This document shows, one piece after another, positions 1 to 64,000 of a DNA stretch of 64,000 nucleotides (position 1 is the stretch's first letter; the number at the start of each line of letters is the position of its first letter). A program made the position numbers and the translations under genes. Origin of the DNA: Candidatus Poribacteria bacterium (GTDB taxonomy: Bacteria; Poribacteria; WGA-4E; PCPOR2b). The notes below the pieces were generated by a model. The model saw only the letters and a list, made by a program, of their open reading frames with translations, had not been told where the DNA came from and ran no database searches. The stretch covers positions 672,001 to 736,000 of the forward strand of contig OZ244587.1 of assembly GCA_965218095.1 (NCBI GenBank). Direction: 5' to 3'.

Positions 1-243
1 CCCGATTTGGGGGCGGGCAAGGGCAAGTATGAGGAATGTGCAACTGAGGGTCATCAAAACCGCTTTCGCTTTCTGCTGTCCAAAATCGACCGATGATGTC
101 AGGCGCTGGAAAAGATGATGACTGCTGAAGCGTTGGTATGCCTTCCGTTTTTGCCGGAATGCGTAGATGTAGAGTAAGATGAGGAGCGGCACACCCCACA
201 GCAGGTATAGCAGATGTGGGTGTCCGAAACGTATCCAGTCCAT
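1..243 (-). CDS. BatA/BatB-like VWA domain protein, N-terminal part (runs off the window)
   Basis: Manual translation from ATG 243 gives MDWIRFGHPHLLYLLWGVPLLILLY...FLILALARPQIG, the typical N-terminal double-TM segment ending in LARPQ. Confidence 0.75.
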   Translation of the reverse strand, partial: MDWIRFGHPHLLYLLWGVPLLILLYIYAFRQKRKAYQRFSSHHLFQRLTSSVDFGQQKAKAVLMTLSCTFLILALARPQIG

Positions 244-252
244 ACCGCTTTG

Positions 253-654
253 TTATTCCCCAGGTTGCATATCGATTTGCACGATTTGGGAGATCGTTTG
301 TCCCGTTATCTCTACTGTTTCTGCCCGATTTGCATAGCCCTGCTTCTTGAGCACGATTTGATATGTTTTCGGCGCAAGATTGAACAGCATTGCTTTATGA
401 TGGAGCTCCGAAGTAATTGCCTTTTGCTGTTCGTTGAGGTATACTTCAGCCCCACCAACGTTGGAGTGAATAATGAGGTTCACTTTAGGTATGCGCGTTG
501 GTTGTCCCACAGGCCGTGGAGGAGAATTGTCTTTTAGCGCAGAGATAACAATAATTCCCACGAGCACAATGAGTGCAACGATACCGAGAACGATCCAAGG
601 AAGGAATCCTTGACGGACTTTATCACTTCGAGCCGGTCTGTTCTGCTGTTGCAC
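253..654 (-). CDS. Membrane-anchored PEGA-domain protein
   Basis: N-terminal TM helix followed by IHSNVGGAEVYLN...YQIVLKKQGY, a PEGA-like pattern. Confidence 0.65.
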   Translation of the reverse strand: MQQQNRPARSDKVRQGFLPWIVLGIVALIVLVGIIVISALKDNSPPRPVGQPTRIPKVNLIIHSNVGGAEVYLNEQQKAITSELHHKAMLFNLAPKTYQIVLKKQGYANRAETVEITGQTISQIVQIDMQPGE

Positions 655-822
655 AACAACACCCCCTCTGTTTTGGCATTGTCACATTATATCAGATTCT
701 ATGAGCCTTGTCTACATGTAAAACGCCTTCACTTGCCCCCAGTTTTTAATGAGGGCGTATCATGGGCGATTTTGTCAGATTTCACGCATTGTAGGGGAGA
801 TTTTCATCTCGCAAAAAGCGAC

Positions 823-851
823 TTGCCTTTTAGGGGCGAATGGGTTATATT
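823..851 (+). promoter_or_regulatory. Putative sigma70 promoter of amrS and the downstream cassette
   Basis: TTGCCT-17 nt-TATATT upstream of ATG 962. Confidence 0.4.
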
Positions 852-961
852 TACACATACAGCTCGACGGAATAAATACTGCGATACAGGTTTGAATGTG
901 ACACTACCCAGTCGTTCCTGCATAGCGCGTGGGAACGAGAGAAAATTAGAGGTGAGACAAG

Positions 962-2077
962 ATGGCGAAACAACAACCAGAAGAAATGATGACGCTCAAA
1001 CGGGCTCTCACCGCACGGACTCAAGAAGGGTTTCTGTACGAAAAACTGCCCGACAAAGTAGATTGGGTGCACTGCTACGCATGTGGTCACAACTGCAAAA
1101 TCCCTCCGGGCAGAGACGGTATCTGTCACGTGCGGTTTAACGAAAGGGGCAAGCTCTATGTTCCGTGGGGCTATGTCGGTGCGTTGCAGCTCGATCCTAT
1201 TGAGAAGAAGCCGTTCTTCCACGCATTTCCCGGTGCCTTGGCGATGAGCTTCGGGATGTTAGGTTGCGATTATCACTGCTCTTACTGCCAGAATTGGATA
1301 ACCTCGCAGGCACTTCGCGACAGAAATGCAGGGGCACCGGTGAAAGATCTTTCACCGGAAGCATTTGTCTCGCTTGCGTGTCAACACAACGCCCAGATTG
1401 TCACGAGCACGTACAATGAGCCGCTGATTACGAGCGAATGGGCGATTGATATTTTCAAGGAGGCGAAAAAGCATGGGCTCGTCACATCCTATGTGTCCAA
1501 CGGAAATGCCACGCCCAAAGTCCTTGACGCCCTCGGTCCGTGGGTCGATCTGTACAAGGTGGACCTCAAGGGCTTCAACGACAAAAATTACCGCAAGCTC
1601 GGCGGCGTACTAAAGCACGTCCTCGACACAATTAAGATGTTGTCTGAACGCAATTTCTGGGTCGAGATTGTCACGCTTATCGTTCCTGGCTTCAACGACT
1701 CCGATGAAGAACTTAAAGACATCGCCAACTTCCTCGTGTCTATCTCACCGGATATCCCCTGGCATGTGACGGCCTTCCATCAAGACTATAAGATGACCGA
1801 GCCGGATAACACCGCTGTCTCCACGCTTATCCATGCGGCGGAAATCGGCTACAACGCCGGACTGCATTATGTGTACGCCGGCAACCGCCCCGGTTATGTC
1901 AGACGCTACGAAAACACCTACTGCCCAGGTTGCGGCGAACTCCTCATTGAACGATGGGGATTCAGGGTACTGAAGCACCGGGTGAAAGCTGGTAGCTGTC
2001 CGAAATGTAAAACGACAATCGCTGGCGTTTGGAGTGGAAAGGAATTAGAGACGATGCGAGCGATGAAAGAAAAATGA
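962..2077 (+). CDS. amrS: AmmeMemoRadiSam system radical SAM enzyme
   Basis: N-terminal CxxCxxxC...GICHVR, DPIEKKPFFH, radical SAM motif CDYHCSYCQNW, TYNEP and C-terminal CPGC/CPKC. Confidence 0.9.
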   Translation: MAKQQPEEMMTLKRALTARTQEGFLYEKLPDKVDWVHCYACGHNCKIPPGRDGICHVRFNERGKLYVPWGYVGALQLDPIEKKPFFHAFPGALAMSFGMLGCDYHCSYCQNWITSQALRDRNAGAPVKDLSPEAFVSLACQHNAQIVTSTYNEPLITSEWAIDIFKEAKKHGLVTSYVSNGNATPKVLDALGPWVDLYKVDLKGFNDKNYRKLGGVLKHVLDTIKMLSERNFWVEIVTLIVPGFNDSDEELKDIANFLVSISPDIPWHVTAFHQDYKMTEPDNTAVSTLIHAAEIGYNAGLHYVYAGNRPGYVRRYENTYCPGCGELLIERWGFRVLKHRVKAGSCPKCKTTIAGVWSGKELETMRAMKEK

Positions 2078-2553
2078 AATCTGTGGAGAAGTTAATGAGT
2101 TTCAAACGTCGTTTACTGATTCTGTCTTGCTCAGAACGTAAACACACTTCAAAAGAATTGCTACCAGCCATAGAACGATACAATGGGCCGGTATTTTTTC
2201 TGCTGCGCCGTTTTCTTCGTGATTGTCCAGATAAAGCGGAATCATTGGATGTGTACATTTTGTCTGCCGCTTACGGGCTAATTCCAGCAAGCCATCCAAT
2301 TGCTCCTTATGACCAAAAGATGATCAAATATCGGGCGTCTGAATTACAGCCACATGTTTTAGCGACTTTTGGTGGACTTATGCAGAACAATTATACGTCT
2401 CTCTGTCTAGTGATGGGGAAAGCCTACTTGGCTGCATTGGAAGGTTGGCGGGAATTGGTGCCAACGAATCTTGCATTGATGGTAGCGAAAGGGCCGATGG
2501 GAGTGAAACAGGCTCAATTGAAAAATTGGCTAGAGGAATTGACAACAAATTAG
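2074..2553 (+). CDS. DUF6884/YaaA-like protein
   Basis: ILSCSERK...PAIERYNGP...YILSAAYGLI...IAPYDQKM...MGKAY. The ATG at 2074 overlaps the amrS stop (ATGA). Confidence 0.7.
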   Translation: MKSVEKLMSFKRRLLILSCSERKHTSKELLPAIERYNGPVFFLLRRFLRDCPDKAESLDVYILSAAYGLIPASHPIAPYDQKMIKYRASELQPHVLATFGGLMQNNYTSLCLVMGKAYLAALEGWRELVPTNLALMVAKGPMGVKQAQLKNWLEELTTN

Positions 2554-2564
2554 GGAGATAACAT

Positions 2565-2921
2565 ATGCTCGTTGAAGTGCTTAAACTCGGAACCACCGAA
2601 GAAGGCAATATTCCACTAATCGTAGATCAAATCGAAATAGTAGAGATTGATACTTCGTCTGTTGAACCTGTGAATAAGCAAGTAGATAGTCCGATCACAA
2701 TCGCTGAATTGGCGGATTTGCTAACTCAGATTAAGCCTATTAAGCCGCTGGACTTAGAAGAGCTAGATACCTATCATGCGCGGGACATTGAAGTGTGGCG
2801 GGATGGCAATCTATTTCCAGAGAAGATTGATTTTCCTCACTATATTGGACTACATGTTCTGTTGAGAAGTATACTACAGAAGTATAGTACGGTTGACAAT
2901 CTGCAAATTCAAATCAGCTGA
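2565..2921 (+). CDS. Hypothetical acidic protein (118 aa)
   Basis: ORF with a GGGAG RBS and tight operon spacing. No motif recognised. Confidence 0.6.
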   Translation: MLVEVLKLGTTEEGNIPLIVDQIEIVEIDTSSVEPVNKQVDSPITIAELADLLTQIKPIKPLDLEELDTYHARDIEVWRDGNLFPEKIDFPHYIGLHVLLRSILQKYSTVDNLQIQIS

Positions 2922-2929
2922 GGTTTCTG

Positions 2930-4045
2930 ATGCCCATTTTTTCCCTTGATAAATTCAAGTGCTCGGCTTTTGGTAAGTTTGATGCGGGAACTTGGACCGT
3001 AGCATATCATGACCGAAGTCATCTACCAAGAGATACCTACGTCTCGCTTGGAACAATTGAAGTTGAAGAATATACACAAAAAGGAGATTCTTTCTTCTAC
3101 TTTTGCCCCAACTCTTGTCAGCAGATTAAGTGTTTTATTGCTGATGCTTGGTGTAAAGGCAACGTTACTGGGCAAAAAGACCCAAAAGATACCGCCAAGA
3201 TTATTCTCGATCAGCTAAGTGAATCCATGGTGAGGTTAGGTCTTGTTCAGCCTAATTTTGAAATAGACGCACAAAATTTCATTACCGAGCGCAAGTTTGC
3301 AATCGTTGTATTAGATACAAACGCACTACGTGACGGTGCGATTCGTCATCTAAAGGAACAACTCGACAATGTACAATTGTGGACGATTATTCCGACAGTT
3401 GCCCTGATGGAGATTGGTGAGCGAATCGCCTATATAACCAGTAAAGACAAAGAGGGATGTAAACGTCAAAACAGTAGACTCATCCGTTTTCGACCTCAAG
3501 TCACAATCGCGCCCCAAGAAGTGAAGTGGATTCAAGAAAACTTCCCGACGGAAACTTTGGAACTTGCCCCAGAATTATTACGAACCTTTAGAGGATATGA
3601 CACAAGAAGAGAAAGCGAACCTGACAGAGTTTCCATTAATGACCGGCTCATCTTAGAAGGTATCAAAGATTTGCGACGGCAACGCAGTCTCCTAGAAGGA
3701 ATCTATCTAATGTCGAACGACAAGGATGTATCGCGGTTAGCTAGACTTGAAGGAATTAACACAATCTATCCTGCGATACCTGATATTCACGGGCTTTGCG
3801 ATCGCATCTATTCCCTTCGATATTCACTTGAAGTGCGCACCTACATTTCGTGTTCAATCCATCGCTTTCTTTGGGACTTGACACATGTTTTCAGCCAAAT
3901 CAAAGTGCAATCTACATCAGGATCGCAAGAGGGACAAGAATTGAAACTTTCTTATTATTATCCTGCTAAGTTGGTGAATGCTTGGATTGATGATAAGTTG
4001 GAGGTGACAGACCTTGGATCCAATTCTACCACCGACACTATTTGA
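2930..4045 (+). CDS. PIN-domain protein with N- and C-terminal extensions
   Basis: VVLDTNAL...IPTVALMEI...NDRLILE...LMSNDKDVSRLARLEGI carries the conserved acidic residues of PIN nucleases. Confidence 0.75.
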   Translation: MPIFSLDKFKCSAFGKFDAGTWTVAYHDRSHLPRDTYVSLGTIEVEEYTQKGDSFFYFCPNSCQQIKCFIADAWCKGNVTGQKDPKDTAKIILDQLSESMVRLGLVQPNFEIDAQNFITERKFAIVVLDTNALRDGAIRHLKEQLDNVQLWTIIPTVALMEIGERIAYITSKDKEGCKRQNSRLIRFRPQVTIAPQEVKWIQENFPTETLELAPELLRTFRGYDTRRESEPDRVSINDRLILEGIKDLRRQRSLLEGIYLMSNDKDVSRLARLEGINTIYPAIPDIHGLCDRIYSLRYSLEVRTYISCSIHRFLWDLTHVFSQIKVQSTSGSQEGQELKLSYYYPAKLVNAWIDDKLEVTDLGSNSTTDTI

Positions 4046-4862
4046 TATACTGGATCTGTTAGCAAGTAGGTCCGGTCCCATTACGCTTGACACTTTGAAC
4101 AGAAAGCGGTGGGTTACAAGAAAGCGCTTTGCCGAAATTGGACGAGTATTAGAAGCATTTCGGGTCGCATGCCGTGAGCAAGAATCGCTCCTACCGGATA
4201 CTGATCTAAAAGCATTCATCACGTGTTGGGAAGCCGCGGATTTAGACGGTGTCAATGATTTCTTCCATCGCTATCGGCCCTACAAGACCTTTTTGAGTTT
4301 CTTAAGAACAGAACAATATATTTATGTACCTCCCAAGAATGATATTGAGGCACGTCGCAGACTTAGCATTCAATTAGAGAATAGTAAAACCGGACCTAAT
4401 ATTGTTGCAATTGACACCTTCAAGTGGTGGGGGTTGGCTGTTGGGCAGGTATATTACGTTTTAAGCGCCGGAGGGCAGGACATTTACTGGGCCGGTGAAA
4501 AACTAAGTCTTGATGTCTTTGAAGAAAGCCTGCTTCGCTGTTACGCGAAAATTCGCCCCCTGGATGGATTTGTAAATATTGGAAAACTTGCTGATAAGGT
4601 TTGTCGTGAACTGCATATTGGGTTTATTGAATTTGAACGCCTCTTTGTTCAGCTGTGTCGAAAACGCCACGGCCACTACCGATTATCAACTTCTCTCGTT
4701 CGTCCTCCAGCGAGTAAGTCTCTAGTTCAAACACTTTTGCCACGATCAGTTGCCAAAAAACTCGCTTTGCAGCAAGGGGGTCCCATTGAATGGACGGACA
4801 AACGGTTGATGGAAGATGGAATAATTATTGGTGGACGGAGTGTGAAAATGATCAAAATTTAG
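4014..4862 (+). CDS. Hypothetical protein, possible C-terminal winged-helix
   Basis: TTG start with a GGAGGTG RBS, overlapping the PIN gene by 32 nt. GFVNIGKLADKVCRELHIGFIEFERLF is HTH-like. Confidence 0.6.
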   Translation: MDPILPPTLFDILDLLASRSGPITLDTLNRKRWVTRKRFAEIGRVLEAFRVACREQESLLPDTDLKAFITCWEAADLDGVNDFFHRYRPYKTFLSFLRTEQYIYVPPKNDIEARRRLSIQLENSKTGPNIVAIDTFKWWGLAVGQVYYVLSAGGQDIYWAGEKLSLDVFEESLLRCYAKIRPLDGFVNIGKLADKVCRELHIGFIEFERLFVQLCRKRHGHYRLSTSLVRPPASKSLVQTLLPRSVAKKLALQQGGPIEWTDKRLMEDGIIIGGRSVKMIKI

Positions 4863-4877
4863 ACGGAGGAGATTACA

Positions 4878-6077
4878 ATGAGTGATTTCAAGGATGACCT
4901 GACCTTAGACGATTTGCGTAAGGAAATTGGCAAAGGACAGCCTAAAAACCCATATGTCAATTTTTTTCTGTTATCCAATCCTTTCCCTGATGTTGGTCAG
5001 TTTATTCCAAGCATCTGTGTTAATCAGGACGAGATTAAACGAGAATTTGTGCGAACCCTCCGGGAATTTTATCAGGACGAACAATCAAGACGGCTGATGA
5101 TTCTTGGCAGCACAGGGGCAGGCAAAACTAACTTGTTGAAATTCTTTAAGCAAGAGCTTGAAGAATGGCACCAACCTGCTCCAGGAAAGCAAGCAATCAC
5201 AGATCTATTTACAATCTTTGTTGATCAACCTCAAGGAGGATATTTTGAAGTACATCGCAAAATAATCAGCGAATTAGCTACTATGTTTTTTACACGATTC
5301 TTCGAGGCTGTGCAATGCGGCAAGGTTAGTCTGACCAAACTTCCTACTGAAATTTCCGGGATTAGTCCGGAATTAATTCGTATTTTAGACTCAATGGCTT
5401 CAAATGGCTCTCACCAACTCTCGCTATGGCCAGAACCGAGGTCCCTCCGAACATTGGAGGAATGGTTACAGGGCACCAAACTCTCCGCCGCAGAAAAAAA
5501 ACAACTCGGTGGTGTGAGTGTCGAAGTTGGAAAATCCTCTACGATTGCTATCAAATTTCTTGTGGACCTTGTCAAGATTTTCAGATATGCAGAGCTGTTC
5601 AGGGGATTGATCGTACTGTTTGACGAGTTTGAAAATATTCTGTCAGGGTTATCACTAACTCGTCAGGTTCAGTATGCCCAAGATTTGAGAAACTTGTTCG
5701 ATAGTCTCGCTGATAGTGTTGTATTTGTCATTGGCACAGCTCCGGTTTCAAGTAATCTACAGCGAATCTCGCCCGCTTTGTATCGCCGATTGGGCGAAGG
5801 TGTTCCAGTTGAACCTATTCAAGACGAGAAGGCTGCTTTAGCGTATGCCCGGGCGTATACTCAATTGGGTCGGGAGGCTTTTAAGAATGAGACAAAGTGT
5901 AAGATTGACCTGCCGGCAGATTGTCCTGATGTGGATCGCCCGTATTATCCACTCACGTGTGCTACAATTACAAACGTTTACCAAGAAATCAGGGATAGGT
6001 ATTCCGATGTTCTTCCCGGGGATCTTCTCCCGGAATTAAGCCGCAGGTTTTATCAGCGAGTGTATGAAGGAAATTAG
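4878..6077 (+). CDS. P-loop AAA+/STAND-like ATPase (BrxD/DUF2791-like)
   Basis: Walker A GSTGAGKT, Walker B LIVLFDEFE, Arg-finger-like PALYRRL, N-terminal NPF motif. Confidence 0.8.
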   Translation: MSDFKDDLTLDDLRKEIGKGQPKNPYVNFFLLSNPFPDVGQFIPSICVNQDEIKREFVRTLREFYQDEQSRRLMILGSTGAGKTNLLKFFKQELEEWHQPAPGKQAITDLFTIFVDQPQGGYFEVHRKIISELATMFFTRFFEAVQCGKVSLTKLPTEISGISPELIRILDSMASNGSHQLSLWPEPRSLRTLEEWLQGTKLSAAEKKQLGGVSVEVGKSSTIAIKFLVDLVKIFRYAELFRGLIVLFDEFENILSGLSLTRQVQYAQDLRNLFDSLADSVVFVIGTAPVSSNLQRISPALYRRLGEGVPVEPIQDEKAALAYARAYTQLGREAFKNETKCKIDLPADCPDVDRPYYPLTCATITNVYQEIRDRYSDVLPGDLLPELSRRFYQRVYEGN

Positions 6078-6079
6078 GC

Positions 6080-7261
6080 ATGTCATCTCGCACATTGACA
6101 ATCGGCGTATCGCAAGTCGAAACGCCGGCATTGTTTGCTAGCTATCGTATCCGTGATTACCCTCAGGCAGGTCTTCGCTGTCACCCTTGGAAAATCACAG
6201 ATACTCAAGCATTGCTGCTAAACGCTTTTGATCTACTAGCTAACAAACGTACCAAGATGTTTACAGACGAGATCCGAAAGACGAGAGGTAAGCTCCGCAA
6301 GTACGTCGAATTTGACGGTCCGCTGATGCTTGATTCGGGTGCTTTTAATTTCTTACAACACGAGGAGATTAGTATCACCTCACCTGACGTTCTAAAAATC
6401 GGAATTGAATTAGACGTTGATTTATCGGTTGTGTTAGACCACCCATTCTTACCCAAATCAACAGAAGATGAGATACGCACCCGTTGGTCAAATACACGAG
6501 ATAACACACGCACAATGGTTGAAAGGTTAGAACATTGGGAGGGCGATCTCCCCGACGGTTTCCAACTAATGCCTGTCCTCCATGGGCATGATGCAGAAAC
6601 ACTCAAGCGTTCCCTTGATGATATTATCACGATTCTTGGCCAGGATCCCGATATTGTGGGAATTGGAAGTTTAGCCCCGTTGGCTCGCAACGGCAATAAG
6701 CGCACCGTTATTGATGTCATACTCACTATCCGTCAACTGCTACCTAATGCTTATATTCACTGTTTTTCATTGGGTTCGGCACTGCTGATGTTATTGGCTT
6801 TTTACTGTGGAGCTGACACAGTAGATTCACAAACTTGGATTATAAGTGCCGCTTTCAAACAGGTACAATTGCCCGGACTTCACTTAACCCGACTTTCCCC
6901 ACGGGAAAAAGAAAAAGATCCAGTCAAATATGAACAGACTCGAAATGCCTTTGCCCAGCATCTGCTCCAACTCATTGAAAAAGAAGGATTTGCTGTGAAG
7001 AACTGGGACACCGGTAAGGAATGGAAAATTAACAGTGAAGACGATGCCTTGGCTTATATGGACGATCTTGAAGACCGTGATAAAATCAATCACATTCATC
7101 GTCGCGCCTGCCATAACTTGTATGCTTTCAATTTTGAGGCAGGACGAGTCCGTGAACACAAAAACGCTGGTACATTTGAGACGTTCATCCAGGATCGGAT
7201 GATGATCACTATTTATAGAAGAGTATTTGAATATGCTATAAACGAAAGGAATAAAACTTAA
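6080..7261 (+). CDS. Atypical tRNA-guanine transglycosylase (TGT/DpdA superfamily) protein
   Basis: VETP, PLMLDSGAF, VVLDHP, MPVLHG, VGIGSLAP, IHCFSLG, GADTVDS and HNL motifs in TGT order. The CxCxxC zinc motif is absent. Confidence 0.8.
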   Translation: MSSRTLTIGVSQVETPALFASYRIRDYPQAGLRCHPWKITDTQALLLNAFDLLANKRTKMFTDEIRKTRGKLRKYVEFDGPLMLDSGAFNFLQHEEISITSPDVLKIGIELDVDLSVVLDHPFLPKSTEDEIRTRWSNTRDNTRTMVERLEHWEGDLPDGFQLMPVLHGHDAETLKRSLDDIITILGQDPDIVGIGSLAPLARNGNKRTVIDVILTIRQLLPNAYIHCFSLGSALLMLLAFYCGADTVDSQTWIISAAFKQVQLPGLHLTRLSPREKEKDPVKYEQTRNAFAQHLLQLIEKEGFAVKNWDTGKEWKINSEDDALAYMDDLEDRDKINHIHRRACHNLYAFNFEAGRVREHKNAGTFETFIQDRMMITIYRRVFEYAINERNKT

Positions 7262-7319
7262 TGGAACATGCTCAACAACTGCTTACCGATAGGAATTCTT
7301 GATAAGAAGGAGTCTGCAG

Positions 7320-7832
7320 ATGGACTTACGTTTTCTTGAATCCGAGATTTGTCAATGGGCTGAAAAATACAAAATTCAACCTTATGAAGCCGAATTGATT
7401 GAGCTCAAATCCAAGGTGGAACAACGTGGCTACCTTGACAAAGAGGAGTTGTTCCGCGTCGCGCGTTGGAAGTCGCCAAGGCGTCCAGATCTCGTGAAAA
7501 AAAACAAAGACGACTACGTAAAAGAAATTACGGGGTGGGCATTTACCGCCACGAATGAACGTTCAAAAATAGAAGTTTTGACCCTGTTGGATGGCATCGG
7601 GGAGCCAACCGCTTCCGCAGTTCTTCATCTATTTCACAAAGATCCTTATCCAATCCTAGATTTTCGTGCGTTGTGGTCTGTGGGGTTGGAAGAATCTGAA
7701 CAATATTCGTTTTCATTCTGGTGGTGTTACGTGTGCTTTTGTCGAGACGTTGCATGTCGCAACCAAGTCGACATGCGAACCTTGGATTGGGCACTCTGGC
7801 AGTACTCAAAATGTAAACAACAAGGGGGTTAA
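7320..7832 (+). CDS. HhH-type DNA glycosylase-like protein
   Basis: HhH motif LTLLDGIGEPTASAVL, then YPILDFRA (catalytic-type Asp) and C-terminal RTLDWALW. AAGGAG RBS before ATG 7320. Confidence 0.65.
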   Translation: MDLRFLESEICQWAEKYKIQPYEAELIELKSKVEQRGYLDKEELFRVARWKSPRRPDLVKKNKDDYVKEITGWAFTATNERSKIEVLTLLDGIGEPTASAVLHLFHKDPYPILDFRALWSVGLEESEQYSFSFWWCYVCFCRDVACRNQVDMRTLDWALWQYSKCKQQGG

Positions 7833-7877
7833 TGGCTCTCCACCGGATCTCATCACGGAAAAATTGGAGTTGATGCA

Positions 7878-9137
7878 GTGATAACAAAGACCTTCCCAAA
7901 ACGAACACTCCTCGCAGCACTTTCGATTGCCTTGGCAGGCAGCTTTTTGCTGTGCGGCTACGAGTTTATTCGGGCGGTATCAACCTCTTTGTTCATTGAT
8001 GCGTACGGTGCTAAAAACTTGCCTCGGGTGATGGTAGCGGTGCCGCTTGGCGTCTTCTTACTGCTTTATCTCTACGGTAGGCTGCTGTCGTGGTTGGGTG
8101 CGAAACGTGCGTTATTGTTGACGTCAATTTTGTCTGCGGCCCTGATTGCAGGCTGCTACAATCTGATTATCATGGGCTATGCTATCGCGGTGGCAGTGGC
8201 CTATGTTTTCCGTGAAGCATATATTGTGTTAATTATCGAACAATATTGGTCGCTTATCAATAGCACATTAAATCCGAAGCAGGCGCGTTGGATTAATGGA
8301 CCTTTTTGCGCGGTTGCGACGATTGGCTCAGTTACCGGCGGTTCCCTTGTTGCGTACCTCGCTCCATCTTTGGGTTCTGAGGTGTTGCTGCTATTCGTAG
8401 CAGGTTCGCTACTGCCCGCGGCATTGTTTGCGATGTTCGCTTATGCTGCCGCCGGTGAGCCTCAACCCGCAGCCACAGAGCAAGGCGGACGACAGGGACA
8501 TACAGGGTTGAAGGTACTTGCACGTTCCCGCTATCTAATTTTCCTATTCCTGCTCATCCTGACGACACAGGTTGTTTCGACGGTATTAGACCTACGATTT
8601 AATGGATTGGTCGAAACTGCTATTGTTGACAAAGATATGCGAACCGCCTTCTATGGGCGATTTTATGGGCAGTGGCTTGGTATCTCTGCTTTTGTTCTGC
8701 AACTCTGTGCGGGTTTTGTGTTGCGATTCATACCAATTCGCATCCTACATCCGGGCATTCCGCTGGTTCATCTGATTGCGGGTGCGGTGCTGACTGTAGC
8801 ACCTTCCCTGAGGAGTGGTGCGACCGCATTTCTGCTTTTCAAGACATTGGACTATTCGCTTTTCCGAGCGGCAAAAGAGATGCTTTATATTCCTTTATCG
8901 TTCGATGCCCGCTATCGGGCGAAACAGGTCATTGATTCTTTCGGTTATCGATTTGCTAAAGGTGGTAGTGCCGGCGTGATTACCGTAATCGGCTTTGTTA
9001 TGGCAATTCCGGGTGCCGCATATTCTATTACCGCGATGGTGATGGCAATCCTCTGGTCAGGGATTGTGCCGAACTTGACAAAGCAGTACCAAAATCTGGG
9101 GACACGCAATGATGGGAGAGAAGATATAGATGAATAA
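7878..9137 (+). CDS. Npt1/Npt2 (TLC, ATP/ADP antiporter-like) MFS transporter
   Basis: Multiple TM helices and the signature KTLDYSLFRAAKEMLYIPL...RYRAKQVIDSFGYRFAK. Confidence 0.8.
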   Translation: MITKTFPKRTLLAALSIALAGSFLLCGYEFIRAVSTSLFIDAYGAKNLPRVMVAVPLGVFLLLYLYGRLLSWLGAKRALLLTSILSAALIAGCYNLIIMGYAIAVAVAYVFREAYIVLIIEQYWSLINSTLNPKQARWINGPFCAVATIGSVTGGSLVAYLAPSLGSEVLLLFVAGSLLPAALFAMFAYAAAGEPQPAATEQGGRQGHTGLKVLARSRYLIFLFLLILTTQVVSTVLDLRFNGLVETAIVDKDMRTAFYGRFYGQWLGISAFVLQLCAGFVLRFIPIRILHPGIPLVHLIAGAVLTVAPSLRSGATAFLLFKTLDYSLFRAAKEMLYIPLSFDARYRAKQVIDSFGYRFAKGGSAGVITVIGFVMAIPGAAYSITAMVMAILWSGIVPNLTKQYQNLGTRNDGREDIDE

Positions 9138-9222
9138 AGACGACGGGTTCATTCGTTCATTCCACTTGGAGTAAATGTCCCTCTGGGTCCATATTTGATG
9201 TTTCGCACTAAGGAGATTATTA

Positions 9223-10047
9223 ATGGCTATCGTTGATACACACGCACATATCTATTCCGAAGACACCGAAACGTATCCGCAAATGCCGGAACCCTACTTG
9301 CCACCGCCCGGTCGAGGAACAATCGAAGACCTGAAAAGCGAGGTCGAGGCAAACAATGTTGATCGCGTTATCGTGGTTCAGACCTTCACCGTTTACCAGC
9401 ATGATAACCGGCTCACGATTGATACCGTGCGGGAAAATCAAGAATGGACGACCGGTGTTTTGAACCTCGATCCCTTTGACGATGAGTCGATAAGTTTAAT
9501 GGAAACGGCGCGTGCGATAGGCGTCCGCGGAAATCGTGTCTCAGTGGGCTGGCCGACGGATGACTCTGTCCTTCCGGAACATCGACACCTATGGGAAGCG
9601 GCGCAACGGTTGGATGTGGTGCTCTGTGCTTTACTCAACCCACCCAACTGCCGCTCGCTAGCGAGTCTGCTTGAAGCGTTTCCCGATGTCCCCGTTGTTC
9701 TGGATCACTGTGCCAATTTGAGAGCCACTGATTTTCCGGATTCTGACAATCTGCAAACGGTTCTGGCTCTTGCACAACTCAAGAATCTATACGCCAAACT
9801 GTCATTTATCGTCACTGGATCTGAAGATGAATTTCCCTGCCGTGATATGTTCGAGATGGTCCGGCAGATCATCGGGGCTTACACGCCGGAAAGATGTATA
9901 TGGGGCAGCGACTTTCCGACATCGCTCTGGATTCCCAAGGTGACGTACCGGCAGCATCTCGCAATCTTTCAGGAACATTTGGGGTTATCCGAAGCGGAAA
10001 AAGCTGCTATCTTAGGCGAAACTGCGATGAAACTCTGGTTTTCCTAA
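9223..10047 (+). CDS. Amidohydrolase family protein
   Basis: IVDTHAH, VVLDHC, NLYAKLS and WGSDFP motifs. Confidence 0.85.
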   Translation: MAIVDTHAHIYSEDTETYPQMPEPYLPPPGRGTIEDLKSEVEANNVDRVIVVQTFTVYQHDNRLTIDTVRENQEWTTGVLNLDPFDDESISLMETARAIGVRGNRVSVGWPTDDSVLPEHRHLWEAAQRLDVVLCALLNPPNCRSLASLLEAFPDVPVVLDHCANLRATDFPDSDNLQTVLALAQLKNLYAKLSFIVTGSEDEFPCRDMFEMVRQIIGAYTPERCIWGSDFPTSLWIPKVTYRQHLAIFQEHLGLSEAEKAAILGETAMKLWFS

Positions 10048-10108
10048 CGTGGAGCAGGTACTTCCACACTTGTCTGCTTACGTTTTACACATTACGGGGT
10101 AAATTCGC

Positions 10109-10137
10109 TTGCATCAGATCTGCCAACGCGGTATAAT
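10109..10137 (+). promoter_or_regulatory. Putative sigma70 promoter
   Basis: TTGCAT-17 nt-TATAAT upstream of the DUF6807 gene. Confidence 0.55.
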
Positions 10138-10234
10138 ATCAGGGTTTTGAGGCAGCGCAGAAAACCAGTCAATGCCTGACTTTCTCCCACCTCGCCAATT
10201 TCAGTTTGTTTCGGTTGAATCTTTTGGAGTTCCA

Positions 10235-11074
10235 ATGGCGCTCATATTAAACGAAGTTCTCGAATGCGAGTTTTCGCTTGCGGATGGAGACACCCCCATT
10301 CTCACCTATCACTACGGCCCCGACTTGTATAAACCGTATTTCCACCCAATCTATGCCCCGAATGGACAGGTTGTGACGGATGATGCCCCTGAAGATCATG
10401 TCCATCATCGCGGGTTATGTTTTGCATGGGGGAATGTGAATGGGGTCAACTATTGGGCAGAGATCAACTGCGATGAATCGGTCCGGGGGCGCATCGTTCA
10501 CCGTGAATTTCAAGAAAAGGCTATCAGCGCAGATCTTGCCCGATTTGTTGTAATCAACGATTGGGTTGCGCCGGACGGAACCAAACCGATCAAAGAGGTC
10601 TGTCACATTACCGTTTACCAACCCCATCTCGACTTTCACACCATCGACCTACGCTTTGAACTCCATGCACAATCAACAGACGTGGTCATGGGAACGCCTC
10701 CTGAATATCACGGGTTGTGCTATCGTGCGGCGGAGGCGGAGTACCGGAAGGTCGTCAACGCTGACAGCCGTCTTGGAGAACTGGAAGCCAAAGGCAAGCC
10801 TTCCCAGTGGTGTGAGCTCGGCTGCGTGTTGGGGGACCAGTCTGTTGGCTTCGCGATTTTTGATCACCCTTCAAACTTACGGCATCCGACCAGATTCTTC
10901 GCCCTGGATGAGGCTTTTGGATTCATTTCCACTTCTTTCGCTCATGATGAACCATACACTATATCTGCCGGTGAGACGCTTACCTTGAAATACCGCCTTC
11001 TCATTCATCTTGGGGACCTTTTCACATTTAACCTGTGGGAATGCTACAAGGAATACGCTAGGTCAGAAGATTGA
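10235..11074 (+). CDS. DUF6807/PmoA-like family protein
   Basis: KPYFHPI...DHVHHRGL...AIFDHPSNLRHPT. An alternative start is at 10172. Confidence 0.75.
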   Translation: MALILNEVLECEFSLADGDTPILTYHYGPDLYKPYFHPIYAPNGQVVTDDAPEDHVHHRGLCFAWGNVNGVNYWAEINCDESVRGRIVHREFQEKAISADLARFVVINDWVAPDGTKPIKEVCHITVYQPHLDFHTIDLRFELHAQSTDVVMGTPPEYHGLCYRAAEAEYRKVVNADSRLGELEAKGKPSQWCELGCVLGDQSVGFAIFDHPSNLRHPTRFFALDEAFGFISTSFAHDEPYTISAGETLTLKYRLLIHLGDLFTFNLWECYKEYARSED

Positions 11075-11339
11075 TTCAAGATAGGCTGAGTATAAATATA
11101 CCATCCGGAACATGCACCCTCAAAGGACCAAAACGCAAATATCCCGCCTGGAAAGTACGAAGTTGGGAAAATACGCGCAACCGCCTTGTCCAATACACAG
11201 AATATAATCCGATTACCGACTGGGTTTGGACTCGGCGTGGGATGGAACAACATATCACCTCGACTTACGGTGTAATTGTAACCGGGTCGTTTGCGGTCAC
11301 ACCAATTTGTCCAAAAAGAGTAAAAAGGTCGTAAGAACA

Positions 11340-12743
11340 ATGAAGCCGAAAATTCCAACCAGAACGCAATTACTATTATACAAAGCAGCTCCAACATTGG
11401 AGTCCGTCAACATAACTCAGCCACAGGTCGCTCGGCGGGTTTATATCGAAACCTACGGCTGTCAGATGAACGTGAGTGATAGCGAGCTGATGTCGGGCAT
11501 CTTAACCCGAAACGGCTACGAAATGGTGGATCGACTCGAAAAGGCCAACGTTGTGCTTCTCAATACCTGTGCCATCCGCGAAAATGCTGAAGAGAAGGTT
11601 CTCAATCGTCTCATACACCTGCATCATCGAAAACGGGTACAATCAGATCTGGTTCTCGGCGTGTGCGGTTGCATGGCACAACACATGAAAACAAAACTGA
11701 TCGATGCCGCACCTTATGTGGATTTCGTGTTGGGACCTGACGCCTACCGGAATTTACCGATGGCAATCCATTCAGTGACGACGGGGTACCCATTCCTCGG
11801 CTTAAAGCTGGACAGAGGCGAGGATTATGCGGACATCGCTCCCATTCGCAAGGATGGCGTCCGGTCATGGCTGACCATCCAACGTGGATGCGACAAGATG
11901 TGTACCTTCTGCATCGTGCCGTTTGTACGTGGACGTGAGCGAAGCATCCCGCTACACCTGCTGGTTGATGATGTAAAAAGGCTTGTTGATGAAGGCTTCA
12001 AAGAAGTTGTCCTCCTCGGTCAGACGGTGAACTCTTATGACGATGGAACGCATAATTTCGGGGCCCTCCTGTTTGCAGTGAGCAAAGTTGAAGGAATCGA
12101 GCGGATACGCTTCACTTCGCCACATCCAAGCGATGCCACCGATGCCCTGATTGAGGCGATGGCGAGCTGCGATAAGGTCTGCAACCAAATCCATTTGCCG
12201 CTGCAATCCGGTTCGACGAGGGTGCTGAAAACCATGCGACGCACGTATACGGCGGAGGCGTACCGAGAACTCGTCGCCAAAATGCGAGAGCACATCCCAA
12301 ATATCTCAATCTCCACAGACGTAATTGTCGGCTTCTGCGGCGAGACAGAGGAAGACTTCATGGAGACGTACAACCTCATGGCTGAGATTCGCTACGACTC
12401 GGCATTCATGTTCAAGTATTCGTCCCGCGAAGGCACACTGGCGCACAGAACCCTTGACGACGACGTGATCAATGAAGAGAAGGGACGGCGCTTGCGAGAA
12501 ATCATCGAACTGCAAGAAGACATCTCACACGAAATCAATCAGGGGTTAATCAGCGAGACCGTGGAGGTTTTGGTCGAAGGAGAATCCCGCCGGGAGGCGG
12601 AGAAGTATCAGGGTAAAACCGATGGTTTCAAAACAGCCGTGTTTCCGAAGGAGAGTTCGCAGGTTGGCGATCTCGTCCGTGTGAAAGTCGAATCTGCGAC
12701 AGCACATACGTTGATTGGATCGATTGTCCCTACGCCGCTGTAA
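11340..12743 (+). CDS. miaB: tRNA-2-methylthio-N6-isopentenyladenosine synthase MiaB
   Basis: ETYGCQMN, LNTCAIRE, GCDKMCTFCIVP, RIRFTSPHP and a C-terminal TRAM domain. Confidence 0.93.
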   Translation: MKPKIPTRTQLLLYKAAPTLESVNITQPQVARRVYIETYGCQMNVSDSELMSGILTRNGYEMVDRLEKANVVLLNTCAIRENAEEKVLNRLIHLHHRKRVQSDLVLGVCGCMAQHMKTKLIDAAPYVDFVLGPDAYRNLPMAIHSVTTGYPFLGLKLDRGEDYADIAPIRKDGVRSWLTIQRGCDKMCTFCIVPFVRGRERSIPLHLLVDDVKRLVDEGFKEVVLLGQTVNSYDDGTHNFGALLFAVSKVEGIERIRFTSPHPSDATDALIEAMASCDKVCNQIHLPLQSGSTRVLKTMRRTYTAEAYRELVAKMREHIPNISISTDVIVGFCGETEEDFMETYNLMAEIRYDSAFMFKYSSREGTLAHRTLDDDVINEEKGRRLREIIELQEDISHEINQGLISETVEVLVEGESRREAEKYQGKTDGFKTAVFPKESSQVGDLVRVKVESATAHTLIGSIVPTPL

Positions 12744-12772
12744 AGTAAATTGTAAGGATTATATCATTGAGG

Positions 12773-13492
12773 ATGAACCAGATGGCTAAGCCGAATCTGC
12801 TGCTGGTTAGTGCAACAGAGCTTGAATCCGGTACTATCCAAAGTGCTCTCGGAGATGCCAAAACCACCCAGCACGCTGGCAAAGCAGTGATCGTCGGAAA
12901 TTTATGCGGCTGGCGATGCACGTTGCTTCACACCGGTATCGGTACTGTCAACGCAGCGCACGCGCTGACTTGCCAGCTCGAACAGCAACTGCCTGACTTA
13001 GTCATTTAATTTGGGATCGGCGGTGCTTATGTGCCGACAGATTTGATCTGTTGTTCTAGCGACAGAGGAGATTTACGGCGATGTCGGCGTGGTGACACCT
13101 GAAGGTTGGAAACCAGCGGACAAAATTGGCCTCCCCTTGGTGCACGGTAGCCCACCTTACTTCAATCGTTTCCCACTGGATTCGAACTGGTTTCAACCGC
13201 CGCTGAGATTTGCGGAGTGAGAAGCGGCACATTTGTAACCGTTTCGCAGTGCAGCGGCGTTGAAGCGATCGGGGATGCCCTCCACGCTCGCTTCAACGCA
13301 CTGTGTGAAAATATGGAAGGTGCTGCCGCCGCCCATATTTGTACGCTATACGGTGTTCCATTTCTGGAGGTACGCAGCATCAGCAATCTGGTCGAAGATC
13401 GCCAACTTGCCCGGTGGGACATTCCAGGGGCAGCGGACGCCGCACAATCCGCTCTCATAAAAATTATCAGCGATATACCCCGAAATCTTTAA
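12773..13492 (+). pseudogene. mqnB: Futalosine hydrolase MqnB-like, disrupted
   Basis: TGIGTVNAA...FGIGGAY...ENMEGAAAAH...EVRSISNLVEDR. In-frame TAA at 13007-13009 plus downstream frameshifts. Confidence 0.75.
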
Positions 13493-13516
13493 TCGGGGTT
13501 CGTTTTTTCTAAAATA

Positions 13517-14467
13517 ACGCAAGTTGCTAGTTGAATATCCATGGAATTTCCGTTAGAGTATTTGTTAGCCAAAACAAAACTCTTAAACAGGAGAACCCCA
13601 TAGACTTACTCATCGTAGCATTTTATACCCTTTGTGACGATCTTTTAATTCAAAATGGACATCAAGATAACTCAAGAGCCAAAATGTCCGCCGCTGAAGT
13701 GATGACAACCGCATTAGTAGCTGCACAATTCTTCGGTGGCAATCAACAAATGGCGCGATGGCTACTCAAAGAACAGGGATATATTCCCGATATGCTCAGT
13801 AAGGCGTGATTCAATCGAAGACTCCATCAAATTACGCCCATGTTTCAAAGCCTTTTTGAATCGCTTGCCACCGATTGTAAAGCGAACAACCCGCATCAAC
13901 TGTATGCCATTGATACCTATCCTGTCCCAGCGTGTGACCCGATTCGGATTTATCGCTCTCAGTTGTATCAAGGCAAAGTTTGGCGAGGCAAGATAGCCAG
14001 TAAACGTCGATACTTTTATGGACTCAAATTGCATCTGATAGTGACCGAGAGGGGTATACCGGTCGAGCTCTTTTTGACACCGGGCAGTTGGAGCGATGTT
14101 GTGGGGTTGTGGTATTATCCGTTTGACTTGCCCCAAGGCGCGGTCGTTTATGCAGATAGACCGTACTGTAATTATGGGATTGAGGACGCGTTATCCGAGG
14201 ACGGTATTCTGCTCAAACCGTTGCGTAGACACAACAGTAAGCGTCAATATGAACCGTGGGAAATTTACCTGCACCATCGGTATAGGAAGCGTGTGGAAGT
14301 AACAAATAGCCTAATCACCCAACGATTACCACGGTCTATTCATGCTGCTCGGAGTCCCGATCTTATCGGGGCGGTGACGGCTGCTGGGTTTGAGATGAAA
14401 GTCGTTTTGTTTCTCATTGCAACTATGATTACCTTAATCATTACATAAACACACTAGCAACTTGCGT
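13517..14467 (+). mobile_element. IS982-family element, transposase interrupted by TGA at 13807-13809
   Basis: Terminal IRs ACGCAAGTTGCTAGT / ACTAGCAACTTGCGT, near-TSD TAAAATA/TAATATA, transposase motifs IDTYP, YFYGLKLH and RKRVE. Confidence 0.85.
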
Positions 14468-14568
14468 TAATATAAGATTCAATAATCACAGTTACCGAAC
14501 ATTAACGCCGTTCACGCCTTATCCCTCAGCGTATCGGTGTTCACCCTGGAGGGTAATAGGAGAACCCC

Positions 14569-15357
14569 ATGAATCACAAGCAGAAGTTAGGATATACACT
14601 CTTAGGTGCAGGGGTTATGGCAGTCGGTATCACTATCGGGCAGTTTGTTTCGCCGAACATCGAAGCGCAGAGCAATGGGGTGTTTGATGAGATTACTTGC
14701 CGAAGCCTATCGGTCGTTGATGAAAAGGGCGAAACAGAGATTGGCTTAGGAGAAAAAACTGTAGTTATCCGTGATAAGCAGGGGAGGTTAGCGGTTGTCT
14801 TATCAAGCAGGGAGGTAGGAAACGGGCTGACTGTCTTTGATAAGGGGAAAATCGCAGGGATGTTAGTAAGCAATAAAGAAGAAAACTTTGTGTCTATCTC
14901 TGATAAACAGGGGCAAAAAGCGGTTGGCTTATCAAGCAGGAAGGAAGTCAACGCCGTAATTGTCTCTGATAAACAGGGGAAAGAGGCGGTTTTCTTAGCA
15001 AGCACGGAGGGGAACAACGCTATAGTTGTCTCTGATAATCGGGGGAAAAATGCAGTTCGCTTATCAAGCGGTGACTTATCAAGTGGTGATAGGAGAAACG
15101 AAGTGAGTGTCCTTGATAAGCAGGGCAAAGCAGCGGTTCTATTAGGAAATGATTATCTTCGAGACACAAACTATATGCTTGTCCTTGATAATCAGGGGAG
15201 CAACGCAGTTGACTTAATAAGCACAGCGGGAGAAAATGGTGTGGCTGTCTATGATAAGAAGTCGGGTAAAACAGGGGTTCGCTTATACGCTGATGAAAGG
15301 GAGAATGGTATTACTGTGATGGATAAAGCGGGTAACATCAAATGGATAACACCTTAA
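14569..15357 (+). CDS. Exported protein with ~22-aa beta-strand repeats
   Basis: AGGAG RBS, N-terminal TM or signal segment, repeated [S/L]DKQGKxAVxLSS units. Confidence 0.75.
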   Translation: MNHKQKLGYTLLGAGVMAVGITIGQFVSPNIEAQSNGVFDEITCRSLSVVDEKGETEIGLGEKTVVIRDKQGRLAVVLSSREVGNGLTVFDKGKIAGMLVSNKEENFVSISDKQGQKAVGLSSRKEVNAVIVSDKQGKEAVFLASTEGNNAIVVSDNRGKNAVRLSSGDLSSGDRRNEVSVLDKQGKAAVLLGNDYLRDTNYMLVLDNQGSNAVDLISTAGENGVAVYDKKSGKTGVRLYADERENGITVMDKAGNIKWITP

Positions 15358-15549
15358 CAGGAAGGATTGATCATGAACGACTTGGTCACACAGTGAAGGA
15401 AACGGTCGGTCACGCCTACTCCTCGTATAACATTCCACTCAGATAGCCTGACTCAGGGCGTTTTTTAATTCGGTAGATTAGGCAAGATTTGGTTCATTGA
15501 AAGAGGAGTTGAGGGCTTCATTGAGCAGAATAGAAGGGAGAAAAGCGTA

Positions 15550-17271
15550 ATGAAAGAACGTTTATGGTAGATCTTAGAATTAATGGTACATTTGAATAAT
15601 ATCGTGAAGTGTGGTTTCGGGGTGATATTCTCGGTATCGCTTGATATTGGCAAAATCGTGTTCAATCGGATTGTAATCTGGAGAATAAGGCGGTAGGAAC
15701 ATCAGACTCGCTCCTGAAGCCTCTATCAACTCTCGGGTCCGAGGTGTTTTGTGAAGCCGCGCATTATCAAGGATTACAACCTGTTTTGAAGTCAAACGTG
15801 GACATAACTGTTCAGCTAACCAGTCATTGAAATCTACCGCTTTGCAGCTCCCTTTGAACACCCGTGCCGCAATAAGTGTCGCTGTCCGGGTGCGTTGGCT
15901 TGAGATAAGTCCAAAGACTTTTTCCCCTTTGGGTGCATACCCATAACGTCTATAACTTTCGTCTCGAAACCCACTCTCATCGACATAAACAAAAGACTTA
16001 CCAGAGGCTTTCACTTGTGCGAGTTGCTGAAGATACGCTTGTCGTTTTTCAGCGCATTGCTCCTTATATCCGAGACTTTTTTTTCGGGTGCAACCGATAT
16101 TTTTCAGCCCATACCCGATACAAGACTTTGACACACCAAAATGAGCTGCGCGCTCGGCGTAGGTCTGGTCTGGAAAATCAGCGACATGTTTTCTCAGCGC
16201 ATCGGGGTCAAGGGTTCGCGGGCGACGGGGCCCTGGTTTCTGACGTTTGAGCGGGTCAGGCGCATTCAACCACTTATACAGCGTTGAGCGGGCGACGGAA
16301 AAACGGCGGCTCGCTTCGGTCTTGCCACCGCCAGCTACGATAAAATCTAAGACGCGTTTGCGTAAATCTAAAGAATAGGCCATAATAACTATAGGATACC
16401 AGCAATATAAGAAAATGTCTACTTATTTATAGGGTTCGCCATAATAGCAATAAAGAACGTCAGCAAGAGTGGTTTCTCGTTCTTAACGAATTCTAAGTAC
16501 CTTAAGACCGCTTGTCCTCATGCGTATGAAGACTTTCGCAATCACGGCTACACGAATGTCGCTCTAGCCGTTTATGAATTCTGGCCTGGAAGCGATTTCC
16601 TGCGTCGAAATGGAGTCCTTCCGTATATGTTTCAACAAACACATAGCGATGCACTGCAGAGAACAGATGCACAAAGCATGATCGAACATGTTTACTTGAA
16701 CTTTATTTCAGGGGAAGGTGTGCATTCGTCGCAAGAGCAGCTTCGTGGTGCTAAGGAGAGGATGTATGTTCGCTACCGTGAAACCGATTTTGTAACCGGT
16801 GCCGAACTCTCTCGTTTCGGTGTTCCAGCGAATTTCTATTTGCAACAGGGCGGGCTGCAGCAAATTCTTAGAGACCTCCATCACAAATACGGCGTCGAGC
16901 TTAGTTATGTGGACGAAGGGGGCAATACGTGGTCGAGCGCGAAATTCAGAGAGCGGTTTCCGGAGCGGAATCTTGACTCCTGCGAATATTGCGGGTTGAG
17001 TCCCGTAGATTTGCATCACTTGTTGCCTCGTGATGACCATCCAAGCCTCATCTATGACGGCAACAACGTAGTACCGTTATGCGTTAACGTACATCAGCGT
17101 ATTACAAGGAAATGTTGGACGAGTAAGGAGAAGCGTGCCTACAACGACGCGTCGAAACTCTGGTTGCGGAGTTCAGCGAGGGAATGCCGTCGAGATGTGT
17201 TCAAAAGTGTTATGGAGCAGATTCATGCGAAGGTTTATGGGAATTCCTTCATCCTGAGGCCCACAAGATAA
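15550..17271 (+). pseudogene. HNH endonuclease gene interrupted by IS630 (residual ORF 16627-17271)
   Basis: CEYCG...LHHLLP...NVVPLCVNVHQRI HNH motif. Removing IS630 and one TA restores a continuous frame from ATG 15550. Confidence 0.7.
15563..16443 (-). mobile_element. IS630-family element copy 1 (transposase 15580-16383)
   Basis: MAYSLDLR HTH start and DDE motifs YVDESG, ILDNA and PPYSPDYNPIE. Imperfect IRs TATGGCGAACCCTATAAATAA / TATGGTAGATCTTAGAATTAA, with TA at both ends. Confidence 0.92.
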
Positions 17272-17283
17272 TGACCACCCCGC

Positions 17284-17562
17284 GTGAAGGAAATGCTCGA
17301 AAACGAAGGTGTGACGATAGCGGATCTGAAAAATGATGGAGAACTTCGTCGGGAGTGGTTGGTGAGACTCCGAGATGTACGCGGGACAAAGAAAAGGGAA
17401 AAGAGGGGGTCGGGAGATGATTTTTATAAAGTCATCGTCACCAATAACCTGTTTCGTCCACTTGGGTATAGAAAACCGAACCCGGGGCCTGCCTTTGAAG
17501 TCCTCGCTACCCTCATCGACCGCAAGTCCGTTAAGAGCAAGGTGCTGCTCGTAAGCGCGTAA
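17284..17562 (+). pseudogene. Fragment of a hypothetical gene
   Basis: Short ORF containing FYKVIVTNNLFRPLG, without a clear start. It looks truncated. Confidence 0.35.
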
Positions 17563-17786
17563 GCTTTCAATTGATGATCGACGATTCTCGCAAGATGTAG
17601 TAAACTACAAATAAGAGTGTGTGAGAAGTCCTATGAAACTCCGGGATCGGGGTTCATTTTGAGGTGGGGTCTGAAAAAATGCGACCGTTTCATTCCCAAA
17701 ATCGGCGACAATCAGCTTCGCAACCTTCCGAAGGTTAGCAAAGTGCCTCAAAAATGATACGACTGGGAAGGAGACACAAACAGGCT

Positions 17787-18512
17787 ATGGAAGACATCGA
17801 AAGTAAATTGGATCAATTAGAGCGGGACGGTTTCGTACTAATCAAGGGCGCACTGTCACCGGAAGAAACGGAACATATTCGGCAGCGGATTAACTATGCC
17901 CGTGAGATAGGCTGGGAGGAAGGACTCAACGCGGTCGGCAATATGTAGTTTGACACCTTGCTGGATCGGGAGCCGGAGACGTATGCTCCGTTGGTGGGTC
18001 ACCCAAGTGTTCGCCCTTACCTCGAGGGGATGATGGGTAAGCAGTGTCAACTGCGTAGCTACCGGGCACATATTAACCCGGGACCATACCTTCAAGAGTG
18101 GCATCTGGATTTCTATGGTTATTGGCAGGAGAAACGGGAGGCGAAAAAGCATCGGCTCGCGGTGCCTCCCATTGGCATCAACGCCACCTTCTATTTTCAG
18201 GACAATGGGCCCGGCTTAGGATACCTCAAGTATGTCAAAAACGGACACCTCGTCGAACCGCCCCACCTGTATCCCTTAGACCGTCCCAAGTTTGAAGCGT
18301 GGTGTGAGGCACAGAAGCATATCATCCTCTACCCGAAGGCTGGCGACTGTGTGGTGTTCATCAACCATATACCTCACCAAGGCGCGAAAGAACGGGATGA
18401 CATGGAGCGTAGCAACGTGGTCTGCCACTATCAGGTGACACCGATGTACGAGGGGATCTGGCACGTCGCACACCCGCGCGGATATGACGGAACATACCCG
18501 TTTGCGCGTTAA
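17787..18512 (+). pseudogene. Phytanoyl-CoA dioxygenase (PhyH) family, single in-frame stop
   Basis: LERDGFVLI...QEWHLD...KAGDCVVF..HIPHQG. TAG at 17946-17948 joins two in-frame ORFs. Confidence 0.8.
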
Positions 18513-18551
18513 CGGGTATACTGTCCACCGCCAGAAACTGCGCTTTTCGGC

Positions 18552-18615
18552 TGTCATTCTGAGGCTTTGTGAAGAATCTCAGCGTCAGAGATCCTTCACT
18601 TCGTTCCGGATGACA
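18552..18615. repeat. Palindromic intergenic element (TGTCATTCTGAG...GGATGACA type)
   Basis: The ends TGTCATTCTGA / TCCGGATGACA pair, as do the inner GTGAAGAATCTC / GAGATCCTTCAC. Confidence 0.6.
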
Positions 18616-18708
18616 ATCGCCTTCAAAAGCGCAATTTTACCCGACGCCGGGTATAATCAGACCTTGCGAAGGTTCCGAACCTTCGCAAGGTTGCATATGG
18701 TATTAACA

Positions 18709-19452
18709 ATGCTTACCAAGGACATGATCGTAGCTCTTCCATCGCTTCCGGGCGTCTATTTTCTTCGCAGCAGATTGGGGGAAATTCTCTACATCGGCAA
18801 GGCAAAATCTCTACGCAAACGGGTGGGGTCATACCTGCATAATTCCCAGCAAAATCGCTGGGGCAAAATCAAGCGGTTGGTGCGCCACGCGGCACAAATT
18901 GACTACGAAATCTGTGCTTCGGAGTTAGAGGCGCTATTGCTGGAATCCCGCCTTATCAAACAACATCAGCCTCCGTACAATATCAGCCTGAAATTCGTCC
19001 ACAGGTCTCCGTTCATTAAGATTTCTCTCAACGACGATTTCCCCAAGGTGGCGCTCGTTTTCAATGAGGAATCTGATGGGGCACGATATTTTGGGCCTTT
19101 TTCAAGCCTGAGATGGACAAGAGAGGCTGTCGAGGTGTTACACAGGATTTTTCCGATTCGGACCTGCGAGGGAACAATCCTCCCACTGCCAGATTTTAGG
19201 CCATGCTTCAGTTACCATGTGAAGCGCTGTCACGCGCCCTGCGCAGAGAGAGTCAGCCGTGAAACCTACCGTGCGATGATCAGCGATGTGATTCACATAC
19301 TGGAAGGGAAATATCGCGCCATCATCAAGAAACTGACGATCAAGCGGGAGCGGGCGGCGATTGAACTGCACTTTGAACGCGCGGCAGCTTTACAAAAACG
19401 GATTGAGCAAATCGAGAGGGTGTTTGTTTACCTCGACGTACATCGTCGGTAA
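18709..19452 (+). CDS. GIY-YIG nuclease, UvrC N-terminal/Cho-like, with UVR domain
   Basis: LPSLPGVY...LYIGKAKSLRKRV, EALLLE..LIK...PPYN, YFGPF, a Cys cluster and C-terminal FERAA. Confidence 0.85.
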   Translation: MLTKDMIVALPSLPGVYFLRSRLGEILYIGKAKSLRKRVGSYLHNSQQNRWGKIKRLVRHAAQIDYEICASELEALLLESRLIKQHQPPYNISLKFVHRSPFIKISLNDDFPKVALVFNEESDGARYFGPFSSLRWTREAVEVLHRIFPIRTCEGTILPLPDFRPCFSYHVKRCHAPCAERVSRETYRAMISDVIHILEGKYRAIIKKLTIKRERAAIELHFERAAALQKRIEQIERVFVYLDVHRR

Positions 19453-19540
19453 ACCGCGAAGTGGGATTTGGGAGGAACACGATTCTCTGAAATAAATTGA
19501 ACCCCTCCACTTTTTTGTATATTTGGAAATTCAATAGGGG

Positions 19541-21004
19541 TCACTGTGTTGGCTCTTCGGGGCCATCTGTTTCGGTCTCAGCCGGATTTTTCTCCCGGAG
19601 CATCCGTTCAACCTTCTCTGCGACCTCGGGGTCGTCTTCTCTGAGGCGACGCAGCCCTTCCTCGGGACCATACTGATTCAAGACTTGTCGTGCTTTCTCG
19701 GAACGCTCCGGCGAAAACTGTTCGCTGAGTTGAGTTTCGATGCGCTCTTCTGTAGGCAGTTCGGGTGTCAACTGCTTTTCGAGGTCAGCTTCTATTTCGG
19801 CATCGCTTTTGGTGGCACGTTCCAAAGCCTCAGCCTGCACACGCTCAAACCGTTTCTGAACATCTTGGGCTTCTGCCCTCACGGGTTCATCCCCCGAAGG
19901 CCTGTCCTGTCCTCCGCTATCCCAATCGTCCCAATCCTCGGAAGTTTGATCTGGTACGCCGGCCATCTGTTGATTTTCCCCTCTTTTTAACCACGCCTCC
20001 AACTGTCTTCGTTCTTCTCCCGTCGGGGGTGGGATGGGCGGTGGCGGCTCGGAGAGGATAGTCCCGTTTTCATCGATATAGATGATTTCATAGCCTTCCG
20101 GGTGTTTCCCCTGTAACATAATGTCCCACTGCTGTTTCTGGGTAAGTGGTGCACCATGAAAAAATGCCCCGCGCCCTTTTCTTTGAACGTAGACGCGATT
20201 TGCACGTCCCGGGAGGTAGGTGTGTTTATCAGAACCGGTAAATAGTCCACCGAACACGCTCGGGTCACTTTGCCGCGCGGCATAGATTTGTTGGAATTCC
20301 CAAGTCTTCCTATCGATATAAGCGTCCTTGAATGTTTCCCAATCGTCGAATGTTTCCCCTCTCCATCGCCGCCATTCCCCATTCTCCTCAAAACTTACCA
20401 AATTCCATCGTTCGTTCACAAAAAGAGAATAATCGCCGTAATCCCCAAATATGACTCCTTTATCAAGGAGCATCGCAAGCCATTCGGCGCGGGGATACTT
20501 CTCATCCACCTTGGTAAGATTCGGACGGTCGTAGGTCTCATCAAATGCTGCCATCAATGCTTCAACCGTCTGAGGACCGGTATATCTTTCAGAGGGCACG
20601 TCCTCAACCGTAACCGTAACCGTAACCTCAGTGGATAATCCATCTCCATTTGCCTCCATCGCAGCAGGAGAGGGATATTTCTCTTTCATCAGATTCGCGT
20701 GCTTTGTCATGTGGGCATGAATATCGGTGCGCCATTTAGCGATTTCACTTGCCTCTGGCGGGTATTTAATTTGCTTATGTTTCTTGTTCGCTGCTAACAT
20801 ATTTTTGGTTATTTCGTCGGTCTGCTTTTCCACCCAGGCTTGCCACGGATCTTCAGATTCTTTTTGATGACTTGTGTCGAGTCCGCCTCCAGCCATAGAC
20901 GCGGGAAAGCGGAAGGTGGGTTGGTTTACTCGGAAGACGAAAAAGGCGATGATACTGATAGTTGCCAATAGGGAAAGTGCTAGCACTGTTCTTTTGTGTT
21001 TCAT
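19541..21004 (-). CDS. Hypothetical exported protein
   Basis: N-terminal TM segment, YTGPQTVEALM..FDE and C-terminal QYGPEEGLRRLREDDPEVA. Long uninterrupted ORF. Confidence 0.75.
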   Translation of the reverse strand: MKHKRTVLALSLLATISIIAFFVFRVNQPTFRFPASMAGGGLDTSHQKESEDPWQAWVEKQTDEITKNMLAANKKHKQIKYPPEASEIAKWRTDIHAHMTKHANLMKEKYPSPAAMEANGDGLSTEVTVTVTVEDVPSERYTGPQTVEALMAAFDETYDRPNLTKVDEKYPRAEWLAMLLDKGVIFGDYGDYSLFVNERWNLVSFEENGEWRRWRGETFDDWETFKDAYIDRKTWEFQQIYAARQSDPSVFGGLFTGSDKHTYLPGRANRVYVQRKGRGAFFHGAPLTQKQQWDIMLQGKHPEGYEIIYIDENGTILSEPPPPIPPPTGEERRQLEAWLKRGENQQMAGVPDQTSEDWDDWDSGGQDRPSGDEPVRAEAQDVQKRFERVQAEALERATKSDAEIEADLEKQLTPELPTEERIETQLSEQFSPERSEKARQVLNQYGPEEGLRRLREDDPEVAEKVERMLREKNPAETETDGPEEPTQ

Positions 21005-21078
21005 CTTTTATCCCCCATATCAGTTAGAATCGGGGTGCCTTCAGGACACCCCGAATTCCAATTTAGGAACAATTAATA

Positions 21079-22187
21079 GAGGGGTGTGCATAAATATAGT
21101 TGACATAATCAAGCCAAAAGGGTTTCCTATTGTTATCATAGCAAAAGGAGCCCCAATATGGTACAAAGACCAATGTTGGCTGATTATGTCACTCTTATTA
21201 TGCAACTCTTTGAGCAGTTTATGCAACACCGTATTGACAAACCAGGTGTCACACACGCAAAACCATTGACATATTCAACCACCTCGTTTATCATTTTCTT
21301 CATGTTGATGCAGTTTCACGGCATCTATGGCTTCAAAACGCAATGGCGGTGGCTAATCAATCACCCAGAAGTGTTACAAATGCTGGGGTGGCAACAGCCC
21401 CCTCATCGAACCACGATTGCACGTCGCTATAAGGCATTATATGAAGTGATAGAGGCATTTGTATTGTTTATCGGTCAGTATGCCACTGACTTGTCCCAAC
21501 AATTCAACTTGGCTCATCTGGTAGCCGACAAAAGTTTATTTAAGGCACGAGGACCCGTCTGGCATCAAACTGACCGCAAAGCAGGAAAAGTACCTAAACA
21601 TCTACGCAACCTCGACACCGATGCCACGTGGAGCAAGAGTGGTTATCATGGCTGGGTCTATGGCTACGGACTTCACATTATCTGCACACAAGGTGCGTTC
21701 CCAACACTGATAACTGTGCACCGTGCGTCGGTCTCCGAAAGTTGGGCGATAGATGCTAAAGCGTCTGAGATTCTGACACAACTTTCACCGCAGACACTCA
21801 CTGCCGATGATGCCTATACCCAAGCAGACCGTATCCGTCGTTGGGCGAAGGCACAAGTCGCTTTGATTACCCCGGCACTTAGATGGACAAAGGGACGGTT
21901 TGCCAAGGCGTATCATCGATTTATCAACCAACCCAAGCAGCGTCTCTGTTTAAGCAAACGTCGCAGTTCGGTTGAACCGTTGTTTGACTTGATTGCTAAA
22001 GTGATAGGCGCCACTCCTCAACAGAAGCAGTTACCGGTCAAGGGGTTTTTCAATGTACGCTGTTGTTTAGCTATCGGGGTGTTATCAGTGCAAGTGGCTA
22101 TGATTGCCAATGCCATATGGAAGTTACCTGCTCGCAATATCTCTCATATGGCGGCTGTTTTCCAATGAACTACTATGCACACCCCTC
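21079..22187 (+). mobile_element. Unclassified 1109-bp DDE insertion sequence copy 1 (transposase 21158-22168)
   Basis: 14-bp IR GAGGGGTGTGCATA / TATGCACACCCCTC, 8-bp TSD AATTAATA, motifs VADKS, TADDAY and RRSSVE. Near-identical copy at 47933. Confidence 0.92.
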
Positions 22188-22235
22188 AATTAATAATAGC
22201 CACTGGAATGATATTCGGCACGATCAGTGTCACTA

Positions 22236-23054
22236 GGTTCTGTTGACATTTGAGTATAAGGTTGTGGCATAATAGAAGAATGATGCCAATAACCTTACCC
22301 GATGACCAATGGAATAAGATATACTCGTTTCTTCTAACTTGTCCCACCATCTATGTTGGCAACGAAGCGACAACACGCCGCTTTATCGAAGCTGTTCTCT
22401 GGGCGACCCGTAGCGGTGCTCAATGGAGACTTCTGCCAGACACCTATGGTAAATTGAACACCCTCTATAAGCGGTTTGCTCGGTGGTGCGACAAAGGTAT
22501 CTGCACACAGATGCACCACCACTTCGCCGCCGACCCCGATATCGAGTCGCTTATTGTGGGCAGTACAATCATTCGAGCGCACCCGTGTGCGGCGGGCGCC
22601 TTAAAAAAAGGGTGGCACTGAAAACCAAGCGTTAGGCTGCTCTCGCGGGGGATTCAGTACAAAAATTCACATCACCGTTGACGGCCTGGGTAATCCCCTA
22701 AGAATACATCTGACGCCCGGTCAAAGAAACGACATAGCGGAAGCAGAAGCGTTGATACTTGGATATAAAAGCGAGTATGTGATTGGAGACAAGGGATATG
22801 ACTCCGACAATTTTATCGCGGTTATTGAGGCGAATGGAGCGATTGCGGTGATACCGCCCAAAAGTCATCGTGTGGATCAAAGAGATTACGACAAACATCT
22901 GTACAAAGAGAGACATCGGGTTGAATGTTTCATTAACAAGATAAAATGGTATCGCCGCATCTTCTCTCGGTTCGAGAAGCTAGCTGTCCGTTATTTTGGA
23001 TTTCTCAGCTTTGTCTCCACTCTTATATGGCTCCCTTGAAATGTCAACAGAACC
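22236..23054 (+). mobile_element. IS5-family element (IS427/IS1031-like, two ORFs joined by -1 frameshift)
   Basis: 16-bp IR GGTTCTGTTGACATTT, TA duplication in a CTAG context and a slippery A7G run near 22603. The first catalytic Asp appears mutated (LIVGSTIIRAH). Confidence 0.9.
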
Positions 23055-23191
23055 TAGGACGACCGCTTATGGAAATCAAAGACTTAGTTTTCGCATAGCC
23101 TATATCAACTAGCACAAGTCGTTAATTGTTTTATTTCTATAAAGAGGTTTGACTGCCCATGAAATCAAATTTGGTCAATTCAGAAATCGTC

Positions 23192-24427
23192 TTACAACTC
23201 TCCGGCTCGCAGCTTCTGAATATAGTTTTCATTGATATTGTTCGATGGATGTTGGAGGCTCCGGTGAGGTTCTGGAAAGCTCCTGAGTAGTTTTTGGTAT
23301 TCTTTTATCGCTTCCTCTATATTGTCAGCTTTTTCATAGATGCTACCAATCCAATATTGAGCCTGCATTCGCGTATCGTAGTCATAGGTTGGGTTATTGG
23401 CGACTTTCCGATATGCGCTAATTGCTCCATCGACATCGTTCTTTGCGTAGTAGATTTGTGCAACATAGAACTGCGAATTGGGAGCATTCTCATTGCGTGG
23501 ATATTTCTCTATCGCCTCCTCAAGTCGGGTAATCGACGCGTCATACCTTTCCAGCTTCTCATAAGCCCAACCAATGTAAAAGTGCGCATCCTTAGCTGAT
23601 TTAGTTTCGGGATGTTTATCAATCACCTTTTGATAATTCTCAATCGCCTGCTCATACGTTGCTTCGGCAAAATAGGTTTGGGCGATTCCAAACTGTGCGA
23701 GTGGGGCAAGTTCGGGGTGCCCTGAATTAACAACATTCATAAATTCGATACGTGCATTGTCGTAGTCCTGCTTCTCGGTAAAAATCATCCCCGTGTAATA
23801 CACAATACTATGGATGAGCTCGCTATCCCTGAACTCCTCCCGTAACGCATCAAACGCCTCAAGTGTGTGACTCCAACTCTCTTTCCCATAGTAGCACATC
23901 GCCCTGTTGAAACGGGATTCGTCGGCGAGCAAACTGCCCGGATAGTCTCGGATGAGCTGATTGAACATCGCAGATGCACGGTCATAATAGACATCTGCAC
24001 TTTCAACACTCTCTGTCTGTTTTATATTTTCCGCGATTCTATAGTAAGCGATGGCAATTATGTACAGCGAATCGTCTGTCCATTCACTGTCGGGATAGTT
24101 GTTAATGAGACGTCGATAGAGAGCAAACGCTTCCTCGTCCGTTCGTGCAAGCCGTGACGCCAACTGGTAGATCGCATCATCTGCCCAACGACTATCCGGA
24201 TATTTATCGAACACTTGACGGTATAAAGCCCTGACCTTGCTCACACGTTTCTGGTCCGAATCCTCAAGAGTCACGGGCGGGATATCCGCTTTCTGAGCCT
24301 CTTGCCATACGGTATCTGCTTCGTCATAGTAGTTATCGTAGCTTATGTTTGATTTTGACGACCGACCAATAAAAAAACCGATTACAAAAGCTACGATAAC
24401 AATCTCTGCTATAATGAATTTTCTCAT
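23192..24427 (-). CDS. Membrane-anchored tetratricopeptide repeat protein (BamD/CpoB-like repeats)
   Basis: Repeated YPDSxxADDAxY TPR units after an N-terminal TM segment. Confidence 0.85.
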   Translation of the reverse strand: MRKFIIAEIVIVAFVIGFFIGRSSKSNISYDNYYDEADTVWQEAQKADIPPVTLEDSDQKRVSKVRALYRQVFDKYPDSRWADDAIYQLASRLARTDEEAFALYRRLINNYPDSEWTDDSLYIIAIAYYRIAENIKQTESVESADVYYDRASAMFNQLIRDYPGSLLADESRFNRAMCYYGKESWSHTLEAFDALREEFRDSELIHSIVYYTGMIFTEKQDYDNARIEFMNVVNSGHPELAPLAQFGIAQTYFAEATYEQAIENYQKVIDKHPETKSAKDAHFYIGWAYEKLERYDASITRLEEAIEKYPRNENAPNSQFYVAQIYYAKNDVDGAISAYRKVANNPTYDYDTRMQAQYWIGSIYEKADNIEEAIKEYQKLLRSFPEPHRSLQHPSNNINENYIQKLRAGEL

Positions 24428-24888
24428 TTCTCAAACTCCTGTCCTGCGGCGTGATTTGCTTTATGTGTTAAGAAAAACTCGTGGTAACAAAGTTTGAACG
24501 AATTTTATCATCTTTGCCCGAAGGTGTCAAGCACTGATTGCTATTGATTGTACGCTTCGGTGCATATGGGTAGGACCTGATACCCGATACTGTTCGTTTA
24601 TGCCCTCACATTCTGATAACGTTCAGATCATGCAAATGGTATGCTTTTCACCAGGTGATGGTTTTGAAAATGGGGTACACGAAAATAGGATAAAGGATAT
24701 AGTGCAATGCACACGCCAAGATGGAATTATTGGCGTGCTATCACTATTTCGATATTTGAGCATTTTGCCCTTGATTTTCCTGACATATAATGCTAAATTG
24801 GTGCATGATAAAACAAATCAACGAATCTGCGGATCGACGAACTATATTCTCGTAATATGCGTCACGTTTTACGCATGACGGAGGAAAT

Positions 24889-25530
24889 ATGCAATCATCA
24901 CATGGCGTTAATTTTTCAGGATTTCGGCCATCTGTGATGGGCAGGAACGGCGTGGTGACATCCGGACACCCGCTCGCGCCACAGGCAGAAGTTCAAGCAA
25001 TGATAGCGGGCGGCAACGCTGTCGATGCTGCGGTTGCAACGGCATCAGTGTTGGGCGTTGTTGAACCGGCCGGTTCCGGTGTCGGCGGAGATGGATTTAT
25101 CCTGATCTATTGGGCAGAGACGGGCACAGTAACGGGTGTGAATGCGACAGGTCCAGCACCTTATGCAGCAACCCGTGAACTGTACCTATAGGATGGCGGA
25201 TTCCAATGAAGGGCATCCGCAGCGTCTCGGTGCCGGGAATAGTCAATGGCTGGCTCAAGGCTCACGAGCGTTACGGTGCGATTAAACTCGATCAGGTGTT
25301 TGATCCGGCGATTTCGCTGTGCGAAAATGGTTTTCCTATCAGCTACAACCTTGCCTCTAGTCTTAAAGGTGAGAACTCACGCTTTGCTGAGGATCCATAC
25401 ACCCGCCCAGTATTTACGAATGACGGCAAACCGCTCGAACCCGGGGAAATTCTCTATCGAAAGAATCTTGGGACAACACTGCGAAAAATCGCGGCGGAGG
25501 GACGTGGGACGTTCTATGAAGGTGAAATCA
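24889..25530 (+). pseudogene. ggt: Gamma-glutamyltransferase, disrupted and 3'-truncated
   Basis: GGNAVDAAVA...SGVGGDGF, SVSVPG. TAG at 25189-25191 with an adjacent frameshift, and similarity ends at FYEGEI against the end of purC. Confidence 0.8.
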
Positions 25531-26424
25531 CAATAATTCCCGTCCAACGATTAAGCGATATGCCTCCAGATATTTTTCGCTGGTTTTGTGGATGACCTCC
25601 GTTGGCAATTCCGGTGCCGGGGGCTCTTTATTCCAGCCGATCTCACTGAGATAATCACGCACATACTGTTTGTCAAAACTCGGTTGCGAACCGCCCGGTT
25701 TATACTGCTCCTTGGGCCAGAAGCGTGATGAATCCGGAGTGAAGACTTCGTCAATGAGAATCAGTTGACCATCGATCTGACCAAATTCAAACTTGGTGTC
25801 GCAAAGAATTATCCCGACCTTTTCAGCGTGTGCACTGGCTGCGGTAAAGAGATCGAAGCTGATTTGGATAATCTGTTCTGCCAAGTCCTTCCCAATGCTC
25901 TCCTCCATCTGCGCGATTGAGATGTTCTCATCATGCAGCCCGTGCTCTGCCTTGGTCGCAGGTGTGAAGATGAGTTGTGGCAGCCGCTCCGATTCCTGCA
26001 AGCCTTCAGGTAGCTTTTCCCCACATACCGTCCCATCCTTTTTATATTCCGCCCACGCTGAACCCGCGATGTATCCCCGCACGACGCATTCGATATCGAT
26101 TCGATTGGCTTTCCGCACAAGCATTGACCGCCCCTTAAGCAGTTTCGCATCGGATTGCAGCATGTCAGGATACTGCGAAACATCAGTCGTGATGAGATGA
26201 TTATCGACGATTGATTTTGTGTAGTCAAACCAGAACTCAGAGAGCCTGTTCAGGATGTGCCCTTTGTACGGAATCCCATTCGGCAGGACGACATCAAACG
26301 CCGAAATCCGGTCTGTTGAGACGAATACAAGTTGATCCCCGATGTCATAAAGATCTCGGACTTTTCCCCGCTGGGCGGGGGCGATGTTCGTTAGGTTGGT
26401 TTCTGTGATAACGTTTTGTGACAT
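25528..26424 (-). CDS. purC: SAICAR synthase
   Basis: RGKVRDLY, TDRISAFD, ECVVRGY, DTKFEFG, TPDSSRFW and SFDKQYVRD. Confidence 0.95.
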   Translation of the reverse strand: MSQNVITETNLTNIAPAQRGKVRDLYDIGDQLVFVSTDRISAFDVVLPNGIPYKGHILNRLSEFWFDYTKSIVDNHLITTDVSQYPDMLQSDAKLLKGRSMLVRKANRIDIECVVRGYIAGSAWAEYKKDGTVCGEKLPEGLQESERLPQLIFTPATKAEHGLHDENISIAQMEESIGKDLAEQIIQISFDLFTAASAHAEKVGIILCDTKFEFGQIDGQLILIDEVFTPDSSRFWPKEQYKPGGSQPSFDKQYVRDYLSEIGWNKEPPAPELPTEVIHKTSEKYLEAYRLIVGRELL

Positions 26425-26641
26425 GACTAACTCCAACAGATATAGAATTTTGATGCTACGATAAAATTATGGTAATATCGTCTAAGTTAAGCTACGCCAC
26501 TTGCTATACGGCGCAAAAGGCGTAGCTTCAGCGTTTTGTGTGGATTGTTGCCTCAATTCTGCTTTGCAGACTGCTTAGGACTTTGTTCGGGCCCAGAAGA
26601 CTCTCCACCAGATTTTAGGGTCGGTTGTAGACATTGAACCC

Positions 26642-27607
26642 TTACCTAACCAAATCCTTAAAAACGGACAAGCAATATCTCCAGTATTCGACAGCGTATT
26701 TTTTGACTCCCTCTGGTTGATCTGCCAAATCCATATAGTGCCCAATCCAACCAAGCAACAGGTCTTGAGATGCCTTTTTGACGGTACGGGGTTCCGCATC
26801 ATAAGCAATATCAAGAAAGCTGTCCAGATCCGCTTCATCCAGGTGAAAATTAATCTCACGATAGAGGACTAAATTCACCATCAGTGCGGTCGTGATTTCA
26901 CGGGCGGTGTCACCATCAGTGTTCGGCGGATAGTCGGCGGCGAAAATCTTCTCCTGCGGAAGCGCCTGGAGGTAACTAAATCGATGGTTGAGGTAGTCTA
27001 ACTGCCGATTGGCGATGGCGACGTCAGCGAGGCTTGTCACAGGGCGGGGTGTAGCAGATAACTGATGCAGCGTAACTTGCGCGGCGTCAGTCACAAGTTT
27101 CCGTTCAATAACCGACTCCAGAAAATCTCGTTCCCAAACATTATAAGTTGGGATCTCCTCTCGCTCAATAAAGGATATTGTCGGCGTTTCAGGAGAGATG
27201 AGGATTGCCTTTTCGAGGGTGTTTTGAGAACGTTCTACTAATTTATCGACGAGCGTATTGCCGATTTGAAAGAACTTAATCAGCCGATTTTTATTCAGCA
27301 GGCGCACCGATTTGTCGAGATCTCCCTCGCAGCCGTACTCCAAACCTAGACTTGCTAACGCGAACGCCTCTTGAATCTGCCCGCGAATCTCCACCCACGA
27401 GGAGAGGTCCTCCACCTTGATTGTAATCAGCTTATGGGCAAGCGCGGCGATATCGTGGTGCATTTTGTCCACCTGCTCAGGTGAAAGTCGCCCTGCTTTT
27501 TGTCCGTGCTCAAGTGTTTGCGCAAAGAACAGCCGATTGTCATAATGGGCCAGGGCGTCAGCTTCAAACATCTTCTGATTCCTTGTCTGCTTCGCTCTTT
27601 TCGTCAT
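26642..27607 (-). CDS. Hypothetical helical protein (DUF6178-like, C-terminal type)
   Basis: 321-aa ORF overlapping its upstream partner. SLGLE...FQIG pattern. Confidence 0.55.
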   Translation of the reverse strand: MTKRAKQTRNQKMFEADALAHYDNRLFFAQTLEHGQKAGRLSPEQVDKMHHDIAALAHKLITIKVEDLSSWVEIRGQIQEAFALASLGLEYGCEGDLDKSVRLLNKNRLIKFFQIGNTLVDKLVERSQNTLEKAILISPETPTISFIEREEIPTYNVWERDFLESVIERKLVTDAAQVTLHQLSATPRPVTSLADVAIANRQLDYLNHRFSYLQALPQEKIFAADYPPNTDGDTAREITTALMVNLVLYREINFHLDEADLDSFLDIAYDAEPRTVKKASQDLLLGWIGHYMDLADQPEGVKKYAVEYWRYCLSVFKDLVR

Positions 27608-28382
27608 CCGCTAAATCCGGTTCATTAAGGTCTACCTTCTCCAAGATCTCTTCTTCGGTGATATCAATGCCGGCCGTTTTATCGCGCTCCCGGACTCGTT
27701 CATCGCGCATTTCTTTTGTACGGTAAAGCGAAGCTGCAAGTTCGTCATCTATCTCCGCTTCCTGATCTAGTCCAAAGAGCTCATACAGCACACGGGTAAA
27801 CAGGTCTGCGTCCGCTTCCCAGATTGCGTTCATAATCGCCCGTGCGCGTTCATCTGAATACTCAACGCCCGCCGACGACGGATCGACCAGTCCCTCCTCA
27901 ATAAACATGGCTTTGAACTCTGTCTCTATTTCAACCCGGCCGCGCAACAGGCTGGCGAGAATGCCAATATCGATTTGGGACAGCAAATCGCCAAGTTCAT
28001 CTATCTCGCATTCCGACAATTCAAAAAGCCATAAACCGAGCGTTTTTTCATCGAGTTTGCCGTTGCGCCACAAAACGAGATCCATCATCTCCTCAAACTG
28101 CTCAGATGACAGACACGGCAACAGCGCCGACGCCGTCCCCGTACCGAGCCTCGTATCCAGGACTTGCAGCACATCTTCCGTTGGGCTCAACTGGATTAAC
28201 TCGGTACAGTCTGGGACAAGATAGTACAATTCCTCACGCGCCTTCGCATCCCGGGCTGATGAAATGACTTCCAGTTGCTGATCCGTTGTGTAGCTCTGGA
28301 ACAGCGCTTCAGCCGCGGATGTCGGCATTTTCAACAATTTTTGAGTTTCTGAATGTGGATTGATGAGTTTTCCGTTGCTCAC
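27564..28382 (-). CDS. Hypothetical acidic helical protein (DUF6178-like, N-terminal type)
   Basis: GTG start with a GGAGG RBS. SSEQF..MMDLVLW...LD....WL pattern. Confidence 0.55.
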   Translation of the reverse strand: MSNGKLINPHSETQKLLKMPTSAAEALFQSYTTDQQLEVISSARDAKAREELYYLVPDCTELIQLSPTEDVLQVLDTRLGTGTASALLPCLSSEQFEEMMDLVLWRNGKLDEKTLGLWLFELSECEIDELGDLLSQIDIGILASLLRGRVEIETEFKAMFIEEGLVDPSSAGVEYSDERARAIMNAIWEADADLFTRVLYELFGLDQEAEIDDELAASLYRTKEMRDERVRERDKTAGIDITEEEILEKVDLNEPDLADDEKSEADKESEDV

Positions 28383-28411
28383 ACCAGCCTCCCCCTAATC
28401 CGTTGGAAATC

Positions 28412-29178
28412 TCAGCAGTAGTTTTCTTTGACAAAACTCAGGTTCTTCGCCGCCGAAGCAATCGGATCATCTTTTGATGGGGTTTCGAGAACAAACCAAC
28501 CATCATAACCAATCGCATGAGTCGCTTCGATAACCGCAGGAAAGTCAACCTCGCCCTCGCCGGCGTAGTTGCCACCGGTGTCTTTGATGTGCATCTGTGC
28601 AATGGCTTTCCCCAGTTGGCGAATTTCTTCGGCAGCATCATATCCCAAAGTCGTGGCATTGCCCATGTCGTAGTAGACACCTACGCCGGAGAGACGACCT
28701 GATCGAGGATCTGTTGGTGCTCGTCGGCGTTTAACGTCGATTCCAGGGCAAGGGAAACGTCATACTTCTCAGCCGTCTCCGCCGCCGCTTTCAAACCGTT
28801 GATGAAACGTGGCACCGTAATATGTGCTTTTTCAATCTTGCCGTCGTCGAAGAACGGGATAAGAATAACCTTTGCGCCTAGTTTTGGAGAGACTGCTGAG
28901 AGGCGCTGCAACATCGCGATCCCTTCAGCTCGCGCTTCATCATCTAGGTGGGCAAATGTATATGACGTGAAACCGCCCGGCGAGAGCGAAGGCGTTTCAA
29001 TACCGACCTTTTCAGATAATGCCTTAATCATGTCTACACCCGATTCGCTCCAGAGTTGGTGTTCACGGTAATTCGCGCCGATACATATTTCGATGCCGCC
29101 AAATCCAATCTCTTTCGCTTTGCTGAACGCATCTTCAAAGGGCAAGCCTAATATACCATCTCGGATGCCAACTTTCAT
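28412..29178 (-). pseudogene. Sugar phosphate isomerase/epimerase (TIM barrel), 1-nt frameshift
   Basis: GFGGIE...LALE...VYYDMGN...MHIKD...GYDGWFVLE, with a frame break near 28683. Confidence 0.8.
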
Positions 29179-29647
29179 ATTCTTCTCCTGCGCTGATGGA
29201 CTCACGATTGGAATAAGTTAATTCTGGGATACTTGGCGATAATGATAACATTTTTGAATTATAGATGTCAAGCGGCGTACATGATAGTTAGAAATTCCCC
29301 ACGCATGGGCTCAATCAATTTTACCGAGGGGCTGACCCAGAAAAAACAGGTACAGACAGACTTCGAGTATGAGTCGTCGGCAATGCTCACGGTTTTGCCG
29401 ACAACTGAGTAGAGCCACCTCCTTTCAATTCGTAGTTTTGGGGTGAATGTATCACCGAATCATTTCATCACAAAGTTTACGACCAATAACACCGAAATTC
29501 AACCTGTTTTTTCTCGTGGGGAATTTCTACATGATAGTTTGGCAGACGATTTTCGATTGCCCACTTCCCCAATCTGTGCTATCATAACGGAAAGGTGAAA
29601 CGTGAAGGACAATGACACACAATGAATTGAAGAGGGAATGCTTTCTT

Positions 29648-31156
29648 ATGAGACAGTAGATTTTTCTCACCTGTTGTTTGCTTTTCATGTCAATCGGAGG
29701 TGCCGTAGGGCAATGGGTGAAAATCGATCCGGCGGAGGTTGAGAAAATGATGCAGTTGCCGCAAGATGATTGGTTAAACCTAACACTGATGGGCACGAAA
29801 ATTGGGTATGCCCATATCTACATGGAAAAATTGCAATATGAGGGTGAGGACGCACTTCGCATCCGCACCGACATGGTGATGGAGCTTAAGCGTACCGGCA
29901 CAGGGTTAAGACTCGCCACAACGCGAGAGTCGTATGTCGGTATGAATCTCGTCCCCCGCTACTTTATTGCGACATCGAATGAGACGGGGCAGGAAAAACG
30001 TGTTGAAGGGAAAGTCAAAGATGGGGTTGCCTACTTGGAGACAGCGCTTGCGGGAAAAACGACCCAGGACCAGAAGCCCGTTTCAGCCGATACGATTTTT
30101 GAACAGATGATCGGTTACCTCTTTCTGCGACGTGGCATCCGGGTCGGTGATGCGCATACCTTGCACGTATTCAACATGGACCTCATGAAGCCCGTGAAAA
30201 CAGATGTCAAAGTCCGTCGAGAAGACCGGATCGAATTTGAAGGCCAGATGGCACCTGTCTACGTCATCGATTATACGATGGACATCATGGGGGGACTAAC
30301 AACGACCGAGTGGTTGGGGCACGATGGCACAACTTATCGGATGGAGGTCGGGCTGATGGGGCTGAAAATGGTCATGGCGAAGACCAATATGCAAACGGCG
30401 CTCGGTGAATCGGGAGAAGTTGACCTCATCCTGAACACAAAGATCTTCGCCCAGGGGGGACACCCAACTCCCCACGCGCGTCGTTTCAGAGCGCGTTTGC
30501 GGTTGACCGAGGGGAAATTGGACCAGGCAGTTATGACTGATACCCGCCAGAAGCTGAACCTTGATGATGACCCTCACAATGGAACACTGGAAATCAACGT
30601 TCCTGTGGTCAGTACGTCTAATGTCCCAAATCTGCCGATTCGCTTCCCGCGCGGTCATGAAGATCTGGGGAAATTCCTGAAATCGACTGTCTACATCCAG
30701 GCCAATCACTCGGCGATTCGGGCGAAAGCCGTTGAGGTTCTTGATGGGGAGATGAATGCCTGGAAATCCGCAGAGAAACTCTGCCGATGGGTACACGAAA
30801 GCATCCATGACAAAAACCTGAAGATTGGGTTCGGTTCGGCGCTGCAGACGCTGGAATCGCTGGAGGGGGATTGCACAGAACATACCGTCCTAATGATTGC
30901 AATGGCACGCTCTGTTGGCATCCCTGCGAGGGTTTGTGCAGGGCTTGTATTTCAACGAGATGCCTTCTATTATCATTTTTGGCCAGAAGTGTATGTGGGC
31001 GAGTGGGTAGCGATGGAGCCAACACTTGATCAAATCCAGGCCGATGCAAATCATATTCAACTCGCCGGCAGCGAGTTGGAATCCGATTCCATGCTGGAAT
31101 TCGGCGAAGGGGTTATGCGGACGCTGAATCAGCTTGAGATTGAGGTGATTGAGTGA
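29648..31156 (+). CDS. Transglutaminase-like domain exported protein; TAG in the probable signal peptide
   Basis: GDCTEH...RSVGIPAR...YHFWPEVYVGEWVAMEPT. ATG 29648 is in frame but is followed by TAG at 29657-29659, and the open frame restarts at 29678. Confidence 0.8.
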
Positions 31157-31259
31157 AATATCGTGTTTCACATTTTACGAAAGGACGTTCTATCTCACAA
31201 CAAGGATTACCATCGTTGAAATTACCACTCACCACTCTACCCCCATAGGGATTAACTTA

Positions 31260-31407
31260 ACGGATCTAGCACACCTCTACGCCCGCCGATGAATCAGCGG
31301 GCTACCACGCGGCGTCCGATGAATCGGACTTTCGAGGGCCTAAACCCGATTTATCGGGCGCGGTTCTTTAGCGCGGTGACCTCATCACCGCGCTAAACTT
31401 GATCCGT
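31260..31407. repeat. Multi-hairpin REP/MITE-like element
   Basis: Ends ACGGATC/GATCCGT enclose four hairpins: GCCCGCCGAT-GA-ATCAGCGGGC, GTCCGAT-GA-ATCGGAC, CCCGAT-TT-ATCGGG and TTTAGCGCGGTGA-CCTCA-TCACCGCGCTAAA. Confidence 0.7.
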
Positions 31408-31418
31408 ATGGAGGGTGA

Positions 31419-31847
31419 TCACCGGGGTGCACCCACATCCGCTCCCCGCATAAACTGCGCAAGTTCAGGGTAATTCTCACACTGTAGCCGTTTTTCTGTC
31501 CCCACTGCTTCCGAACCGCAGAAAATCTGTAGTTGCTTGGCGCAAACGGTCAAACCGTGAAGTGCCTTCCGCCGAGTTTCTGTCTCCGGGTCATCCAGCC
31601 AATCAGACAACGCCTCTGCAAAACCATCTCTCCACATCATCAGGGATTTGAAAAGGATAAATGTAGCGTCGTCGGGACGTGATGCGCGTAGTATCTCCAA
31701 TAACCGAGGAAAGGCGAGTTCTGGAAAACAGGCGAAGGCTTCAGCGAAAATTCCCTCCGACCAGATGGAATACCCACGTTTTTTGACTTCAGGCACAGGA
31801 CTTGGCTCAAGCGACAGCAACTGATCCACCTTTGACCATCCGCTCAC
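31419..31847 (-). pseudogene. Probable gene fragment (HEAT-like segment)
   Basis: 142-aa ORF without a clear start. LDDPETETRRKALHGL resembles a HEAT repeat. Confidence 0.3.
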
Positions 31848-32178
31848 TTTGCGGAGGAGAATTTCTGCGAGGTGTTAGGTAATTTGCAGTGACAGCTTTC
31901 GTATGCTTCCGGAGTTCCATTGTGGGGTAACTCCGACTTATTGATGGGGAAAAGACGTTGACGCTACTGATTGACTGTGGCAAAATCAGATCAGCATTAA
32001 AGTATAACCTGTCAAAGGTTAGGTTTCAAGGTGGGAGAATGACAATTGTAGAGCCTATCCGATTCTCGGACGAGCACTGCGAACTGGTTGGTAGGATGGT
32101 GGGAACAACTCCCGATTTCATCGAAGATTCTCGCAAAGCGAGACTGGCAGCATGCTCTACAGATTCGTCGATTCGTTG

Positions 32179-33366
32179 TTACGCAACCAGAAAATCTCCA
32201 AGGACCTCCCTTCGGGCAGGATGACGGAGTCGATCCAATGCCCTCGCCTCAAGCTGTCGAACCCGCTCTCTGGAGAGATGTAGTTTCGTTCCAATCTTCT
32301 GTAAGCTGTATTCCTCCCCATCTTCCAACCCATATCTCAGACAAACGATTTGCTTCTCGCGTAGCGGTAATGCGGCTAAGGCTGATTTTACCTCCTCCAC
32401 CAGGCTCCGCCGTATTGTTTCCGTTAGAGGCTCAAGCGTCTGTTCACACGCGACCAAATCCCCAAGTTCGCCCCTCGTTTCCTGACTCATGTACGCCTCC
32501 AACGATGTGGTATCGGCGACTAGTTGGTCTAATAGCAGAACGCGATCCACTGTGAGCCCCGCTGCATCGGCGATCTCTTCTGGGCTGGGTTCATAGTTCC
32601 CCTGTTGATGAAGCCTTTCCTCCGCTCGACTTACCCTCCGAATCTCATTGAGGAGATAAGCTGGGAGACGAATCATTCGCCCATGATTCGCAATGCCACA
32701 GCCAATTGCTTGCTGCATCCACCACGAAGCATACGCCCCAAATTTGACGCCGCGCTGCCAATCAAAGTGATCTACTGCGTGGAGGAGTCCGATGTTCGCT
32801 TCCTGGATGAGATCTAGCAAATCTAGTCCACGACGCTGGTATTTTTTGGCGACGCAGACCGCCAATCTTAAATTCGCCTCGACAACGCGGTTCTTAGCAG
32901 CGTGCATTTCTACACCCATGATCTTTATGTGCTGCGCGAGATCCAAAAGGTATGTTTCGGTAGAGGGTAGGAAGAGTTCAGCAGTAATTTTCTGATTCAA
33001 GATAGCAGTAGATGGCGGGTTTCCCAGGTCAATGTCGGTGAGATAAATTGACAATTCCTGATAAGCTGCATCAATTCGCACCCGACACTTTCCAATCTTG
33101 ATGAAAAGGTGCATTTCTTCTTCTTGAGTTAAACGTGGAATTTTTCCAATCTGGTGAAGGTAAGTCCTCAGTACGCTGTCTTCCTGATCTGAGTAGGAGG
33201 GTTCAAACGCTTCGACGCTATCGTTAGGGGCGTCTGGAAATTGGTCAGGCGACTCGTGCATTTCTATATCCGTTGGCGCAGAACGCAACTTCAGGACTGT
33301 CAAATCGTCAACGTGTGTTCCGGTAAAGTCTTTCATCCTTGTGATTTCATTTGTCTGCTGAACCAT
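32179..33366 (-). CDS. RNA polymerase sigma70-family factor (RpoD/RpoS-like, lacking region 1.1)
   Basis: YLHQIGKIPRLT, EANLRL, DLIQEANIGL, KFGAYASWW, RMIRLP and SRERVRQLE. Confidence 0.92.
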   Translation of the reverse strand: MVQQTNEITRMKDFTGTHVDDLTVLKLRSAPTDIEMHESPDQFPDAPNDSVEAFEPSYSDQEDSVLRTYLHQIGKIPRLTQEEEMHLFIKIGKCRVRIDAAYQELSIYLTDIDLGNPPSTAILNQKITAELFLPSTETYLLDLAQHIKIMGVEMHAAKNRVVEANLRLAVCVAKKYQRRGLDLLDLIQEANIGLLHAVDHFDWQRGVKFGAYASWWMQQAIGCGIANHGRMIRLPAYLLNEIRRVSRAEERLHQQGNYEPSPEEIADAAGLTVDRVLLLDQLVADTTSLEAYMSQETRGELGDLVACEQTLEPLTETIRRSLVEEVKSALAALPLREKQIVCLRYGLEDGEEYSLQKIGTKLHLSRERVRQLEARALDRLRHPARREVLGDFLVA

Positions 33367-33844
33367 TCTTGTTTCCTTCCAAAACTTCAATCTTGGTCTC
33401 TTATGATACACTTTAATTGCCTCACTTCATCTGGGCAATATATATGCCATATCACGAGAACGTGAAAAATTGGGAGGAAACGGGAAAGGGAAATCAGAAA
33501 ATAAAGCAACTGGAAAATGGGAAGGAAGGTCTTGGACTCTTGGTCTTTGACCGGAGGAAGAATGGAAGGAGAGGGGAAAAGGAAGGTGGACATTCGTTCC
33601 GGGGTTCGTCTGAGCCTTATGTTTCCCACATCACGCCAGCGTCACCTGAATGTGACAGTGTCACATGGAAATGACAGCAATAAAGAAAGTTCCTGCAACG
33701 CCTTGGAGAAACCTTTCAAAGGATTATTTCCCTCATTCTCTATAAGATAAACCGTCTTGAGTCAGTGATTGGTACACCCTCTACGGACATCGCATAGATG
33801 TTCTTGCTGCCACACTTTGCCTTTACTTCGGGGGGAGATAGGCT

Positions 33845-35281
33845 CTAAATCTGACTCAGGTCTCGCTGCAATCCCAGTTCATTAATCTTACGATGCAGCG
33901 ACTGGCGCCGAATACCGATCTGCTCTGCCGTGGCCTGAATGTTCCAGTGATTTTGCTTGAGTTTGTGTTCCAAGAAGATTCGTTCAAATCCCTGTGAGGC
34001 TTCCTTAATCGTTGTGGCGTCAAGTAAGCTGCGAAAATCTGTTTCCAGCAAATCACTATTGGCAACCGCCCCATCCGCCTTCGCACTTTCATCAAAGATT
34101 TCCGGGGCCAAATCACGTGTGGAGATCTGTTGACCTGTGCATGTGAGGACCGCATATTCGATTGCTTTTTCCAATTCCCGAACATTCCCTGGCCAATGAT
34201 ACCGCTCAAATGCAGAGAGCACCGCATCGTCAAAACCAAAGGTACGCTTCTGTTCGGGGGCGTGAGCATATTTGCGAAGGAAATGCCATGCCAACAACTC
34301 AATGTCTCCTTCGCGTTCACGCAAAGGCGGTAAAGCGATTATCGGCTTCAAACGATAATAGAGATCGCTGCGAAACTTTCCTGCCGCCACAGCTCCCCAA
34401 AGGTCACGATTGGTTGCAGCGATAATCCGAACGTCAACCTGTTGCACCTTCACCCCGACGCCCTGGATCTCTTTATAGTCCAGTACACGCAGCAATTTCG
34501 GCTGCATCTCCAGACTCAAGTCACCAATCTCATCAAGGAAAATGGTTCCGCCATGTGCCTGCTGAAATTTGCCCGGACGCTGGTCAACCGATGTTGCCAC
34601 CCGTCTCCCGATTCCGAATAGCTCTGCCTCAATTAATTCCGCTGGAATTGCGCTGCAATTAACGACCTCAAAGGGACCATCACAACGCGGGCTATGCTTA
34701 TGGATGGCGCGTGCGACAAAATCCTTTCCGGTGCCGCTTTCGCCGTAGAGTAAGACATCCGTTTCTGATCGCGCAACTCGCCCAACCGTTGTCATCACTT
34801 CAATCATGACAGGGCTTTTGCCGATAATTTCATAATCCCCCGCAGAACCTATATTGTCATCCTGAGAAAGGGACTCGTGGTTTTGTTGGCTCAACACCTC
34901 TTTGACGACTTCGATCAGATGGGTGTAGTTAATCGGCTTGCTGGTATAGTCATAAATCCCTAATCCACTTGCCTCAAGCGCAGTTTCCGAAGAACTGTTG
35001 GCAGTGATTACTATGGCTTGCGGTATGGGTTGTCTCTGCTTGCTCTGCTTAAGGACTTTTAGCCCGGCTTCTCTATCCAAAATGCCCTGCGCATCCGGCA
35101 TCCAGAGATCGACCAGAAGCAAATCATAAGGCGGATTTTCGTCTAACCGTGCGATTGCCGCATCCCGATTATAGGCAAAATCGACGGCAACATCAATCGA
35201 TGCCTCCATCTTGAGTTGCTTATCGATATATTTACAAGTCGCTTGTTCATCGTCTGCGATTAAAATTCGTGCGTGTTTCAT
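33845..35281 (-). CDS. NtrC-family response regulator (REC-AAA-Fis HTH)
   Basis: ILIADDE, VDLWMP, GESGTGKD, FLDEIGD, WPGNVREL and a C-terminal HTH. GAFTGA is replaced by RVATSV. Confidence 0.92.
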   Translation of the reverse strand: MKHARILIADDEQATCKYIDKQLKMEASIDVAVDFAYNRDAAIARLDENPPYDLLLVDLWMPDAQGILDREAGLKVLKQSKQRQPIPQAIVITANSSSETALEASGLGIYDYTSKPINYTHLIEVVKEVLSQQNHESLSQDDNIGSAGDYEIIGKSPVMIEVMTTVGRVARSETDVLLYGESGTGKDFVARAIHKHSPRCDGPFEVVNCSAIPAELIEAELFGIGRRVATSVDQRPGKFQQAHGGTIFLDEIGDLSLEMQPKLLRVLDYKEIQGVGVKVQQVDVRIIAATNRDLWGAVAAGKFRSDLYYRLKPIIALPPLREREGDIELLAWHFLRKYAHAPEQKRTFGFDDAVLSAFERYHWPGNVRELEKAIEYAVLTCTGQQISTRDLAPEIFDESAKADGAVANSDLLETDFRSLLDATTIKEASQGFERIFLEHKLKQNHWNIQATAEQIGIRRQSLHRKINELGLQRDLSQI

Positions 35282-35443
35282 GGTTCGTATCCGTTAATGC
35301 GTAATGCGTAAAATGTATTGCGTAAGAAAACGGCGGCGGCCAACGCGTCAATCAACTCAACGGTGTCGCATGCTCTACTCGCTGATCACAGGCGTGTTCA
35401 CCACTGTCGGAAATTTTGTACTTCTTGTAATAGACTCAATTGG

Positions 35444-37174
35444 GTGCGTTTCTGTGTAGCAAGATGTAATAGGGGTTAAAATCCCCTAACGATAACTTGC
35501 AATCGTTAGCCTCACCTTAACTGCGTTGCCTGAAAAGGCAAGGTGGAAAGCAAAGGGAAACAGCAAATGCCCGCGAGGGAATGTAGACCTTCAGAAGGCA
35601 TGTCAGGCTAGGAACGTCATGGCTAAAACGAAAGTTGAACTGATGTAAGCCTCGTTACTACAGAACAGGTGAATCTACGAGAGGGAAACTGAAGAAGTCC
35701 ATAACTACAGCCTGTAGACAAAAGTCAAAGTGGCAAGTGCAACGTCTCCGATTTACGTTGCCAATGGAAAGTGTCTAGATAATACACTCTTTAGCAAGTC
35801 GAATGCCATCGGGGTATAGTCAGAGCCTAAAACGCTCACGACGTACATCTTGTGAGAACAGGAAAGTCCCTAAGTTCCTGTCTCAGGAATAAGGGAAAGG
35901 AGATTCAATAGGCTTATTATTAAGCCAAGCCGAATCAGAGTCATGGTTTTGAAAGGATTCTGAAATAGGTTTACCGCTACGGAGATAATCAGGATAAAAC
36001 CTGTCCACCGAGCGGATTAGATATTATCTAATAACCTAAAGGAATCCCGACAAAGCGGTTGCAAGTGGTAATATAACCCAAGTTGCGACCTATTCATCGA
36101 ATATGTGAGTGAACTCAGAGCTGATTGATACTGCTAGCCAATACAAACAAGACCACTTTCAATTCAAATCCGTGTTGCGTTACTGCATGGATTGAACGTG
36201 GAAGCAGTTTGTTAATCAAACTGCCAGCCGTCTCAACAGACTTACGATGGTAATTAGCCAAGTAGGTCTCCCATGGTGGATACAGCCGCTTGGAATTCTT
36301 CTTGCGTACTAGCTTTAATTCGACTCCGACTGATGTAACAATATCTTCTATCTCATAATTATTGTATGCTTTGTCACCATAGCCCGGTGGCAAGTCGAAG
36401 TCAAACCACTGTAACCCTTCAACGTCCCCTGTACTGGCTGGGGTCACAAAAAATTCAACAGGGTGTCGACTCGCAGTCACTAGCAGATGAACTTTCAAGC
36501 CATAGAAATACCGACGTTTGGACGCTTGATAGCCTCGATATGCCTTATCGGTGTAGATTTTTGACCGACGAATGCGGAACAAACAGCAATTGGTATGGTA
36601 TCCAGTGCATAGATTTTCTGTTGATTAAGTTGCACATAGCTTCGTCCCAAGATTTTGAACAATGTGGTGAACATCGGTTTAATTCGATGAAGTCGTCGGT
36701 TGAATCGACTTTTTGAAAGCATCTTGGGTATATAGCCATGAGTCTTTAGAAAGTCACAAGTGGTTTGCAAGTTTGCCCCGAAGAACAACGCAGCGACGAT
36801 GCCGGTGGTCATCACTTCGGCATCAGACATCTGCGTTTGTGGGTGTGGTTTTGAGTTGAGTGCTTCTAAGAGCTTGTCACAGAGATAGAAAATGGTTACA
36901 ATTTGGATGTCCATGGGTTTCTCCTTTGAGGTATTATGGTTTGGATTACCTCTACTTTAACGGAAAACCCATGGATTTTCAATTACTAGCAACTTGGGTT
37001 AATATAATAACCTGTAAAGGAAGTCTAAGGGCAACGCAACCTATCGCAACCTTAGAACCCTCAAACCTTCTACAGTTTAATCGCCACTTATGACTGGGCA
37101 AGCCGTATGCGGTGAAAGTCGCACGTACGGTTTAGATGGGGGGAAAAACCCGCAAGAGTTCTACCTATCCATAC
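35444..37174 (+). ncRNA. ORF-less group II intron (IIB-like) carrying an IS982
   Basis: 5' GTGCG, domain V AAGCCGTATGCGGTGAAAGTCGCACGTACGGTTT, domain VI ending CTACCTATCCATAC. No RT ORF between the ends. Confidence 0.85.
36076..36999 (-). mobile_element. IS982-family element inside the intron; frameshifted transposase 36115-36914
   Basis: IR ACCCAAGTTGC / GCAACTTGGGT, 7-bp TSD TAATATA, motifs SKSRFNRR, YFYGLKVH and GDKAY. Confidence 0.9.
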
Positions 37175-37237
37175 AAATAAACCTCAATTGAGTCTTGAAA
37201 ACCTGTCCAGTAATGGCTCGGTGCGTTGGATAGTGTT

Positions 37238-39199
37238 TTAATTCCAATAAAGTTCAACGAAAAACGTCGTTCCGACGTCAACCTCGCTCTCCACCTCCAC
37301 CGTCCCACCATGCCCTTCGACGATGTTCTTCACATTGACCAGGCCAAGTCCCAATCCACGCGGTTTCGTTGTATAAAAAGGTTCAAAGATTCGATTGAGT
37401 TCGCCCACCGGGATGCCCACCCCTGTGTCCTTGACGATGGCAGTGACTTTGTTCTGTAGAGATGTTGCATGTTGGGTCTCTACGGCGATTTCCAGCGTTC
37501 CGCCCGACGACATCGCTTGACAAGCATTTTTTATCAGGTTCGTAAAGACAATTCGCATTTTGTCAGCATCGAGGGGAAGCATCGGAATTTTCTCCGGAAG
37601 ATTCAGCCGGACTTGAATCTGATTTTCATCGATCTCCGGTTGTATCATCTCCAACGCAGATTTCAAAATGGGTTCGAGTGCTTGTCGTTGGAGGTTCAGG
37701 TGCGTGTCTTGGAAAAAACTGAGTTCATTTTCGATCATTTCGTCGAGTTTCGTCACCCAGCGGATGATCTCGTCCATTTCACCAACAATCTCTTCGGGTT
37801 GATCTCTCAGATTCAGGGAGTCCTGTTTTTGGAAATTAACCCGAATCATCTCCGCAGGGGCGCGAATCAGGTTGAGAACGTTTCGTAATTCATGCTGTAC
37901 CCGTGCGGACATCACGCCAAACACTGCTTCCTTTTCGGCTTTAACAAGTCCCTCTTGCGTTGTTTGCAACTGCCAGAGCAAATGCCGCAGCCGAAGGTTC
38001 GCCAGAAGTAAGCTACTGACCACGCCACTGAGGAGCAATGCCAGGCTGGATCCGGTGGCTTCAATCCAAAGGTCGAAGAAAACGAACATCCCGCCGAGGA
38101 AAAGGAAGTGGCATAGGATCAGCCCGCTTCCGAAGAGCAGCATGAATCGGTAGCCGTGTCCGCTCCGGTAGATTAAGATTGTTGCCGCGGTGGAAAGGAT
38201 GGCTAGGCAAGCGACATAGAGGAGATTTCCCCTCCGGCTAAGTTGCCAGACAAAATCTCGATTCAACAGGCTGTTGAGCAGATTTGCGCGTAGATCAAGC
38301 GCCGACAGTTCACCCAAGGGTGTCGCTCTCTTGTTGACCCCTGCCGTCGTGGCCGTCGTGATACCAATCAATACGCACTTATCGTTGAATTCTTGCAGAA
38401 ATTGGGCGGTTTCGGTATCTGCCATCGACAGGGCATCGACAAAGGAAATGTGCTGAAACACCGCCTCGTCGCCTGCAAACCGAATGAATAATTGCCCCTG
38501 TGAGTCAATAGGAATACGGACCACCTCTCCCGCCGGCGAGTTGAATTCGAGATATTTTCCACTCCAAAATCCTTCTTGCAATTTTATTGACGTGGGAGAG
38601 ACACCATAGGTTTGGCACAGGATTGACATTGCGAAGGAGTAGCGGTAGGTATTTGTGTCACGGTCTTTTACGACAAGCTGGGCGAAGCGGGAGATACCAT
38701 AGGAATGATTCAAAGGGAAGTGACTAAAACTCACCCCCTGTGCCTGTGTTAAGTTGTAGGGTAAGGTGCGCCAATCGGTGACTTCTGGCAGGGCATGACG
38801 GTCTATGGCGTGGACACCGGAATAGGGTTGGATGACGAACAGTTTTTCACCAGGAAGCGGTTGTTCATCCTCCCACTCGCGGTTGAACCACGCAACTAAA
38901 CCAATTGCCTTCGGGTTCACCCGTTGCAGGGAGTTTACCAGAGTGGCGTACATGTGAGGACGCCACGGCAACGGATCAAGGTTCTCCTCGCTTTTGGCAT
39001 CGATCGTAATCAGCGCAATCTGAGAGGATATTTGCGGAGAACGAGGCGCAGTCCATTGTAGCCGGCCATCTAGTGTCTTCAGCTCGATAAACTCGAAGAT
39101 ATCCAGATCGCGTAGAAACCCGACCACTACGAATGGCAGCAGGCTCACGATGCCGATCAGGAGATATACTTTCTGAGATTGCGCTTGTCTTGGGAGCAT
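37238..39199 (-). CDS. CHASE2-domain sensor histidine kinase
   Basis: ELKTLD.R...IALITID...LPW.R CHASE2 pattern, TM helices, HELRN, NLIKNA, DTGVGI, FEPFYTTK and GLGLGL. Confidence 0.9.
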   Translation of the reverse strand: MLPRQAQSQKVYLLIGIVSLLPFVVVGFLRDLDIFEFIELKTLDGRLQWTAPRSPQISSQIALITIDAKSEENLDPLPWRPHMYATLVNSLQRVNPKAIGLVAWFNREWEDEQPLPGEKLFVIQPYSGVHAIDRHALPEVTDWRTLPYNLTQAQGVSFSHFPLNHSYGISRFAQLVVKDRDTNTYRYSFAMSILCQTYGVSPTSIKLQEGFWSGKYLEFNSPAGEVVRIPIDSQGQLFIRFAGDEAVFQHISFVDALSMADTETAQFLQEFNDKCVLIGITTATTAGVNKRATPLGELSALDLRANLLNSLLNRDFVWQLSRRGNLLYVACLAILSTAATILIYRSGHGYRFMLLFGSGLILCHFLFLGGMFVFFDLWIEATGSSLALLLSGVVSSLLLANLRLRHLLWQLQTTQEGLVKAEKEAVFGVMSARVQHELRNVLNLIRAPAEMIRVNFQKQDSLNLRDQPEEIVGEMDEIIRWVTKLDEMIENELSFFQDTHLNLQRQALEPILKSALEMIQPEIDENQIQVRLNLPEKIPMLPLDADKMRIVFTNLIKNACQAMSSGGTLEIAVETQHATSLQNKVTAIVKDTGVGIPVGELNRIFEPFYTTKPRGLGLGLVNVKNIVEGHGGTVEVESEVDVGTTFFVELYWN

Positions 39200-39268
39200 A
39201 AGGTTTCGTGAGGCGTAAAATGCGTAATCTCCTCATTTGCTCATGGACTCATTTCCCCTGTTTTCCTC

Positions 39269-40147
39269 TCACTGCTGGCTTCCTTGATACCACGCTGTCG
39301 TAAAATTCTGTTGAGGCGATTGGATCAGAACGGAAATCCAGACTGTATCCTTCTCTTGCTTTTTATACATCAACTGTTGGTTTGCGGCGATTTGTTCCGC
39401 ATTACCGAAGGAGATGCCGCTGTCAAAAACGATCAACAGTTCCCTCTTTTCGTTTGCGACGAGATCGACATCAATCCCAACGTGGCGGAGGAGTTGGGCG
39501 TACAACAGCGGTACATTGGGAGTTTCCACCTCAATCGCGTTGAGTCTACGGTAGAGCTTTCGAGCGCGATCGAGATTGGGACTCGGATATGAACGGTTTA
39601 CAGGATTTTCTTGCGCGGGAGAAACGAGCGGACGAGGAATCGAAGAAACTATCTCGTCACGAAGCGAATCGAGTTGACTGCGAAGATCTTCCAGGTCACG
39701 TTGGTTCACCTTGATCGTGTGTATCTTGTCAAAAGCCGAAACGCGACTTTCCGTTTTCGGTTTATTACCAACTGGCAGCACATCAATTGCGGGGCTGTCC
39801 TCAAAATTCTCATTAATGCGCTTTCCCTTTTTTGCGTTTTTGCGTTCAAGCCCTTCGTCGATTAACGTACGGACAAGTATCTCACGTCCACCTGAGAGTG
39901 TTGGCAGGTCAGTATCATTAGCTATTTTAAGCCGAATCAACGAGAAAGGAGGCATGCGCACCAGATCACTTGCGGTTAATGCTGCGTCCTTTTCCAGAAA
40001 GTGCCATTCCCCCTCGCCAGTTTTTAGAATTTCAATCTTACCAAAGGTAAATGTTGCTGTTGCCTCTCCCGATTTGGCGTACAAGGGGCACGCCAGCATC
40101 ATACAGAGTAAACAGATCATAAAGATTAGGGTTTTGTGTGTCATCAT
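39269..40147 (-). CDS. Exported hypothetical protein with FecR-like N-terminus
   Basis: Signal peptide and ATATFTFGKIEI...W..L...L...D.VR. The C-terminus resembles a degenerate copy of the transglutaminase-like tail of the upstream gene. Confidence 0.55.
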   Translation of the reverse strand: MMTHKTLIFMICLLCMMLACPLYAKSGEATATFTFGKIEILKTGEGEWHFLEKDAALTASDLVRMPPFSLIRLKIANDTDLPTLSGGREILVRTLIDEGLERKNAKKGKRINENFEDSPAIDVLPVGNKPKTESRVSAFDKIHTIKVNQRDLEDLRSQLDSLRDEIVSSIPRPLVSPAQENPVNRSYPSPNLDRARKLYRRLNAIEVETPNVPLLYAQLLRHVGIDVDLVANEKRELLIVFDSGISFGNAEQIAANQQLMYKKQEKDTVWISVLIQSPQQNFTTAWYQGSQQ

Positions 40148-40247
40148 TGATTTTCCTCCTAGTGTGACGTATTGCCTATTGCGTAAAGCGTAAAACGTGA
40201 ATGAACTGATGAACGCTTTGTCTCCTCTTTTACCGTCTACCTATTGC

Positions 40248-42395
40248 TCATTTCTCTATTCCCATTCCAGGGAGTGCGCTCAAAAATTCCATCAACCACG
40301 GATCAGCAAAGTCTGCTGCAATCCGATTTGCGATTTGATCTTTTGAGATGGGAAACTGAAAAGACTTTCCCCGACGGAAACTCTCACCATATCTTTCCCA
40401 TGCCTCCTCAACAGGAACAACCTCAGGGATATTCACTGTTTGGAGCGATTCACACCCTGTCCGCCATGCGGCGGCAAAACCGTCTTTGATGAGGGTGGTC
40501 TCAACCGGAATCCAGGCATATCCGTTTATGGCCTGGTAGTAATCACTAGGCAAGCCCATCTCTTGTGCCTGATCGAGGGAAACCTGCCCGAGATCCAACG
40601 CCATTAATACATGGCCCGGCAGTTGGATGAGAGCAGTTCGAATACCAACTGACTCCAGCAGAGAGCAGTAAAGGGCTGTGCTGTCATCGCAATCACCGAA
40701 GGCGTATACATCGTCGTTCCCTGAGATTTGCCCCGTGAGGCGTTCTAACATTTCATGCGGATACTTAATCTCGTCGATGGTCCCACTTGCCCCCGGTATA
40801 TTCGGATCTGTTGCATAAGATATGCCATGTAAGGCGTTAAAAAGGAGCATGGCCTTATATAAGTTGGGCACCATCTCAGTTGTCTCGATCTCTGTCTTAA
40901 ATTCTGTGAGAACGCCATCCCTAAAAGCGTGGATTGCCGGATCTTCTGAGGAAATAAAGGAACCGAGTTTTGCAACAGAATCTAGCAGTGTCGTGTGGTT
41001 ACCGTGTAGCTTCAGGGTTGTCGTGGCGATTCGGTACGCCGTTCCGCCGCTCTCAATGACACGCACCCGTGCTTCGACGCGCTGGGCTTGGGCTAATTCC
41101 AATGCGCTGCGTGACAGAACGAGCTGACGCATCGGCACGGAAATTCGCTTGAACGGCTCCAGTACAATGTCAGACGCAACTTCTGTGCCTCCTTCGCCGA
41201 CGAATTGATCTATGAAAAGCTCAACTCGGACGGTTACGGGTTCATTGCGCTCGTTTTTGAGCCAGATCCTGCCGATTGAATCCTCCGATGTCAACGGGTA
41301 ATAACGCTCGAGATCGGCACGAGTAAATACCGGCGGCGTAACAGGTTCATCTAAGACGTGCTGTTCTGCTTCCGGATTTGGTGCAGCGTAGTAGTTGTAA
41401 TGGACGGGGTAGAGATTTCTCACACGAACCTGCTCAATGCGCACCGGCAACTTCCGAAAATCGAAGTTGAGCGAAAGCCCAACATAGGCCGTTGGCGGCA
41501 ACGTCGGGGGAATCAGATAGGCGACGTTAAAGTCCATCCATTTATACCTTACACTTCCACCCAGCGAATAGGTCGGTGGCTCAGACGTATGCAAATCTTT
41601 CTGGAATCCAGCACGGATTGCAAAATTTCGATTCGGCAAAAATTCTGCGCCGAGCTGCAACCGATCCGTCAGGTCTGCAGCAATAAGCCAACCGGAGACG
41701 GGCCGATAAGCGATACCGAACTTGTACGCCGTCGGAAAGACCTTTTCGCTAACATCTGAGTCGTGGCGTATCCATGTGCCGGCACTCAATCCAACGCCGG
41801 AGCCAAAACCGATGAAATCTTGCGCGAGAAATCCGATTGTCCAGCGGTGCTCTGGTTGGAAGATGACGCCAACATCCGCCCCCCAGCCTGTTGCTCCCCC
41901 TTTAGATCGCCCGTCCAGTGAAATCGACCATGTCAAATATTTCAGGTTTGCTCCAAGGGACAGTCGGGGCAATGGGGAGTAACTATAAGCGAAGTTGAAA
42001 CTGTTACGATTCGCGTCAAGTTCTTCGTCATCAATTCCGACTTGCAGCCAGTCAATACCCAGCGCCATTTTCTCCGATGCCGGCAAAACGGCGCTGAGAT
42101 AGCTCGTTTCTAACGCATCAAACAACTGCGATGGCGTCTGCTCGAACCCAACGGCATACCTGTCCAAACGGGTAAGTCCAGCGGGATTCCGACGAACGGC
42201 ATTTTCATCGTCCACGACGCCGATGAATGCTTCCCCGATGCCAATCGCGCGGACCCCCGTTGATGCCCGCTCTTCGATGGCGAATATTGGGATCGCAACG
42301 GATAACATGAAAAATATTGAAAGACAGTACCGCATTCCGAATCTCATGCGACGTGCACTCAGTTTTATCAAGGCTGTTTCGGTCATCCATATCAT
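40248..42395 (-). CDS. PorV/FadL-like beta-barrel fused to a transglutaminase-like domain
   Basis: GVRAIGIGEAF.GV.DDE.A...NPAGL N-terminus, amphipathic strands and C-terminal GDCDD...LLES.GI...PGHV. Confidence 0.7.
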   Translation of the reverse strand: MIWMTETALIKLSARRMRFGMRYCLSIFFMLSVAIPIFAIEERASTGVRAIGIGEAFIGVVDDENAVRRNPAGLTRLDRYAVGFEQTPSQLFDALETSYLSAVLPASEKMALGIDWLQVGIDDEELDANRNSFNFAYSYSPLPRLSLGANLKYLTWSISLDGRSKGGATGWGADVGVIFQPEHRWTIGFLAQDFIGFGSGVGLSAGTWIRHDSDVSEKVFPTAYKFGIAYRPVSGWLIAADLTDRLQLGAEFLPNRNFAIRAGFQKDLHTSEPPTYSLGGSVRYKWMDFNVAYLIPPTLPPTAYVGLSLNFDFRKLPVRIEQVRVRNLYPVHYNYYAAPNPEAEQHVLDEPVTPPVFTRADLERYYPLTSEDSIGRIWLKNERNEPVTVRVELFIDQFVGEGGTEVASDIVLEPFKRISVPMRQLVLSRSALELAQAQRVEARVRVIESGGTAYRIATTTLKLHGNHTTLLDSVAKLGSFISSEDPAIHAFRDGVLTEFKTEIETTEMVPNLYKAMLLFNALHGISYATDPNIPGASGTIDEIKYPHEMLERLTGQISGNDDVYAFGDCDDSTALYCSLLESVGIRTALIQLPGHVLMALDLGQVSLDQAQEMGLPSDYYQAINGYAWIPVETTLIKDGFAAAWRTGCESLQTVNIPEVVPVEEAWERYGESFRRGKSFQFPISKDQIANRIAADFADPWLMEFLSALPGMGIEK

Positions 42396-42506
42396 TGAGA
42401 CTTGAGGCGCTTTAATGGGTAACGAAATGCAGATTCCAAAATCTGTGACAATAGAAATTCCCCACGCTCCCGTTGGCAGGAAATTTGGACTGTGACAAGC
42501 GATGTT

Positions 42507-42535
42507 TTGACAGCAGGCAATTTTGATTGTATAAT
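42507..42535 (+). promoter_or_regulatory. Perfect-consensus sigma70 promoter with no clear downstream gene
   Basis: TTGACA-17 nt-TATAAT. Confidence 0.65.
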
Positions 42536-42693
42536 TTTACCATTAAAAATTCACAAAGGAGACAAATAAGATAGTAAAGCCACAGTTCATGTGCGAAATG
42601 GTAAGCGGCACTTCGTAATTTCTAACCGCCTTCGCCGTTTGTCTCGTCTTCCAGAATCCCGTTCCTCACGTTTTACGTTTCACGCTTTATTCC

Positions 42694-45600
42694 TTAATTA
42701 TTCTGCACCACAACGACTTTCGTCCCCAATGCTCCCTCCCCTTCAACGGTGACGAAGTAAAAATTGCTGACAACCCGCCGATTCTCATCATCACGCCCGT
42801 CCCACTCGAAGACATGTCCTCCGACTGACAAGGGTTCTGATTCTTTTAGTAACCGTCGCAATCGTCCGGCTTCATTATAGATTTTAATCGTTATGTCGTC
42901 AGGACGATTTAATCGAAACGAGATCCGCGTTGAGCCCCGGCTGGGCGAAAACACGCGTGGCTGGCATGTCAGATCGGAGATGATTGTGTTCCCTTCTGCT
43001 TTTACAGCAGGCCTTGTTGTGATGGCGTACCGTCCAAGCATCGAAACCACCGTTGAGATTGTTCTGCGCTGTGTATCGATTGTCCCACCAATAGGAAGCC
43101 ATGTTTTGCCATTCCAGCGAGCGATTGTCAAGGTTTCTTTCGCTTTGGAGCGCGAAAACACTGTTGCCGTATCTTCGACGGAGAATTCGATTGTTGCCGG
43201 CTTTAGCCGGTGTAGCTGCAAGTCTTCCGGTGCAAAATCATAAACGTGAAACGTAAACTCCCCATGGGTGCGGACAGAGCCTGCTCTCGCGTAGCGGACT
43301 CCACTTCGTTGTGAAACGTGATTTGCTGCCCCCTCTGGTACTGGATTAACTGTGACGATCGTTGTCTCTAGCAGACTGTTGGGCGGGAACACAATTTTTG
43401 CACGACCGTCTTGGCTTTCTGCCATGCCCGCCCTTTCATGTGCGACCCTTTGACTGAAAAACACAATGACTCGAGCGACACTTTCATGCCCAACCTTATC
43501 TTTGACACGCAACCGCAATGTGTATAGCCTAGATAAGTTGGGTGCATCCCATAACGCCAATGTATCGTGGGTGACAGGGCTCGAAAACGCTGGCGGTTTG
43601 GAGATGGGTAGCCAGCCATCAGGAGATTCTCCGGAACCGTATTCAATGGTATATTCCTTGAAATTTCGGTCATTTGCTGTGCCGTGGATCTCAATTCTCT
43701 GCGGCAATTGTTGGTTCTCAGTCGGGGAAAGGATTTCGGCTTGCGGCAGGAGCCCATCAACAGGCACCGTAATCCTCGCCTCCACGGGACCTGCTCCCGA
43801 TTGGTCTTGAGCAATTAAGCGAATCTCATACTCGCCATCTATTTTTGGCGGCTCCCATGTTCCCAACACGCCCTCCCGTTTCGGTGCGGTAAACGTACCA
43901 ATCTCTTGCCATTCGCCTCCTGCCATGGATCTGACTTCTAAGCGATACCACGCGAGGTGTGCATCGTCCGCTGTGCCGCGAATCTCAACCGCTTCCGATA
44001 CAAATTGGCCGTCGATGGGCTGGGAAATCCGAACTTCGGGTATATTGGCATCAATCTCGACCTGCACTGAATCGTCGGCTTGATTTCCCGCCCCATCCTG
44101 AACGTCGAGCCGGAGTTCATACGTTCCTGAAATCTGGGGCGGATTCCAAATCGCCAGTGTCGCACCCCGTTTCGCCGCAATGGGCGATGGTGTAGGAATC
44201 TGCTCCGGCTCGTCGCCGGTAAGGGCACGAAACGTCAGTTGATACGCCTCGAAATGTGTATCATCTGCTGTACCAATCACCTCAATGCTTCCTGCTCCCA
44301 AAACCGCTCCATCCTTTGGGAATTCTATGACGGTTTCAGGCGGCGTGTTATCCAGGGTGACGATTTTCTCGTCCGTTGAAGGGTGTCCATAACTATCAGT
44401 TGCCTTCAGGCGTAACACGTATTCACCGTCAGGCAGTCCAGATTCATTTGTATTCCAACGCGCAATCTCCTCTTCAGTGAAACGGGACTGTCCGCGTCGG
44501 ATGATTCCTCCCGTCGACGGCTCAGAATTCGGTGGACGAGGGCGATAGTCCAAACTGAAATTTTCAATAATTGCGTCCTGAGCGGTCCCCACATCAACCG
44601 TACCGATGATAATGACCTCTCCCTTGATCGGCTGTGTGCCGTCCGGTTGCAAGATCGCAACAAACGGCTTTGCCGATTCATTTTTCAGGTTGACACTGAT
44701 AAGGGCTGACTCGCCACGATTGCCCGCAGTATCACTGACGCTCGCCCGGAGCAGTATCATACCATAGAACCTTGAAGTATTCCAGTTTATTGTGCGGTGG
44801 ACCTCTGTGTGCCCTTCCGTGACTGTTCCACGAGCGAGCTCGATCCAATCCAGATTGTTTCCGTTTTCTTCGGTGGACGCGCCCGTTTGTGGTGGGGACG
44901 TATATTCTAACACATAGTCACTTAGATGTGCATCGGCCAACTCGATTTCGATCTCGGCTTCGCCTGAAATTGAGGCGTTATCCTCTGGTTGCTTTATTTT
45001 CACCCGAGGGAGTGTGTTATCAACTTCAACGGTGACCGACTCCGCGGCACGATGTTGCCGATCAAATTGACCATTCGGAGTATCCCGTACCACCAACCGA
45101 ATCGCGTATAAATCATCGGCGACAGTTTGTGTATTCCAACGATAAAGCGTATCTCCTTTGACCGGCACCGTCGAAACGAAAGGCGGCGGCGGTGTACCCG
45201 AAACTGAATCTCCGGGAAAGATACGGATCTGATAATCCAAGAAATCCGTTTCATCCGTCGCGGTTCCCTCGATTTCATAAACGCCGCCAATCACAGCCTC
45301 CGGTTTTGGGTTGGTAATACTCACGCTCGGCGCGAGGGAGTCAATCACAAATTCTGCACTCGCCCCCACCGCATCCACGTTGCCTTCCCTATCAGTGGCA
45401 TGGACTATAAAACGATGCTGTCCTTCTACAAGGCTTGACAATAGCGCACGCTTATCAAGACCGCCATCGTCGGTGGGGGTCGGCGGTCCGTTGTCGAGTT
45501 GGTAGACATAGTGAAGTTCTCCTGTTGGCGTGCTGGCATCGCCGCCTTCAAACTTAAAGACGACGCTGGTGTCTCCGACAATTTCGCCATTTGTCGGTCC

Positions 45601-47700
45601 GTCGGTAATCCGTGTGCGAGGCGGAATCATCTCCGGATTAAAGCGGCTGACTCCGCCACTATCCTTACTGCCAAACCAGAGTCCCCCGTCCGCTTCGGTG
45701 ATTGCCGAGATGTTGTTACTGTTGAGCCCTTCGCTCGCAGTCAGTGTCCGCTCAAACCGACCGTTTTGGAATAGACTGACTCCATCAGCCGTTCCAATCC
45801 AGATCCGATTCCTTCCATCACGGTAAAGTGCCTGCACATGGTTATCCACCAATCCGTCAGTGGTTGTCAGTGAAGTGGTGAGACTTAACGTATCTTCGTC
45901 AAAAATCTGAATACCGGTATCTGTTCCGACCCAGGTCTCGCCGGTAGACGCTTCTAAAATGGTGTTAATCGAGAGTTGTTCAGGCAGGCTGTAGATTCGG
46001 TTCAAATTTAACCCGTCGTAAACCCACAGGTCGCTACCGCCTTCATCGTTCCCAACCGTTCCGAAGTACATCCGCCCCAGCGAGTCTGTGAACATAACGA
46101 CGATTGTCCGACCAATCTCCGGAAATAGATTCCTTTCCCATTGTATCCCGTCATAACGGTCTAAACCGGGGAGGTCATCTGTCGGCAAAAAACCCGTTCC
46201 GGTCCAAACATCGCCAACTGAATCGACGACGATCGATTGAACGCTATTGACGTTAATATCTGGAAGCCGAAAAATTTCCCATGAAACCCCATCGAAAACG
46301 CCAAGGCCGGCGTTAGTTCCAACCCAGATTCGCCCCCGAAAATCTTCGGCTAACGCGCGAATCTCATTTCCCGGAGGCCCACTGACCAACTCAACCCCAT
46401 TCATCGTATAGCGGCTCAATCCATTGCGCGTCCCAACCCAAAGCTCGCCCCGCCGGTCTGTCAACATCGCTGTCACACTGTCGTCGCTCAATCCGTTATC
46501 TGTAGTGATCGACTTCCATGACCGATCTGAAAAATTGACCCCATTATCGCGGGTCCCGACCCAGATCTCGCCGGTTCGTGTTTCAAACAGCGTCTGGATA
46601 TTGTTGCTTGCTAAACTATTTGCTCTTGTCAGATGACGCCAATGCCCGAAATCGCGGAGCACCGCAGGAGAGAATTGTGACGGCGTGCGAAATTGGCTAA
46701 CGCCGGCAGTTGTCCCGATCCAGATCGTTGCCTCCCTATCGCTCATTATGGATTGCACATTGTTTCCGATTAAGAGCCCATTCTGCGCCGTTACAACATG
46801 CCAGGTCAAACCGTCGTAAACCGCCGCGCCCCCCGTTGTGCCGACCCAGAGATTGCCGATGTGGTCTTCCAAAATTGCCTGCACGTCACCATTCGGTAAG
46901 CCATCGTTCACGCTAAAAATTTCCCACCCCACGCCATCGAAACGGCTGACAAGGTTCCCACTTTGGAGACGGTTGCTCCGTGAAAGTCCAAACCAGAGGT
47001 CCCCAACCTCATCCTCATAGATGACCTGTACGCCTTGATCGAGTTGTCCAACTGCCGCGTCATTGACAGGACACCAAATTTCGCCGTCAAACCAGTTGAC
47101 GCCAAGCGGCGTCCCGATCCAGATTTCACCATTTTGGCGCTGGATCATCGTCACAACACGCGCTCCGATACCGATCAATCCCCTTTCACCCGTATCGTGT
47201 TGCAGCCAGTCAATCTGTTGCCGTGAATCGTTCCATACACCTCGATAGACCCCCGCGTTTGTCGCAACCCAGATAAAGCCCGCAACGCCTTCAAAAACCT
47301 CGAAAACATCATTGTCTTGGGGGCCCCCGTCCGACATGCCGGCCTCGTGCCAGAAACCGTCCAAACGGCTCAAACCCTTGTCTGTCCCCAACCAGATTTG
47401 CCCGAATCGATCTTCAGTGATGGTTCTAACGTTGTTGCTGCTCAGACCATCGCCGATTCGCGTGAAATTTCGCCATTGGAAGTTTTGCTGGGCAAATGTG
47501 ACGCCGGGCGTCAGGAAGGAAAGAATAAGGAAAAGCGTGAAAGGTGACAGGTGAAACGTGAAGCGTAAAGTGTATTGGGAAAATAAGAGGAGGCGGAAAT
47601 GAGGAAATCGGGAGATGAAAAAATAGAGAAATGCGCTCATTGTGTAGATGTCCAAATTAACGACGCTGATCGCTTTGTTAGCATTTGGAGTTTTGGTCAA
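42694..47700 (-). CDS. Large secreted protein: two-component-regulator-type beta-propeller repeats, Ig-like repeats, C-terminal FlgD-like domain
   Basis: Many GLxxNxVxxxxEDxxGxIWxGT repeats, VDNTxP/DxAGN Ig-like repeats and C-terminal FSP...IYNEAGRLRR...WDGRD. Start position uncertain. Confidence 0.85.
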   Translation of the reverse strand: MTKTPNANKAISVVNLDIYTMSAFLYFFISRFPHFRLLLFSQYTLRFTFHLSPFTLFLILSFLTPGVTFAQQNFQWRNFTRIGDGLSSNNVRTITEDRFGQIWLGTDKGLSRLDGFWHEAGMSDGGPQDNDVFEVFEGVAGFIWVATNAGVYRGVWNDSRQQIDWLQHDTGERGLIGIGARVVTMIQRQNGEIWIGTPLGVNWFDGEIWCPVNDAAVGQLDQGVQVIYEDEVGDLWFGLSRSNRLQSGNLVSRFDGVGWEIFSVNDGLPNGDVQAILEDHIGNLWVGTTGGAAVYDGLTWHVVTAQNGLLIGNNVQSIMSDREATIWIGTTAGVSQFRTPSQFSPAVLRDFGHWRHLTRANSLASNNIQTLFETRTGEIWVGTRDNGVNFSDRSWKSITTDNGLSDDSVTAMLTDRRGELWVGTRNGLSRYTMNGVELVSGPPGNEIRALAEDFRGRIWVGTNAGLGVFDGVSWEIFRLPDINVNSVQSIVVDSVGDVWTGTGFLPTDDLPGLDRYDGIQWERNLFPEIGRTIVVMFTDSLGRMYFGTVGNDEGGSDLWVYDGLNLNRIYSLPEQLSINTILEASTGETWVGTDTGIQIFDEDTLSLTTSLTTTDGLVDNHVQALYRDGRNRIWIGTADGVSLFQNGRFERTLTASEGLNSNNISAITEADGGLWFGSKDSGGVSRFNPEMIPPRTRITDGPTNGEIVGDTSVVFKFEGGDASTPTGELHYVYQLDNGPPTPTDDGGLDKRALLSSLVEGQHRFIVHATDREGNVDAVGASAEFVIDSLAPSVSITNPKPEAVIGGVYEIEGTATDETDFLDYQIRIFPGDSVSGTPPPPFVSTVPVKGDTLYRWNTQTVADDLYAIRLVVRDTPNGQFDRQHRAAESVTVEVDNTLPRVKIKQPEDNASISGEAEIEIELADAHLSDYVLEYTSPPQTGASTEENGNNLDWIELARGTVTEGHTEVHRTINWNTSRFYGMILLRASVSDTAGNRGESALISVNLKNESAKPFVAILQPDGTQPIKGEVIIIGTVDVGTAQDAIIENFSLDYRPRPPNSEPSTGGIIRRGQSRFTEEEIARWNTNESGLPDGEYVLRLKATDSYGHPSTDEKIVTLDNTPPETVIEFPKDGAVLGAGSIEVIGTADDTHFEAYQLTFRALTGDEPEQIPTPSPIAAKRGATLAIWNPPQISGTYELRLDVQDGAGNQADDSVQVEIDANIPEVRISQPIDGQFVSEAVEIRGTADDAHLAWYRLEVRSMAGGEWQEIGTFTAPKREGVLGTWEPPKIDGEYEIRLIAQDQSGAGPVEARITVPVDGLLPQAEILSPTENQQLPQRIEIHGTANDRNFKEYTIEYGSGESPDGWLPISKPPAFSSPVTHDTLALWDAPNLSRLYTLRLRVKDKVGHESVARVIVFFSQRVAHERAGMAESQDGRAKIVFPPNSLLETTIVTVNPVPEGAANHVSQRSGVRYARAGSVRTHGEFTFHVYDFAPEDLQLHRLKPATIEFSVEDTATVFSRSKAKETLTIARWNGKTWLPIGGTIDTQRRTISTVVSMLGRYAITTRPAVKAEGNTIISDLTCQPRVFSPSRGSTRISFRLNRPDDITIKIYNEAGRLRRLLKESEPLSVGGHVFEWDGRDDENRRVVSNFYFVTVEGEGALGTKVVVVQNN

Positions 47701-47870
47701 CAGGCTCTTGAAGTGTGCATCCGAGAATCAGACAAATAGTTGGAAATGACAACCGTCGCTTCCTTACCCAGATATTGCTTTGCGAGAAATAGAGAGCGAG
47801 ACCTGTTTTTCATTGCGCCGCTACGCTCCTTCTATTTATAGTTTGTATCAAATGACCCCATGAGCTAAAC

Positions 47871-49869
47871 TATGGCGAACCCTATAAATAAGTAGACATT
47901 TTCTTATATTGCTGGTATCCTATAGTTATTATGAGGGGTGTGCATAAATATAGTTGACATAATCAAGCCAAAAGGGTTTCCTATTGTTATCATAGCAAAA
48001 GGAGCCCCAATATGGTACAAAGACCAATGTTGGCTGATTATGTCACTCTTATTATGCAACTCTTTGAGCAGTTTATGCAACACCGTATTGACAAACCAGG
48101 TGTCACACACGCAAAACCATTGACATATTCAACCACCTCGTTTATCATTTTCTTCATGTTGATGCAGTTTCACGGCATCTATGGCTTCAAAACGCAATGG
48201 CGGTGGCTAATCAATCACCCAGAAGTGTTACAAATGCTGGGGTGGCAACAGCCCCCTCATCGAACCACGATTGCACGTCGCTATAAGGCATTATATGAAG
48301 TGATAGAGGTATTTGTATTGTTTATCGGTCAGTATGCCACTGACTTGTCCCAACAATTCAACTTGGCTCATCTGGTAGCCGACAAAAGTTTATTTAAGGC
48401 ACGAGGACCCGTCTGGCATCAAACTGACCGCAAAGCAGGAAAAGTACCTAAACATCTACGCAACCTCGACACCGATGCCACGTGGAGCAAGAGTGGTTAT
48501 CATGGCTGGGTCTATGGCTACGGACTTCACATTATCTGCACACAAGGTGCGTTCCCAACACTGATAACTGTGCACCGTGCGTCGGTCTCCGAAAGTTGGG
48601 CGATAGATGCTAAAGCGTCTGAGATTCTGACACAACTTTCACCGCAGACACTCACTGCCGATGATGCCTATACCCAAGCAGACCGTATCCGTCGTTGGGC
48701 GAAGGCACAAGTCGCTTTGATTACCCCGGCACTTAGATGGACAAAGGGACGGTTTGCCAAGGCGTATCATCGATTTATCAACCAACCCAAGCAGCGTCTC
48801 TGTTTAAGCAAACGTCGCAGTTCGGTTGAACCGTTGTTTGACTTGATTGCTAAAGTGATAGGCGCCACTCCTCAACAGAAGCAGTTACCGGTCAAGGGGT
48901 TTTTCAATGTACGCTGTTGTTTAGCTATCGGGGTGTTATCAGTGCAAGTGGCTATGATTGCCAATGCCATATGGAAGTTACCTGCTCGCAATATCTCTCA
49001 TATGGCGGCTGTTTTCCAATGAACTACTATGCACACCCCTCAGTTATTATGGCCTATTCTTTAGATTTACGCAAACGCGTCTTAGATTTTATCGCAGCTG
49101 GCGGTGGCAAGACCGAAGCGAGCCGCCGTTTTTCCGTCGCCCGCTCAACGCTGTATAAGTGGTTGAATGCGCCTGACCCGCTCAAACGTCAGAAACCAGG
49201 GCCCCGTCGCCCGCGAACCCTTGACCCCGATGCGCTGAGAAAACATGTCGCTGATTTTCCAGACCAGACCTACGCCGAGCGCGCAGCTCATTTTGGTGTG
49301 TCAAAGTCTTGTATCGGGTATGGGCTGAAAAATATCGGTTGCACCCGAAAAAAAAGTCTCGGATATAAGGAGCAATGCGCTGAAAAACGACAAGCGTATC
49401 TTCAGCAACTCGCACAAGTGAAAGCCTCTGGTAAGTCTTTTGTTTATGTCGATGAGAGTGGGTTTCGAGACGAAAGTTATAGACGTTATGGGTATGCACC
49501 CAAAGGGGAAAAAGTCTTTGGACTTATCTCAAGCCAACGCACCCGGACAGCGACACTTATTGCGGCACGGGTGTTCAAAGGGAGCTGCAAAGCGGTAGAT
49601 TTCAATGACTGGTTAGCTGAACAGTTATGTCCACGTTTGACTTCAAAACAGGTTGTAATCCTTGATAATGCGCGGCTTCACAAAACACCTCGGACCCGAG
49701 AGTTGATAGAGGCTTCAGGAGCGAGTCTGATGTTCCTACCGCCTTATTCTCCAGATTACAATCCGATTGAACACGATTTTGCCAATATCAAGCGATACCG
49801 AGAATATCACCCCGAAACCACACTTCACGATATTATTCAAATGTACCATTAATTCTAAGATCTACCATA
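47871..49869 (+). mobile_element. IS630-family element copy 2 (transposase 49049-49852), interrupted by the 1109-bp IS
   Basis: Same ends and transposase as 15563-16443 (one visible V/A difference). TA at both ends. Confidence 0.92.
47933..49041 (+). mobile_element. Unclassified 1109-bp DDE insertion sequence copy 2 (transposase 48012-49022)
   Basis: Same IRs as copy 1, 9-bp TSD AGTTATTAT, one visible A/V difference from copy 1. Confidence 0.92.
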
Positions 49870-49917
49870 AAAGGAGATGGTATTGCCATCAACTACAATC
49901 CACTCATGGAGGTCAAT

Positions 49918-50718
49918 ATGAAACCACAAAGCAATACAGCCTACGGTATCAACCGTCTACAATCAAAGACCGCAAGGGCAGCCATCATTCAGAAGATTTC
50001 ATCAGACTTTAATCTAATGCCACTGATTGCCGAAGCCTACTATAAACAGATTGCTTCCTACTTTGCTCAACATGCCGAAATTGAACTCACGTCAGGCCAA
50101 ATCTGCTATGAGGCAGTCGCAGCCGATGAACCGGCAGGCAAACATATCGCGTTAGCGAAAAAAGTCTCATGTCAACTCACTCTCAATGATGTCCAAACTG
50201 ACCTTGAGATGTTAGCCGATTATGGGCTTTCTGGACTCAGACGCCATCGAATTCTCCGATTAACCAAACAAGCCTATGACCAAGATGCCCTGCTCAGCTA
50301 TGAAGATTTAGCGGTGCTATTAACCACCAGTCCAGCGACCGTCAAGCGCGACATTCGACAGTTGAAACAGGACGGTTACTTTGTTATGACTCGCGGTGCC
50401 AAACATGACATGGGGCCTGGCATCTCTCATAAGACTCAGATTCTGGAATTGTACTTCAAAGGGTATCAGTTCACTGAAATTGAGCAAAAGACTAATCATA
50501 CCCAACGAGCGGTCTGGCGATACTTGCGCGATTTCACACAGGTAGCAAGCCTCCATCATCAAGGCTTTCCAAAGGGACAGATACGGCTCATTACGCATCT
50601 ATCGGACCGACTAATTCGGGAGTATCTCTTGCTATATGATGAGTACCAACAAACACAACGAATGACTCAACTCCTTCACCCGGAACCGGTTGATGCGGAA
50701 AAGGGGAACCCCTCATGA
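49918..50718 (+). CDS. DUF1670-like HTH protein (ORF A, intact)
   Basis: GGAGG RBS. RILRLTKQAYDQDALLSYEDLAVLLTTSPATVKRDI...TRG..HDMGPGISHK..I...HT..AV.RY..DF. Confidence 0.75.
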   Translation: MKPQSNTAYGINRLQSKTARAAIIQKISSDFNLMPLIAEAYYKQIASYFAQHAEIELTSGQICYEAVAADEPAGKHIALAKKVSCQLTLNDVQTDLEMLADYGLSGLRRHRILRLTKQAYDQDALLSYEDLAVLLTTSPATVKRDIRQLKQDGYFVMTRGAKHDMGPGISHKTQILELYFKGYQFTEIEQKTNHTQRAVWRYLRDFTQVASLHHQGFPKGQIRLITHLSDRLIREYLLLYDEYQQTQRMTQLLHPEPVDAEKGNPS

Positions 50719-51607
50719 GTAAACCCTTGACTCGAACCGAAGTCAACGAGAAGAAATTCAGACGCCTCAATGATAAATCCCTGCAATAGCTACTAATTCA
50801 TCGCTTTATCAATTCTTACGGTTATGACAAAGGAGAAGTCACGGCGGCTGTCATTGTTGATGACATTGTCAAAACCATTGAAGGCTATTTCTTGATTGCC
50901 CTCCCCCTTGAGAAACTCGCCACAGGAGACCAAATCCCTAATCAGCGAATGCTCAGTTATGGGCAATTGGTCTGGATGGCTGTGCCGATTGATGAATACC
51001 CACAAAAAGGGAAGTCAATCGTCAAAACCGCTATGAAGCCGGTTGTTCTGACCTACCTCGCTTCTGAGGATATTGAATCCTTTCGCAACGGTTTTACTTC
51101 CCGGCAACTCAGAATCAATTGATTAGTCCGATGGTGTTATCAAGCCTATGACCAAGGCGCATTATTGACCCAACTCGACCTAGCTGTGTTGCTCAATATC
51201 TGTGATGCCATCGTCAGCGACTATGTCAATGAGTGGCAAAAAAATAGTGGAAAACTCTTGCCCACCCGGGGCAATATCCATGATTTATCGGGAGCGATTA
51301 CCCACAAGAAAGAGATTGTTACCCTCTATCTCCAAGGGCATCTGCTGCCAAAACCAGCCACTCTAAAGAAGCGGTTGACCGATACATTCGCGATTATGAG
51401 TCCGTTAAGACGGTTCGTGCCGCTACGGAGGATATTGACAAAATCTCTCAGATTACCCGGCTCTCCAAACGCGTCATCTCTCAATATCTTGACCTGATTC
51501 CTCAACATTCGCTTGATGACATGGACGCTAACTTAGCAACCGAATCAGAAAGCTGTAAAGATGCCAACACCCTGTTCCGTTCCGAACCTACAGGAGACCC
51601 CCAATGA
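50715..51607 (+). pseudogene. DUF1670-like protein (ORF B), disrupted
   Basis: ATGA overlap with ORF A. QAYDQGALLTQLDLAVLL...PTRGNIHDL...THK...HSKEAVDRYIRDY. TAG 50787, TGA 51120 and a frameshift near 51345. Confidence 0.75.
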
Positions 51608-51674
51608 TAAAATCGGACAAACGTTGCTTAGCGTTTTGCCCAACAAAACATCGTAATTTTACTTGAAGATTGGT

Positions 51675-51703
51675 TTGACACCCGCTATCTTTTTTGCTAT
51701 ACT
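51675..51703 (+). promoter_or_regulatory. Strong sigma70 promoter pointing to the right end of the DUF1670 element
   Basis: TTGACA-17 nt-TATACT with an extended -10 TG. Confidence 0.75.
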
Positions 51704-51707
51704 TCGT

Positions 51708-51834
51708 TACGCTTATATCCAAGCGTATCCATTTCTCGAAGGAGATGCGAGTTCACCCAATCCAACCCGCTCATGGGTGATGGCTGGAAGGCAATAGACA
51801 TCAGCATTCCAACCATCATCTGGTCATTTGATAC
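51708..51834 (+). ncRNA. Candidate structured ncRNA or 5' leader at the element right end
   Basis: Consecutive hairpins immediately after the promoter: 51708-51727, 51730-51747, 51753-51780 and the alternative 51776-51820. Confidence 0.45.
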
Positions 51835-54236
51835 TATTTCAGAATCAGCATTTTCTGTGTCGCAACAAAATCACCAGCTTTGAGTACATAAAAGTACACG
51901 CCGCTGGCAGCGTGCTCTCCCAATTGAGTACGTCCGTCCCAATAGGCCGCTCTTTCTTTGGTGATGTACTGTCCCGGTGGTTTCAGACCGAGCTCTAAAG
52001 TGCGCACCAACTGCCCCGCCATATTGTAAATCTCAATCAATACGGAGGAACCCTCCGCCAACTCGTAAGGCATCCAAACGTCCGGATTGAACGGATTCGG
52101 GTAACTTTGTAGCAACCGAGTACGGATTGGGGCCGCCGGAATATTCATCTCAGGCTTGAAGGTGGGGGTAAAGCCATTCAGTCCGATGCTCGGTGTGCCC
52201 ATGATGCCAAGCGCGTTCACAGGCACAACGGCGTAATAGTAGGTGACACTCTGTGGATTAAATGAGGGACTGCTTAGATCGAATTGCGCCCGGTCCAGAT
52301 CGACATCTTGAAATATCGTTGTGTCTTCAAAGCGGGTATCCGTCGCGTTGACACGCCTGACAATGTTGATGTCGCTGTCAGGGATGCCGTTCTCATCACG
52401 GTCTGCGGCATTCAAAACCTCCGCCGCGCTCTGGAGTGGCTGCGGGTCGTCGGTATTGATGAACGCGGCGTGCCGCTTGCGGACAATAACTATCTCACGA
52501 ATATCTGTCAGATCTTCAAGCTCCCATTGTACAAGCACGCCGTTGTTGCCTTCCGAAACAGTCGGCGTTGAGAGCTTCCCAGCCGGTGGACGACCGGCCA
52601 TATAGCTCACAGAACCACCGAAATAGCCGCCACCGGGGATAACGACATGTTCGATATCCGGGCGGACGTTGATTAGGATCAGCGTAATCTTCTCAATCTC
52701 GCCCCCAAAATCTTTGAACGTGATCTGCGCTTCCTGAGAACGATGATAAGTGAACGCCTCTCGAACTTCAGTTATCCCATCGCGTCTTTCAACGATAAAC
52801 TTCGCGCCCCAACCGCGCAAACCGGTAATATCGTGCCGATCCAATTCCTGCTGAATTGCATTGCGATCCGCGAGGCTGAGAGCATCTATGTCAATCGGGG
52901 CGAGGTCTGTGCCATCAACCTTAACCGCGAATTCCTTCATCACAACACCAAGCGCAGGTTCAAAGACAATATAGCGAGCCGAGAAGGGTTCTGGCATCGC
53001 CTCTGAATCAAAATCAACGCGGACGGGATAGGCGTTATGCACATCAGTCGGATGAATGGCGACCGGCGGGAAACGGTGCCCGTTGAAGTAGTGCTGCTTG
53101 TCATCACGGTCATCAGTAAAGTAATTCCACTCGGTGAAGGTCTTAAACACCTCAACAAGCGTTGTACCGTGATCTGTGAACACCTGCGAAAAGTTACCGT
53201 ATTCGCGGAAGCTGCCTTCTGTTGTATTTCCATAAAACTGCCTGATGATATCGACATCAAATCGCTCCGCCATATAAAGCGCCCAGATCACAGCCGCGTA
53301 CTCGTGCAAACCAACGCGGCTATCAAGGGCAATGTCAGGCTGACGCAAAAAAATGTCAAGCTGTCTGGCATAGTAGTTATACGCATCGGTCTCACCAATC
53401 TCATCGGGGTCTGGGATATCGTCGAGATCGTCAATCCGTCCGCCGTCATATACCTTCGACTCAATCCATGTGGCAGAGGCTTCCATAAACCATGTTGGCA
53501 TTCGCGCATTATAGCCAAACTGAACGCCGTGGATGAACTCATGGGCGCACGTCGTTTCAATGAATCGGATGCCTTCAGATCTTCCGAAAAAGTCATATAT
53601 ACGGGAATTGATCGCGAAATAGGGGCCAAAGGTCGCAACGGTTGATAACACCCGCCCATTGTACCAGTCTACTGTTGTGAAGCCAAGCGCAGGAAACATG
53701 AACAGATATACGTCGTATTTATGATTGCCACCATTTTCAGCCACCCAAAAATCGTCAAACGGCTGCTTAAAGCCCATCAGATCCACTTCAACATGGAAAG
53801 AGCGCTCCATCGCCTCCGCACAAATATCGACGAAATCCGGGACGCCGTTCATCGGATTGAGATCTTCAAGCGGCGGTGCATTGAGGCCGACAGTGGTATA
53901 GTGGAACCGAAAGTGCGGTGTGTCAAACTTCTTGGGCAGGTAAACAGAACCGTAGGCGCTGCCGGGCAGCCCCGGGCGCAGGAAAATCCCCTGAAACTCC
54001 CGTTGATAGATCGCTGGAAGGTGATTCCAGTTTCTGGCGAGGATATTGAAGCTGTCCGTAAAGCACTTCTCAATTTCGCTGGGCGCGTAACTCGGTTTGA
54101 GGTTAATATACTTTCGGACAGTCCGAATTGCGCTATGCAGTTCCGGATCGGGGGGGAGTGCGTCAACAAATAAGGGCGTAAAGACGAAAAATCCGACGGT
54201 CAATAAAATAAATAAGCACAATCTCAAGCGGTTCAC
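51834..54236 (-). CDS. Secreted zinc metalloprotease (MXAN_6640-like) with C-terminal FlgD/T9SS-like sorting domain
   Basis: Signal peptide, AHEFIHGVQFGY...WFMEASATW and C-terminal QSYPNPFNP...YWDGR..GE..ASGVYFY...KMLILK. Confidence 0.85.
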   Translation of the reverse strand: MNRLRLCLFILLTVGFFVFTPLFVDALPPDPELHSAIRTVRKYINLKPSYAPSEIEKCFTDSFNILARNWNHLPAIYQREFQGIFLRPGLPGSAYGSVYLPKKFDTPHFRFHYTTVGLNAPPLEDLNPMNGVPDFVDICAEAMERSFHVEVDLMGFKQPFDDFWVAENGGNHKYDVYLFMFPALGFTTVDWYNGRVLSTVATFGPYFAINSRIYDFFGRSEGIRFIETTCAHEFIHGVQFGYNARMPTWFMEASATWIESKVYDGGRIDDLDDIPDPDEIGETDAYNYYARQLDIFLRQPDIALDSRVGLHEYAAVIWALYMAERFDVDIIRQFYGNTTEGSFREYGNFSQVFTDHGTTLVEVFKTFTEWNYFTDDRDDKQHYFNGHRFPPVAIHPTDVHNAYPVRVDFDSEAMPEPFSARYIVFEPALGVVMKEFAVKVDGTDLAPIDIDALSLADRNAIQQELDRHDITGLRGWGAKFIVERRDGITEVREAFTYHRSQEAQITFKDFGGEIEKITLILINVRPDIEHVVIPGGGYFGGSVSYMAGRPPAGKLSTPTVSEGNNGVLVQWELEDLTDIREIVIVRKRHAAFINTDDPQPLQSAAEVLNAADRDENGIPDSDINIVRRVNATDTRFEDTTIFQDVDLDRAQFDLSSPSFNPQSVTYYYAVVPVNALGIMGTPSIGLNGFTPTFKPEMNIPAAPIRTRLLQSYPNPFNPDVWMPYELAEGSSVLIEIYNMAGQLVRTLELGLKPPGQYITKERAAYWDGRTQLGEHAASGVYFYVLKAGDFVATQKMLILK

Positions 54237-54638
54237 TCATTTCTCCTCTAATCCTATTGTTTTGGAGAGTTCCCATTGTATCGAGACCAACTCTTACTGC
54301 GAACGTTGGGAATAATAACATCTTGCCTCTTTCTTTGTCAACTACTTTGGATTTTTCCCATGGGACACTTTCGGAAGGTTCGTCACGTGACCGGAAATCG
54401 GCGCCGTGCGATAAAACCTTCCGAAGGTTATTTCTAACGTTTTCGCCTTTTTCTCATCCTGCATCTTATGTTATAATGAAAGAACCGATTTATCCAAAAT
54501 TTCCGCATTTTTCAGTGATTATTTTGCATGAGTGCGCGAAAGTGACTATTTTCTTGCGTTCTACCCTCTAACCTGTTTTAGCTGAGTCAAATACAAGTAA
54601 ATCATTGTTGTTGTTAAAATTTCATGTAGAGGTTTATT

Positions 54639-55454
54639 ATGCAGCCATTACAATTTGTTAAAGATAGTATCAAGAAGTTATTTTACGCCGTCTACCAGAA
54701 ACGCCTTGAGCGAGAAGCCAGCCGGTGGCAGATTCCTCATCACATCGGAATTATCCTGGACGGTAATCGCCGCCACGCGAAAGAGCAAGGCTTCTTCGAT
54801 GTCACCCAAAAGCAGTACGGACACTATGAAGGTGGGGATAAGCTAGAAGAAGTCCTCTATTGGTGCGACGAATTGGGCGTCAAGATTATTTCGATCTGGA
54901 TCTTTTCGCTCGATAACTTCGAGAATCGCGAAGAAGCTGAGGTTGCAGAGATTTTGAATGTGATCGAGACAAAAATGCGATCGCTTCTCACCATCGAAGG
55001 ACTCCACACGAATCAGATTAAGGTTCGACCCATCGGCAAGATTGAGTTGCTGCCGCCGAGTCTTCAGGAAGCCATTCGTGACGTGGAGGAAGCCACAAAG
55101 AATTATGATGAATTCATCCTGAATGTTGCTGTGGCTTATGGGGGGCGCGAGGAAATCGTCGAGGCATTCCGCAGTCACTTAAGGTCGGAGGTAGCAGCAG
55201 GTAAAGACCTCGCTCAGGTAGCAGAGGAACTCAGTGTAGGTAAGATTACCCCGCACCTCTACACTTCCAATCTACCAGATCCCGATCTGATCGTCCGAAC
55301 CAGCGGAGAAGTGCGGTTAAGCGGTTTCTTGCTCTGGCAGAGCGCATACTCAGAATACTACTTCTGCGATACATACTGGCCAGGGTTCAGAAAGATCGAC
55401 TTCCTCCGCGCAATCCGTGATTATAGCCAGCGGGAGAGGAGGTTCGGAAAATAG
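54639..55454 (+). CDS. uppS: cis-prenyl (polyprenyl diphosphate) synthase
   Basis: HIGIILDGNRR, FSLDNF, AYGGREEI and PDLIVRTSGEVRLSGFLLWQ. Confidence 0.9.
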   Translation: MQPLQFVKDSIKKLFYAVYQKRLEREASRWQIPHHIGIILDGNRRHAKEQGFFDVTQKQYGHYEGGDKLEEVLYWCDELGVKIISIWIFSLDNFENREEAEVAEILNVIETKMRSLLTIEGLHTNQIKVRPIGKIELLPPSLQEAIRDVEEATKNYDEFILNVAVAYGGREEIVEAFRSHLRSEVAAGKDLAQVAEELSVGKITPHLYTSNLPDPDLIVRTSGEVRLSGFLLWQSAYSEYYFCDTYWPGFRKIDFLRAIRDYSQRERRFGK

Positions 55455-55478
55455 CTGCCTAACACTTATGCCTTCCGA

Positions 55479-56261
55479 CTACCGCCGTTGGGCGATGTCA
55501 ATAAGCGTACCACCGACAACTTTGTATTTATGAGAATCTAATCGCTCAACCTTCGCTCGTTTGGCTTTCGCGTCTACCGTTTTCTCATCGTGCATTTCCG
55601 TGATAAACTCGTAGGGCGGCGCGATGGTGAACGGCTGGATCTCACCAATCTTCGCCATTGCTGTCTTTCCACCCGCGCGGAGCAGTTCCCTCGCTTTCGC
55701 GGGCGCAAGCGATAACGCATTCGTCCGCGAGAGCCCCTTTTTCGTCATCACCGACACAATGTTCGGCGCGTACTGCTGTGCTTCGGCAATTGCTGTATCA
55801 TCGCCGCTGATGAATACCGTTGGAATGCCGAATGAACCTGCGAGTGCAGCGTTAAACCCGATTTCTCCGATCAGTTCGCCGTTGAGCCAGCAGTTGGCAA
55901 TCGCACGCGAGCTCCAACTGTGACAGAGGACACCGTGTTTTGTGTTTTCCATCGCGTGATGCCCATAGAGGAAAAGCGCGTCAAACGATTCATCCAATCC
56001 CCAGGGCGCAGAAATCGGACGACCAATTATCATCTGTACTTCCGGGTGCATCAGTTCGTAGTCGATCCCCCCGGGACCATGACCGTCTAAAAACCAGATC
56101 TTTTTCGCTCCGCCTTCCAACACGCCCTCAACAAGCGCATTGACCTCCAATGTGGCGAGGCGTTTCGCTTGTTCGTAGTATTTCGAGTCGCTATAGGTCT
56201 GTTGGTGAAAATCTACGACACCGGCTGCGCCTTCCAGGTCACCGAGTACGAATATTTTCAT
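55479..56261 (-). CDS. M55-family D-aminopeptidase (DppA-like)
   Basis: DLEGAAGV, DGHG, GVLCHSW, NGELIGE and FISGDD. Confidence 0.88.
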   Translation of the reverse strand: MKIFVLGDLEGAAGVVDFHQQTYSDSKYYEQAKRLATLEVNALVEGVLEGGAKKIWFLDGHGPGGIDYELMHPEVQMIIGRPISAPWGLDESFDALFLYGHHAMENTKHGVLCHSWSSRAIANCWLNGELIGEIGFNAALAGSFGIPTVFISGDDTAIAEAQQYAPNIVSVMTKKGLSRTNALSLAPAKARELLRAGGKTAMAKIGEIQPFTIAPPYEFITEMHDEKTVDAKAKRAKVERLDSHKYKVVGGTLIDIAQRR

Positions 56262-56461
56262 GTCATCTCCTTTTGATTTCAGAAATTTCTTGACAAGTAA
56301 TCGCAACTGTTCCATAATAACTATGAAGAGATTTAACGAGATAGCCCCGCTGCGCTCAACTTGTCGATATATGTATTGCGTAAAACGTAATGTAAACTTG
56401 CAATTTTGGTTATTATAGCACTGTTCGTTGATTTGTCAATTTTTATATATGGAGGTTATAC

Positions 56462-57253
56462 ATGGGTTTCAAACTTGGCTATAGCACGTTACGCTGGCAG
56501 ACGCCTGATCTCGAACCGCTCTTGGTACAACTCAAGGAAGCGGGGTGGGACGGATGGGAGATGCGGCAATCCTTCGATTGGGTCGGCACGCCCAAGCGTG
56601 TCCGGCAGATCTGCGACAATGTCGGTTTACCCGTCGTTGTCGTGACAGCACGAGGGCTGCCGATTGACAAAAATTGGGAGCAGATGGAGATGAACAAGCG
56701 CCGGATGGACTTTGCTGCTGAAGTCGGAGCCGACTGCTTCATGTTCATGGGAGCTGGTAAGCCGAAAGATCGTCCTGTCAGTGACGACGACATTGCTGCG
56801 CTGGCAGATGTTTCGGAGGAATGGGCGGAATATGCCGGGCAGTACGATCTGGATGTATGCTACCATATTCATACCAACACGACGATTGACTCGATTGAGG
56901 ATTGGGCGAAATATATGAGCTTGCTCAGGAATTGCAAGCTGTGTATCGACGTTTCGCATTCGGCGCTATGGGGGTATGATCCCGTCGAATCGATACGTCG
57001 CTATAAGGATCAATTAATCTATGTCCACCTTCAAGACTATGCCAGCTACACCGGTGGCGACGGTGCCTCTTATGCCGTGAATTGGGTTGATGTCGGCGGT
57101 GGAACAGCAATGGATTTCCCAGCGATTATGAAAACCTTAGCGGAGATTGGGTATGATCGTTGGGTGACAGCATGCCCCGGTCAAGTCGAAGGTCGATCTG
57201 ATGAAGAAGGGATGCGAGTGAATCGGGAGTATCTTCGAGAGTTGGGCTATTAG
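56462..57253 (+). CDS. Sugar phosphate isomerase/epimerase
   Basis: GWDGWE, YHIH, CIDVSH, YVHLQD and GYDRWV. GGAGG RBS. Confidence 0.8.
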   Translation: MGFKLGYSTLRWQTPDLEPLLVQLKEAGWDGWEMRQSFDWVGTPKRVRQICDNVGLPVVVVTARGLPIDKNWEQMEMNKRRMDFAAEVGADCFMFMGAGKPKDRPVSDDDIAALADVSEEWAEYAGQYDLDVCYHIHTNTTIDSIEDWAKYMSLLRNCKLCIDVSHSALWGYDPVESIRRYKDQLIYVHLQDYASYTGGDGASYAVNWVDVGGGTAMDFPAIMKTLAEIGYDRWVTACPGQVEGRSDEEGMRVNREYLRELGY

Positions 57254-57464
57254 GCGTAAAACGTAATGCGTAAAACGTGAAACGTAAAGATGCAGGGCTA
57301 CATTGGAATCCTTGCTTCCCTGTATTTCTGAATCTTTGATAACACAATATATGTTTTTACAGAAATCAACCTTGAAGATGAATTTGATTTCACAGGGCCT
57401 AAAAAATTCGACGCAGCGACCGGTTACCGAACACGGTCGACGCTTGTGGTACCGATGAAAAACC

Positions 57465-57713
57465 ATGAAGACAGTGTCATTGGCGTGTTATCCTTTACGA
57501 ACCTTGACGGCGAAAGACCGTCCATATAAGAAACCAATGCCGATGGAAGTTGCGCTTTCAATTTTGAAACGAGTGGCTGAAGAGGGGGACATTGACCTTG
57601 ATATTTTGGAACTCATGATCCGGGAGAAGGTACATGAGAAGTTTGAGACAGCATACGAGGCGAATCAGAATAAAAATGCCTCAGAGGAAAGTATCAAGTC
57701 GCCATTTGCCTAA
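57465..57713 (+). pseudogene. C-terminal fragment of an HD-GYP domain gene
   Basis: LTAKDRPYKKPMP.E.AL.IL.....G.ID only. Confidence 0.6.
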
Positions 57714-57848
57714 CTTGATGGAAGATTGGCATGAGTTAAAGTAGAATTTCACTATATTTCCCACCGTCTTATTATCGCTCAATACGCATCACAGCCACCC
57801 CTGATCTCTCCGGGTAAAGTCACAGAGGTAGACCTTACGTTTCACACA

Positions 57849-59213
57849 TCATTCTTTGTGCACCAGTTTTTTCGTCTTCCACCGTCCCCGCCTGAACCAC
57901 AACCACATCATCACACCTTGCACAACGTTTGCCAGGGCAATGCCAATCCAGATGCCCACCATTCCCACTAGATAGGAAAGCGCGATCACCAGAATCAGCC
58001 CAATACCGAGTTGACAGATTAATGTCAGCACCATCGGGGAAACGGTATCCCCGGCGCCGTTGAGGGCGCGACCCAGCACAATGGAAACCGCGATGAATCC
58101 GAAAGTGACGGAAAGGAAACGCAGGTAGACGCTTCCAACCTGGATTACTTCTGTTTCGCCAGTGAATATCGTAATAAAGGCGCGTGGGAAAAAGAAGAGA
58201 GAAAGTCCGAGGATTGTCATAAGCGCCGTCGCCAATCCAGCGGCGAGATGGGCTGATTTCTCCGCTCTGTCGATTCGACCTGCCCCAAGATTCTGCCCCA
58301 CCATTGGCGAGACAGCGTTGGCGAATCCGAAACCCAAATGCATCACGAGGATTCGGAGTCGCATACAGATGGCGTAGGCTGCCACAGCATTGGTTCCATA
58401 AATCGCCACAACTCGAATAAACCCCAGCCGGGAGACGTGTCTCAGAAATCCTTGCATTGAACTAAAAATTCCAAGGCGCAGGATTTCGCCCATTGCTGAC
58501 AGGTCGACACGGCGTTTAACATACTTCAGCGAGATTGCGCCACGTTCGCTGAAACAGAGGTACAGGAAAATCGCAACCCCACCGCTCCGTCCGATGACGC
58601 TTGCATACGCCGATCCGGCAACTCCTAGACGCGGAAATTTCCAAATGCCAAATATCAGCAAGGGATCAAGGATGATATTCAGAAGGGTTGAGAAGATCAT
58701 GACAACCATCGGCGTAACTGCATCTCCAACCCCCCTGAAAACGGAGCCTAAAGTCATGGATACGAACATCATGATGCCGCCAAGCAATGTGATGCGCAAA
58801 TAAGGAATGCCCAGCCGTATAACTTCCTCCTCTGCTCCTAGCAGCCGCAATCCGAGTTCAGCGAGTGGATAGCCCAGACACGCAATCCCAAGCGGACATA
58901 CAACGCTCAAAATGAGCGCCTGCATCGCAATGTTCTCCCCTTGTGCTCTCTGTTTCGCGCCGATAGACTGAGAAACCATAATGACCGTCCCCATCGAAAT
59001 TCCGAGTGAAAGCACACTAATCAGCCGCTGGAGATTTGCGCTCATATCGACGGCGGAAATCGCTTCCGCTCCCAGTTTGCCAACGAAAATCATATCGACC
59101 ACACTGAAAGAATCCTGCAGAATATTGCTGAGGGCAATCGGCCAGGCAAGATGCACGAGGTTTTTGAGGATGCTCCCCTGGGTAAGGTCATGCTTGGATT
59201 TTTTCATAATCAC
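57849..59213 (-). CDS. MATE family efflux transporter
   Basis: DLTQGSI, VDMIFVGKLG, RGVGDAVTP, NIILDPLLIFG and GQNLGA. Confidence 0.92.
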   Translation of the reverse strand: MIMKKSKHDLTQGSILKNLVHLAWPIALSNILQDSFSVVDMIFVGKLGAEAISAVDMSANLQRLISVLSLGISMGTVIMVSQSIGAKQRAQGENIAMQALILSVVCPLGIACLGYPLAELGLRLLGAEEEVIRLGIPYLRITLLGGIMMFVSMTLGSVFRGVGDAVTPMVVMIFSTLLNIILDPLLIFGIWKFPRLGVAGSAYASVIGRSGGVAIFLYLCFSERGAISLKYVKRRVDLSAMGEILRLGIFSSMQGFLRHVSRLGFIRVVAIYGTNAVAAYAICMRLRILVMHLGFGFANAVSPMVGQNLGAGRIDRAEKSAHLAAGLATALMTILGLSLFFFPRAFITIFTGETEVIQVGSVYLRFLSVTFGFIAVSIVLGRALNGAGDTVSPMVLTLICQLGIGLILVIALSYLVGMVGIWIGIALANVVQGVMMWLWFRRGRWKTKKLVHKE

Positions 59214-59305
59214 TCGCTTTCTCTCCGATGTGTATTGACGAATCTTCGACGACGTAGCGCCTATCTTTGTTTAGCGAATTTAAGCAGACGAATTTAAGCA
59301 GACAA

Positions 59306-59403
59306 GTACCTGGACCAAATTTTCGCATCTTCTTAGCCGGTCAGAAACCGAGTTTTTCTGAAAAACTCGGTTTCTATGCATCCAAAAACTTACGTCCAAG
59401 TAC
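59306..59403. repeat. MITE-like element with perfect internal palindrome
   Basis: Ends GTACCTGGAC / GTCCAAGTAC (9/10 IR) and internal AGAAACCGAGTTTTTC-T-GAAAAACTCGGTTTCT (59343-59375). Confidence 0.65.
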
Positions 59404-59538
59404 ATAAAACGCGAAATGTGAAGATATTCCATTTCCCTCATTTCCCCATTTTCTGATCTTCATTTTGCCAATTTCCTCCTAATTTCGTTTTCTGATTTTC
59501 TCAACTTCAGTTTCCTAATTTTTTTCATAAAAAAACTC

Positions 59539-59567
59539 TTGACAAATTTTCAATAATCGTTTATTAT
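59539..59567 (+). promoter_or_regulatory. sigma70 promoter of nrdR-nrdJ
   Basis: TTGACA-17 nt-TATTAT. Confidence 0.7.
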
Positions 59568-59608
59568 ATTGCTCCCTGTCGAACATATTGTATGGTAGAA
59601 AAATTTAT

Positions 59609-59624
59609 ACACAATATATTGGTG
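59609..59624. promoter_or_regulatory. NrdR box
   Basis: ACACAATATATTGGTG matches the acaCwAtATaTwGtgt consensus and lies just before nrdR. A weaker copy AAACGATATATGGGTA is at 60136-60151 before nrdJ. Confidence 0.7.
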
Positions 59625-59628
59625 TTCT

Positions 59629-60099
59629 ATGAAATGTCTATACTGCGGTGAGTCAAACATAAGAGTCATCGACAAACGTGATACTGACGGAGGAAACGCC
59701 ATCCGTAGACGCCGAGAGTGTCTCCATTGCTCAAAGCGGTTTACGACGTATGAGCGGGCTGAAGTGTTAGATCTGTCCATCATCAAGAAAGATCAGCGTC
59801 GAGAGGCGTTTGATCGGCAAAAGCTGAAGCGCAATATAATGAAGGCTTGTGAGAAACGCGTAATCAGCCAGGAAACCATTGATTACCTGATTGGGCATAT
59901 TGAACAACAACTCATCAGCATGCACAAATCCGAGATCGAAAGTCATGTCATTGGTGAGCTTGTCATGGATGCCCTCAAAGGTTTGGATCAGGTGGCGTAC
60001 ATTCGGTTCGCTTCTGTCTATCGTGATTTCAAGGATGCGGCAGACTTTGAAAAAGAACTCCGTCAATTGGCACACAACGCGCAGATTAATGAAACATAG
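59629..60099 (+). CDS. nrdR: Transcriptional repressor NrdR
   Basis: MKCLYC...IRRRREC..C..RFTTYE, an ATP-cone and AYIRFASVYR. Confidence 0.96.
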   Translation: MKCLYCGESNIRVIDKRDTDGGNAIRRRRECLHCSKRFTTYERAEVLDLSIIKKDQRREAFDRQKLKRNIMKACEKRVISQETIDYLIGHIEQQLISMHKSEIESHVIGELVMDALKGLDQVAYIRFASVYRDFKDAADFEKELRQLAHNAQINET

Positions 60100-60191
60100 G
60101 GTTCAAATAAAGCGTTGAAATAAAGGGGGAGTGTCAAACGATATATGGGTAGACTCATCGTGTCTGTCTATTAATTTGTGCGATCAGAATC

Positions 60192-63100
60192 TTGAATAGC
60201 AATGATGAGAAAGGAATAAATGTGGCCCCAACCAATGATCAGATTAATAAGGATTCTATAGCCGCTGCGCCATCGGACGAGACTACCGACATCGAACACG
60301 CGCCTCCTTACGAAGGGGGGCAGAAGCGTGGCTTGAAGATCGATCGGCGGTATACCATGCCCGGCGTGCATCTATTTGATGAAATTGAGTGGGAACACCG
60401 GATCTCGGTGATCTATAATGAAAAAGGCGAAGTCATCTTCGAGCAAAAAGCGGTCGAGGTTCCGTCAAGCTGGTCCCAATTGGCAACAGACATTGCTGTG
60501 TCCAAATACTTCCGCAAAGCGGGCCTGCCTGAGACGGAGGGTGAAACAAGCGTCCGCCAACTCATTCGGCGCGTCGCGCATACCATCCGCCAAGCCGGCG
60601 AAGAGCTCGGGGGCTACTTCGCCACGCCAAGCGATGCCGATGCCATTGAAGCAGAATTGACGAATCTGCTGGTCACGCAACGCGGCGCATTTAATTCGCC
60701 TGTGTGGTTTAATTGTGGATTGTACCATCAGTACGGGATTAAAGGCGGTTCAGGGAACTGGTACTGGGATTTTGAACAAAACGGTGTAGTTCAGACGGAC
60801 AATAACTACAATCACCCGCAATGCAGTGCGTGCTTCATACAATCCGTCGAAGATGACCTGATGTCGATTTTTGAGTTAGTCAAAAATGAAGCGAGCGTCT
60901 TTAAGTACGGCTCAGGCACGGGAACGAATTTTTCCAAGATTCGGGGACGGCAGGAAAAACTTTCTGGGGGCGGTACCAGCAGTGGATTGATGTCTTTCCT
61001 TGAGGTTTTAGACCGCGGGGCTGGAGCCACGAAGAGCGGGGGCACCACCCGACGCGCGGCCAAAATGGTGTGTCTCGATATGGACCACCCGGAGATTGTC
61101 GATTTCATCAACTGGAAGATGAATGAGGAGAAGAAGGTTGCTGTACTGGTTGCTGCGGGTTATTCCTCCGATTTCAACGAGGAGGCGTACAAAACTGTCT
61201 CAGGGCAAAACTCAAATAACTCTGTCCGACTCACAGACGAATTTATGAACGCCTATCTGCGCGGCGACACATGGCATACGACGTTGCGTACCACCGGCGA
61301 AATCTGTGAAACGTTTGAAGTCGGAGATCTTATGCGGCAGATCTCACAGGCGGCCTGGGCGTGTGCAGATCCGGGCGTGCAGTTTGATACGACCATTAAT
61401 GACTGGCATACCTGCGCGAACACCGATCGGATTTATAGCAGTAACCCTTGCAGCGAGTACATGTTCCTAGAAAATACATCATGTAACCTTGCCTCTATCA
61501 ACCTTCTCAAATTCCTCGACGACGATGGAAACTTCGATGTCGAAGGGTTCAAGCACGCTTGCCGAATCTTCTTCATCAGTCAAGAAATCCTCGTGGATTT
61601 TTCATCTTATCCGACAAAGGCAATCGCTCAAAACAGCCACGATTATCGGCCACTTGGATTAGGGTATGCAAACCTGGGCACACTGCTGATGGTCAACGGT
61701 ATCCCCTACGATAGCGAAGAAGGGTATGCAATCTGCGGTGCAATCACAGCGATTCTGTGTGGTGAGGCGTACCGCACTTCAGCGGAGATGGCTGCGGTCA
61801 AGGGCCCCTTCCCCGGATTCGAGAAGAACCGTGAACCAATGCTGCATGTGATGAATAAGCACCGTGCTTCAGCTTACCGCATTAACTCCGATGCCTGCCC
61901 GCCTGACCTTTTGAAAGCCGCACAACAGACGTGGGATGACGCTGTTGAGATGGGAAAGAGGTATGGTTACCGCAATGCTCAAGCAACAGTGTTGGCTCCT
62001 ACCGGCACTATAGGGCTCCTCATGGAATGTGACACGACAGGCGTTGAACCCGAATTTGCGCTCGTGAAATTCAAGAAGCTGGCAGGCGGCGGGTACTTTA
62101 AGATTATCAATCAATCTGTCCCTCGTGCGCTGAAAAGACTCGGTTATACGGATGAAGAGATTGACGACATTGTAACGTATGTTCAAGGCACCTCATCGCT
62201 GATTGGTTCGCCGCATATTAACAATGTCTCACTCAAGCAGAAGGGCTTAACCGATGAAGAAATTGGTCAGATTGAAGCGACGTTACCTTCCGTCTTTGAG
62301 TTGGCTCATGCCTTTAACGCTTACACCATTGGCGAAGAAGGGATGGCACGTCTCGGATTTCGCCCGGAGGAGTACAACGCGCCGGATTTTGATCTCCTGA
62401 GTGAATTGGGCTTCATGGAGCAGCAAATCGAAGAAGCCAGCAACGTCATCGGTGGCATGATGACCATCGAAGGGGTGCCCCATCTGAAAGCCGAACATCT
62501 GTCAATTTTTGATTGTGCCAACAAGAGTGGGGAATATGGTCAGCGTTACATTGAGCCCATGGCACATGTTCGCATGGTCGCTGCGGCGCAGCCGTTCCTC
62601 AGTGGTTCGATCTCAAAGACCATTAATATGCCTCATGAAACAACGGTCGAAGAGGTGGAGAACCTTTATGTCGAGGCGTGGAAGCTCGGTTTGAAGGCAG
62701 TGGCAATCTATCGGGATGGCTCGAAGTTATCCCAACCCCTCAGCACCTCCAGGGCGGAAGCAGAGGAGGAGAAAGCGGAAGTTCGCCCCATCCGCCGTCA
62801 TTTGCCCGACGAGCGTCCCTCGATTACCCATAAATTTAGTATCGCTGGACATGAAGGCTATATCACAGTTGGACTGTATGAGGATGGGAGCCCCGGCGAG
62901 GTGTTTCTCAGGATGTCTAAAGAGGGCTCAACCATTTCTGGGTTGATGGACACCATCGCATTGATGACCTCGGTTTCGTTGCAATATGGTGTGCCGTTGG
63001 AATTTTTTGTCAACAAGTTCAGCCACGTTCGATTTGAGCCTTCGGGATTCACAACAAACAAGGATATTCCGATAGCGAAGTCGATCATCGACTATGTATT

Positions 63101-63392
63101 CCGCTGGCTTGGGCTGAAGTTTCTCCCCCAAAGCCAAGTTGTAGAGGAGGCTGACACAAGCCTCGTCGATCAACTTGTCCTACCGGAGCAACTCCACCCT
63201 TACGGGCATGAAGTGAATCCGGAAAATACCTCCCAAACATTGCTTTCAAGCGAACGGCTGGAAGCGCGTGAAAAACGAATTGTTGCGACTCAGTCTGATG
63301 CGCCTGCTTGTCATGAGTGTGGGACGATTATGGTGCGGAATGGTTCGTGTTATCGCTGCCTGAACTGCGGTGCGACGAGTGGGTGTTCGTAG
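60192..63392 (+). CDS. nrdJ: Vitamin B12-dependent ribonucleotide reductase (class II)
   Basis: FNSPVWFN, PQCSACFI, SNPCSEY, APTGTI, ISKTINMP, YRDGSK and a C-terminal TSCPD-type/Zn-ribbon region. Start position uncertain. Confidence 0.95.
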   Translation: MNSNDEKGINVAPTNDQINKDSIAAAPSDETTDIEHAPPYEGGQKRGLKIDRRYTMPGVHLFDEIEWEHRISVIYNEKGEVIFEQKAVEVPSSWSQLATDIAVSKYFRKAGLPETEGETSVRQLIRRVAHTIRQAGEELGGYFATPSDADAIEAELTNLLVTQRGAFNSPVWFNCGLYHQYGIKGGSGNWYWDFEQNGVVQTDNNYNHPQCSACFIQSVEDDLMSIFELVKNEASVFKYGSGTGTNFSKIRGRQEKLSGGGTSSGLMSFLEVLDRGAGATKSGGTTRRAAKMVCLDMDHPEIVDFINWKMNEEKKVAVLVAAGYSSDFNEEAYKTVSGQNSNNSVRLTDEFMNAYLRGDTWHTTLRTTGEICETFEVGDLMRQISQAAWACADPGVQFDTTINDWHTCANTDRIYSSNPCSEYMFLENTSCNLASINLLKFLDDDGNFDVEGFKHACRIFFISQEILVDFSSYPTKAIAQNSHDYRPLGLGYANLGTLLMVNGIPYDSEEGYAICGAITAILCGEAYRTSAEMAAVKGPFPGFEKNREPMLHVMNKHRASAYRINSDACPPDLLKAAQQTWDDAVEMGKRYGYRNAQATVLAPTGTIGLLMECDTTGVEPEFALVKFKKLAGGGYFKIINQSVPRALKRLGYTDEEIDDIVTYVQGTSSLIGSPHINNVSLKQKGLTDEEIGQIEATLPSVFELAHAFNAYTIGEEGMARLGFRPEEYNAPDFDLLSELGFMEQQIEEASNVIGGMMTIEGVPHLKAEHLSIFDCANKSGEYGQRYIEPMAHVRMVAAAQPFLSGSISKTINMPHETTVEEVENLYVEAWKLGLKAVAIYRDGSKLSQPLSTSRAEAEEEKAEVRPIRRHLPDERPSITHKFSIAGHEGYITVGLYEDGSPGEVFLRMSKEGSTISGLMDTIALMTSVSLQYGVPLEFFVNKFSHVRFEPSGFTTNKDIPIAKSIIDYVFRWLGLKFLPQSQVVEEADTSLVDQLVLPEQLHPYGHEVNPENTSQTLLSSERLEAREKRIVATQSDAPACHECGTIMVRNGSCYRCLNCGATSGCS

Positions 63393-63552
63393 GACTGAAA
63401 CGTGAGGCGTGAAACGTGAAGATGAAAACCGACACCTTTAGAGAAAAGCGTCGGGGCATCGACGCTTGGGTTAAGCGATGGAAGCCTTCAATCGACTGAG
63501 GCAGTCGCTGCCTGAAGCTCAGAATCCCCCAAATTTATTTATGGGGAGTATG

Positions 63553-64000
63553 TCAATTTTCTAGTCCCGCCGAAGGGGGAATCGGCCAGTGGCTGCCACG
63601 TTGCCCAGAAAGCCCACGATTTGGGGTCGGTTCGTAAACGGCGTCGGGCAGCCCTACGAGCTTGCCATGCTGTACCCATTCCCTGTCTTCGCCGTACAGT
63701 TCTCCGATGAGAATCTCTGTCAGCCGATCGCGAATCCCGGCGTGCGCCGGTGATGCAGAGAGATCCTTTAACTCGTCTGGGTCTTCGTGAAGATCGAAAA
63801 GTTGGAGGCAGTTTCCGACCGGGTAGTAGATCAGCTTGAAACGTCCGTCATGAATCATTCGGGTTGCGCGTCCGCTATCGCCGCATTCGCCATACAGCCA
63901 GCCACGCTTTCGGTCTCCGACCATTGAGATGCCCTCTACCGTGTCAGGAATCTCAACGCCGGCGAGCGCTAACAACGTGGGCATCACGTCCCGCCAGGCC
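63553..64000 (-). CDS. Sulfatase, C-terminal part (runs off the window)
   Basis: DVMPTLLALAG...EGIS...RMI.DGRFKLIYY...QLFDL.EDPDE. Confidence 0.85.
   Translation of the reverse strand, partial: AWRDVMPTLLALAGVEIPDTVEGISMVGDRKRGWLYGECGDSGRATRMIHDGRFKLIYYPVGNCLQLFDLHEDPDELKDLSASPAHAGIRDRLTEILIGELYGEDREWVQHGKLVGLPDAVYEPTPNRGLSGQRGSHWPIPPSAGLEN

Follow-up and report, generated by a model that had tools for sequence, protein, structure and literature searches.

A six-gene cassette around a divergent TGT paralogue in Poribacteria, a candidate Dpd-like DNA modification-restriction system

Modification of DNA with 7-deazaguanines is known from phages and from one large bacterial system, Dpd. In Salmonella Montevideo, Dpd is made up of the modification proteins DpdA, DpdB, and DpdC and the restriction proteins DpdD to DpdK. 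The catalytic aspartates of its DpdA are D95, D130, and D256, and a structural zinc site, CXCX2CX22H, has been called conserved across the DpdA family. DpdA depends on the ATPase DpdB for putting preQ0 into DNA, after which DpdC converts the preQ0 on DNA (PMC10164549). DpdC has been assigned to DUF6884/DUF328 (PMC11888242, PMC12839542). Type IV CBASS combines a CD-NTase with QueC-like, TGT-like, and OGG-like proteins, and its TGT-like enzyme puts a deazaguanine on the N-terminus of the cyclase. Protein-modifying or proposed effector-regulating TGT folds have been described (preprint 10.64898/2026.10.19.760177). Finally, BREX-related capture (BRC), a proposed DNA-marking defence, contains TGT, GNAT, HerA, and an ORC/Cdc6-type AAA+ protein along with PglZ, DUF6079, a STAND NTPase, and DUF4007. 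According to its authors it is without a DpdC homologue, and an NTPase is proposed to substitute for DpdB (PMC12839542).

The cassette discussed here lies in a stretch of 64,000 nt from Candidatus Poribacteria (contig OZ244587.1, the whole of which stretch we call the window). ORF calling returned the seven co-oriented ORFs of the original prediction, with gaps or overlaps of 2 to 58 nt:

g1, 2074-2553, + strand: DUF6884 protein; its ATG (2074) overlaps the stop codon of amrS, and the longest ORF starts from TTG 2029
g2, 2565-2921, + strand: acidic 118-aa protein, predicted partner of the PIN protein g3
g3, 2930-4045, + strand: 371-aa PIN-domain nuclease with extra N- and C-terminal domains
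g4, 4014-4862, + strand: 282-aa tandem winged-helix protein, predicted DNA binder, overlapping g3 by 32 nt
g5, 4878-6077, + strand: 399-aa AAA+ ATPase of the ORC/Cdc6-BrxD kind
g6, 6080-7261, + strand: 393-aa divergent TGT-fold base-exchange enzyme without the canonical zinc motif
g7, 7299/7320-7832, + strand: neighbouring ORF outside the conserved unit
inserted block, 2062..7237, no strand: a related genome has 135 bp at the orthologous position instead

Four of the domain calls made at the outset (DUF6884/YaaA-like, PIN, P-loop ATPase, and TGT) score above their Pfam cut-offs, while g2, which is of no known family, and g4 have no match in Pfam, NCBIfam, PADLOC, or PHROG. The block was also judged AT-richer by eye, and its G+C is 0.41-0.46 over 2000-7750 against about 0.49-0.54 on both flanks. 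An empty site is present in a related genome, where blastn aligns L044 1024-1282 with window 1803-2061 (87.6%) and L044 1418-3531 with window 7238-9324 (86.9%). The order there is amrS, g7, transporter, and 135 bp stand where the block would be. Because of this replacement and the lower G+C, the cassette is an insertion; no flanking direct or inverted repeats of the block stand out. The proposed seven-gene unit does not survive this comparison, as g7 is retained at the orthologous site without the other six genes and is found with the cassette at none of the 35 related loci. The conserved unit is the six genes g1 to g6, at about 2062-7261 rather than 2074-7832, or about 5.2 kb.

These genes co-occur in other genomes, as the original prediction would have it. 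All five larger families are found together in 26 of the 35 related loci, across at least six phyla (record titles name Poribacteria, Latescibacterota, Chloroflexota, Acidobacteriota, Saccharibacteria, Planctomycetota, and Bacillota). All five are near full length in 18 loci, the order DUF6884, small protein, PIN, winged helix, ATPase, TGT is kept in 22, and the TGT and DUF6884 pair is together in 32. Within the window's own phylum, the cassette TGT is present in 18 of 176 genomes (9 of 31 genera) and g4 in 20 of 176, with 17 genomes common to both. At four places g4 stands away from an intact TGT (G030, G067, G146, and a second site in G097), and the three of these that were inspected, in G030, G067, and G097, hold decayed cassettes. 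Many cassette copies are decayed, which is compatible with a defence role and proves nothing. By hand tally, a restriction-modification or defence-type domain lies no more than 2 ORFs away in 19 of the 35 loci, and a transposase, integrase, or resolvase is nearby in 10. The cassette is a co-inherited, horizontally spread unit around a TGT paralogue.

The TGT domain of g6 is matched by PF01702 at 1.1e-17 (64.6 bits, cut-off 26.3). Its closest solved relative is ArcTGT (1iq8, 4.4e-14), whose DSG, LDIP, and FDS motifs align with D85, D120, and D249, residues that are invariant in 26 of 26 cassette TGTs; g6 and DpdA share both the fold and the catalytic aspartates. The CxCxxC motif is found in 0 of the 26 aligned proteins, where only a histidine (H345) and one neighbouring cysteine are conserved. 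Scores against the curated DpdA models are below threshold (NF041059, 23.1 bits against 200; PF23859, 18.4 against 27; PADLOC DpdA, 16.7), and the PADLOC model of the CBASS TGT is matched weakly (18.3 bits, E 2.6e-4). Failure of the DpdA models, the missing zinc motif, and a sequence nearer to archaeal tRNA TGT are all points against a Dpd-like reading. A canonical tRNA Tgt or TgtA can be rejected, as g6 is without CxCxxC and scores far under the equivalog cut-offs (TgtA TIGR00432, 72.2 bits against 350; bacterial Tgt TIGR00430, 15.6 against 306.75). It is also without PUA or C-terminal tRNA-binding domains, and a canonical Tgt is encoded elsewhere in the genome (537.5 bits). Precursor could be supplied from outside the cassette, where the window genome encodes a bona fide QueC. 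A YhhQ-type transporter (Vut_1) adjoins the cassette at two related loci (L008, L013), and a BLAST relative is present at a third (L029). The lack of queC/D/E within the cassette and of YhhQ in the window genome are further observations that do not favour a Dpd-like reading.

The protein g1 is matched by PF21818 (DUF6884) at 5.7e-10 (39.9 bits, cut-off 30) and weakly by the Pfam YaaA model (2.9e-6). PADLOC matches are to PDC-M57A (2.5e-9) and to DpdC (6.2e-4 over about 50 residues). Of the motifs defined in PMC11701544, where DUF6884 is modelled as a DNA base-flipper, the Cys and Lys of CxxxK and the S-A of LSAxxG are shared by all 24 aligned partners, and at least 90% of them have the Gly. 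The protein g1 is predicted to be a base-flipping DNA enzyme of the YaaA/DpdC superfamily, and it resembles the DpdC partner at superfamily level only. The cassette was originally held to fit none of the known systems. This stands insofar as PADLOC v2 contains no match and none was found in the papers covered by our literature search; what was missed is that DUF6884 is the DpdC superfamily, and because of this the cassette is closer to Dpd than was thought.

The ATPase g5 is matched by BrxC_BrxD (2.8e-7, 30.2 bits, cut-off 22.2) and ORC-CDC6-like (9.2e-6) in Pfam. Of the 25 family members, 22 are matched by the PADLOC BrxD model and 3 by the PADLOC DpdH model (best E 8.8e-4), while g5 scores 24.9 against 350 with NCBIfam BrxD. 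The residues of Walker A (G77, G82, K83, T84) and of Walker B (D249, E250) do not vary among the 25. The nuclease g3 is matched by PIN_4 (4.1e-5, 24.3 bits, cut-off 21.9). Foldseek on its AF2 model (pLDDT 85.1) returned PIN folds at probability 1.00, including 3i8o (1.3e-4), 5f4h, SMG6, and VapC. The four acidic residues of a PIN nuclease (D129, E161, D238, D264) are invariant in 23 of 23, and g3 has both the fold and the tetrad. With the TGT aspartates, the Walker motifs, and this tetrad invariant, and CxxxK and LSAxxG conserved, the enzymes look active. The small protein g2 is predicted to be a tightly bound partner of g3, the complex model having an ipSAE of 0.77 where the best of 3 controls reached 0.00. 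Homologues of g2 are found in 5 of the 35 loci. The other variant has a protein of about 145 aa at this position, with weak C-terminal likeness only (hhalign E 0.014, probability 3%). The AF2 model of g4 (pLDDT 91.7) is a tandem winged helix, and g4 is predicted to bind DNA. Its top VIA-align matches are MarR/HxlR winged helices (Z 7.9-7.5), and the FokI recognition domain aligns over 156 residues (Z 6.8). Foldseek returned nothing for g4 at E<=1e-3, and no model of the whole PADLOC library, counting any for DpdG, matched more than 1 of 26 g4 proteins; an Atlas lead points to DpdG (score 0.81).

The likeness to Dpd extends beyond the TGT fold, its three catalytic aspartates, and the DUF6884/YaaA-superfamily partner to an adjacent ATPase, an island-like patchy distribution, and a presumed reliance on host preQ0 synthesis. 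In contrast, the cassette TGT lacks the CxCxxC-H zinc site and fails the DpdA models, and the ATPase is an ORC/Cdc6-BrxD-like AAA+ where Dpd has the ParB/DndB-like DpdB. As originally predicted, Pfam, PADLOC, and NCBIfam searches of the block found no QueC/D/E, cyclase, DGQHR/DndB protein, or helicase; the same searches gave no DndB or ParB match in g1 to g7, and DndB-family neighbours occur at only 3 of 35 related loci (L010, L016, L033). The DpdD to DpdK helicases and PLD nuclease are likewise absent, with no PADLOC Dpd match for g2 to g4, and the six-gene cassette has a PIN nuclease, a small partner, and a tandem winged helix instead. With type IV CBASS it shares a TGT paralogue in a defence context, but membership is rejected since the cassette has neither a CD-NTase nor a QueC-like gene, and g7, the supposed OGG-like member, lies outside it. 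BRC also pairs a TGT with an ORC/Cdc6-type AAA+ protein; the cassette, however, has none of PglZ, DUF6079, STAND NTPase, DUF4007, or HerA, and always has DUF6884. BREX membership is rejected as well, as the BrxD-like ATPase domain is accompanied by no PglZ, PglX, or BrxC in the window cassette. The g2-g3 pair resembles VapBC-type modules in that a PIN nuclease follows a small, translationally coupled, predicted binder, yet g3 has 371 aa with two extra domains, and in g2 a DNA-binding fold of the antitoxin type cannot be recognised. Among the loci examined, the pair occurred only within the cassette.

Variants of the cassette were grouped by g3-g5 identity. In trees of the PIN protein, g4, and the ATPase, the window's type of g2-g5 comes out as a single clade. 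AU tests reject this grouping for the TGT (p 6e-5) and for DUF6884 (p 6.5e-6), and because of how the grouping was defined only these two rejections are informative. Judged from them, g2 to g5 have been swapped together, as one middle block, with respect to TGT and DUF6884, which fits conserved modification enzymes with a swappable recognition/effector block. The TGT and DUF6884 pair also recurs in other settings. The window genome encodes another, distinct TGT system that has it too, and a minimal pair adjoins either HerA with an unknown or NurA-like protein, or SNF2 with an MmeI-like enzyme. Together with g4, these HerA, NurA-like, SNF2, and MmeI-like partners point to DNA.

Base modification and defence, as originally proposed, remain the best reading of the cassette, less the glycosylase part of the mechanism. 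At roughly even confidence, we read it as a Dpd-like 7-deazaguanine modification-restriction system that marks the cell's own DNA and attacks unmarked invaders. Here g6 would replace guanine in the DNA of its own cell with preQ0 from the host QueC pathway, g5 would supply the ATP-dependent step as DpdB does for DpdA, and g1 would then process the inserted base. Recognition of DNA would fall to g4, and the g2-g3 complex would be the nuclease against nucleic acid without the mark. What the analysis shows directly is which genes make up the cassette, that they are inherited together and were inserted, that the catalytic motifs are intact, how g3 and g4 fold, and that the g2-g5 block is exchanged; that the substrate is DNA, which base is written, how the tasks are shared out, and that the cassette acts in defence are what we infer. 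Since most PIN domains are RNases, RNA may be the target of the effector. The ATPase was first suggested to gate a PIN toxin; powering the TGT is in our analysis at least as likely, because DpdA requires the DpdB ATPase (PMC10164549). More tentatively, with somewhat less confidence than in the general reading, the cassette may represent a hitherto undescribed DNA hypermodification-restriction family in which a zinc-less TGT clade, driven by a BrxD/ORC-like AAA+ replacing DpdB, writes a 7-deazaguanine into host DNA, the DUF6884 product is possibly not dADG, the four-gene recognition/restriction block is swappable, and the same writer pair is used with NurA-HerA or SNF2 and an MmeI-like enzyme as alternative executioners.

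If true, a compact cassette spanning at least six phyla, mostly of uncultured lineages, would join Dpd writer chemistry to another motor and another nuclease, making this chemistry a modular, widely traded self-mark. It would offer a small system, suited to expression, in which to ask why TGT-type DNA insertion needs ATP, give DUF6884 a function, and add a defence family new to PADLOC v2. It would also be a natural case of recognition/effector block exchange between conserved modification genes, with the TGT and DUF6884 writer pair as a general modification cartridge for defence systems with alternative executioners (NurA-HerA, SNF2 and MmeI-like).

Alternatively, g6 may act on a protein or make a small molecule that keeps the PIN effector or its licensing ATPase primed or repressed until infection releases the effector. 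A protein target has precedent in type IV CBASS and in the protein-modifying or proposed effector-regulating TGT folds (preprint 10.64898/2026.10.19.760177), and both the predicted tightly bound partner of the PIN protein and the weak CBASS TGT match of g6 are consistent with such an abortive-infection system. We consider it rather unlikely, as neither a QueC-like partner nor a cyclase or any other known target lies in the cassette, the DUF6884, winged-helix, ORC-like ATPase, HerA, NurA, and SNF2 partners point to DNA, and the PIN module is swapped while TGT and DUF6884 stay, which argues against a co-evolving enzyme-substrate pair. It is also possible that g6 is a transglycosylase of tRNA or another RNA and that the PIN RNase cuts host or phage tRNA or mRNA by modification state. 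The nearness of g6 to archaeal tRNA TGT and the presence of SMG6, Nmd4, and VapC RNases among the Foldseek PIN_4 relatives of g3 speak for this reading, which is unlikely given the missing tRNA-binding domains, the scores far under the TgtA and Tgt cut-offs, the canonical Tgt already in the genome, the modelling of DUF6884 as a DNA base-flipper (PMC11701544), and the archaeal Holliday-junction ATPase 5f4h among the fold matches of g3.

A type IV restriction-like role, in which TGT and DUF6884 recognise phage DNA with 7-deazaguanines or lesions and the PIN complex cuts, is very unlikely. Sensing was one option of the original prediction, and PMC11701544 cites the DUF6884 member YfjM among reported binders of abasic and RNA-base lesions. 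However, the catalytic residues of g6 are kept as in inserting enzymes, and the YhhQ precursor importer adjoining some cassettes fits a need for substrate. Insertion of 7-deazaguanines by TGT is effectively irreversible, so excision by such an enzyme would be chemically unfavourable, which also counts against a sensor or eraser. Least probable of all is that the cassette serves DNA repair or housekeeping and plays no part in conflict. Links of YaaA and DUF6884 with oxidative stress and with the binding of lesions have been described (PMC11701544), and some neighbours of the cassette are housekeeping genes, but such a role sits poorly with a patchy distribution (18 of 176 genomes, 9 of 31 genera), the insertion and empty-site pair, variable neighbours that are often restriction-modification genes or transposases, frequent decay, and a swapped middle module.

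The excision of bases by a glycosylase, a step of the mechanism first proposed, is dropped because g7 lies outside the cassette and no tool supports its HhH glycosylase-like call. There is no Pfam match to g7 even at E<=10 and none in PADLOC or NCBIfam. Sequence and profile searches of g7 against solved structures gave chance-level matches only, and the Pfam OGG model PF21790 has no match anywhere in the genome at E<=10. The sole hint from the tools is its Atlas cluster, which carries OGG on 10% of members (score 0.90). An HhH-like GIG hairpin is visible by eye in g7.

The seven co-oriented open reading frames of the original prediction are present at 2074-7832, where neighbors overlap by up to 32 nt or lie up to 58 nt apart, between a radical-SAM gene (amrS, an AmmeMemoRadiSam enzyme that scores 278.5 bits on TIGR04337, for which the cut-off is 220) and a transporter-like gene. 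They are designated g1 to g7 as follows.

2074-2553, plus strand: g1, DUF6884 protein (longest frame starts at TTG 2029; the ATG overlaps the amrS stop)
2565-2921, plus strand: g2, small protein, predicted partner of g3
2930-4045, plus strand: g3, PIN-domain protein
4014-4862, plus strand: g4, predicted winged-helix protein
4878-6077, plus strand: g5, AAA+ ATPase
6080-7261, plus strand: g6, TGT
7299/7320-7832, plus strand: g7, 170 aa

As had been judged by eye, the region is lower in G+C than its surroundings, at 0.41-0.46 across 2000-7750 against about 0.49-0.54 in both flanks. At locus L044 of a same-family genome, the blastn matches to window positions 1803-2061 and 7238-9324 are only 135 bp apart, and the gene order is amrS (3' part), g7, transporter and amidohydrolase, without g1-g6. 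Because this relative keeps amrS, g7 and the transporter without g1-g6, these six genes, here called the cassette, are a 5.2-kb insertion and g7 is a resident neighbor; deletion in the relative is the less likely alternative. L044 also has no counterpart of window 885-1802, and its amrS consists of the last 88 codons alone. No prominent terminal direct or inverted repeats are seen at the block ends, and a family scan found no integrase or transposase inside the window cassette; the likeness of g5 to TniB is weak (25.7 bits). Promoter-like and terminator-like sites are no more frequent than in shuffles.

Database relatives of the g6 TGT number at least 399, the best 120 of them sharing 62-94% identity. 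Thirty-five loci were retrieved, with an alignment of 26 TGT relatives, from species-representative genomes, and their record titles name Poribacteria, Latescibacterota, Anaerolineae/Chloroflexia, Acidobacteriota, Saccharibacteria, Planctomycetota, and Bacillota. Locus composition was established by tblastn with the window proteins and by all-against-all clustering of locus ORFs. Neighborhood conservation, which had been proposed as a check, bears out g1-g6 as a conserved unit: the five larger families (DUF6884, PIN, g4, ATPase, and TGT) occur together at 26 of the 35 loci, in one order on one strand at 22, and each near full length at 18. TGT and DUF6884 co-occur at 32/35 loci, DUF6884 being missing at a contig end (L005), at a transposase overrun (L020), and at L024, where it is absent. 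The seventh gene does not belong to the unit as had been claimed, since by the same searches g7 is found at none of the 35 loci and it is retained at the cassette-free L044 site. Its proposed identity as an HhH glycosylase was unsupported by every tool used, with no hit to any Pfam family at a threshold as loose as E<=10 and no meaningful sequence match among solved structures. An HhH-like GIG hairpin can be seen in g7 by eye. The g7 family is large and unnamed (1132 matches, proteins of about 169 aa). Its distribution in the phylum is patchy, with 72 of 176 genomes positive; many of these are multicopy, reaching 7 matches in one genome, and some matches contain internal stops. The varied, unrelated neighbors of g7-family genes are mostly metabolic.

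Within the same 176 genomes, the cassette-type TGT (E<=1e-50) is present in 18, from 9 of 31 genera, and the g4 profile in 20, with both in 17; one genome (G031) carries the TGT without g4. Away from an intact TGT, g4 is found at four places (G030, G067, G146, and a second G097 site). Sequences were retrieved for three of these, those of G030 and G067 and the second in G097, and all are decayed cassettes with TGT remnants or a truncated ATPase; no functional g2-g5 block without TGT was found among them. By hand tally, a restriction-modification or defense-type domain lies within two ORFs of the cassette at 19/35 loci, counting DNA methylases, type ISP, type I, MmeI-like, DUF1156, DndB-like, PAPS-reductase with HNH, HerA, SNF2, AAA_15/21, Cas6, and HTH-M78; in the same tally a transposase, integrase, or resolvase is present at 10/35, and at two loci (L007, L028) the PIN gene is interrupted by an IS. 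Five Poribacteria-titled loci (L014, L016, L018, L027, L034) have a recurrent upstream set of a protein of about 900 aa (ORF cluster c23), a PAPS-reductase-domain protein, an HNH_2 protein, and sometimes a DndB-like protein, which looks like a separate DNA-modification system in the same island. Cassette relatives were found neither in viral contigs (IMG/VR, pattern scan) nor among 50,697 phage records, and the plasmid search gave a single 30% partial match in one plasmid. No fused forms were seen among proteins of 689-2000 aa, a weak negative.

Family scans uphold the four original domain calls of DUF6884/YaaA-like, PIN, P-loop ATPase, and TGT. DUF6884 is assigned to g1 at 39.9 bits against a cut-off of 30, its YaaA likeness being weak, and the motifs CxxxK and LSAxxG are conserved across 24 aligned partners. 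Seven of these 24 (L008, L013, L028-L031, L061) extend further at the C terminus, by a conserved domain of about 90 aa that is lacking in g1. The PADLOC DpdC model matches g1 weakly; DpdC is assigned to DUF6884/DUF328 in PMC11888242 and PMC12839542. The Pfam authors, in PMC11701544, describe DUF6884 as YaaA-like and model it with a base flipped from a duplex. The TGT family is assigned to g6 at 64.6 against a cut-off of 26.3, and among solved structures it lies closest to Pyrococcus ArcTGT (1iq8, E 4.4e-14). Residues D85, D120, and D249 align with the DSG, LDIP, and FDS motifs of 1iq8, are invariant in 26/26 sequences, and correspond to conserved DpdA/TGT active-site residues listed in PMC10164549. 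Scores against curated models are far under their cut-offs (TgtA 72 vs 350, DpdA 23 vs 200, Tgt 15.6 vs 307). The CXCX2C...H zinc motif, said in the same paper to be conserved in DpdA and TGTs, is missing in 26/26 cassette TGTs, including g6. The best matches of g5, a P-loop AAA+ protein, are to BrxC/BrxD, ORC-CDC6-like, and TniB families; its family shows no variation in the Walker A and Walker B residues, and PADLOC models for BrxD, mad8, and DpdH match 22, 14, and 3 of 25 members, respectively.

No PADLOC v2 model covers g2-g4, and g2 (118 aa) and g4 (282 aa) remain without a known family, as originally stated, with no match in Pfam, NCBIfam, PADLOC, or PHROGs; by sequence, neither g3 nor g4 has a meaningful match among solved structures. 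The PIN_4 domain of g3 (24.3 against a cut-off of 21.9) has four invariant acidic residues and a good AlphaFold model (pLDDT 85.1), the core of which resembles PIN structures, namely 3i8o (E 1.3e-4), the archaeal Holliday-junction ATPase 5f4h, SMG6, and VapC. A complex model of g2 with g3 supports binding between the two, with an ipSAE of 0.77 (best of 3 controls, 0.00), at least 97% of contacts shared by 3 runs, and a partner pLDDT of at least 78; in it, g2 is predicted to contact g3 chiefly through the C-terminal beta domain of the latter. This mark is reached by 58/80 solved complexes and 2/110 mismatched pairs, rates that are only approximate here because our own alignments were used. The g4 model (pLDDT 91.7) is made up of repeated helix-helix-helix-strand-strand units, which VIA-align matches to MarR/HxlR winged helices (Z 7.9-7.5) and to the FokI recognition domain (Z 6.8 over 156 residues); Foldseek returned nothing at E<=1e-3. 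With moderate confidence, g4 is predicted to be a tandem winged-helix protein. For an identification of g4 as DpdG there was an Atlas lead at 0.81 alone, and no model in the whole PADLOC library matched more than one of 26 g4 proteins.

The reading to which we give about an even chance is that the cassette is a compact modification-restriction system resembling Dpd, the 7-deazaguanine DNA modification-restriction system. As set out in PMC10164549, DpdA swaps DNA guanine for preQ0 only with ATP hydrolysis by DpdB, and DpdC afterwards turns preQ0-DNA into ADG-DNA. The cassette is like Dpd in three roles, those of a TGT, an ATPase, and a DpdC-superfamily enzyme: g6, with an active site intact by sequence, would act as DpdA; the always adjacent g5, active by its motifs, as DpdB; and g1 as DpdC. 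A DNA-binding g4 and a nuclease complex of g2 and g3 would be added to these writer roles. The analysis shows the gene content of the cassette, its joint inheritance and insertion, conserved catalytic motifs, two protein folds, and the exchange of a module; for this system we infer a DNA substrate, the identity of the base, the protein roles, and a defense phenotype. It is not filed as Dpd because DpdA models, the zinc site, and DpdB fail and DpdD-K are missing.

The same genes could serve other ends. A regulatory use like that of type IV CBASS, with the TGT acting on a protein or small molecule, is unlikely, and both the cyclase and QueC of that system are missing from the cassette. That the cassette is an RNA-directed system seems to us quite unlikely, that it senses modified foreign DNA improbable, and that it is a repair module the least probable. 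The earlier claim of no fit with Dpd, type IV CBASS, or Qat holds for type IV CBASS; for Dpd it understates the tie, since the cassette would share a manner of working with Dpd and has a DpdC-superfamily g1. The cassette is also neither BREX nor BRC, of which PglZ, BrxC, DUF6079, and HerA are all missing from the window, and BRC is said in PMC12839542 to be without DpdC. A full-text literature search found no account of this gene set, and the supplements of the Dpd-island/BREX surveys (PMC11888242, PMC12839542) might list related loci.

The DUF6884 and TGT pair also occurs alone, at six loci, adjoining either an unknown 600-aa protein with HerA or an SNF2 helicase with an MmeI-like enzyme. A second set in the window's own genome (C1:3,554,500-3,559,700; L061 5560-10626, minus strand) is inserted within the glutamate-synthase operon, between the GXGXG and Glu_synthase genes, and encodes the following proteins.

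DUF6884, 256 aa
NurA-like, 493 aa
HerA, 573 aa
TGT-like, 344 aa

Two further non-canonical TGT paralogues with ArcS-like DUF5591 domains lie at C1:287,700-291,400 (L062) and C1:1,273,050-1,274,920 (L063). One of them (635 aa) adjoins a MutH/Sau3AI-like endonuclease and an N6_N4 DNA methylase, and the other (448 aa, with a separate 162-aa DUF5591 protein) adjoins IS transposases. Canonical Tgt (537.5 bits) is encoded elsewhere, and with g6 the genome therefore has four TGT paralogues besides it. Queuosine precursors are imported by the YhhQ family. A YhhQ-type (Vut_1) gene adjoins the cassette at two loci, L008 and L013, and L029 has a relative by BLAST; the window genome has no YhhQ, and its QueC is bona fide, at 211.5 bits for a cut-off of 150.

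Two groups of loci were set from identities to the window before tree building. The identity of g3-g5 to the window is 48-66% in the window type (the window, L006, L015, L016, L019, L026, and L030) and 27-38% in the other type; TGT identity does not agree with this split. The window type forms one clade in PIN, g4, and ATPase ML trees (SH-aLRT 100), as expected because the group was defined from g3-g5, and this clade is rejected for TGT (AU p 6e-5) and for DUF6884 (AU p 6.5e-6). The TGT tree mostly tracks the host phyla named in record titles. A clade in the middle genes that is rejected in the flanking ones indicates that g2-g5 has been exchanged between cassettes as a unit, the flanking DUF6884 and TGT having kept their own history. 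By hhalign, g2 was not shown to be homologous to the other variant's small protein (probability 3%). In the decayed cassette of G030 (L064), g4 is of the window type, at 59% to the window, and the ATPase is of the other type, at 68% to that of L009, a mix that shows recombination inside the middle block too.

Follow-up and report, generated by a model that had tools for sequence, protein, structure and literature searches.

Gene content of the locus and its nested insertions

The window analysed here, a stretch of 64,000 nucleotides from a Candidatus Poribacteria bacterium, contains an interrupted element whose gene content is an overlapping pair of DUF1670 genes on the plus strand. ORF1 (49906–50718) encodes an intact protein of 270 aa that is a full-length member of PF07900 (E = 7.9e-63; 212.2 bits, gathering score 25 bits), with 817 homologues at E ≤ 0.001 and an AlphaFold model with a pLDDT of 87.9. 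ORF2 (50715–51608, plus strand) overlaps the ORF1 stop by ATGA and is a pseudogene here, carrying a TAG at 50787–50789, a TGA at 51120–51122 and one frameshift near 51340–51352; its fragments score 31.5 and 67.5 bits against PF07900. In relatives ORF2 is intact and encodes 285–302 aa, and one such protein, also a full-length PF07900 member (201.1 bits, 2e-59), shares 36% identity with ORF1 over 186 aa, indicating that the two are paralogues. The coupled, paralogous gene pair described in an initial annotation of this DNA is thus supported by the overlap and the identity, but its second gene is not intact.

All three ORF2 lesions are present in copy B, an uninterrupted copy in the same genome, and the in-frame TGA is common to all four genome copies, in each of which ORF2 is a pseudogene. 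Given these shared lesions, ORF2 is dispensable, or was supplied in trans, or the copies have been homogenised; a need for both proteins becomes less certain as a result.

The interruption consists of an IS630-family element (47873–49869, plus strand) that itself carries a second insertion sequence. The IS630 body occupies 47873–49867 and is followed by a duplicated TA (49868–49869), a single TA being present at the same point in copy B. Its ORF matches DDE_3 (6e-29), NCBIfam transpos_IS630 (4.9e-36) and the Pfam family HTH_Tnp_IS630, and the genome holds 7 copies. The inner insertion sequence (47932–49042, plus strand) has 15-bp perfect inverted repeats and a 336-aa DDE_Tnp_1-like ORF, and is represented in the genome by 45 rows of 1110–1111 bp at 99.5–100% identity. 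Both nested insertions had been recognised from the outset, but the inner one measures 1111 bp and not 1109 bp. An 851-bp insertion sequence is also abundant in this genome, with 159 BLAST rows.

Downstream of ORF2, a near-consensus sigma-70-type promoter (51675–51703, plus strand; TTGACA, 17-nt spacer, TATACT, with TG; 11/12 matches) faces the right end of the element. In relatives, eight distinct elements conserve its −10 region.

Termini, target sites and mobility

Subtraction of the nested insertion sequences leaves a unit of 28 + 1965 = 1993 bp, which differs from copy B at 2 of 1993 positions. The unit is bounded by 19-nt inverted repeats, IRL (47845–47863, plus strand), conserved across 39 aligned left ends, and IRR (51816–51834, plus strand), complementary at 17/19 positions (89%) as initially observed. 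The length of about 1993 bp holds for this remainder but not for the element, whose termini lie further out than had been claimed: ATAGTTT (47838–47844, plus strand), outside IRL, and TATTT (51835–51839, plus strand), outside IRR, had both been taken for host flank, and each is invariant in 80/80 unique sites. The full element therefore extends from 47838 to 51839 and measures 2005 bp (1993 + 7 + 5), and contigs from sequencing runs X1 and X3 omit exactly 2005 bp. Its left end reads ATAG, a 4-bp insert TTTG, then TATCAAATGACC, and its right end closes with GGTCATTTGATACTAT, an imperfect inverted repeat of the left end. TT adjoins the element at both ends, and ATAGTTT together with the preceding T gives a −10-like TATAGT, a match found in copy B.

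At the right end lies the target gene (51834–54236, minus strand), encoding an 800-aa MXAN_6640-type HExxH metalloprotease with a T9SS type A sorting domain and ending in ...QKMLILK-stop. The protein matches NCBIfam NF045524 at 1.3e-37, Pfam FlgD_ig, and TIGR04183 with 30.4 bits (cut-off 23) at residues 712–798 of 800. Joining the flanks does not restore a TAA stop, as had been suggested; the native Lys-stop (AAA TAG, minus strand, 47832–47837; CTATTT on the plus strand) has been moved beyond the far end of the element. The reverse complement of the right end provides AAA-TAG, the element's own Lys-stop for the target gene, with AAA-TA drawn from TATTT and the third base of the stop from the last base of IRR. 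Since this AAA-TAG stands in for the displaced Lys-stop, the target protein keeps its sequence.

In this genome the element is present as four copies at 99.8–100% identity and one solo right end. All five loci are different genes ending in ..KM[VL]ILK-stop, and 5 of the 44 ORF ends with this motif are occupied. Matches were found in 10 of 41 related genomes, including one (G018) with five mutually identical copies and another (G010) with four. One empty orthologous site was identified, in G020, matching an occupied site in G018. The locus comparison that gave this empty site, also proposed with the initial annotation, supports the right terminus and identifies the left-flank hexamer as target sequence; the left terminus is supported by the 2005-bp skips in the run contigs, which likewise represent the empty state. 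Joined-flank patterns gave no convincing empty site within the same genome, since the flank bases used in them are part of the element. An insertion sequence is recognised in general by precise ends, by several almost identical copies at separate loci and by an unoccupied site; all of these are present here, and we conclude that the element is mobile and transposes, as a genuine, multi-copy IS-like element with the DUF1670 pair as its sole genes; the copy in the window is a dead, interrupted one of this autonomous IS-like transposable element. Contigs from X3, X4 and X5 join positions 408 and 2309 of L027 across 33 letters of other sequence, as a MITE-like derivative would, but an exact-pattern search of the 41 related genomes found no such miniature. 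A tblastn search of a plasmid collection gave no match.

Insertion occurs in one orientation and at highly specific sites. In 60/80 sites the element separates the last two sense codons, the second of them a Lys codon, of a T9SS sorting-domain (CTD) gene, where the target DNA encodes the conserved C-terminal ...RKM(L/V)IxK motif; the variation of the left-flank hexamer is precisely that of a reverse-complemented Lys codon plus TAG, TAA or TGA. A further 13/80 sites are palindromic repeats and 7/80 are other sequences. One lineage uses a 30-bp palindromic repeat, inserting in its loop, and in G010 the commonest unoccupied form of the palindromic repeat (70 matches) equals the left flank joined to the right flank exactly. 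Insertion into palindromic repeats is a likeness to the insertion sequences that target REP sequences, the subject of PMC1525189.

The last base before the left junction is T in 80/80 sites and the base before it is T in 79/80, while TT is present at the right junction in 80/80. Apart from this shared TT there is no target duplication, in agreement with the first reading of the locus; the TA duplication typical of IS630 is absent, the flanking dinucleotide being TT. A classical target duplication was considered for the poribacterial elements and rejected, as the left hexamer varies and the right TATTT is invariant. These junctions also bear on a non-transposon origin, by which a regulator gene pair would have spread across paralogous gene ends through homologous recombination or homing. 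The target side is indeed a paralogous conserved coding motif, but on the opposite side the sites have unrelated sequences, so that two-sided homology is missing; with base-exact junctions in 80/80 sites, and flanks unrelated on both sides in the distant subfamily described below, we consider such an origin scarcely credible.

Search for a catalytic domain and comparison with known systems

The initial annotation recognised no DDE, HUH, tyrosine or serine recombinase in the two proteins, and Pfam searches of both and an NCBIfam search of ORF1 bear this out. No DDE family was found in ORF1 or intact ORF2 at E ≤ 0.01 (Pfam), and no NCBIfam transposase model, IS630 included, matched ORF1. Pfam and NCBIfam likewise gave no match to a DEDD (RuvC-like) transposase or to a Y1 or Y2 HUH transposase; for serine recombinases and IS607 the resolvase catalytic domain was not matched, the hits being to HTH families only. 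No sequence match to a tyrosine recombinase was found, and the listed fold matches include no such enzyme; nor do they include a DEDD transposase, an absence of little weight on its own. DUF1670 proteins carry conserved R, H, K and Y, residue types that also occur in the R-K-H-R-H/W-Y set of the phage-integrase fold. The Foldseek comparison that had been proposed to reveal a recombinase fold returned no PDB match at E ≤ 0.001, while VIA-align (best Z 6.7) recovered only HTH or winged-HTH modules, a PDB profile search only regulators (best E 0.04), and the ESM Atlas nothing but HTH-type clusters, none of which reached 0.9. A separate model of the N-terminal part was poor (pLDDT 63.7), and its only matches, to helical-hairpin dimerisation domains (Z ≤ 5.6), are uninformative. 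Prediction of an ORF1–ORF2 complex scored 0.22 against a mark of 0.32, which is evidence neither way.

The TRG..HD...HK and H...RY residues highlighted at first inspection are indeed conserved in both paralogues, and invariant polar residues are also common to subfamilies with differing end sequences. Judged from the motifs, most of the conserved residues seem to sit where the recognition helices of HTH domains typically do, and they may be structural or DNA-contacting. PF07900 carries no functional annotation, consistent with the earlier remark that DUF1670 is without assigned function. The relatives are named 'DUF1670 domain-containing protein' at NCBI, and in JGI one distant member is named 'transposase' and some records 'biotin operon repressor'. 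The literature searched contained no mention of DUF1670 or PF07900, and nothing relevant on Poribacteria insertion sequences, on ISNCY in Methanosarcina or on elements without a recognizable transposase. We could not find the element family catalogued as a transposase in Pfam, NCBIfam or this literature, though ISfinder may list it among its unclassified elements.

The flanks of other DUF1670 pairs were examined as the initial annotation had advised, and a subfamily at 37% identity proved to share the two-gene, sharp-ended, multi-copy architecture. Its ORF1 encodes 289 aa and is followed, with a 4-nt overlap, by an ORF2 of 251–257 aa and then by about 25 bp. The homology block of 1672–1680 bp (~1.67 kb) lies in unrelated flanks at 41 unique sites, with direct repeats of at least 4 bp in 0/41. 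The two bases before the left TT are A or T only, resembling the right end ATTT. The DUF1670 family comprises 1227 clusters at 50% identity from bacteria and archaea, its source names including Poribacteria, Gemmatimonadota, Omnitrophota, Euryarchaeota and Methanosarcinales; fused two-unit and three-unit proteins exist, without any other Pfam domain.

The recovery of DNA-binding and dimerisation folds only is what would be expected if the DUF1670 proteins were architectural factors that recognise the ends and the target, with a recruited host enzyme breaking and joining the DNA; candidates for the latter are a Xer-type or other tyrosine recombinase, a topoisomerase, or the transposase of another resident insertion sequence. 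The ORF2-defective element still stands at four copies in this genome, and other insertion sequences crowd it and could act in trans (the 1111-bp, IS630 and 851-bp elements). Against such a division of labour, the two-gene-only architecture recurs at 37% identity in a family that spans bacteria and archaea, so that any obligatory host partner would need to be nearly universal; the inverted-repeat core is confined in this genome to the element's own copies, which leaves no larger autonomous element with the same ends; and the invariant polar residues common to paralogues and subfamilies exceed what sequence-specific binding needs. We regard recruitment of a host enzyme as unlikely, though well worth keeping in view.

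Comparison with characterised systems gave partial likenesses. IS630 elements have short terminal inverted repeats, flanking TA and paired HTH modules in the transposase. The DUF1670 element resembles IS630/Tc1-mariner elements in its short terminal inverted repeats, paired HTH modules and a same dinucleotide on both sides (TA there, TT here); unlike them, it has a long specific site instead of any TA, and its ORFs are without the DDE_3 domain of their single transposase. IS200/IS605 and IS91 elements insert 3' of a short specific sequence, without duplication and with asymmetric ends. The resemblance of the flanking AYTT to the right-end ATTT, the absence of duplication and the asymmetric ends are shared with these, whereas the DUF1670 element has no Y1, Y2 or HUH match, possesses true terminal inverted repeats, and has no covariation in support of an end hairpin. 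Tn7 requires five proteins, a DDE transposase among them, and integrates downstream of glmS. As with Tn7 at attTn7, the site is a 'safe', conserved gene 3' end that leaves the neighbouring gene product intact; unlike Tn7, the DUF1670 element enters the coding sequence itself, a single codon ahead of the stop, and rewrites codon and stop.

The IS110/IS1111 elements insert without target duplication and with specific orientation into repeats or specific sequences, and have subterminal inverted repeats, a short donor–target core, and a circular intermediate read by a junction promoter. The DUF1670 element shares the lack of duplication, the oriented specific insertion, the subterminal repeats and the short common core, and a circle would be expected here; unlike IS110/IS1111, it has no DEDD/RuvC-like match and no supported structured ncRNA. 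These likenesses (specific sites, no duplication, a shared 2-nt core), and the strong conserved promoter that lies about 130 nt before the right end and is followed by conserved blocks, raise the idea of RNA-guided targeting by a ~130-nt ncRNA that pairs with target and donor in the manner of bridge or seek RNAs. RNAalifold, however, predicted no consensus structure from 45 right ends (3 pairs, −0.2 kcal/mol), 0/12 pairs of the candidate right-end hairpin had both partners changed, and Rfam returned nothing at E ≤ 0.5. In addition, L075 has the right-end sequence of the palindromic-repeat lineage, yet is located at a CTD gene, so the right-end sequence does not track the target, and the ~25 bp after ORF2 in the distant subfamily leave no room for such an RNA. 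RNA guidance is accordingly very improbable.

Proposed transposition pathway and implications

On balance, we favour an autonomous, uncatalogued IS-like element that is moved by its two DUF1670 proteins, the catalytic role being the inferred part. In this pathway, the two proteins would form a hetero-oligomer, whose winged-HTH and HTH modules would bind both of the slightly different element ends and also the target, where the Lys-stop hexamer CTAYTT imitates the right terminus CTATTT. The strands would be exchanged at the TT dinucleotide, by a staggered cut of 2 bp or across a crossover core of 2 bp. An excised circle is a probable intermediate, in which the conserved outward right-end promoter would drive transcription over the junction into ORF1; no circle junction or tandem joint was listed among assembled contigs, in which rare forms cannot appear. 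The invariant polar residues common to both paralogues, R163-G164, H167-D168, H175-K176, H198, R205-Y206 and Y240, are the candidates for catalysis.

A bolder proposal, to which we give slightly less than an even chance, is that DUF1670 constitutes a new class of transposase or site-specific recombinase made entirely of HTH and winged-HTH modules, acting as a hetero-oligomer of paralogues or as fused units and cutting and rejoining DNA at a TT core through R163, H167-D168, H175-K176, H198, R205-Y206 and Y240, perhaps with a tyrosine nucleophile, and that it defines a widespread, unrecognised IS superfamily. Topoisomerase V, with its catalytic tyrosine inside an HTH fold, provides a precedent. 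An element with only two DNA-binding proteins, whose insertion replaces a codon and a stop, may move by a type of enzyme not yet described.

The present analysis links DUF1670 (PF07900) to mobile DNA. DUF1670 elements account for many 1.7–2.5-kb contigs of metagenome assemblies, and should be annotated as mobile DNA instead of as regulators. If the DUF1670 proteins catalyse transposition, they would form a class beyond the DDE, DEDD, HUH, serine, tyrosine and Cas1 enzymes, and a function would be gained for a DUF present in ~1200 clusters of bacteria and archaea. Such compact, two-protein, base-precise and sequence-specific insertion would be of interest for genome engineering. One branch of the family would then have come to insert a single codon ahead of the stops of T9SS cargo genes, rewriting codon and stop; oriented insertion at this point, with a replacement Lys-stop, allows dozens of paralogous 'safe' sites per genome to be colonised with the encoded proteins unchanged.

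Nested insertions and copies of the DUF1670 element

Genome BLAST revealed that removal of two nested ISs leaves 28 bp (47845-47872) joined to 49870-51834, a total of 1993 bp, consistent with the unit of this size described in the initial annotation. The 19-nt inverted repeat pair claimed there was likewise recovered, at 47845-47863 and 51816-51834, with 17 of 19 positions complementary. Nested between the repeat arms is an IS630-family element (47873-49867, extending to 49869 with the TA that is duplicated), whose ORF matches DDE_3 (6e-29), HTH_Tnp_IS630 (2.9e-25) and NCBIfam transpos_IS630 (4.9e-36). BLAST of the whole genome detected seven copies of it with 99.5-100% identity, another one lying at window 15561-16391 (687561-688391 of this Poribacteria genome, G000). 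A 1111-bp IS (47932-49042), with perfect inverted repeats of 15 bp and an ORF of 336 aa, in turn interrupts the IS630-family element. The ORF has weak matches to known families (DDE_Tnp_1, 7e-07; 36 bits with the IS982 model, whose cut-off is 130). For this IS the whole-genome search returned 45 rows of 1110-1111 bp with 99.5-100% identity, and a further copy is found at window 21079-22188 (G000 693079-694188); such near-identical sequences suggest a very recent burst. Of the two genes of the DUF1670 element, ORF1 (49906-50718) encodes an intact DUF1670 protein (E 7.9e-63), and ORF2 (50715-51608), starting at an ATGA overlap at 50715, is disrupted by two stop codons (TAG and TGA) and one frameshift.

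The DUF1670 element is mobile. G000 (6.35 Mb, one contig) contains four copies with 99.8-100% identity: the one in the window; copy B, which is uninterrupted and has 2 differences from it in 1993 positions; one that the 1111-bp IS interrupts; and copy D, which carries an 851-bp IS and a deletion. The insert in copy D (G000:C1:5725475-5726325, outside the window) is bounded by terminal inverted repeats and contains an open frame of 236 aa. Genome BLAST returned 159 rows for it, with identities of about 96-98%, and its insertion coincides with a loss of ~298 bp from the DUF1670 element. A fifth gene encoding a T9SS sorting domain (CTD gene; ..TRKMVILK-stop) has at its Lys-stop a solo right end of 23 bp (G000:C1:665860-665882), located 6.1 kb upstream of where the window starts. 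The sequence beyond this end is unrelated, and the end itself was left by an older insertion. The four copies and the solo end all lie immediately after AAATA, each at a different gene ending in ..KM[VL]ILK-stop, and occupy 5 of the 44 ORF ends with such a motif in G000.

The element was matched in 10 of 41 related genomes (41 including G000), with five identical copies in G018 and four in G010, and ORF2 is intact in these relatives (285-302 aa). Copy B carries all three ORF2 lesions of the window copy, and the in-frame TGA is common to all four G000 copies, each located at a different gene. Either transposition continued without ORF2, or a copy since lost supplied it, or the copies have undergone homogenisation.

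Ends and target site of the element

Of the best 80 loci from the species-genome collection, whose records name Candidatus Poribacteria MAGs as hosts (one genome supplies 15 of the 80), 77 had both repeat cores, and these were combined with the four G000 copies to give 81 sites. Locus L084, whose contig stops 2 nt beyond the element, was dropped, and the 80 sites kept were unique and had full flanks. ATAGTTT immediately outside the left repeat and TATTT immediately outside the right repeat were found at 80/80 sites. The next six bases leftward differ among sites and are the reverse complement of Lys and stop codons (AAR, then TAG, TAA or TGA), and the rightward flank, read on the opposite strand, encodes ...T-R-K-M-(L/V)-I-x. 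A strict fit to this CTD Lys-stop pattern was observed for 60 of the 80 sites; another two combine the CTD motif with an atypical left hexamer. The insertion point therefore follows the penultimate codon of the target gene and precedes its last Lys codon. The element ORFs are invariably antisense to the target gene, and the right end of the element itself supplies AAA-TAG.

Element-free sequences were found for two such sites. An orthologue in the related genome G020 ends ...GTC AAG TAG, followed by the sequence found beyond the element in G018, and at copy B (locus L027) contigs from two sequencing runs of two studies (X1 and X3) skip exactly 2005 bp, equal to 1993 + 7 + 5. The initial annotation had joined the flanks in a way that restored a TAA stop for the protease gene in the window; this joined sequence had no counterpart when searched for in the genome. 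Because these three independent checks (the G020 empty site, the 2005-bp skips and this negative search) agree, the earlier stop-codon account is wrong in detail: the native AAA-TAG lies at 47832-47837 (minus strand), and the codons in use, at 51834-51839, are element-borne. The empty-site contigs (L027 383 to 2389; X1, X3) are apparently one base off the expected element-free sequence, right after the stop codon; a strain SNP could account for this difference, as could a footprint.

A second lineage, accounting for 13 of the 80 sites, targets a 30-bp palindromic repeat with a 13-bp stem and a T-rich loop, inserting in the loop. This repeat has 13 matches in G012, 5 in G008 and 70 in G010, the last all unoccupied, and its commonest form in G010 is exactly the left flank joined to the right flank. 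The repeats are often arrayed with a spacing of ~159-193 bp (e.g. G010:C1 3456489-3457155 and 1894819-1897594).

With the TT on each side set apart, the element would start with ATAG and finish with CTAT, making the repeats terminal, and the left repeat carries four additional bases (TTTG). The TT at the junctions is either a 2-bp TT duplication or a 2-bp crossover core. The target hexamer CTAYTT is similar to the right terminus of the element, CTATTT.

Two variants of the ends were also observed. One sub-lineage (L078-L138) has 18 nt more in the left end (alignment A7, columns about 24-55), resulting in two direct copies of a ATGAGTTAnnCTAA-like motif just internal to the left repeat, which may be additional protein-binding sites. 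Contigs from runs X3, X4 and X5 (L027 408 to 2309) join ~60 nt of right end, 33 diverged letters and 66 nt of left end, an arrangement resembling a MITE-like miniature of the element, ~140 bp long; an exact pattern search detected no such derivative in the 41 related genomes.

DUF1670 proteins and proposed mechanism

The sole genes of the element encode two paralogous proteins predicted to bind DNA. The AlphaFold model of ORF1 (pLDDT 87.9, 84-row alignment) consists of four parts: a helical hairpin with a beta-hairpin (residues about 10-100), a long helix, a winged HTH (107-168) matched by NiaR- and BirA-like chains (Z 6.3-6.6), and a TrpR- or Mor-like HTH region (173-259; Z 6.0-6.7). Foldseek returned no match to the model at E <= 0.001, a PDB profile search retrieved regulators only and nothing catalytic, and the ESM Atlas gave HTH clusters only. 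The N-terminal part modelled by itself gave a poor model that added nothing catalytic. Conservation scored over 84 ORF1-type and 24 ORF2-type sequences highlighted R118, Q126, D134, R163-G164, H167-D168, H175-K176, H198, R205-Y206 and Y240 (ORF1 numbering); the motif residues singled out from the window sequence as candidate catalytic positions are among those kept in both groups. Several of them occupy positions where HTH recognition helices commonly bear such residues. The main rival explanation is that DNA breakage and joining are carried out by a host enzyme.

Insertion is base-precise and in a single orientation, with no duplication other than TT, and the terminal repeats are asymmetric. 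In the mechanism that we propose, a heteromer of the DUF1670 proteins would bind both ends together with a target resembling the right end, and exchange would take place at the TT. A conserved, near-consensus promoter (51675-51703) is directed outward through the right end; upstream of ORF1, no comparable promoter was found except a -10-like TATAGT created at the left junction. In a circular form, the right-end promoter would drive ORF1 and ORF2. Involvement of an RNA guide was also considered and is not supported.

The wider DUF1670 family

A word-indexed search identified 817 homologues of ORF1 at E <= 0.001, many on ~2-kb contigs, and an exhaustive search yielded 1227 clusters at 50% identity. 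The clusters include two-unit proteins (~500-550 aa) and three-unit proteins (~930-950 aa), whose Pfam matches are to DUF1670 and HTH families only. Members occur in Euryarchaeota, Methanosarcinales, Omnitrophota and Gemmatimonadota records, labelled 'DUF1670 domain-containing protein', and one JGI record is labelled 'transposase'.

A distant subfamily with 37% identity was sampled at 80 metagenome loci and has the same gene pair, an ORF1 of 289 aa followed, with a 4-nt overlap, by an ORF2 of 251-257 aa. The homology block of 1672-1680 bp starts 16 bp 5' of ORF1 and ends ~25 bp past ORF2. The subfamily has its own conserved ends, whereas the flanking sequences of the 41 unique sites are unrelated to one another, and a direct repeat of at least 4 bp was found at 0/41. 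The two positions preceding the left TT are A or T only, resembling the right end ATTT. The Poribacteria element and the 37%-identity subfamily are thus two distant branches with one design: two DUF1670 genes, sharp asymmetric inverted ends, a TT at either junction, and no further component.

Follow-up and report, generated by a model that had tools for sequence, protein, structure and literature searches.

A conserved outward promoter in the right end of a small DUF1670 mobile element of sponge bacteria and its possible regulatory transcript

Promoters and small RNAs located inside the ends of transposons are known. In IS10, the outward promoter pOUT lies inside an end of the insertion sequence and yields a stem-loop RNA, RNA-OUT; this end is the transposase-proximal one and RNA-OUT is antisense to the start of the transposase mRNA. 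The locus described here belongs to a stretch of 64,000 nucleotides from a Candidatus Poribacteria genome (contig OZ244587.1, hereafter the window) and resembles the IS10 arrangement in having an outward promoter in an element end and a predicted stem-loop RNA behind it; the same IS10 end also guards against transcription coming from outside. Unlike in IS10, the promoter is distal here, and no conserved complementarity to the start of ORF A or to any other site of the element was found. The interval under study is the right end of an insertion element of about 2.0 kb with two genes for DUF1670 proteins built of several helix-turn-helix modules. This small mobile element of sponge bacteria is undescribed: in the literature searched, no paper mentions DUF1670 or PF07900, and a literature search combining Poribacteria with insertion sequence or transposase returned unrelated papers only. 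With a confidence that falls a little short of even, we propose that an outward promoter overlies the end-recognition DNA of the DUF1670 element and that its transcript would be regulatory and not a guide RNA.

Positions 51675..51834 had been assigned to the right end of a DUF1670 element by the first-pass annotation. They do belong to this right end, but the true tip lies at 51839 instead of 51834 and the element starts at 47838 (Table 1). The window copy (47838-51839) is broken up by nested IS630-like and IS5-like elements, the IS630-like insertion interrupting the first part of the left end after 47872, and an uninterrupted copy measures 2005 bp between the corrected ends. BLAST of pieces of the element against the whole genome located four copies in the host, while a fifth site retains the last 28 nt of the right end only. 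The element has several copies with identical ends at different loci, terminal inverted repeats and empty sites, as expected of an insertion sequence. The nested 1111-bp DDE element has itself 49 full-length copies in the genome among the matches listed, the window's own included.

Table 1. Features of the window copy of the DUF1670 element (window coordinates)
Feature	Position	Strand	Evidence or remark
Original Lys-stop of the host gene, displaced: CTATTT (AAA TAG on the minus strand)	47832..47837	-	Left junction
Left end, first part: ATAGTTT, inverted repeat GTATCAAATGACC (47845-57), anti-Shine-Dalgarno CCCATGAGC (47857-65)	47838..47872	+	
Unrelated nested insertions: IS630-family element (TA duplication), itself split by a DDE_Tnp_1 element	47873..49867	+	
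DDE_Tnp_1 element, 1111 bp, inverted repeat TGAGGGGTGTGCATA, flanking repeat GTTATTA	47932-49042		Inside the IS630-family element
Left end, second part: palindrome GATGG..CCATC (49876-90), CTCATGG (49903-09), Shine-Dalgarno GGAGG (49908-12)	49868..49917	+	
ORF A, DUF1670, 266 aa (270 aa with start at 49906)	49918..50718	+	Pfam PF07900, E 7.9e-63
ORF B, second DUF1670 gene, broken	50715..51607	+	TAG 50787, TGA 51120, 13-nt deletion 51343
Outward promoter Pout: TTGACA, 17 nt, TGc, TATACT	51675..51703	+	Promoter scan and conservation
Predicted transcript body within the element	51709..51839	+	Putative start, placed by the -10 hexamer
5' palindromic module: hairpins ACGCTT/AAGCGT and CATTTCT/GGAGATG	51709..51747	+	
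GCTCATGGG, complementary to left-end CCCATGAGC	51769..51777	+	
Long terminal palindrome/hairpin GGTGATGGCTGGAAGGC ... GCATTCCAACCATCATC	51776..51820	+	
Right inverted repeat GGTCATTTGATAC plus terminal TATTT	51822..51839	+	
Element-borne Lys-stop (AAA TAG) of host gene 51834..54236	51834-51839	-	

Relatives of the element were collected with ORF A as a query, which returned 56 loci, all of them in Candidatus Poribacteria MAGs, with protein identities of 67-93% and DNA identities of 74-86% over the whole element length. A profile search gave 210 relatives, and the best 80 of these 210 (Poribacteria MAGs) were retained. More than 100 loci were fetched from Poribacteria MAGs; the 122 elements extracted from them, some loci having been taken twice, correspond to 61 distinct sequences. 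Eight loci come from other lineages (Gemmatimonadota, Zixibacteria, Eisenbacteria, Melioribacteraceae, Fibrobacteraceae and an unclassified MAG). Beyond the 13-nt inverted repeat, ATAGTTT is always found on the left and TATTT always on the right.

Three observations concern the surroundings of the ends. A solo right-end tip (G000:C1:665855-665882) marks the end of another secretion-tail gene, some 6 kb ahead of the window, and in locus L017 (around 3918-3936) an 18-nt solo right-end tip stands directly before a full left end; such tips of 18-28 nt may be what is left of lost copies, or sites where the element prefers to land. Two copies, that of the window and that at 1916089-1918093 of G000:C1, have in common the 16 nt TACGCTCCTTCTATTT immediately outside the left end (window 47822-47837). 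Their right flanks differ, and flank sequence may have been carried along.

The target gene in the window (51834..54236, minus strand) matches the FlgD_ig and Por_Secre_tail families. Another type of target is given by hairpins: one MAG contains 44 empty ones, which read AACCGAGTTTTTT and CTTCAAAACTCGGTT on the two sides of the insertion point, and occupied ones read ...GAGTTTTTT before ATAG...CTATTT and CTTCAAAAC after it. The element therefore extends from ATAG to CTATTT and is inserted without target duplication. Of the 85 distinct insertion sites, 14 are loops of REP-like hairpins. At 64 of the 85 the last letters of the left flank are a Lys codon plus stop in reverse complement, and at 62 the right flank is open for 81 codons, with the typical end ...GDFTATRKMLILK; the element thus usually enters a convergent secretion-tail gene after its penultimate codon, directly ahead of the final Lys codon. 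The element tip CTATTT supplies a new AAA TAG to this secretion-tail (CTD) host gene. Outside Poribacteria, the tips of the distant relatives, as read from their sequences, are CTATTT, CTATCT, CTATCG or CTACCG; they encode Lys-stop or Arg-stop, in agreement with host tails ending in K or R. The elements from Gemmatimonadota, Zixibacteria, Eisenbacteria, Melioribacteraceae and an unclassified MAG (among L157-L164) share inverted repeat and target; the Fibrobacteraceae contig (L164) stops before the right end and lies outside the target comparison.

ORF A overlaps the second DUF1670 frame, ORF B, by ATGA, and both ORFs are intact in most relatives (about 270 aa for ORF A, 285-302 aa for ORF B). 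In this genome, ORF B carries three lesions (codon 25 changed from CAG to TAG, codon 136 from CGA to TGA, and the 13-nt deletion at 51343) that are identical in all four copies. These copies occupy different loci and are 99.8-100% identical, a pattern that would arise either if they spread after ORF B broke or if they were homogenised later. Contigs from sponge-community RNA libraries carry a version of ORF B without the 13-nt deletion.

Both proteins match only DUF1670 and helix-turn-helix families in Pfam and NCBIfam scans. Domain scans of ORF A, ORF B and their relatives revealed no known catalytic domain, with no RuvC, HNH or HUH match in Pfam, and no DEDD-type recombinase was found in the scans of either ORF. 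For ORF A, the AlphaFold model (pLDDT 90.7, from a 73-row alignment) has helix-turn-helix modules only, arranged as an N-terminal part with helix and beta-hairpin, a winged helix (residues ~103-165) and a TrpR-like helical module (~168-255). Foldseek returned nothing at E 0.001 or better for this model, and a wide structural search gave winged-helix and TrpR-like matches only (Z <= 6.7), which barely cover residues 1-95; ESM Atlas led to DUF1670 clusters only. HMMER retrieved 1227 relatives from 1.84 billion representatives. Among them are fused proteins of about 500-950 aa in which two or three DUF1670 modules follow one another (P0132, P0135, P0138, P0163), which suggests that ORF A and ORF B act together.

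The first-pass annotation had described, in the right end of the DUF1670 element, a near-consensus extended promoter that points outward with hairpins behind it, and this description is borne out, the promoter being also conserved in the relatives. It is of the sigma-70 type. Its -35 hexamer TTGACA (51675-51680), 17-nt spacer, TGc and -10 hexamer TATACT (51698-51703) agree with the consensus at 11 of 12 positions in addition to the extended TG. Both hexamers are kept in 61/61 distinct elements and the TG in 60/61, with a variable spacer between the hexamers; the promoter pattern used for this count matched 55 of the 61, and the six others have TTGATA, 17 nt and then TGT-TATACT, TGC-TATACT or TGC-TATAAT. 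Judging from the sequence, we take the outward promoter of the right end to be real.

From this promoter, transcription would start near 51709 and proceed through two palindromic modules and the terminal inverted repeat. A terminator scan of the plus strand after the stems found none, and the transcript would therefore run on into the 3' end of the host gene as an antisense RNA. In the explanation that we favour, the hairpins would be mainly the palindromic architecture of the element end, probably binding sites for the DUF1670 proteins, and the transcript would simply inherit them. It would be regulatory, and most likely would oppose transcription of the host gene that enters the element antisense to ORF B and ORF A; alternatively, it may couple the activity of the end to transcription. 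The insulating or antisense job is suggested by the geometry alone, and it is a point against it that the promoter is also kept by elements inserted in hairpins, whose right end faces no host gene.

Four other explanations were weighed, which we rank in the following order of likelihood: a discrete small RNA, a leader spanning joined ends, a promoter arisen by chance and a guide RNA. The first of them depends on the hairpins of the right end. All the hairpin motifs listed in the first-pass annotation were found in place: ACGCTT/AAGCGT (51709-14/51721-26), CATTTCT/GGAGATG (51730-36/51741-47), TCACCCA/TGGGTGA (51753-59/51774-80) and the long stem (51776-92/51804-20). When 51709-51840 is folded alone, the ACGCUU/AAGCGU hairpin, a hairpin over CAUUUCU/GGAGAUG and the long stem pairing 51776-92 with 51804-20 are predicted. 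This fold is weakly better than that of shuffled sequences (z of -1.9 and -1.7 in two runs, with 8/200 and 12/200 shuffles as good), and ten right ends folded singly gave z values from -3.8 to +1.0, four of them at or below -2.4. In an alignment of 19 sequences, the helices of the first-pass annotation are paired in 67%, 73% and 72% of cells, with a covariation that is not above shuffles (85/500 reach it). The stem TCACCCA/TGGGTGA, proposed as a mutually exclusive pairing, is paired in 43.6% of cells only and does not hold as a conserved helix.

A larger set of 41 distinct right ends, for which the helices were taken from the largest sequence group, gave a clearer picture: the helices are paired in 81.8% of cells, a figure that drops to 35-49% if the partner is slid, covariation scores 0.157 compared with 0.125 for shuffled alignments (0/500 reach it) and G-U cells number 122 against 70 A-C cells. 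The helices of the 5' module are 78-87% paired, and the first of them has five pairs, four of which change on both sides; the long terminal helix is 80% paired, with no change on both sides. This long terminal hairpin is the constant part across sequence groups, the 3' part of the right end forming at least 10 pairs in 42/43 distinct right ends, and the 5' module differs by group, the subgroup with a 33-nt deletion bearing another hairpin there. The left end has a small palindrome with its stem motif GATGG/CCATC, for which one compensatory variant, GATGA/TCATC, is seen. As far as their sequences tell, the right-end hairpins are conserved palindromes, which may function at the RNA level, as hairpins in DNA or as binding sites in the duplex; those downstream of the promoter may be DNA palindromes. 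A small ORF after GGAGATG (11 codons here) was also considered and rejected, with no ATG at this place in group II right ends, as read from the alignment, and a Shine-Dalgarno spacing of about 0.

Taken together, the pairing, the covariation, the excess of G-U and the low z values of four of the ten right ends are RNA-like, and a discrete structured RNA is therefore possible. It would be a regulatory RNA of about 130 nt that pairs with some mRNA: a hairpin would stabilise its 5' end, the conserved C/A-rich linker CCAACnCAACCCnCTCAT would stay single-stranded and serve as the seed, and a second hairpin would form the 3' part. The succession of 5' hairpin, linker and long 3' hairpin is found in all sequence groups, the deletion subgroup included, and it comes behind a strong and conserved promoter and with a modest covariation. 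However, the 3' hairpin is followed by no terminator, and RNAalifold gives essentially no consensus structure (-1.32 kcal/mol for 19 right ends, -0.3 kcal/mol for 41). The minus strand folds equally well or better: the reverse complement is the more stable in 32/43 right ends for the 3' part and in 38/43 for the 5' part. Within the element there is no conserved complementary site of at least 8 nt, the best position being present in 12/61 elements, and Rfam has no relevant match on either strand of 47700-52000, the sole hit lying outside the interval with E 0.66, far below the gathering score. We thus regard a discrete small RNA as unlikely, although it is the rival that survives best.

In four metatranscriptome runs of one sponge study, assembled contigs extend over both ORFs and the right end. 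They cover the whole element at similar depth, show neither transcript starts nor strand nor level, and may come from DNA carry-over. In three of the runs, exact-match contigs stop at 51839-51841, which fits the repeat boundary.

The second rival concerns the left end. GCTCATGGG (51769-77) had been noted as the reverse complement of the left-end CCCATGAGC (47857-65). This match is present in the window copy, but it does not stand as a conserved feature: among 47 distinct end pairs it is 9 nt long in one, 8 nt in two, 7 nt in one, 6 nt in 27, 5 nt in nine and at most 4 nt in seven, the 9-nt match being that of this genome's element only, and the relatives share only its CTCAT/ACTCA core. A better-conserved mate lies in the left end itself. 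There, CCCATGAG pairs with CTCATGG and the Shine-Dalgarno over at least 6 nt in 35/39 left ends, CCATGAG pairing with the CTCATGG that abuts the Shine-Dalgarno GGAGG of ORF A; the corresponding conserved long-range helix joins GACCCCATGAG with CTCATGGAGGTC (47853-47865 with 49903-49915). According to the folding predictions, this helix buries the ribosome site of ORF A only in transcripts that enter from outside: the predicted mean unpaired probability of the Shine-Dalgarno is 0.20 in transcripts that read through from the left flank. The left end also has a candidate promoter of its own, TTGTAT-17-TAAACT (or TATACT), and for transcripts from it the value is 0.40.

The first-pass annotation had offered, as one possibility, a leader that switches on ORF A after circularisation by pairing with the strand opposing the ribosome site. 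Stated more fully, the right-end promoter would drive ORF A and ORF B only once a circle or a tandem copy has brought the two ends together, following the junction-dependent expression of other insertion sequences, and the right-end CTCATGG would capture the anti-Shine-Dalgarno strand. This strand does exist, in the left-end helix, and is matched over 9 nt by the right end of this genome's copy; moreover, a complete near-consensus promoter points out of an element which, moving without target duplication, may do so via joined ends. Against this, the predicted freeing of the Shine-Dalgarno is slight: its unpaired probability in transcripts from the right-end promoter across joined ends is 0.27 compared with 0.21 with a shuffled right end, and falls to 0.08 in the joint-spanning transcript of this genome's copy. 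The motif match is at most 6 nt in 43/47 variants, and a switch by the right-end motif is not supported at the predicted folding equilibrium. As for the joints themselves, the exact 24-nt junction string matches one locus in the genome collection, the L017 remnant where 18 nt resembling the right end lie beside a left end, and none in the metagenome collection. Such a leader is accordingly, in our estimation, clearly less probable than the small RNA.

A promoter without selected function, be it a chance site or a protein-binding site that resembles a promoter, has in its favour that promoter-like matches are common, with 6 found and 7.4 expected in a scan of the 4.4-kb region. It does not account for the pattern of conservation. 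When 24 distinct right ends are aligned, the TG-preceded -10 is prominent, as are the first three letters (TTG) of the -35, and the intervening spacer is variable, and the whole stands beside a poorly conserved stretch: conservation is 0.48-0.62 in the spacer that follows the conserved part of ORF B and 0.69-0.87 from the promoter to the tip. The site also fits a consensus that is over-represented in the host. The pattern TTGACA-N13-15-TGnTA[TC]A[AC]T occurs at 60 sites of the 6.35-Mb genome, four of them in copies of the element, against about 0.6 expected with equal base frequencies, so that the right end bears the host's own strong-promoter consensus; indeed, this pattern with its extended -10 looks like the strong-promoter consensus of the organism. 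We find a functionless promoter very improbable. One of the 60 sites is at about 56439 of the window, on the minus strand.

The other possibility raised by the first-pass annotation, a guide-like RNA for the DUF1670 proteins, would act as a guide- or bridge-like cofactor with which these proteins recognise target or donor DNA. Several traits recall the RNA-guided families of insertion sequences: the putative RNA lies in a non-coding end and crosses the boundary, the element is site-specific, duplication-free and able to target hairpin repeats, and the DUF1670 proteins have no known catalytic or target-reading fold beyond their helix-turn-helix modules. Its complementarity, however, does not follow the target. 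With 85 reconstructed empty sites, the longest Watson-Crick match of the right-end transcript averages 6.77 nt to the element's own targets and 6.66 nt to the targets of other elements, and shuffled sequence resembles the target consensus as much as the right-end body does. Two near-identical lineages with closely similar right ends use both target types, hairpins for L025 and a secretion-tail gene for L030. A hidden copy of the target in the right end, to which a 9-nt identity with the flank of this copy could point, was rejected, the alignment scores being equal to those of shuffled controls.

The distant relatives point in the same direction. In five phyla besides Poribacteria, DUF1670 elements go to the same target but lack the promoter-hairpin RNA module, and their non-coding right ends are 8-101 nt long in the Gemmatimonadota, Zixibacteria, Eisenbacteria and unclassified-MAG elements that were measured. 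A covariance model built from 41 right ends scores 131 bits on the window and 53-62 bits on a divergent Poribacteria subgroup, and in distant elements it finds the terminal inverted repeat only (E 0.03-0.22). The module is therefore clade-specific and the choice of target is family-wide, and we consider a guide RNA the least probable of all the explanations. A related and bolder idea, to which we would also give very little credence, is that the DUF1670 proteins are a new kind of recombinase and that the right-end RNA was recruited in the sponge-bacterium clade as a cofactor for recognising the ends or pairing them with the conserved 3' end of secretion-tail genes. The first half of it draws on the lack of a known catalytic fold in proteins of an element that moves site-specifically and without duplication, which may indicate a new kind of recombinase; if the whole were true, an RNA cofactor working with a DUF1670 recombinase would be the third independent case of RNA-assisted transposition.

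The comparison with known systems can be extended beyond IS10. The omega RNAs of IS200/IS605 TnpB and of IscB derive from the right end, have the sense of the gene and cross the boundary into the flank, as predicted here, and IS200/IS605 elements, like the present one, insert beside a short motif without duplication. In contrast with TnpB and IscB, ORF A and ORF B have no RuvC, HNH or HUH match in Pfam (the fold search concerns the ORF A model only), and the RNA predicted here has its own promoter in the spacer after the genes, which distant members of the family do not have. The bridge RNAs of IS110/IS1111 are likewise non-coding RNAs of an element end, in elements that are site-specific and duplication-free, sometimes insert in REP-type hairpins and are flanked at both junctions by the same short core, TT in the DUF1670 element. 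The latter differs from them in having no DEDD recombinase, no Rfam hit and no loops that match target or donor above chance. IS911, IS30 and IS2 form junction promoters, and share with the present element outward promoter elements in the right end and a possible joined-end form; here, however, the promoter is not split between the ends but lies whole in the right one, about 130 nt from its tip, a separate candidate promoter is present in the left end, and no joined form was found.

Finally, the protection of IS10 and IS50 by anti-Shine-Dalgarno pairing is resembled by the left-end GACCCCATGAG/CTCATGGAGGTC helix, which is likewise predicted only in entering transcripts. This likeness concerns the left end and not the interval 51675..51834, and it explains the left-hand partner of the 9-nt match. 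Set among these systems, the larger prize is the DUF1670 element family itself, which extends over at least six phyla, possesses helix-turn-helix proteins only and inserts with single-codon precision at the ends of secretion-tail genes, whose last codon and stop it rebuilds. The conserved right-end promoter and the failure of the first guide tests indicate what to mutate first, and natural variants are at hand for dissecting a possibly new transposition chemistry.
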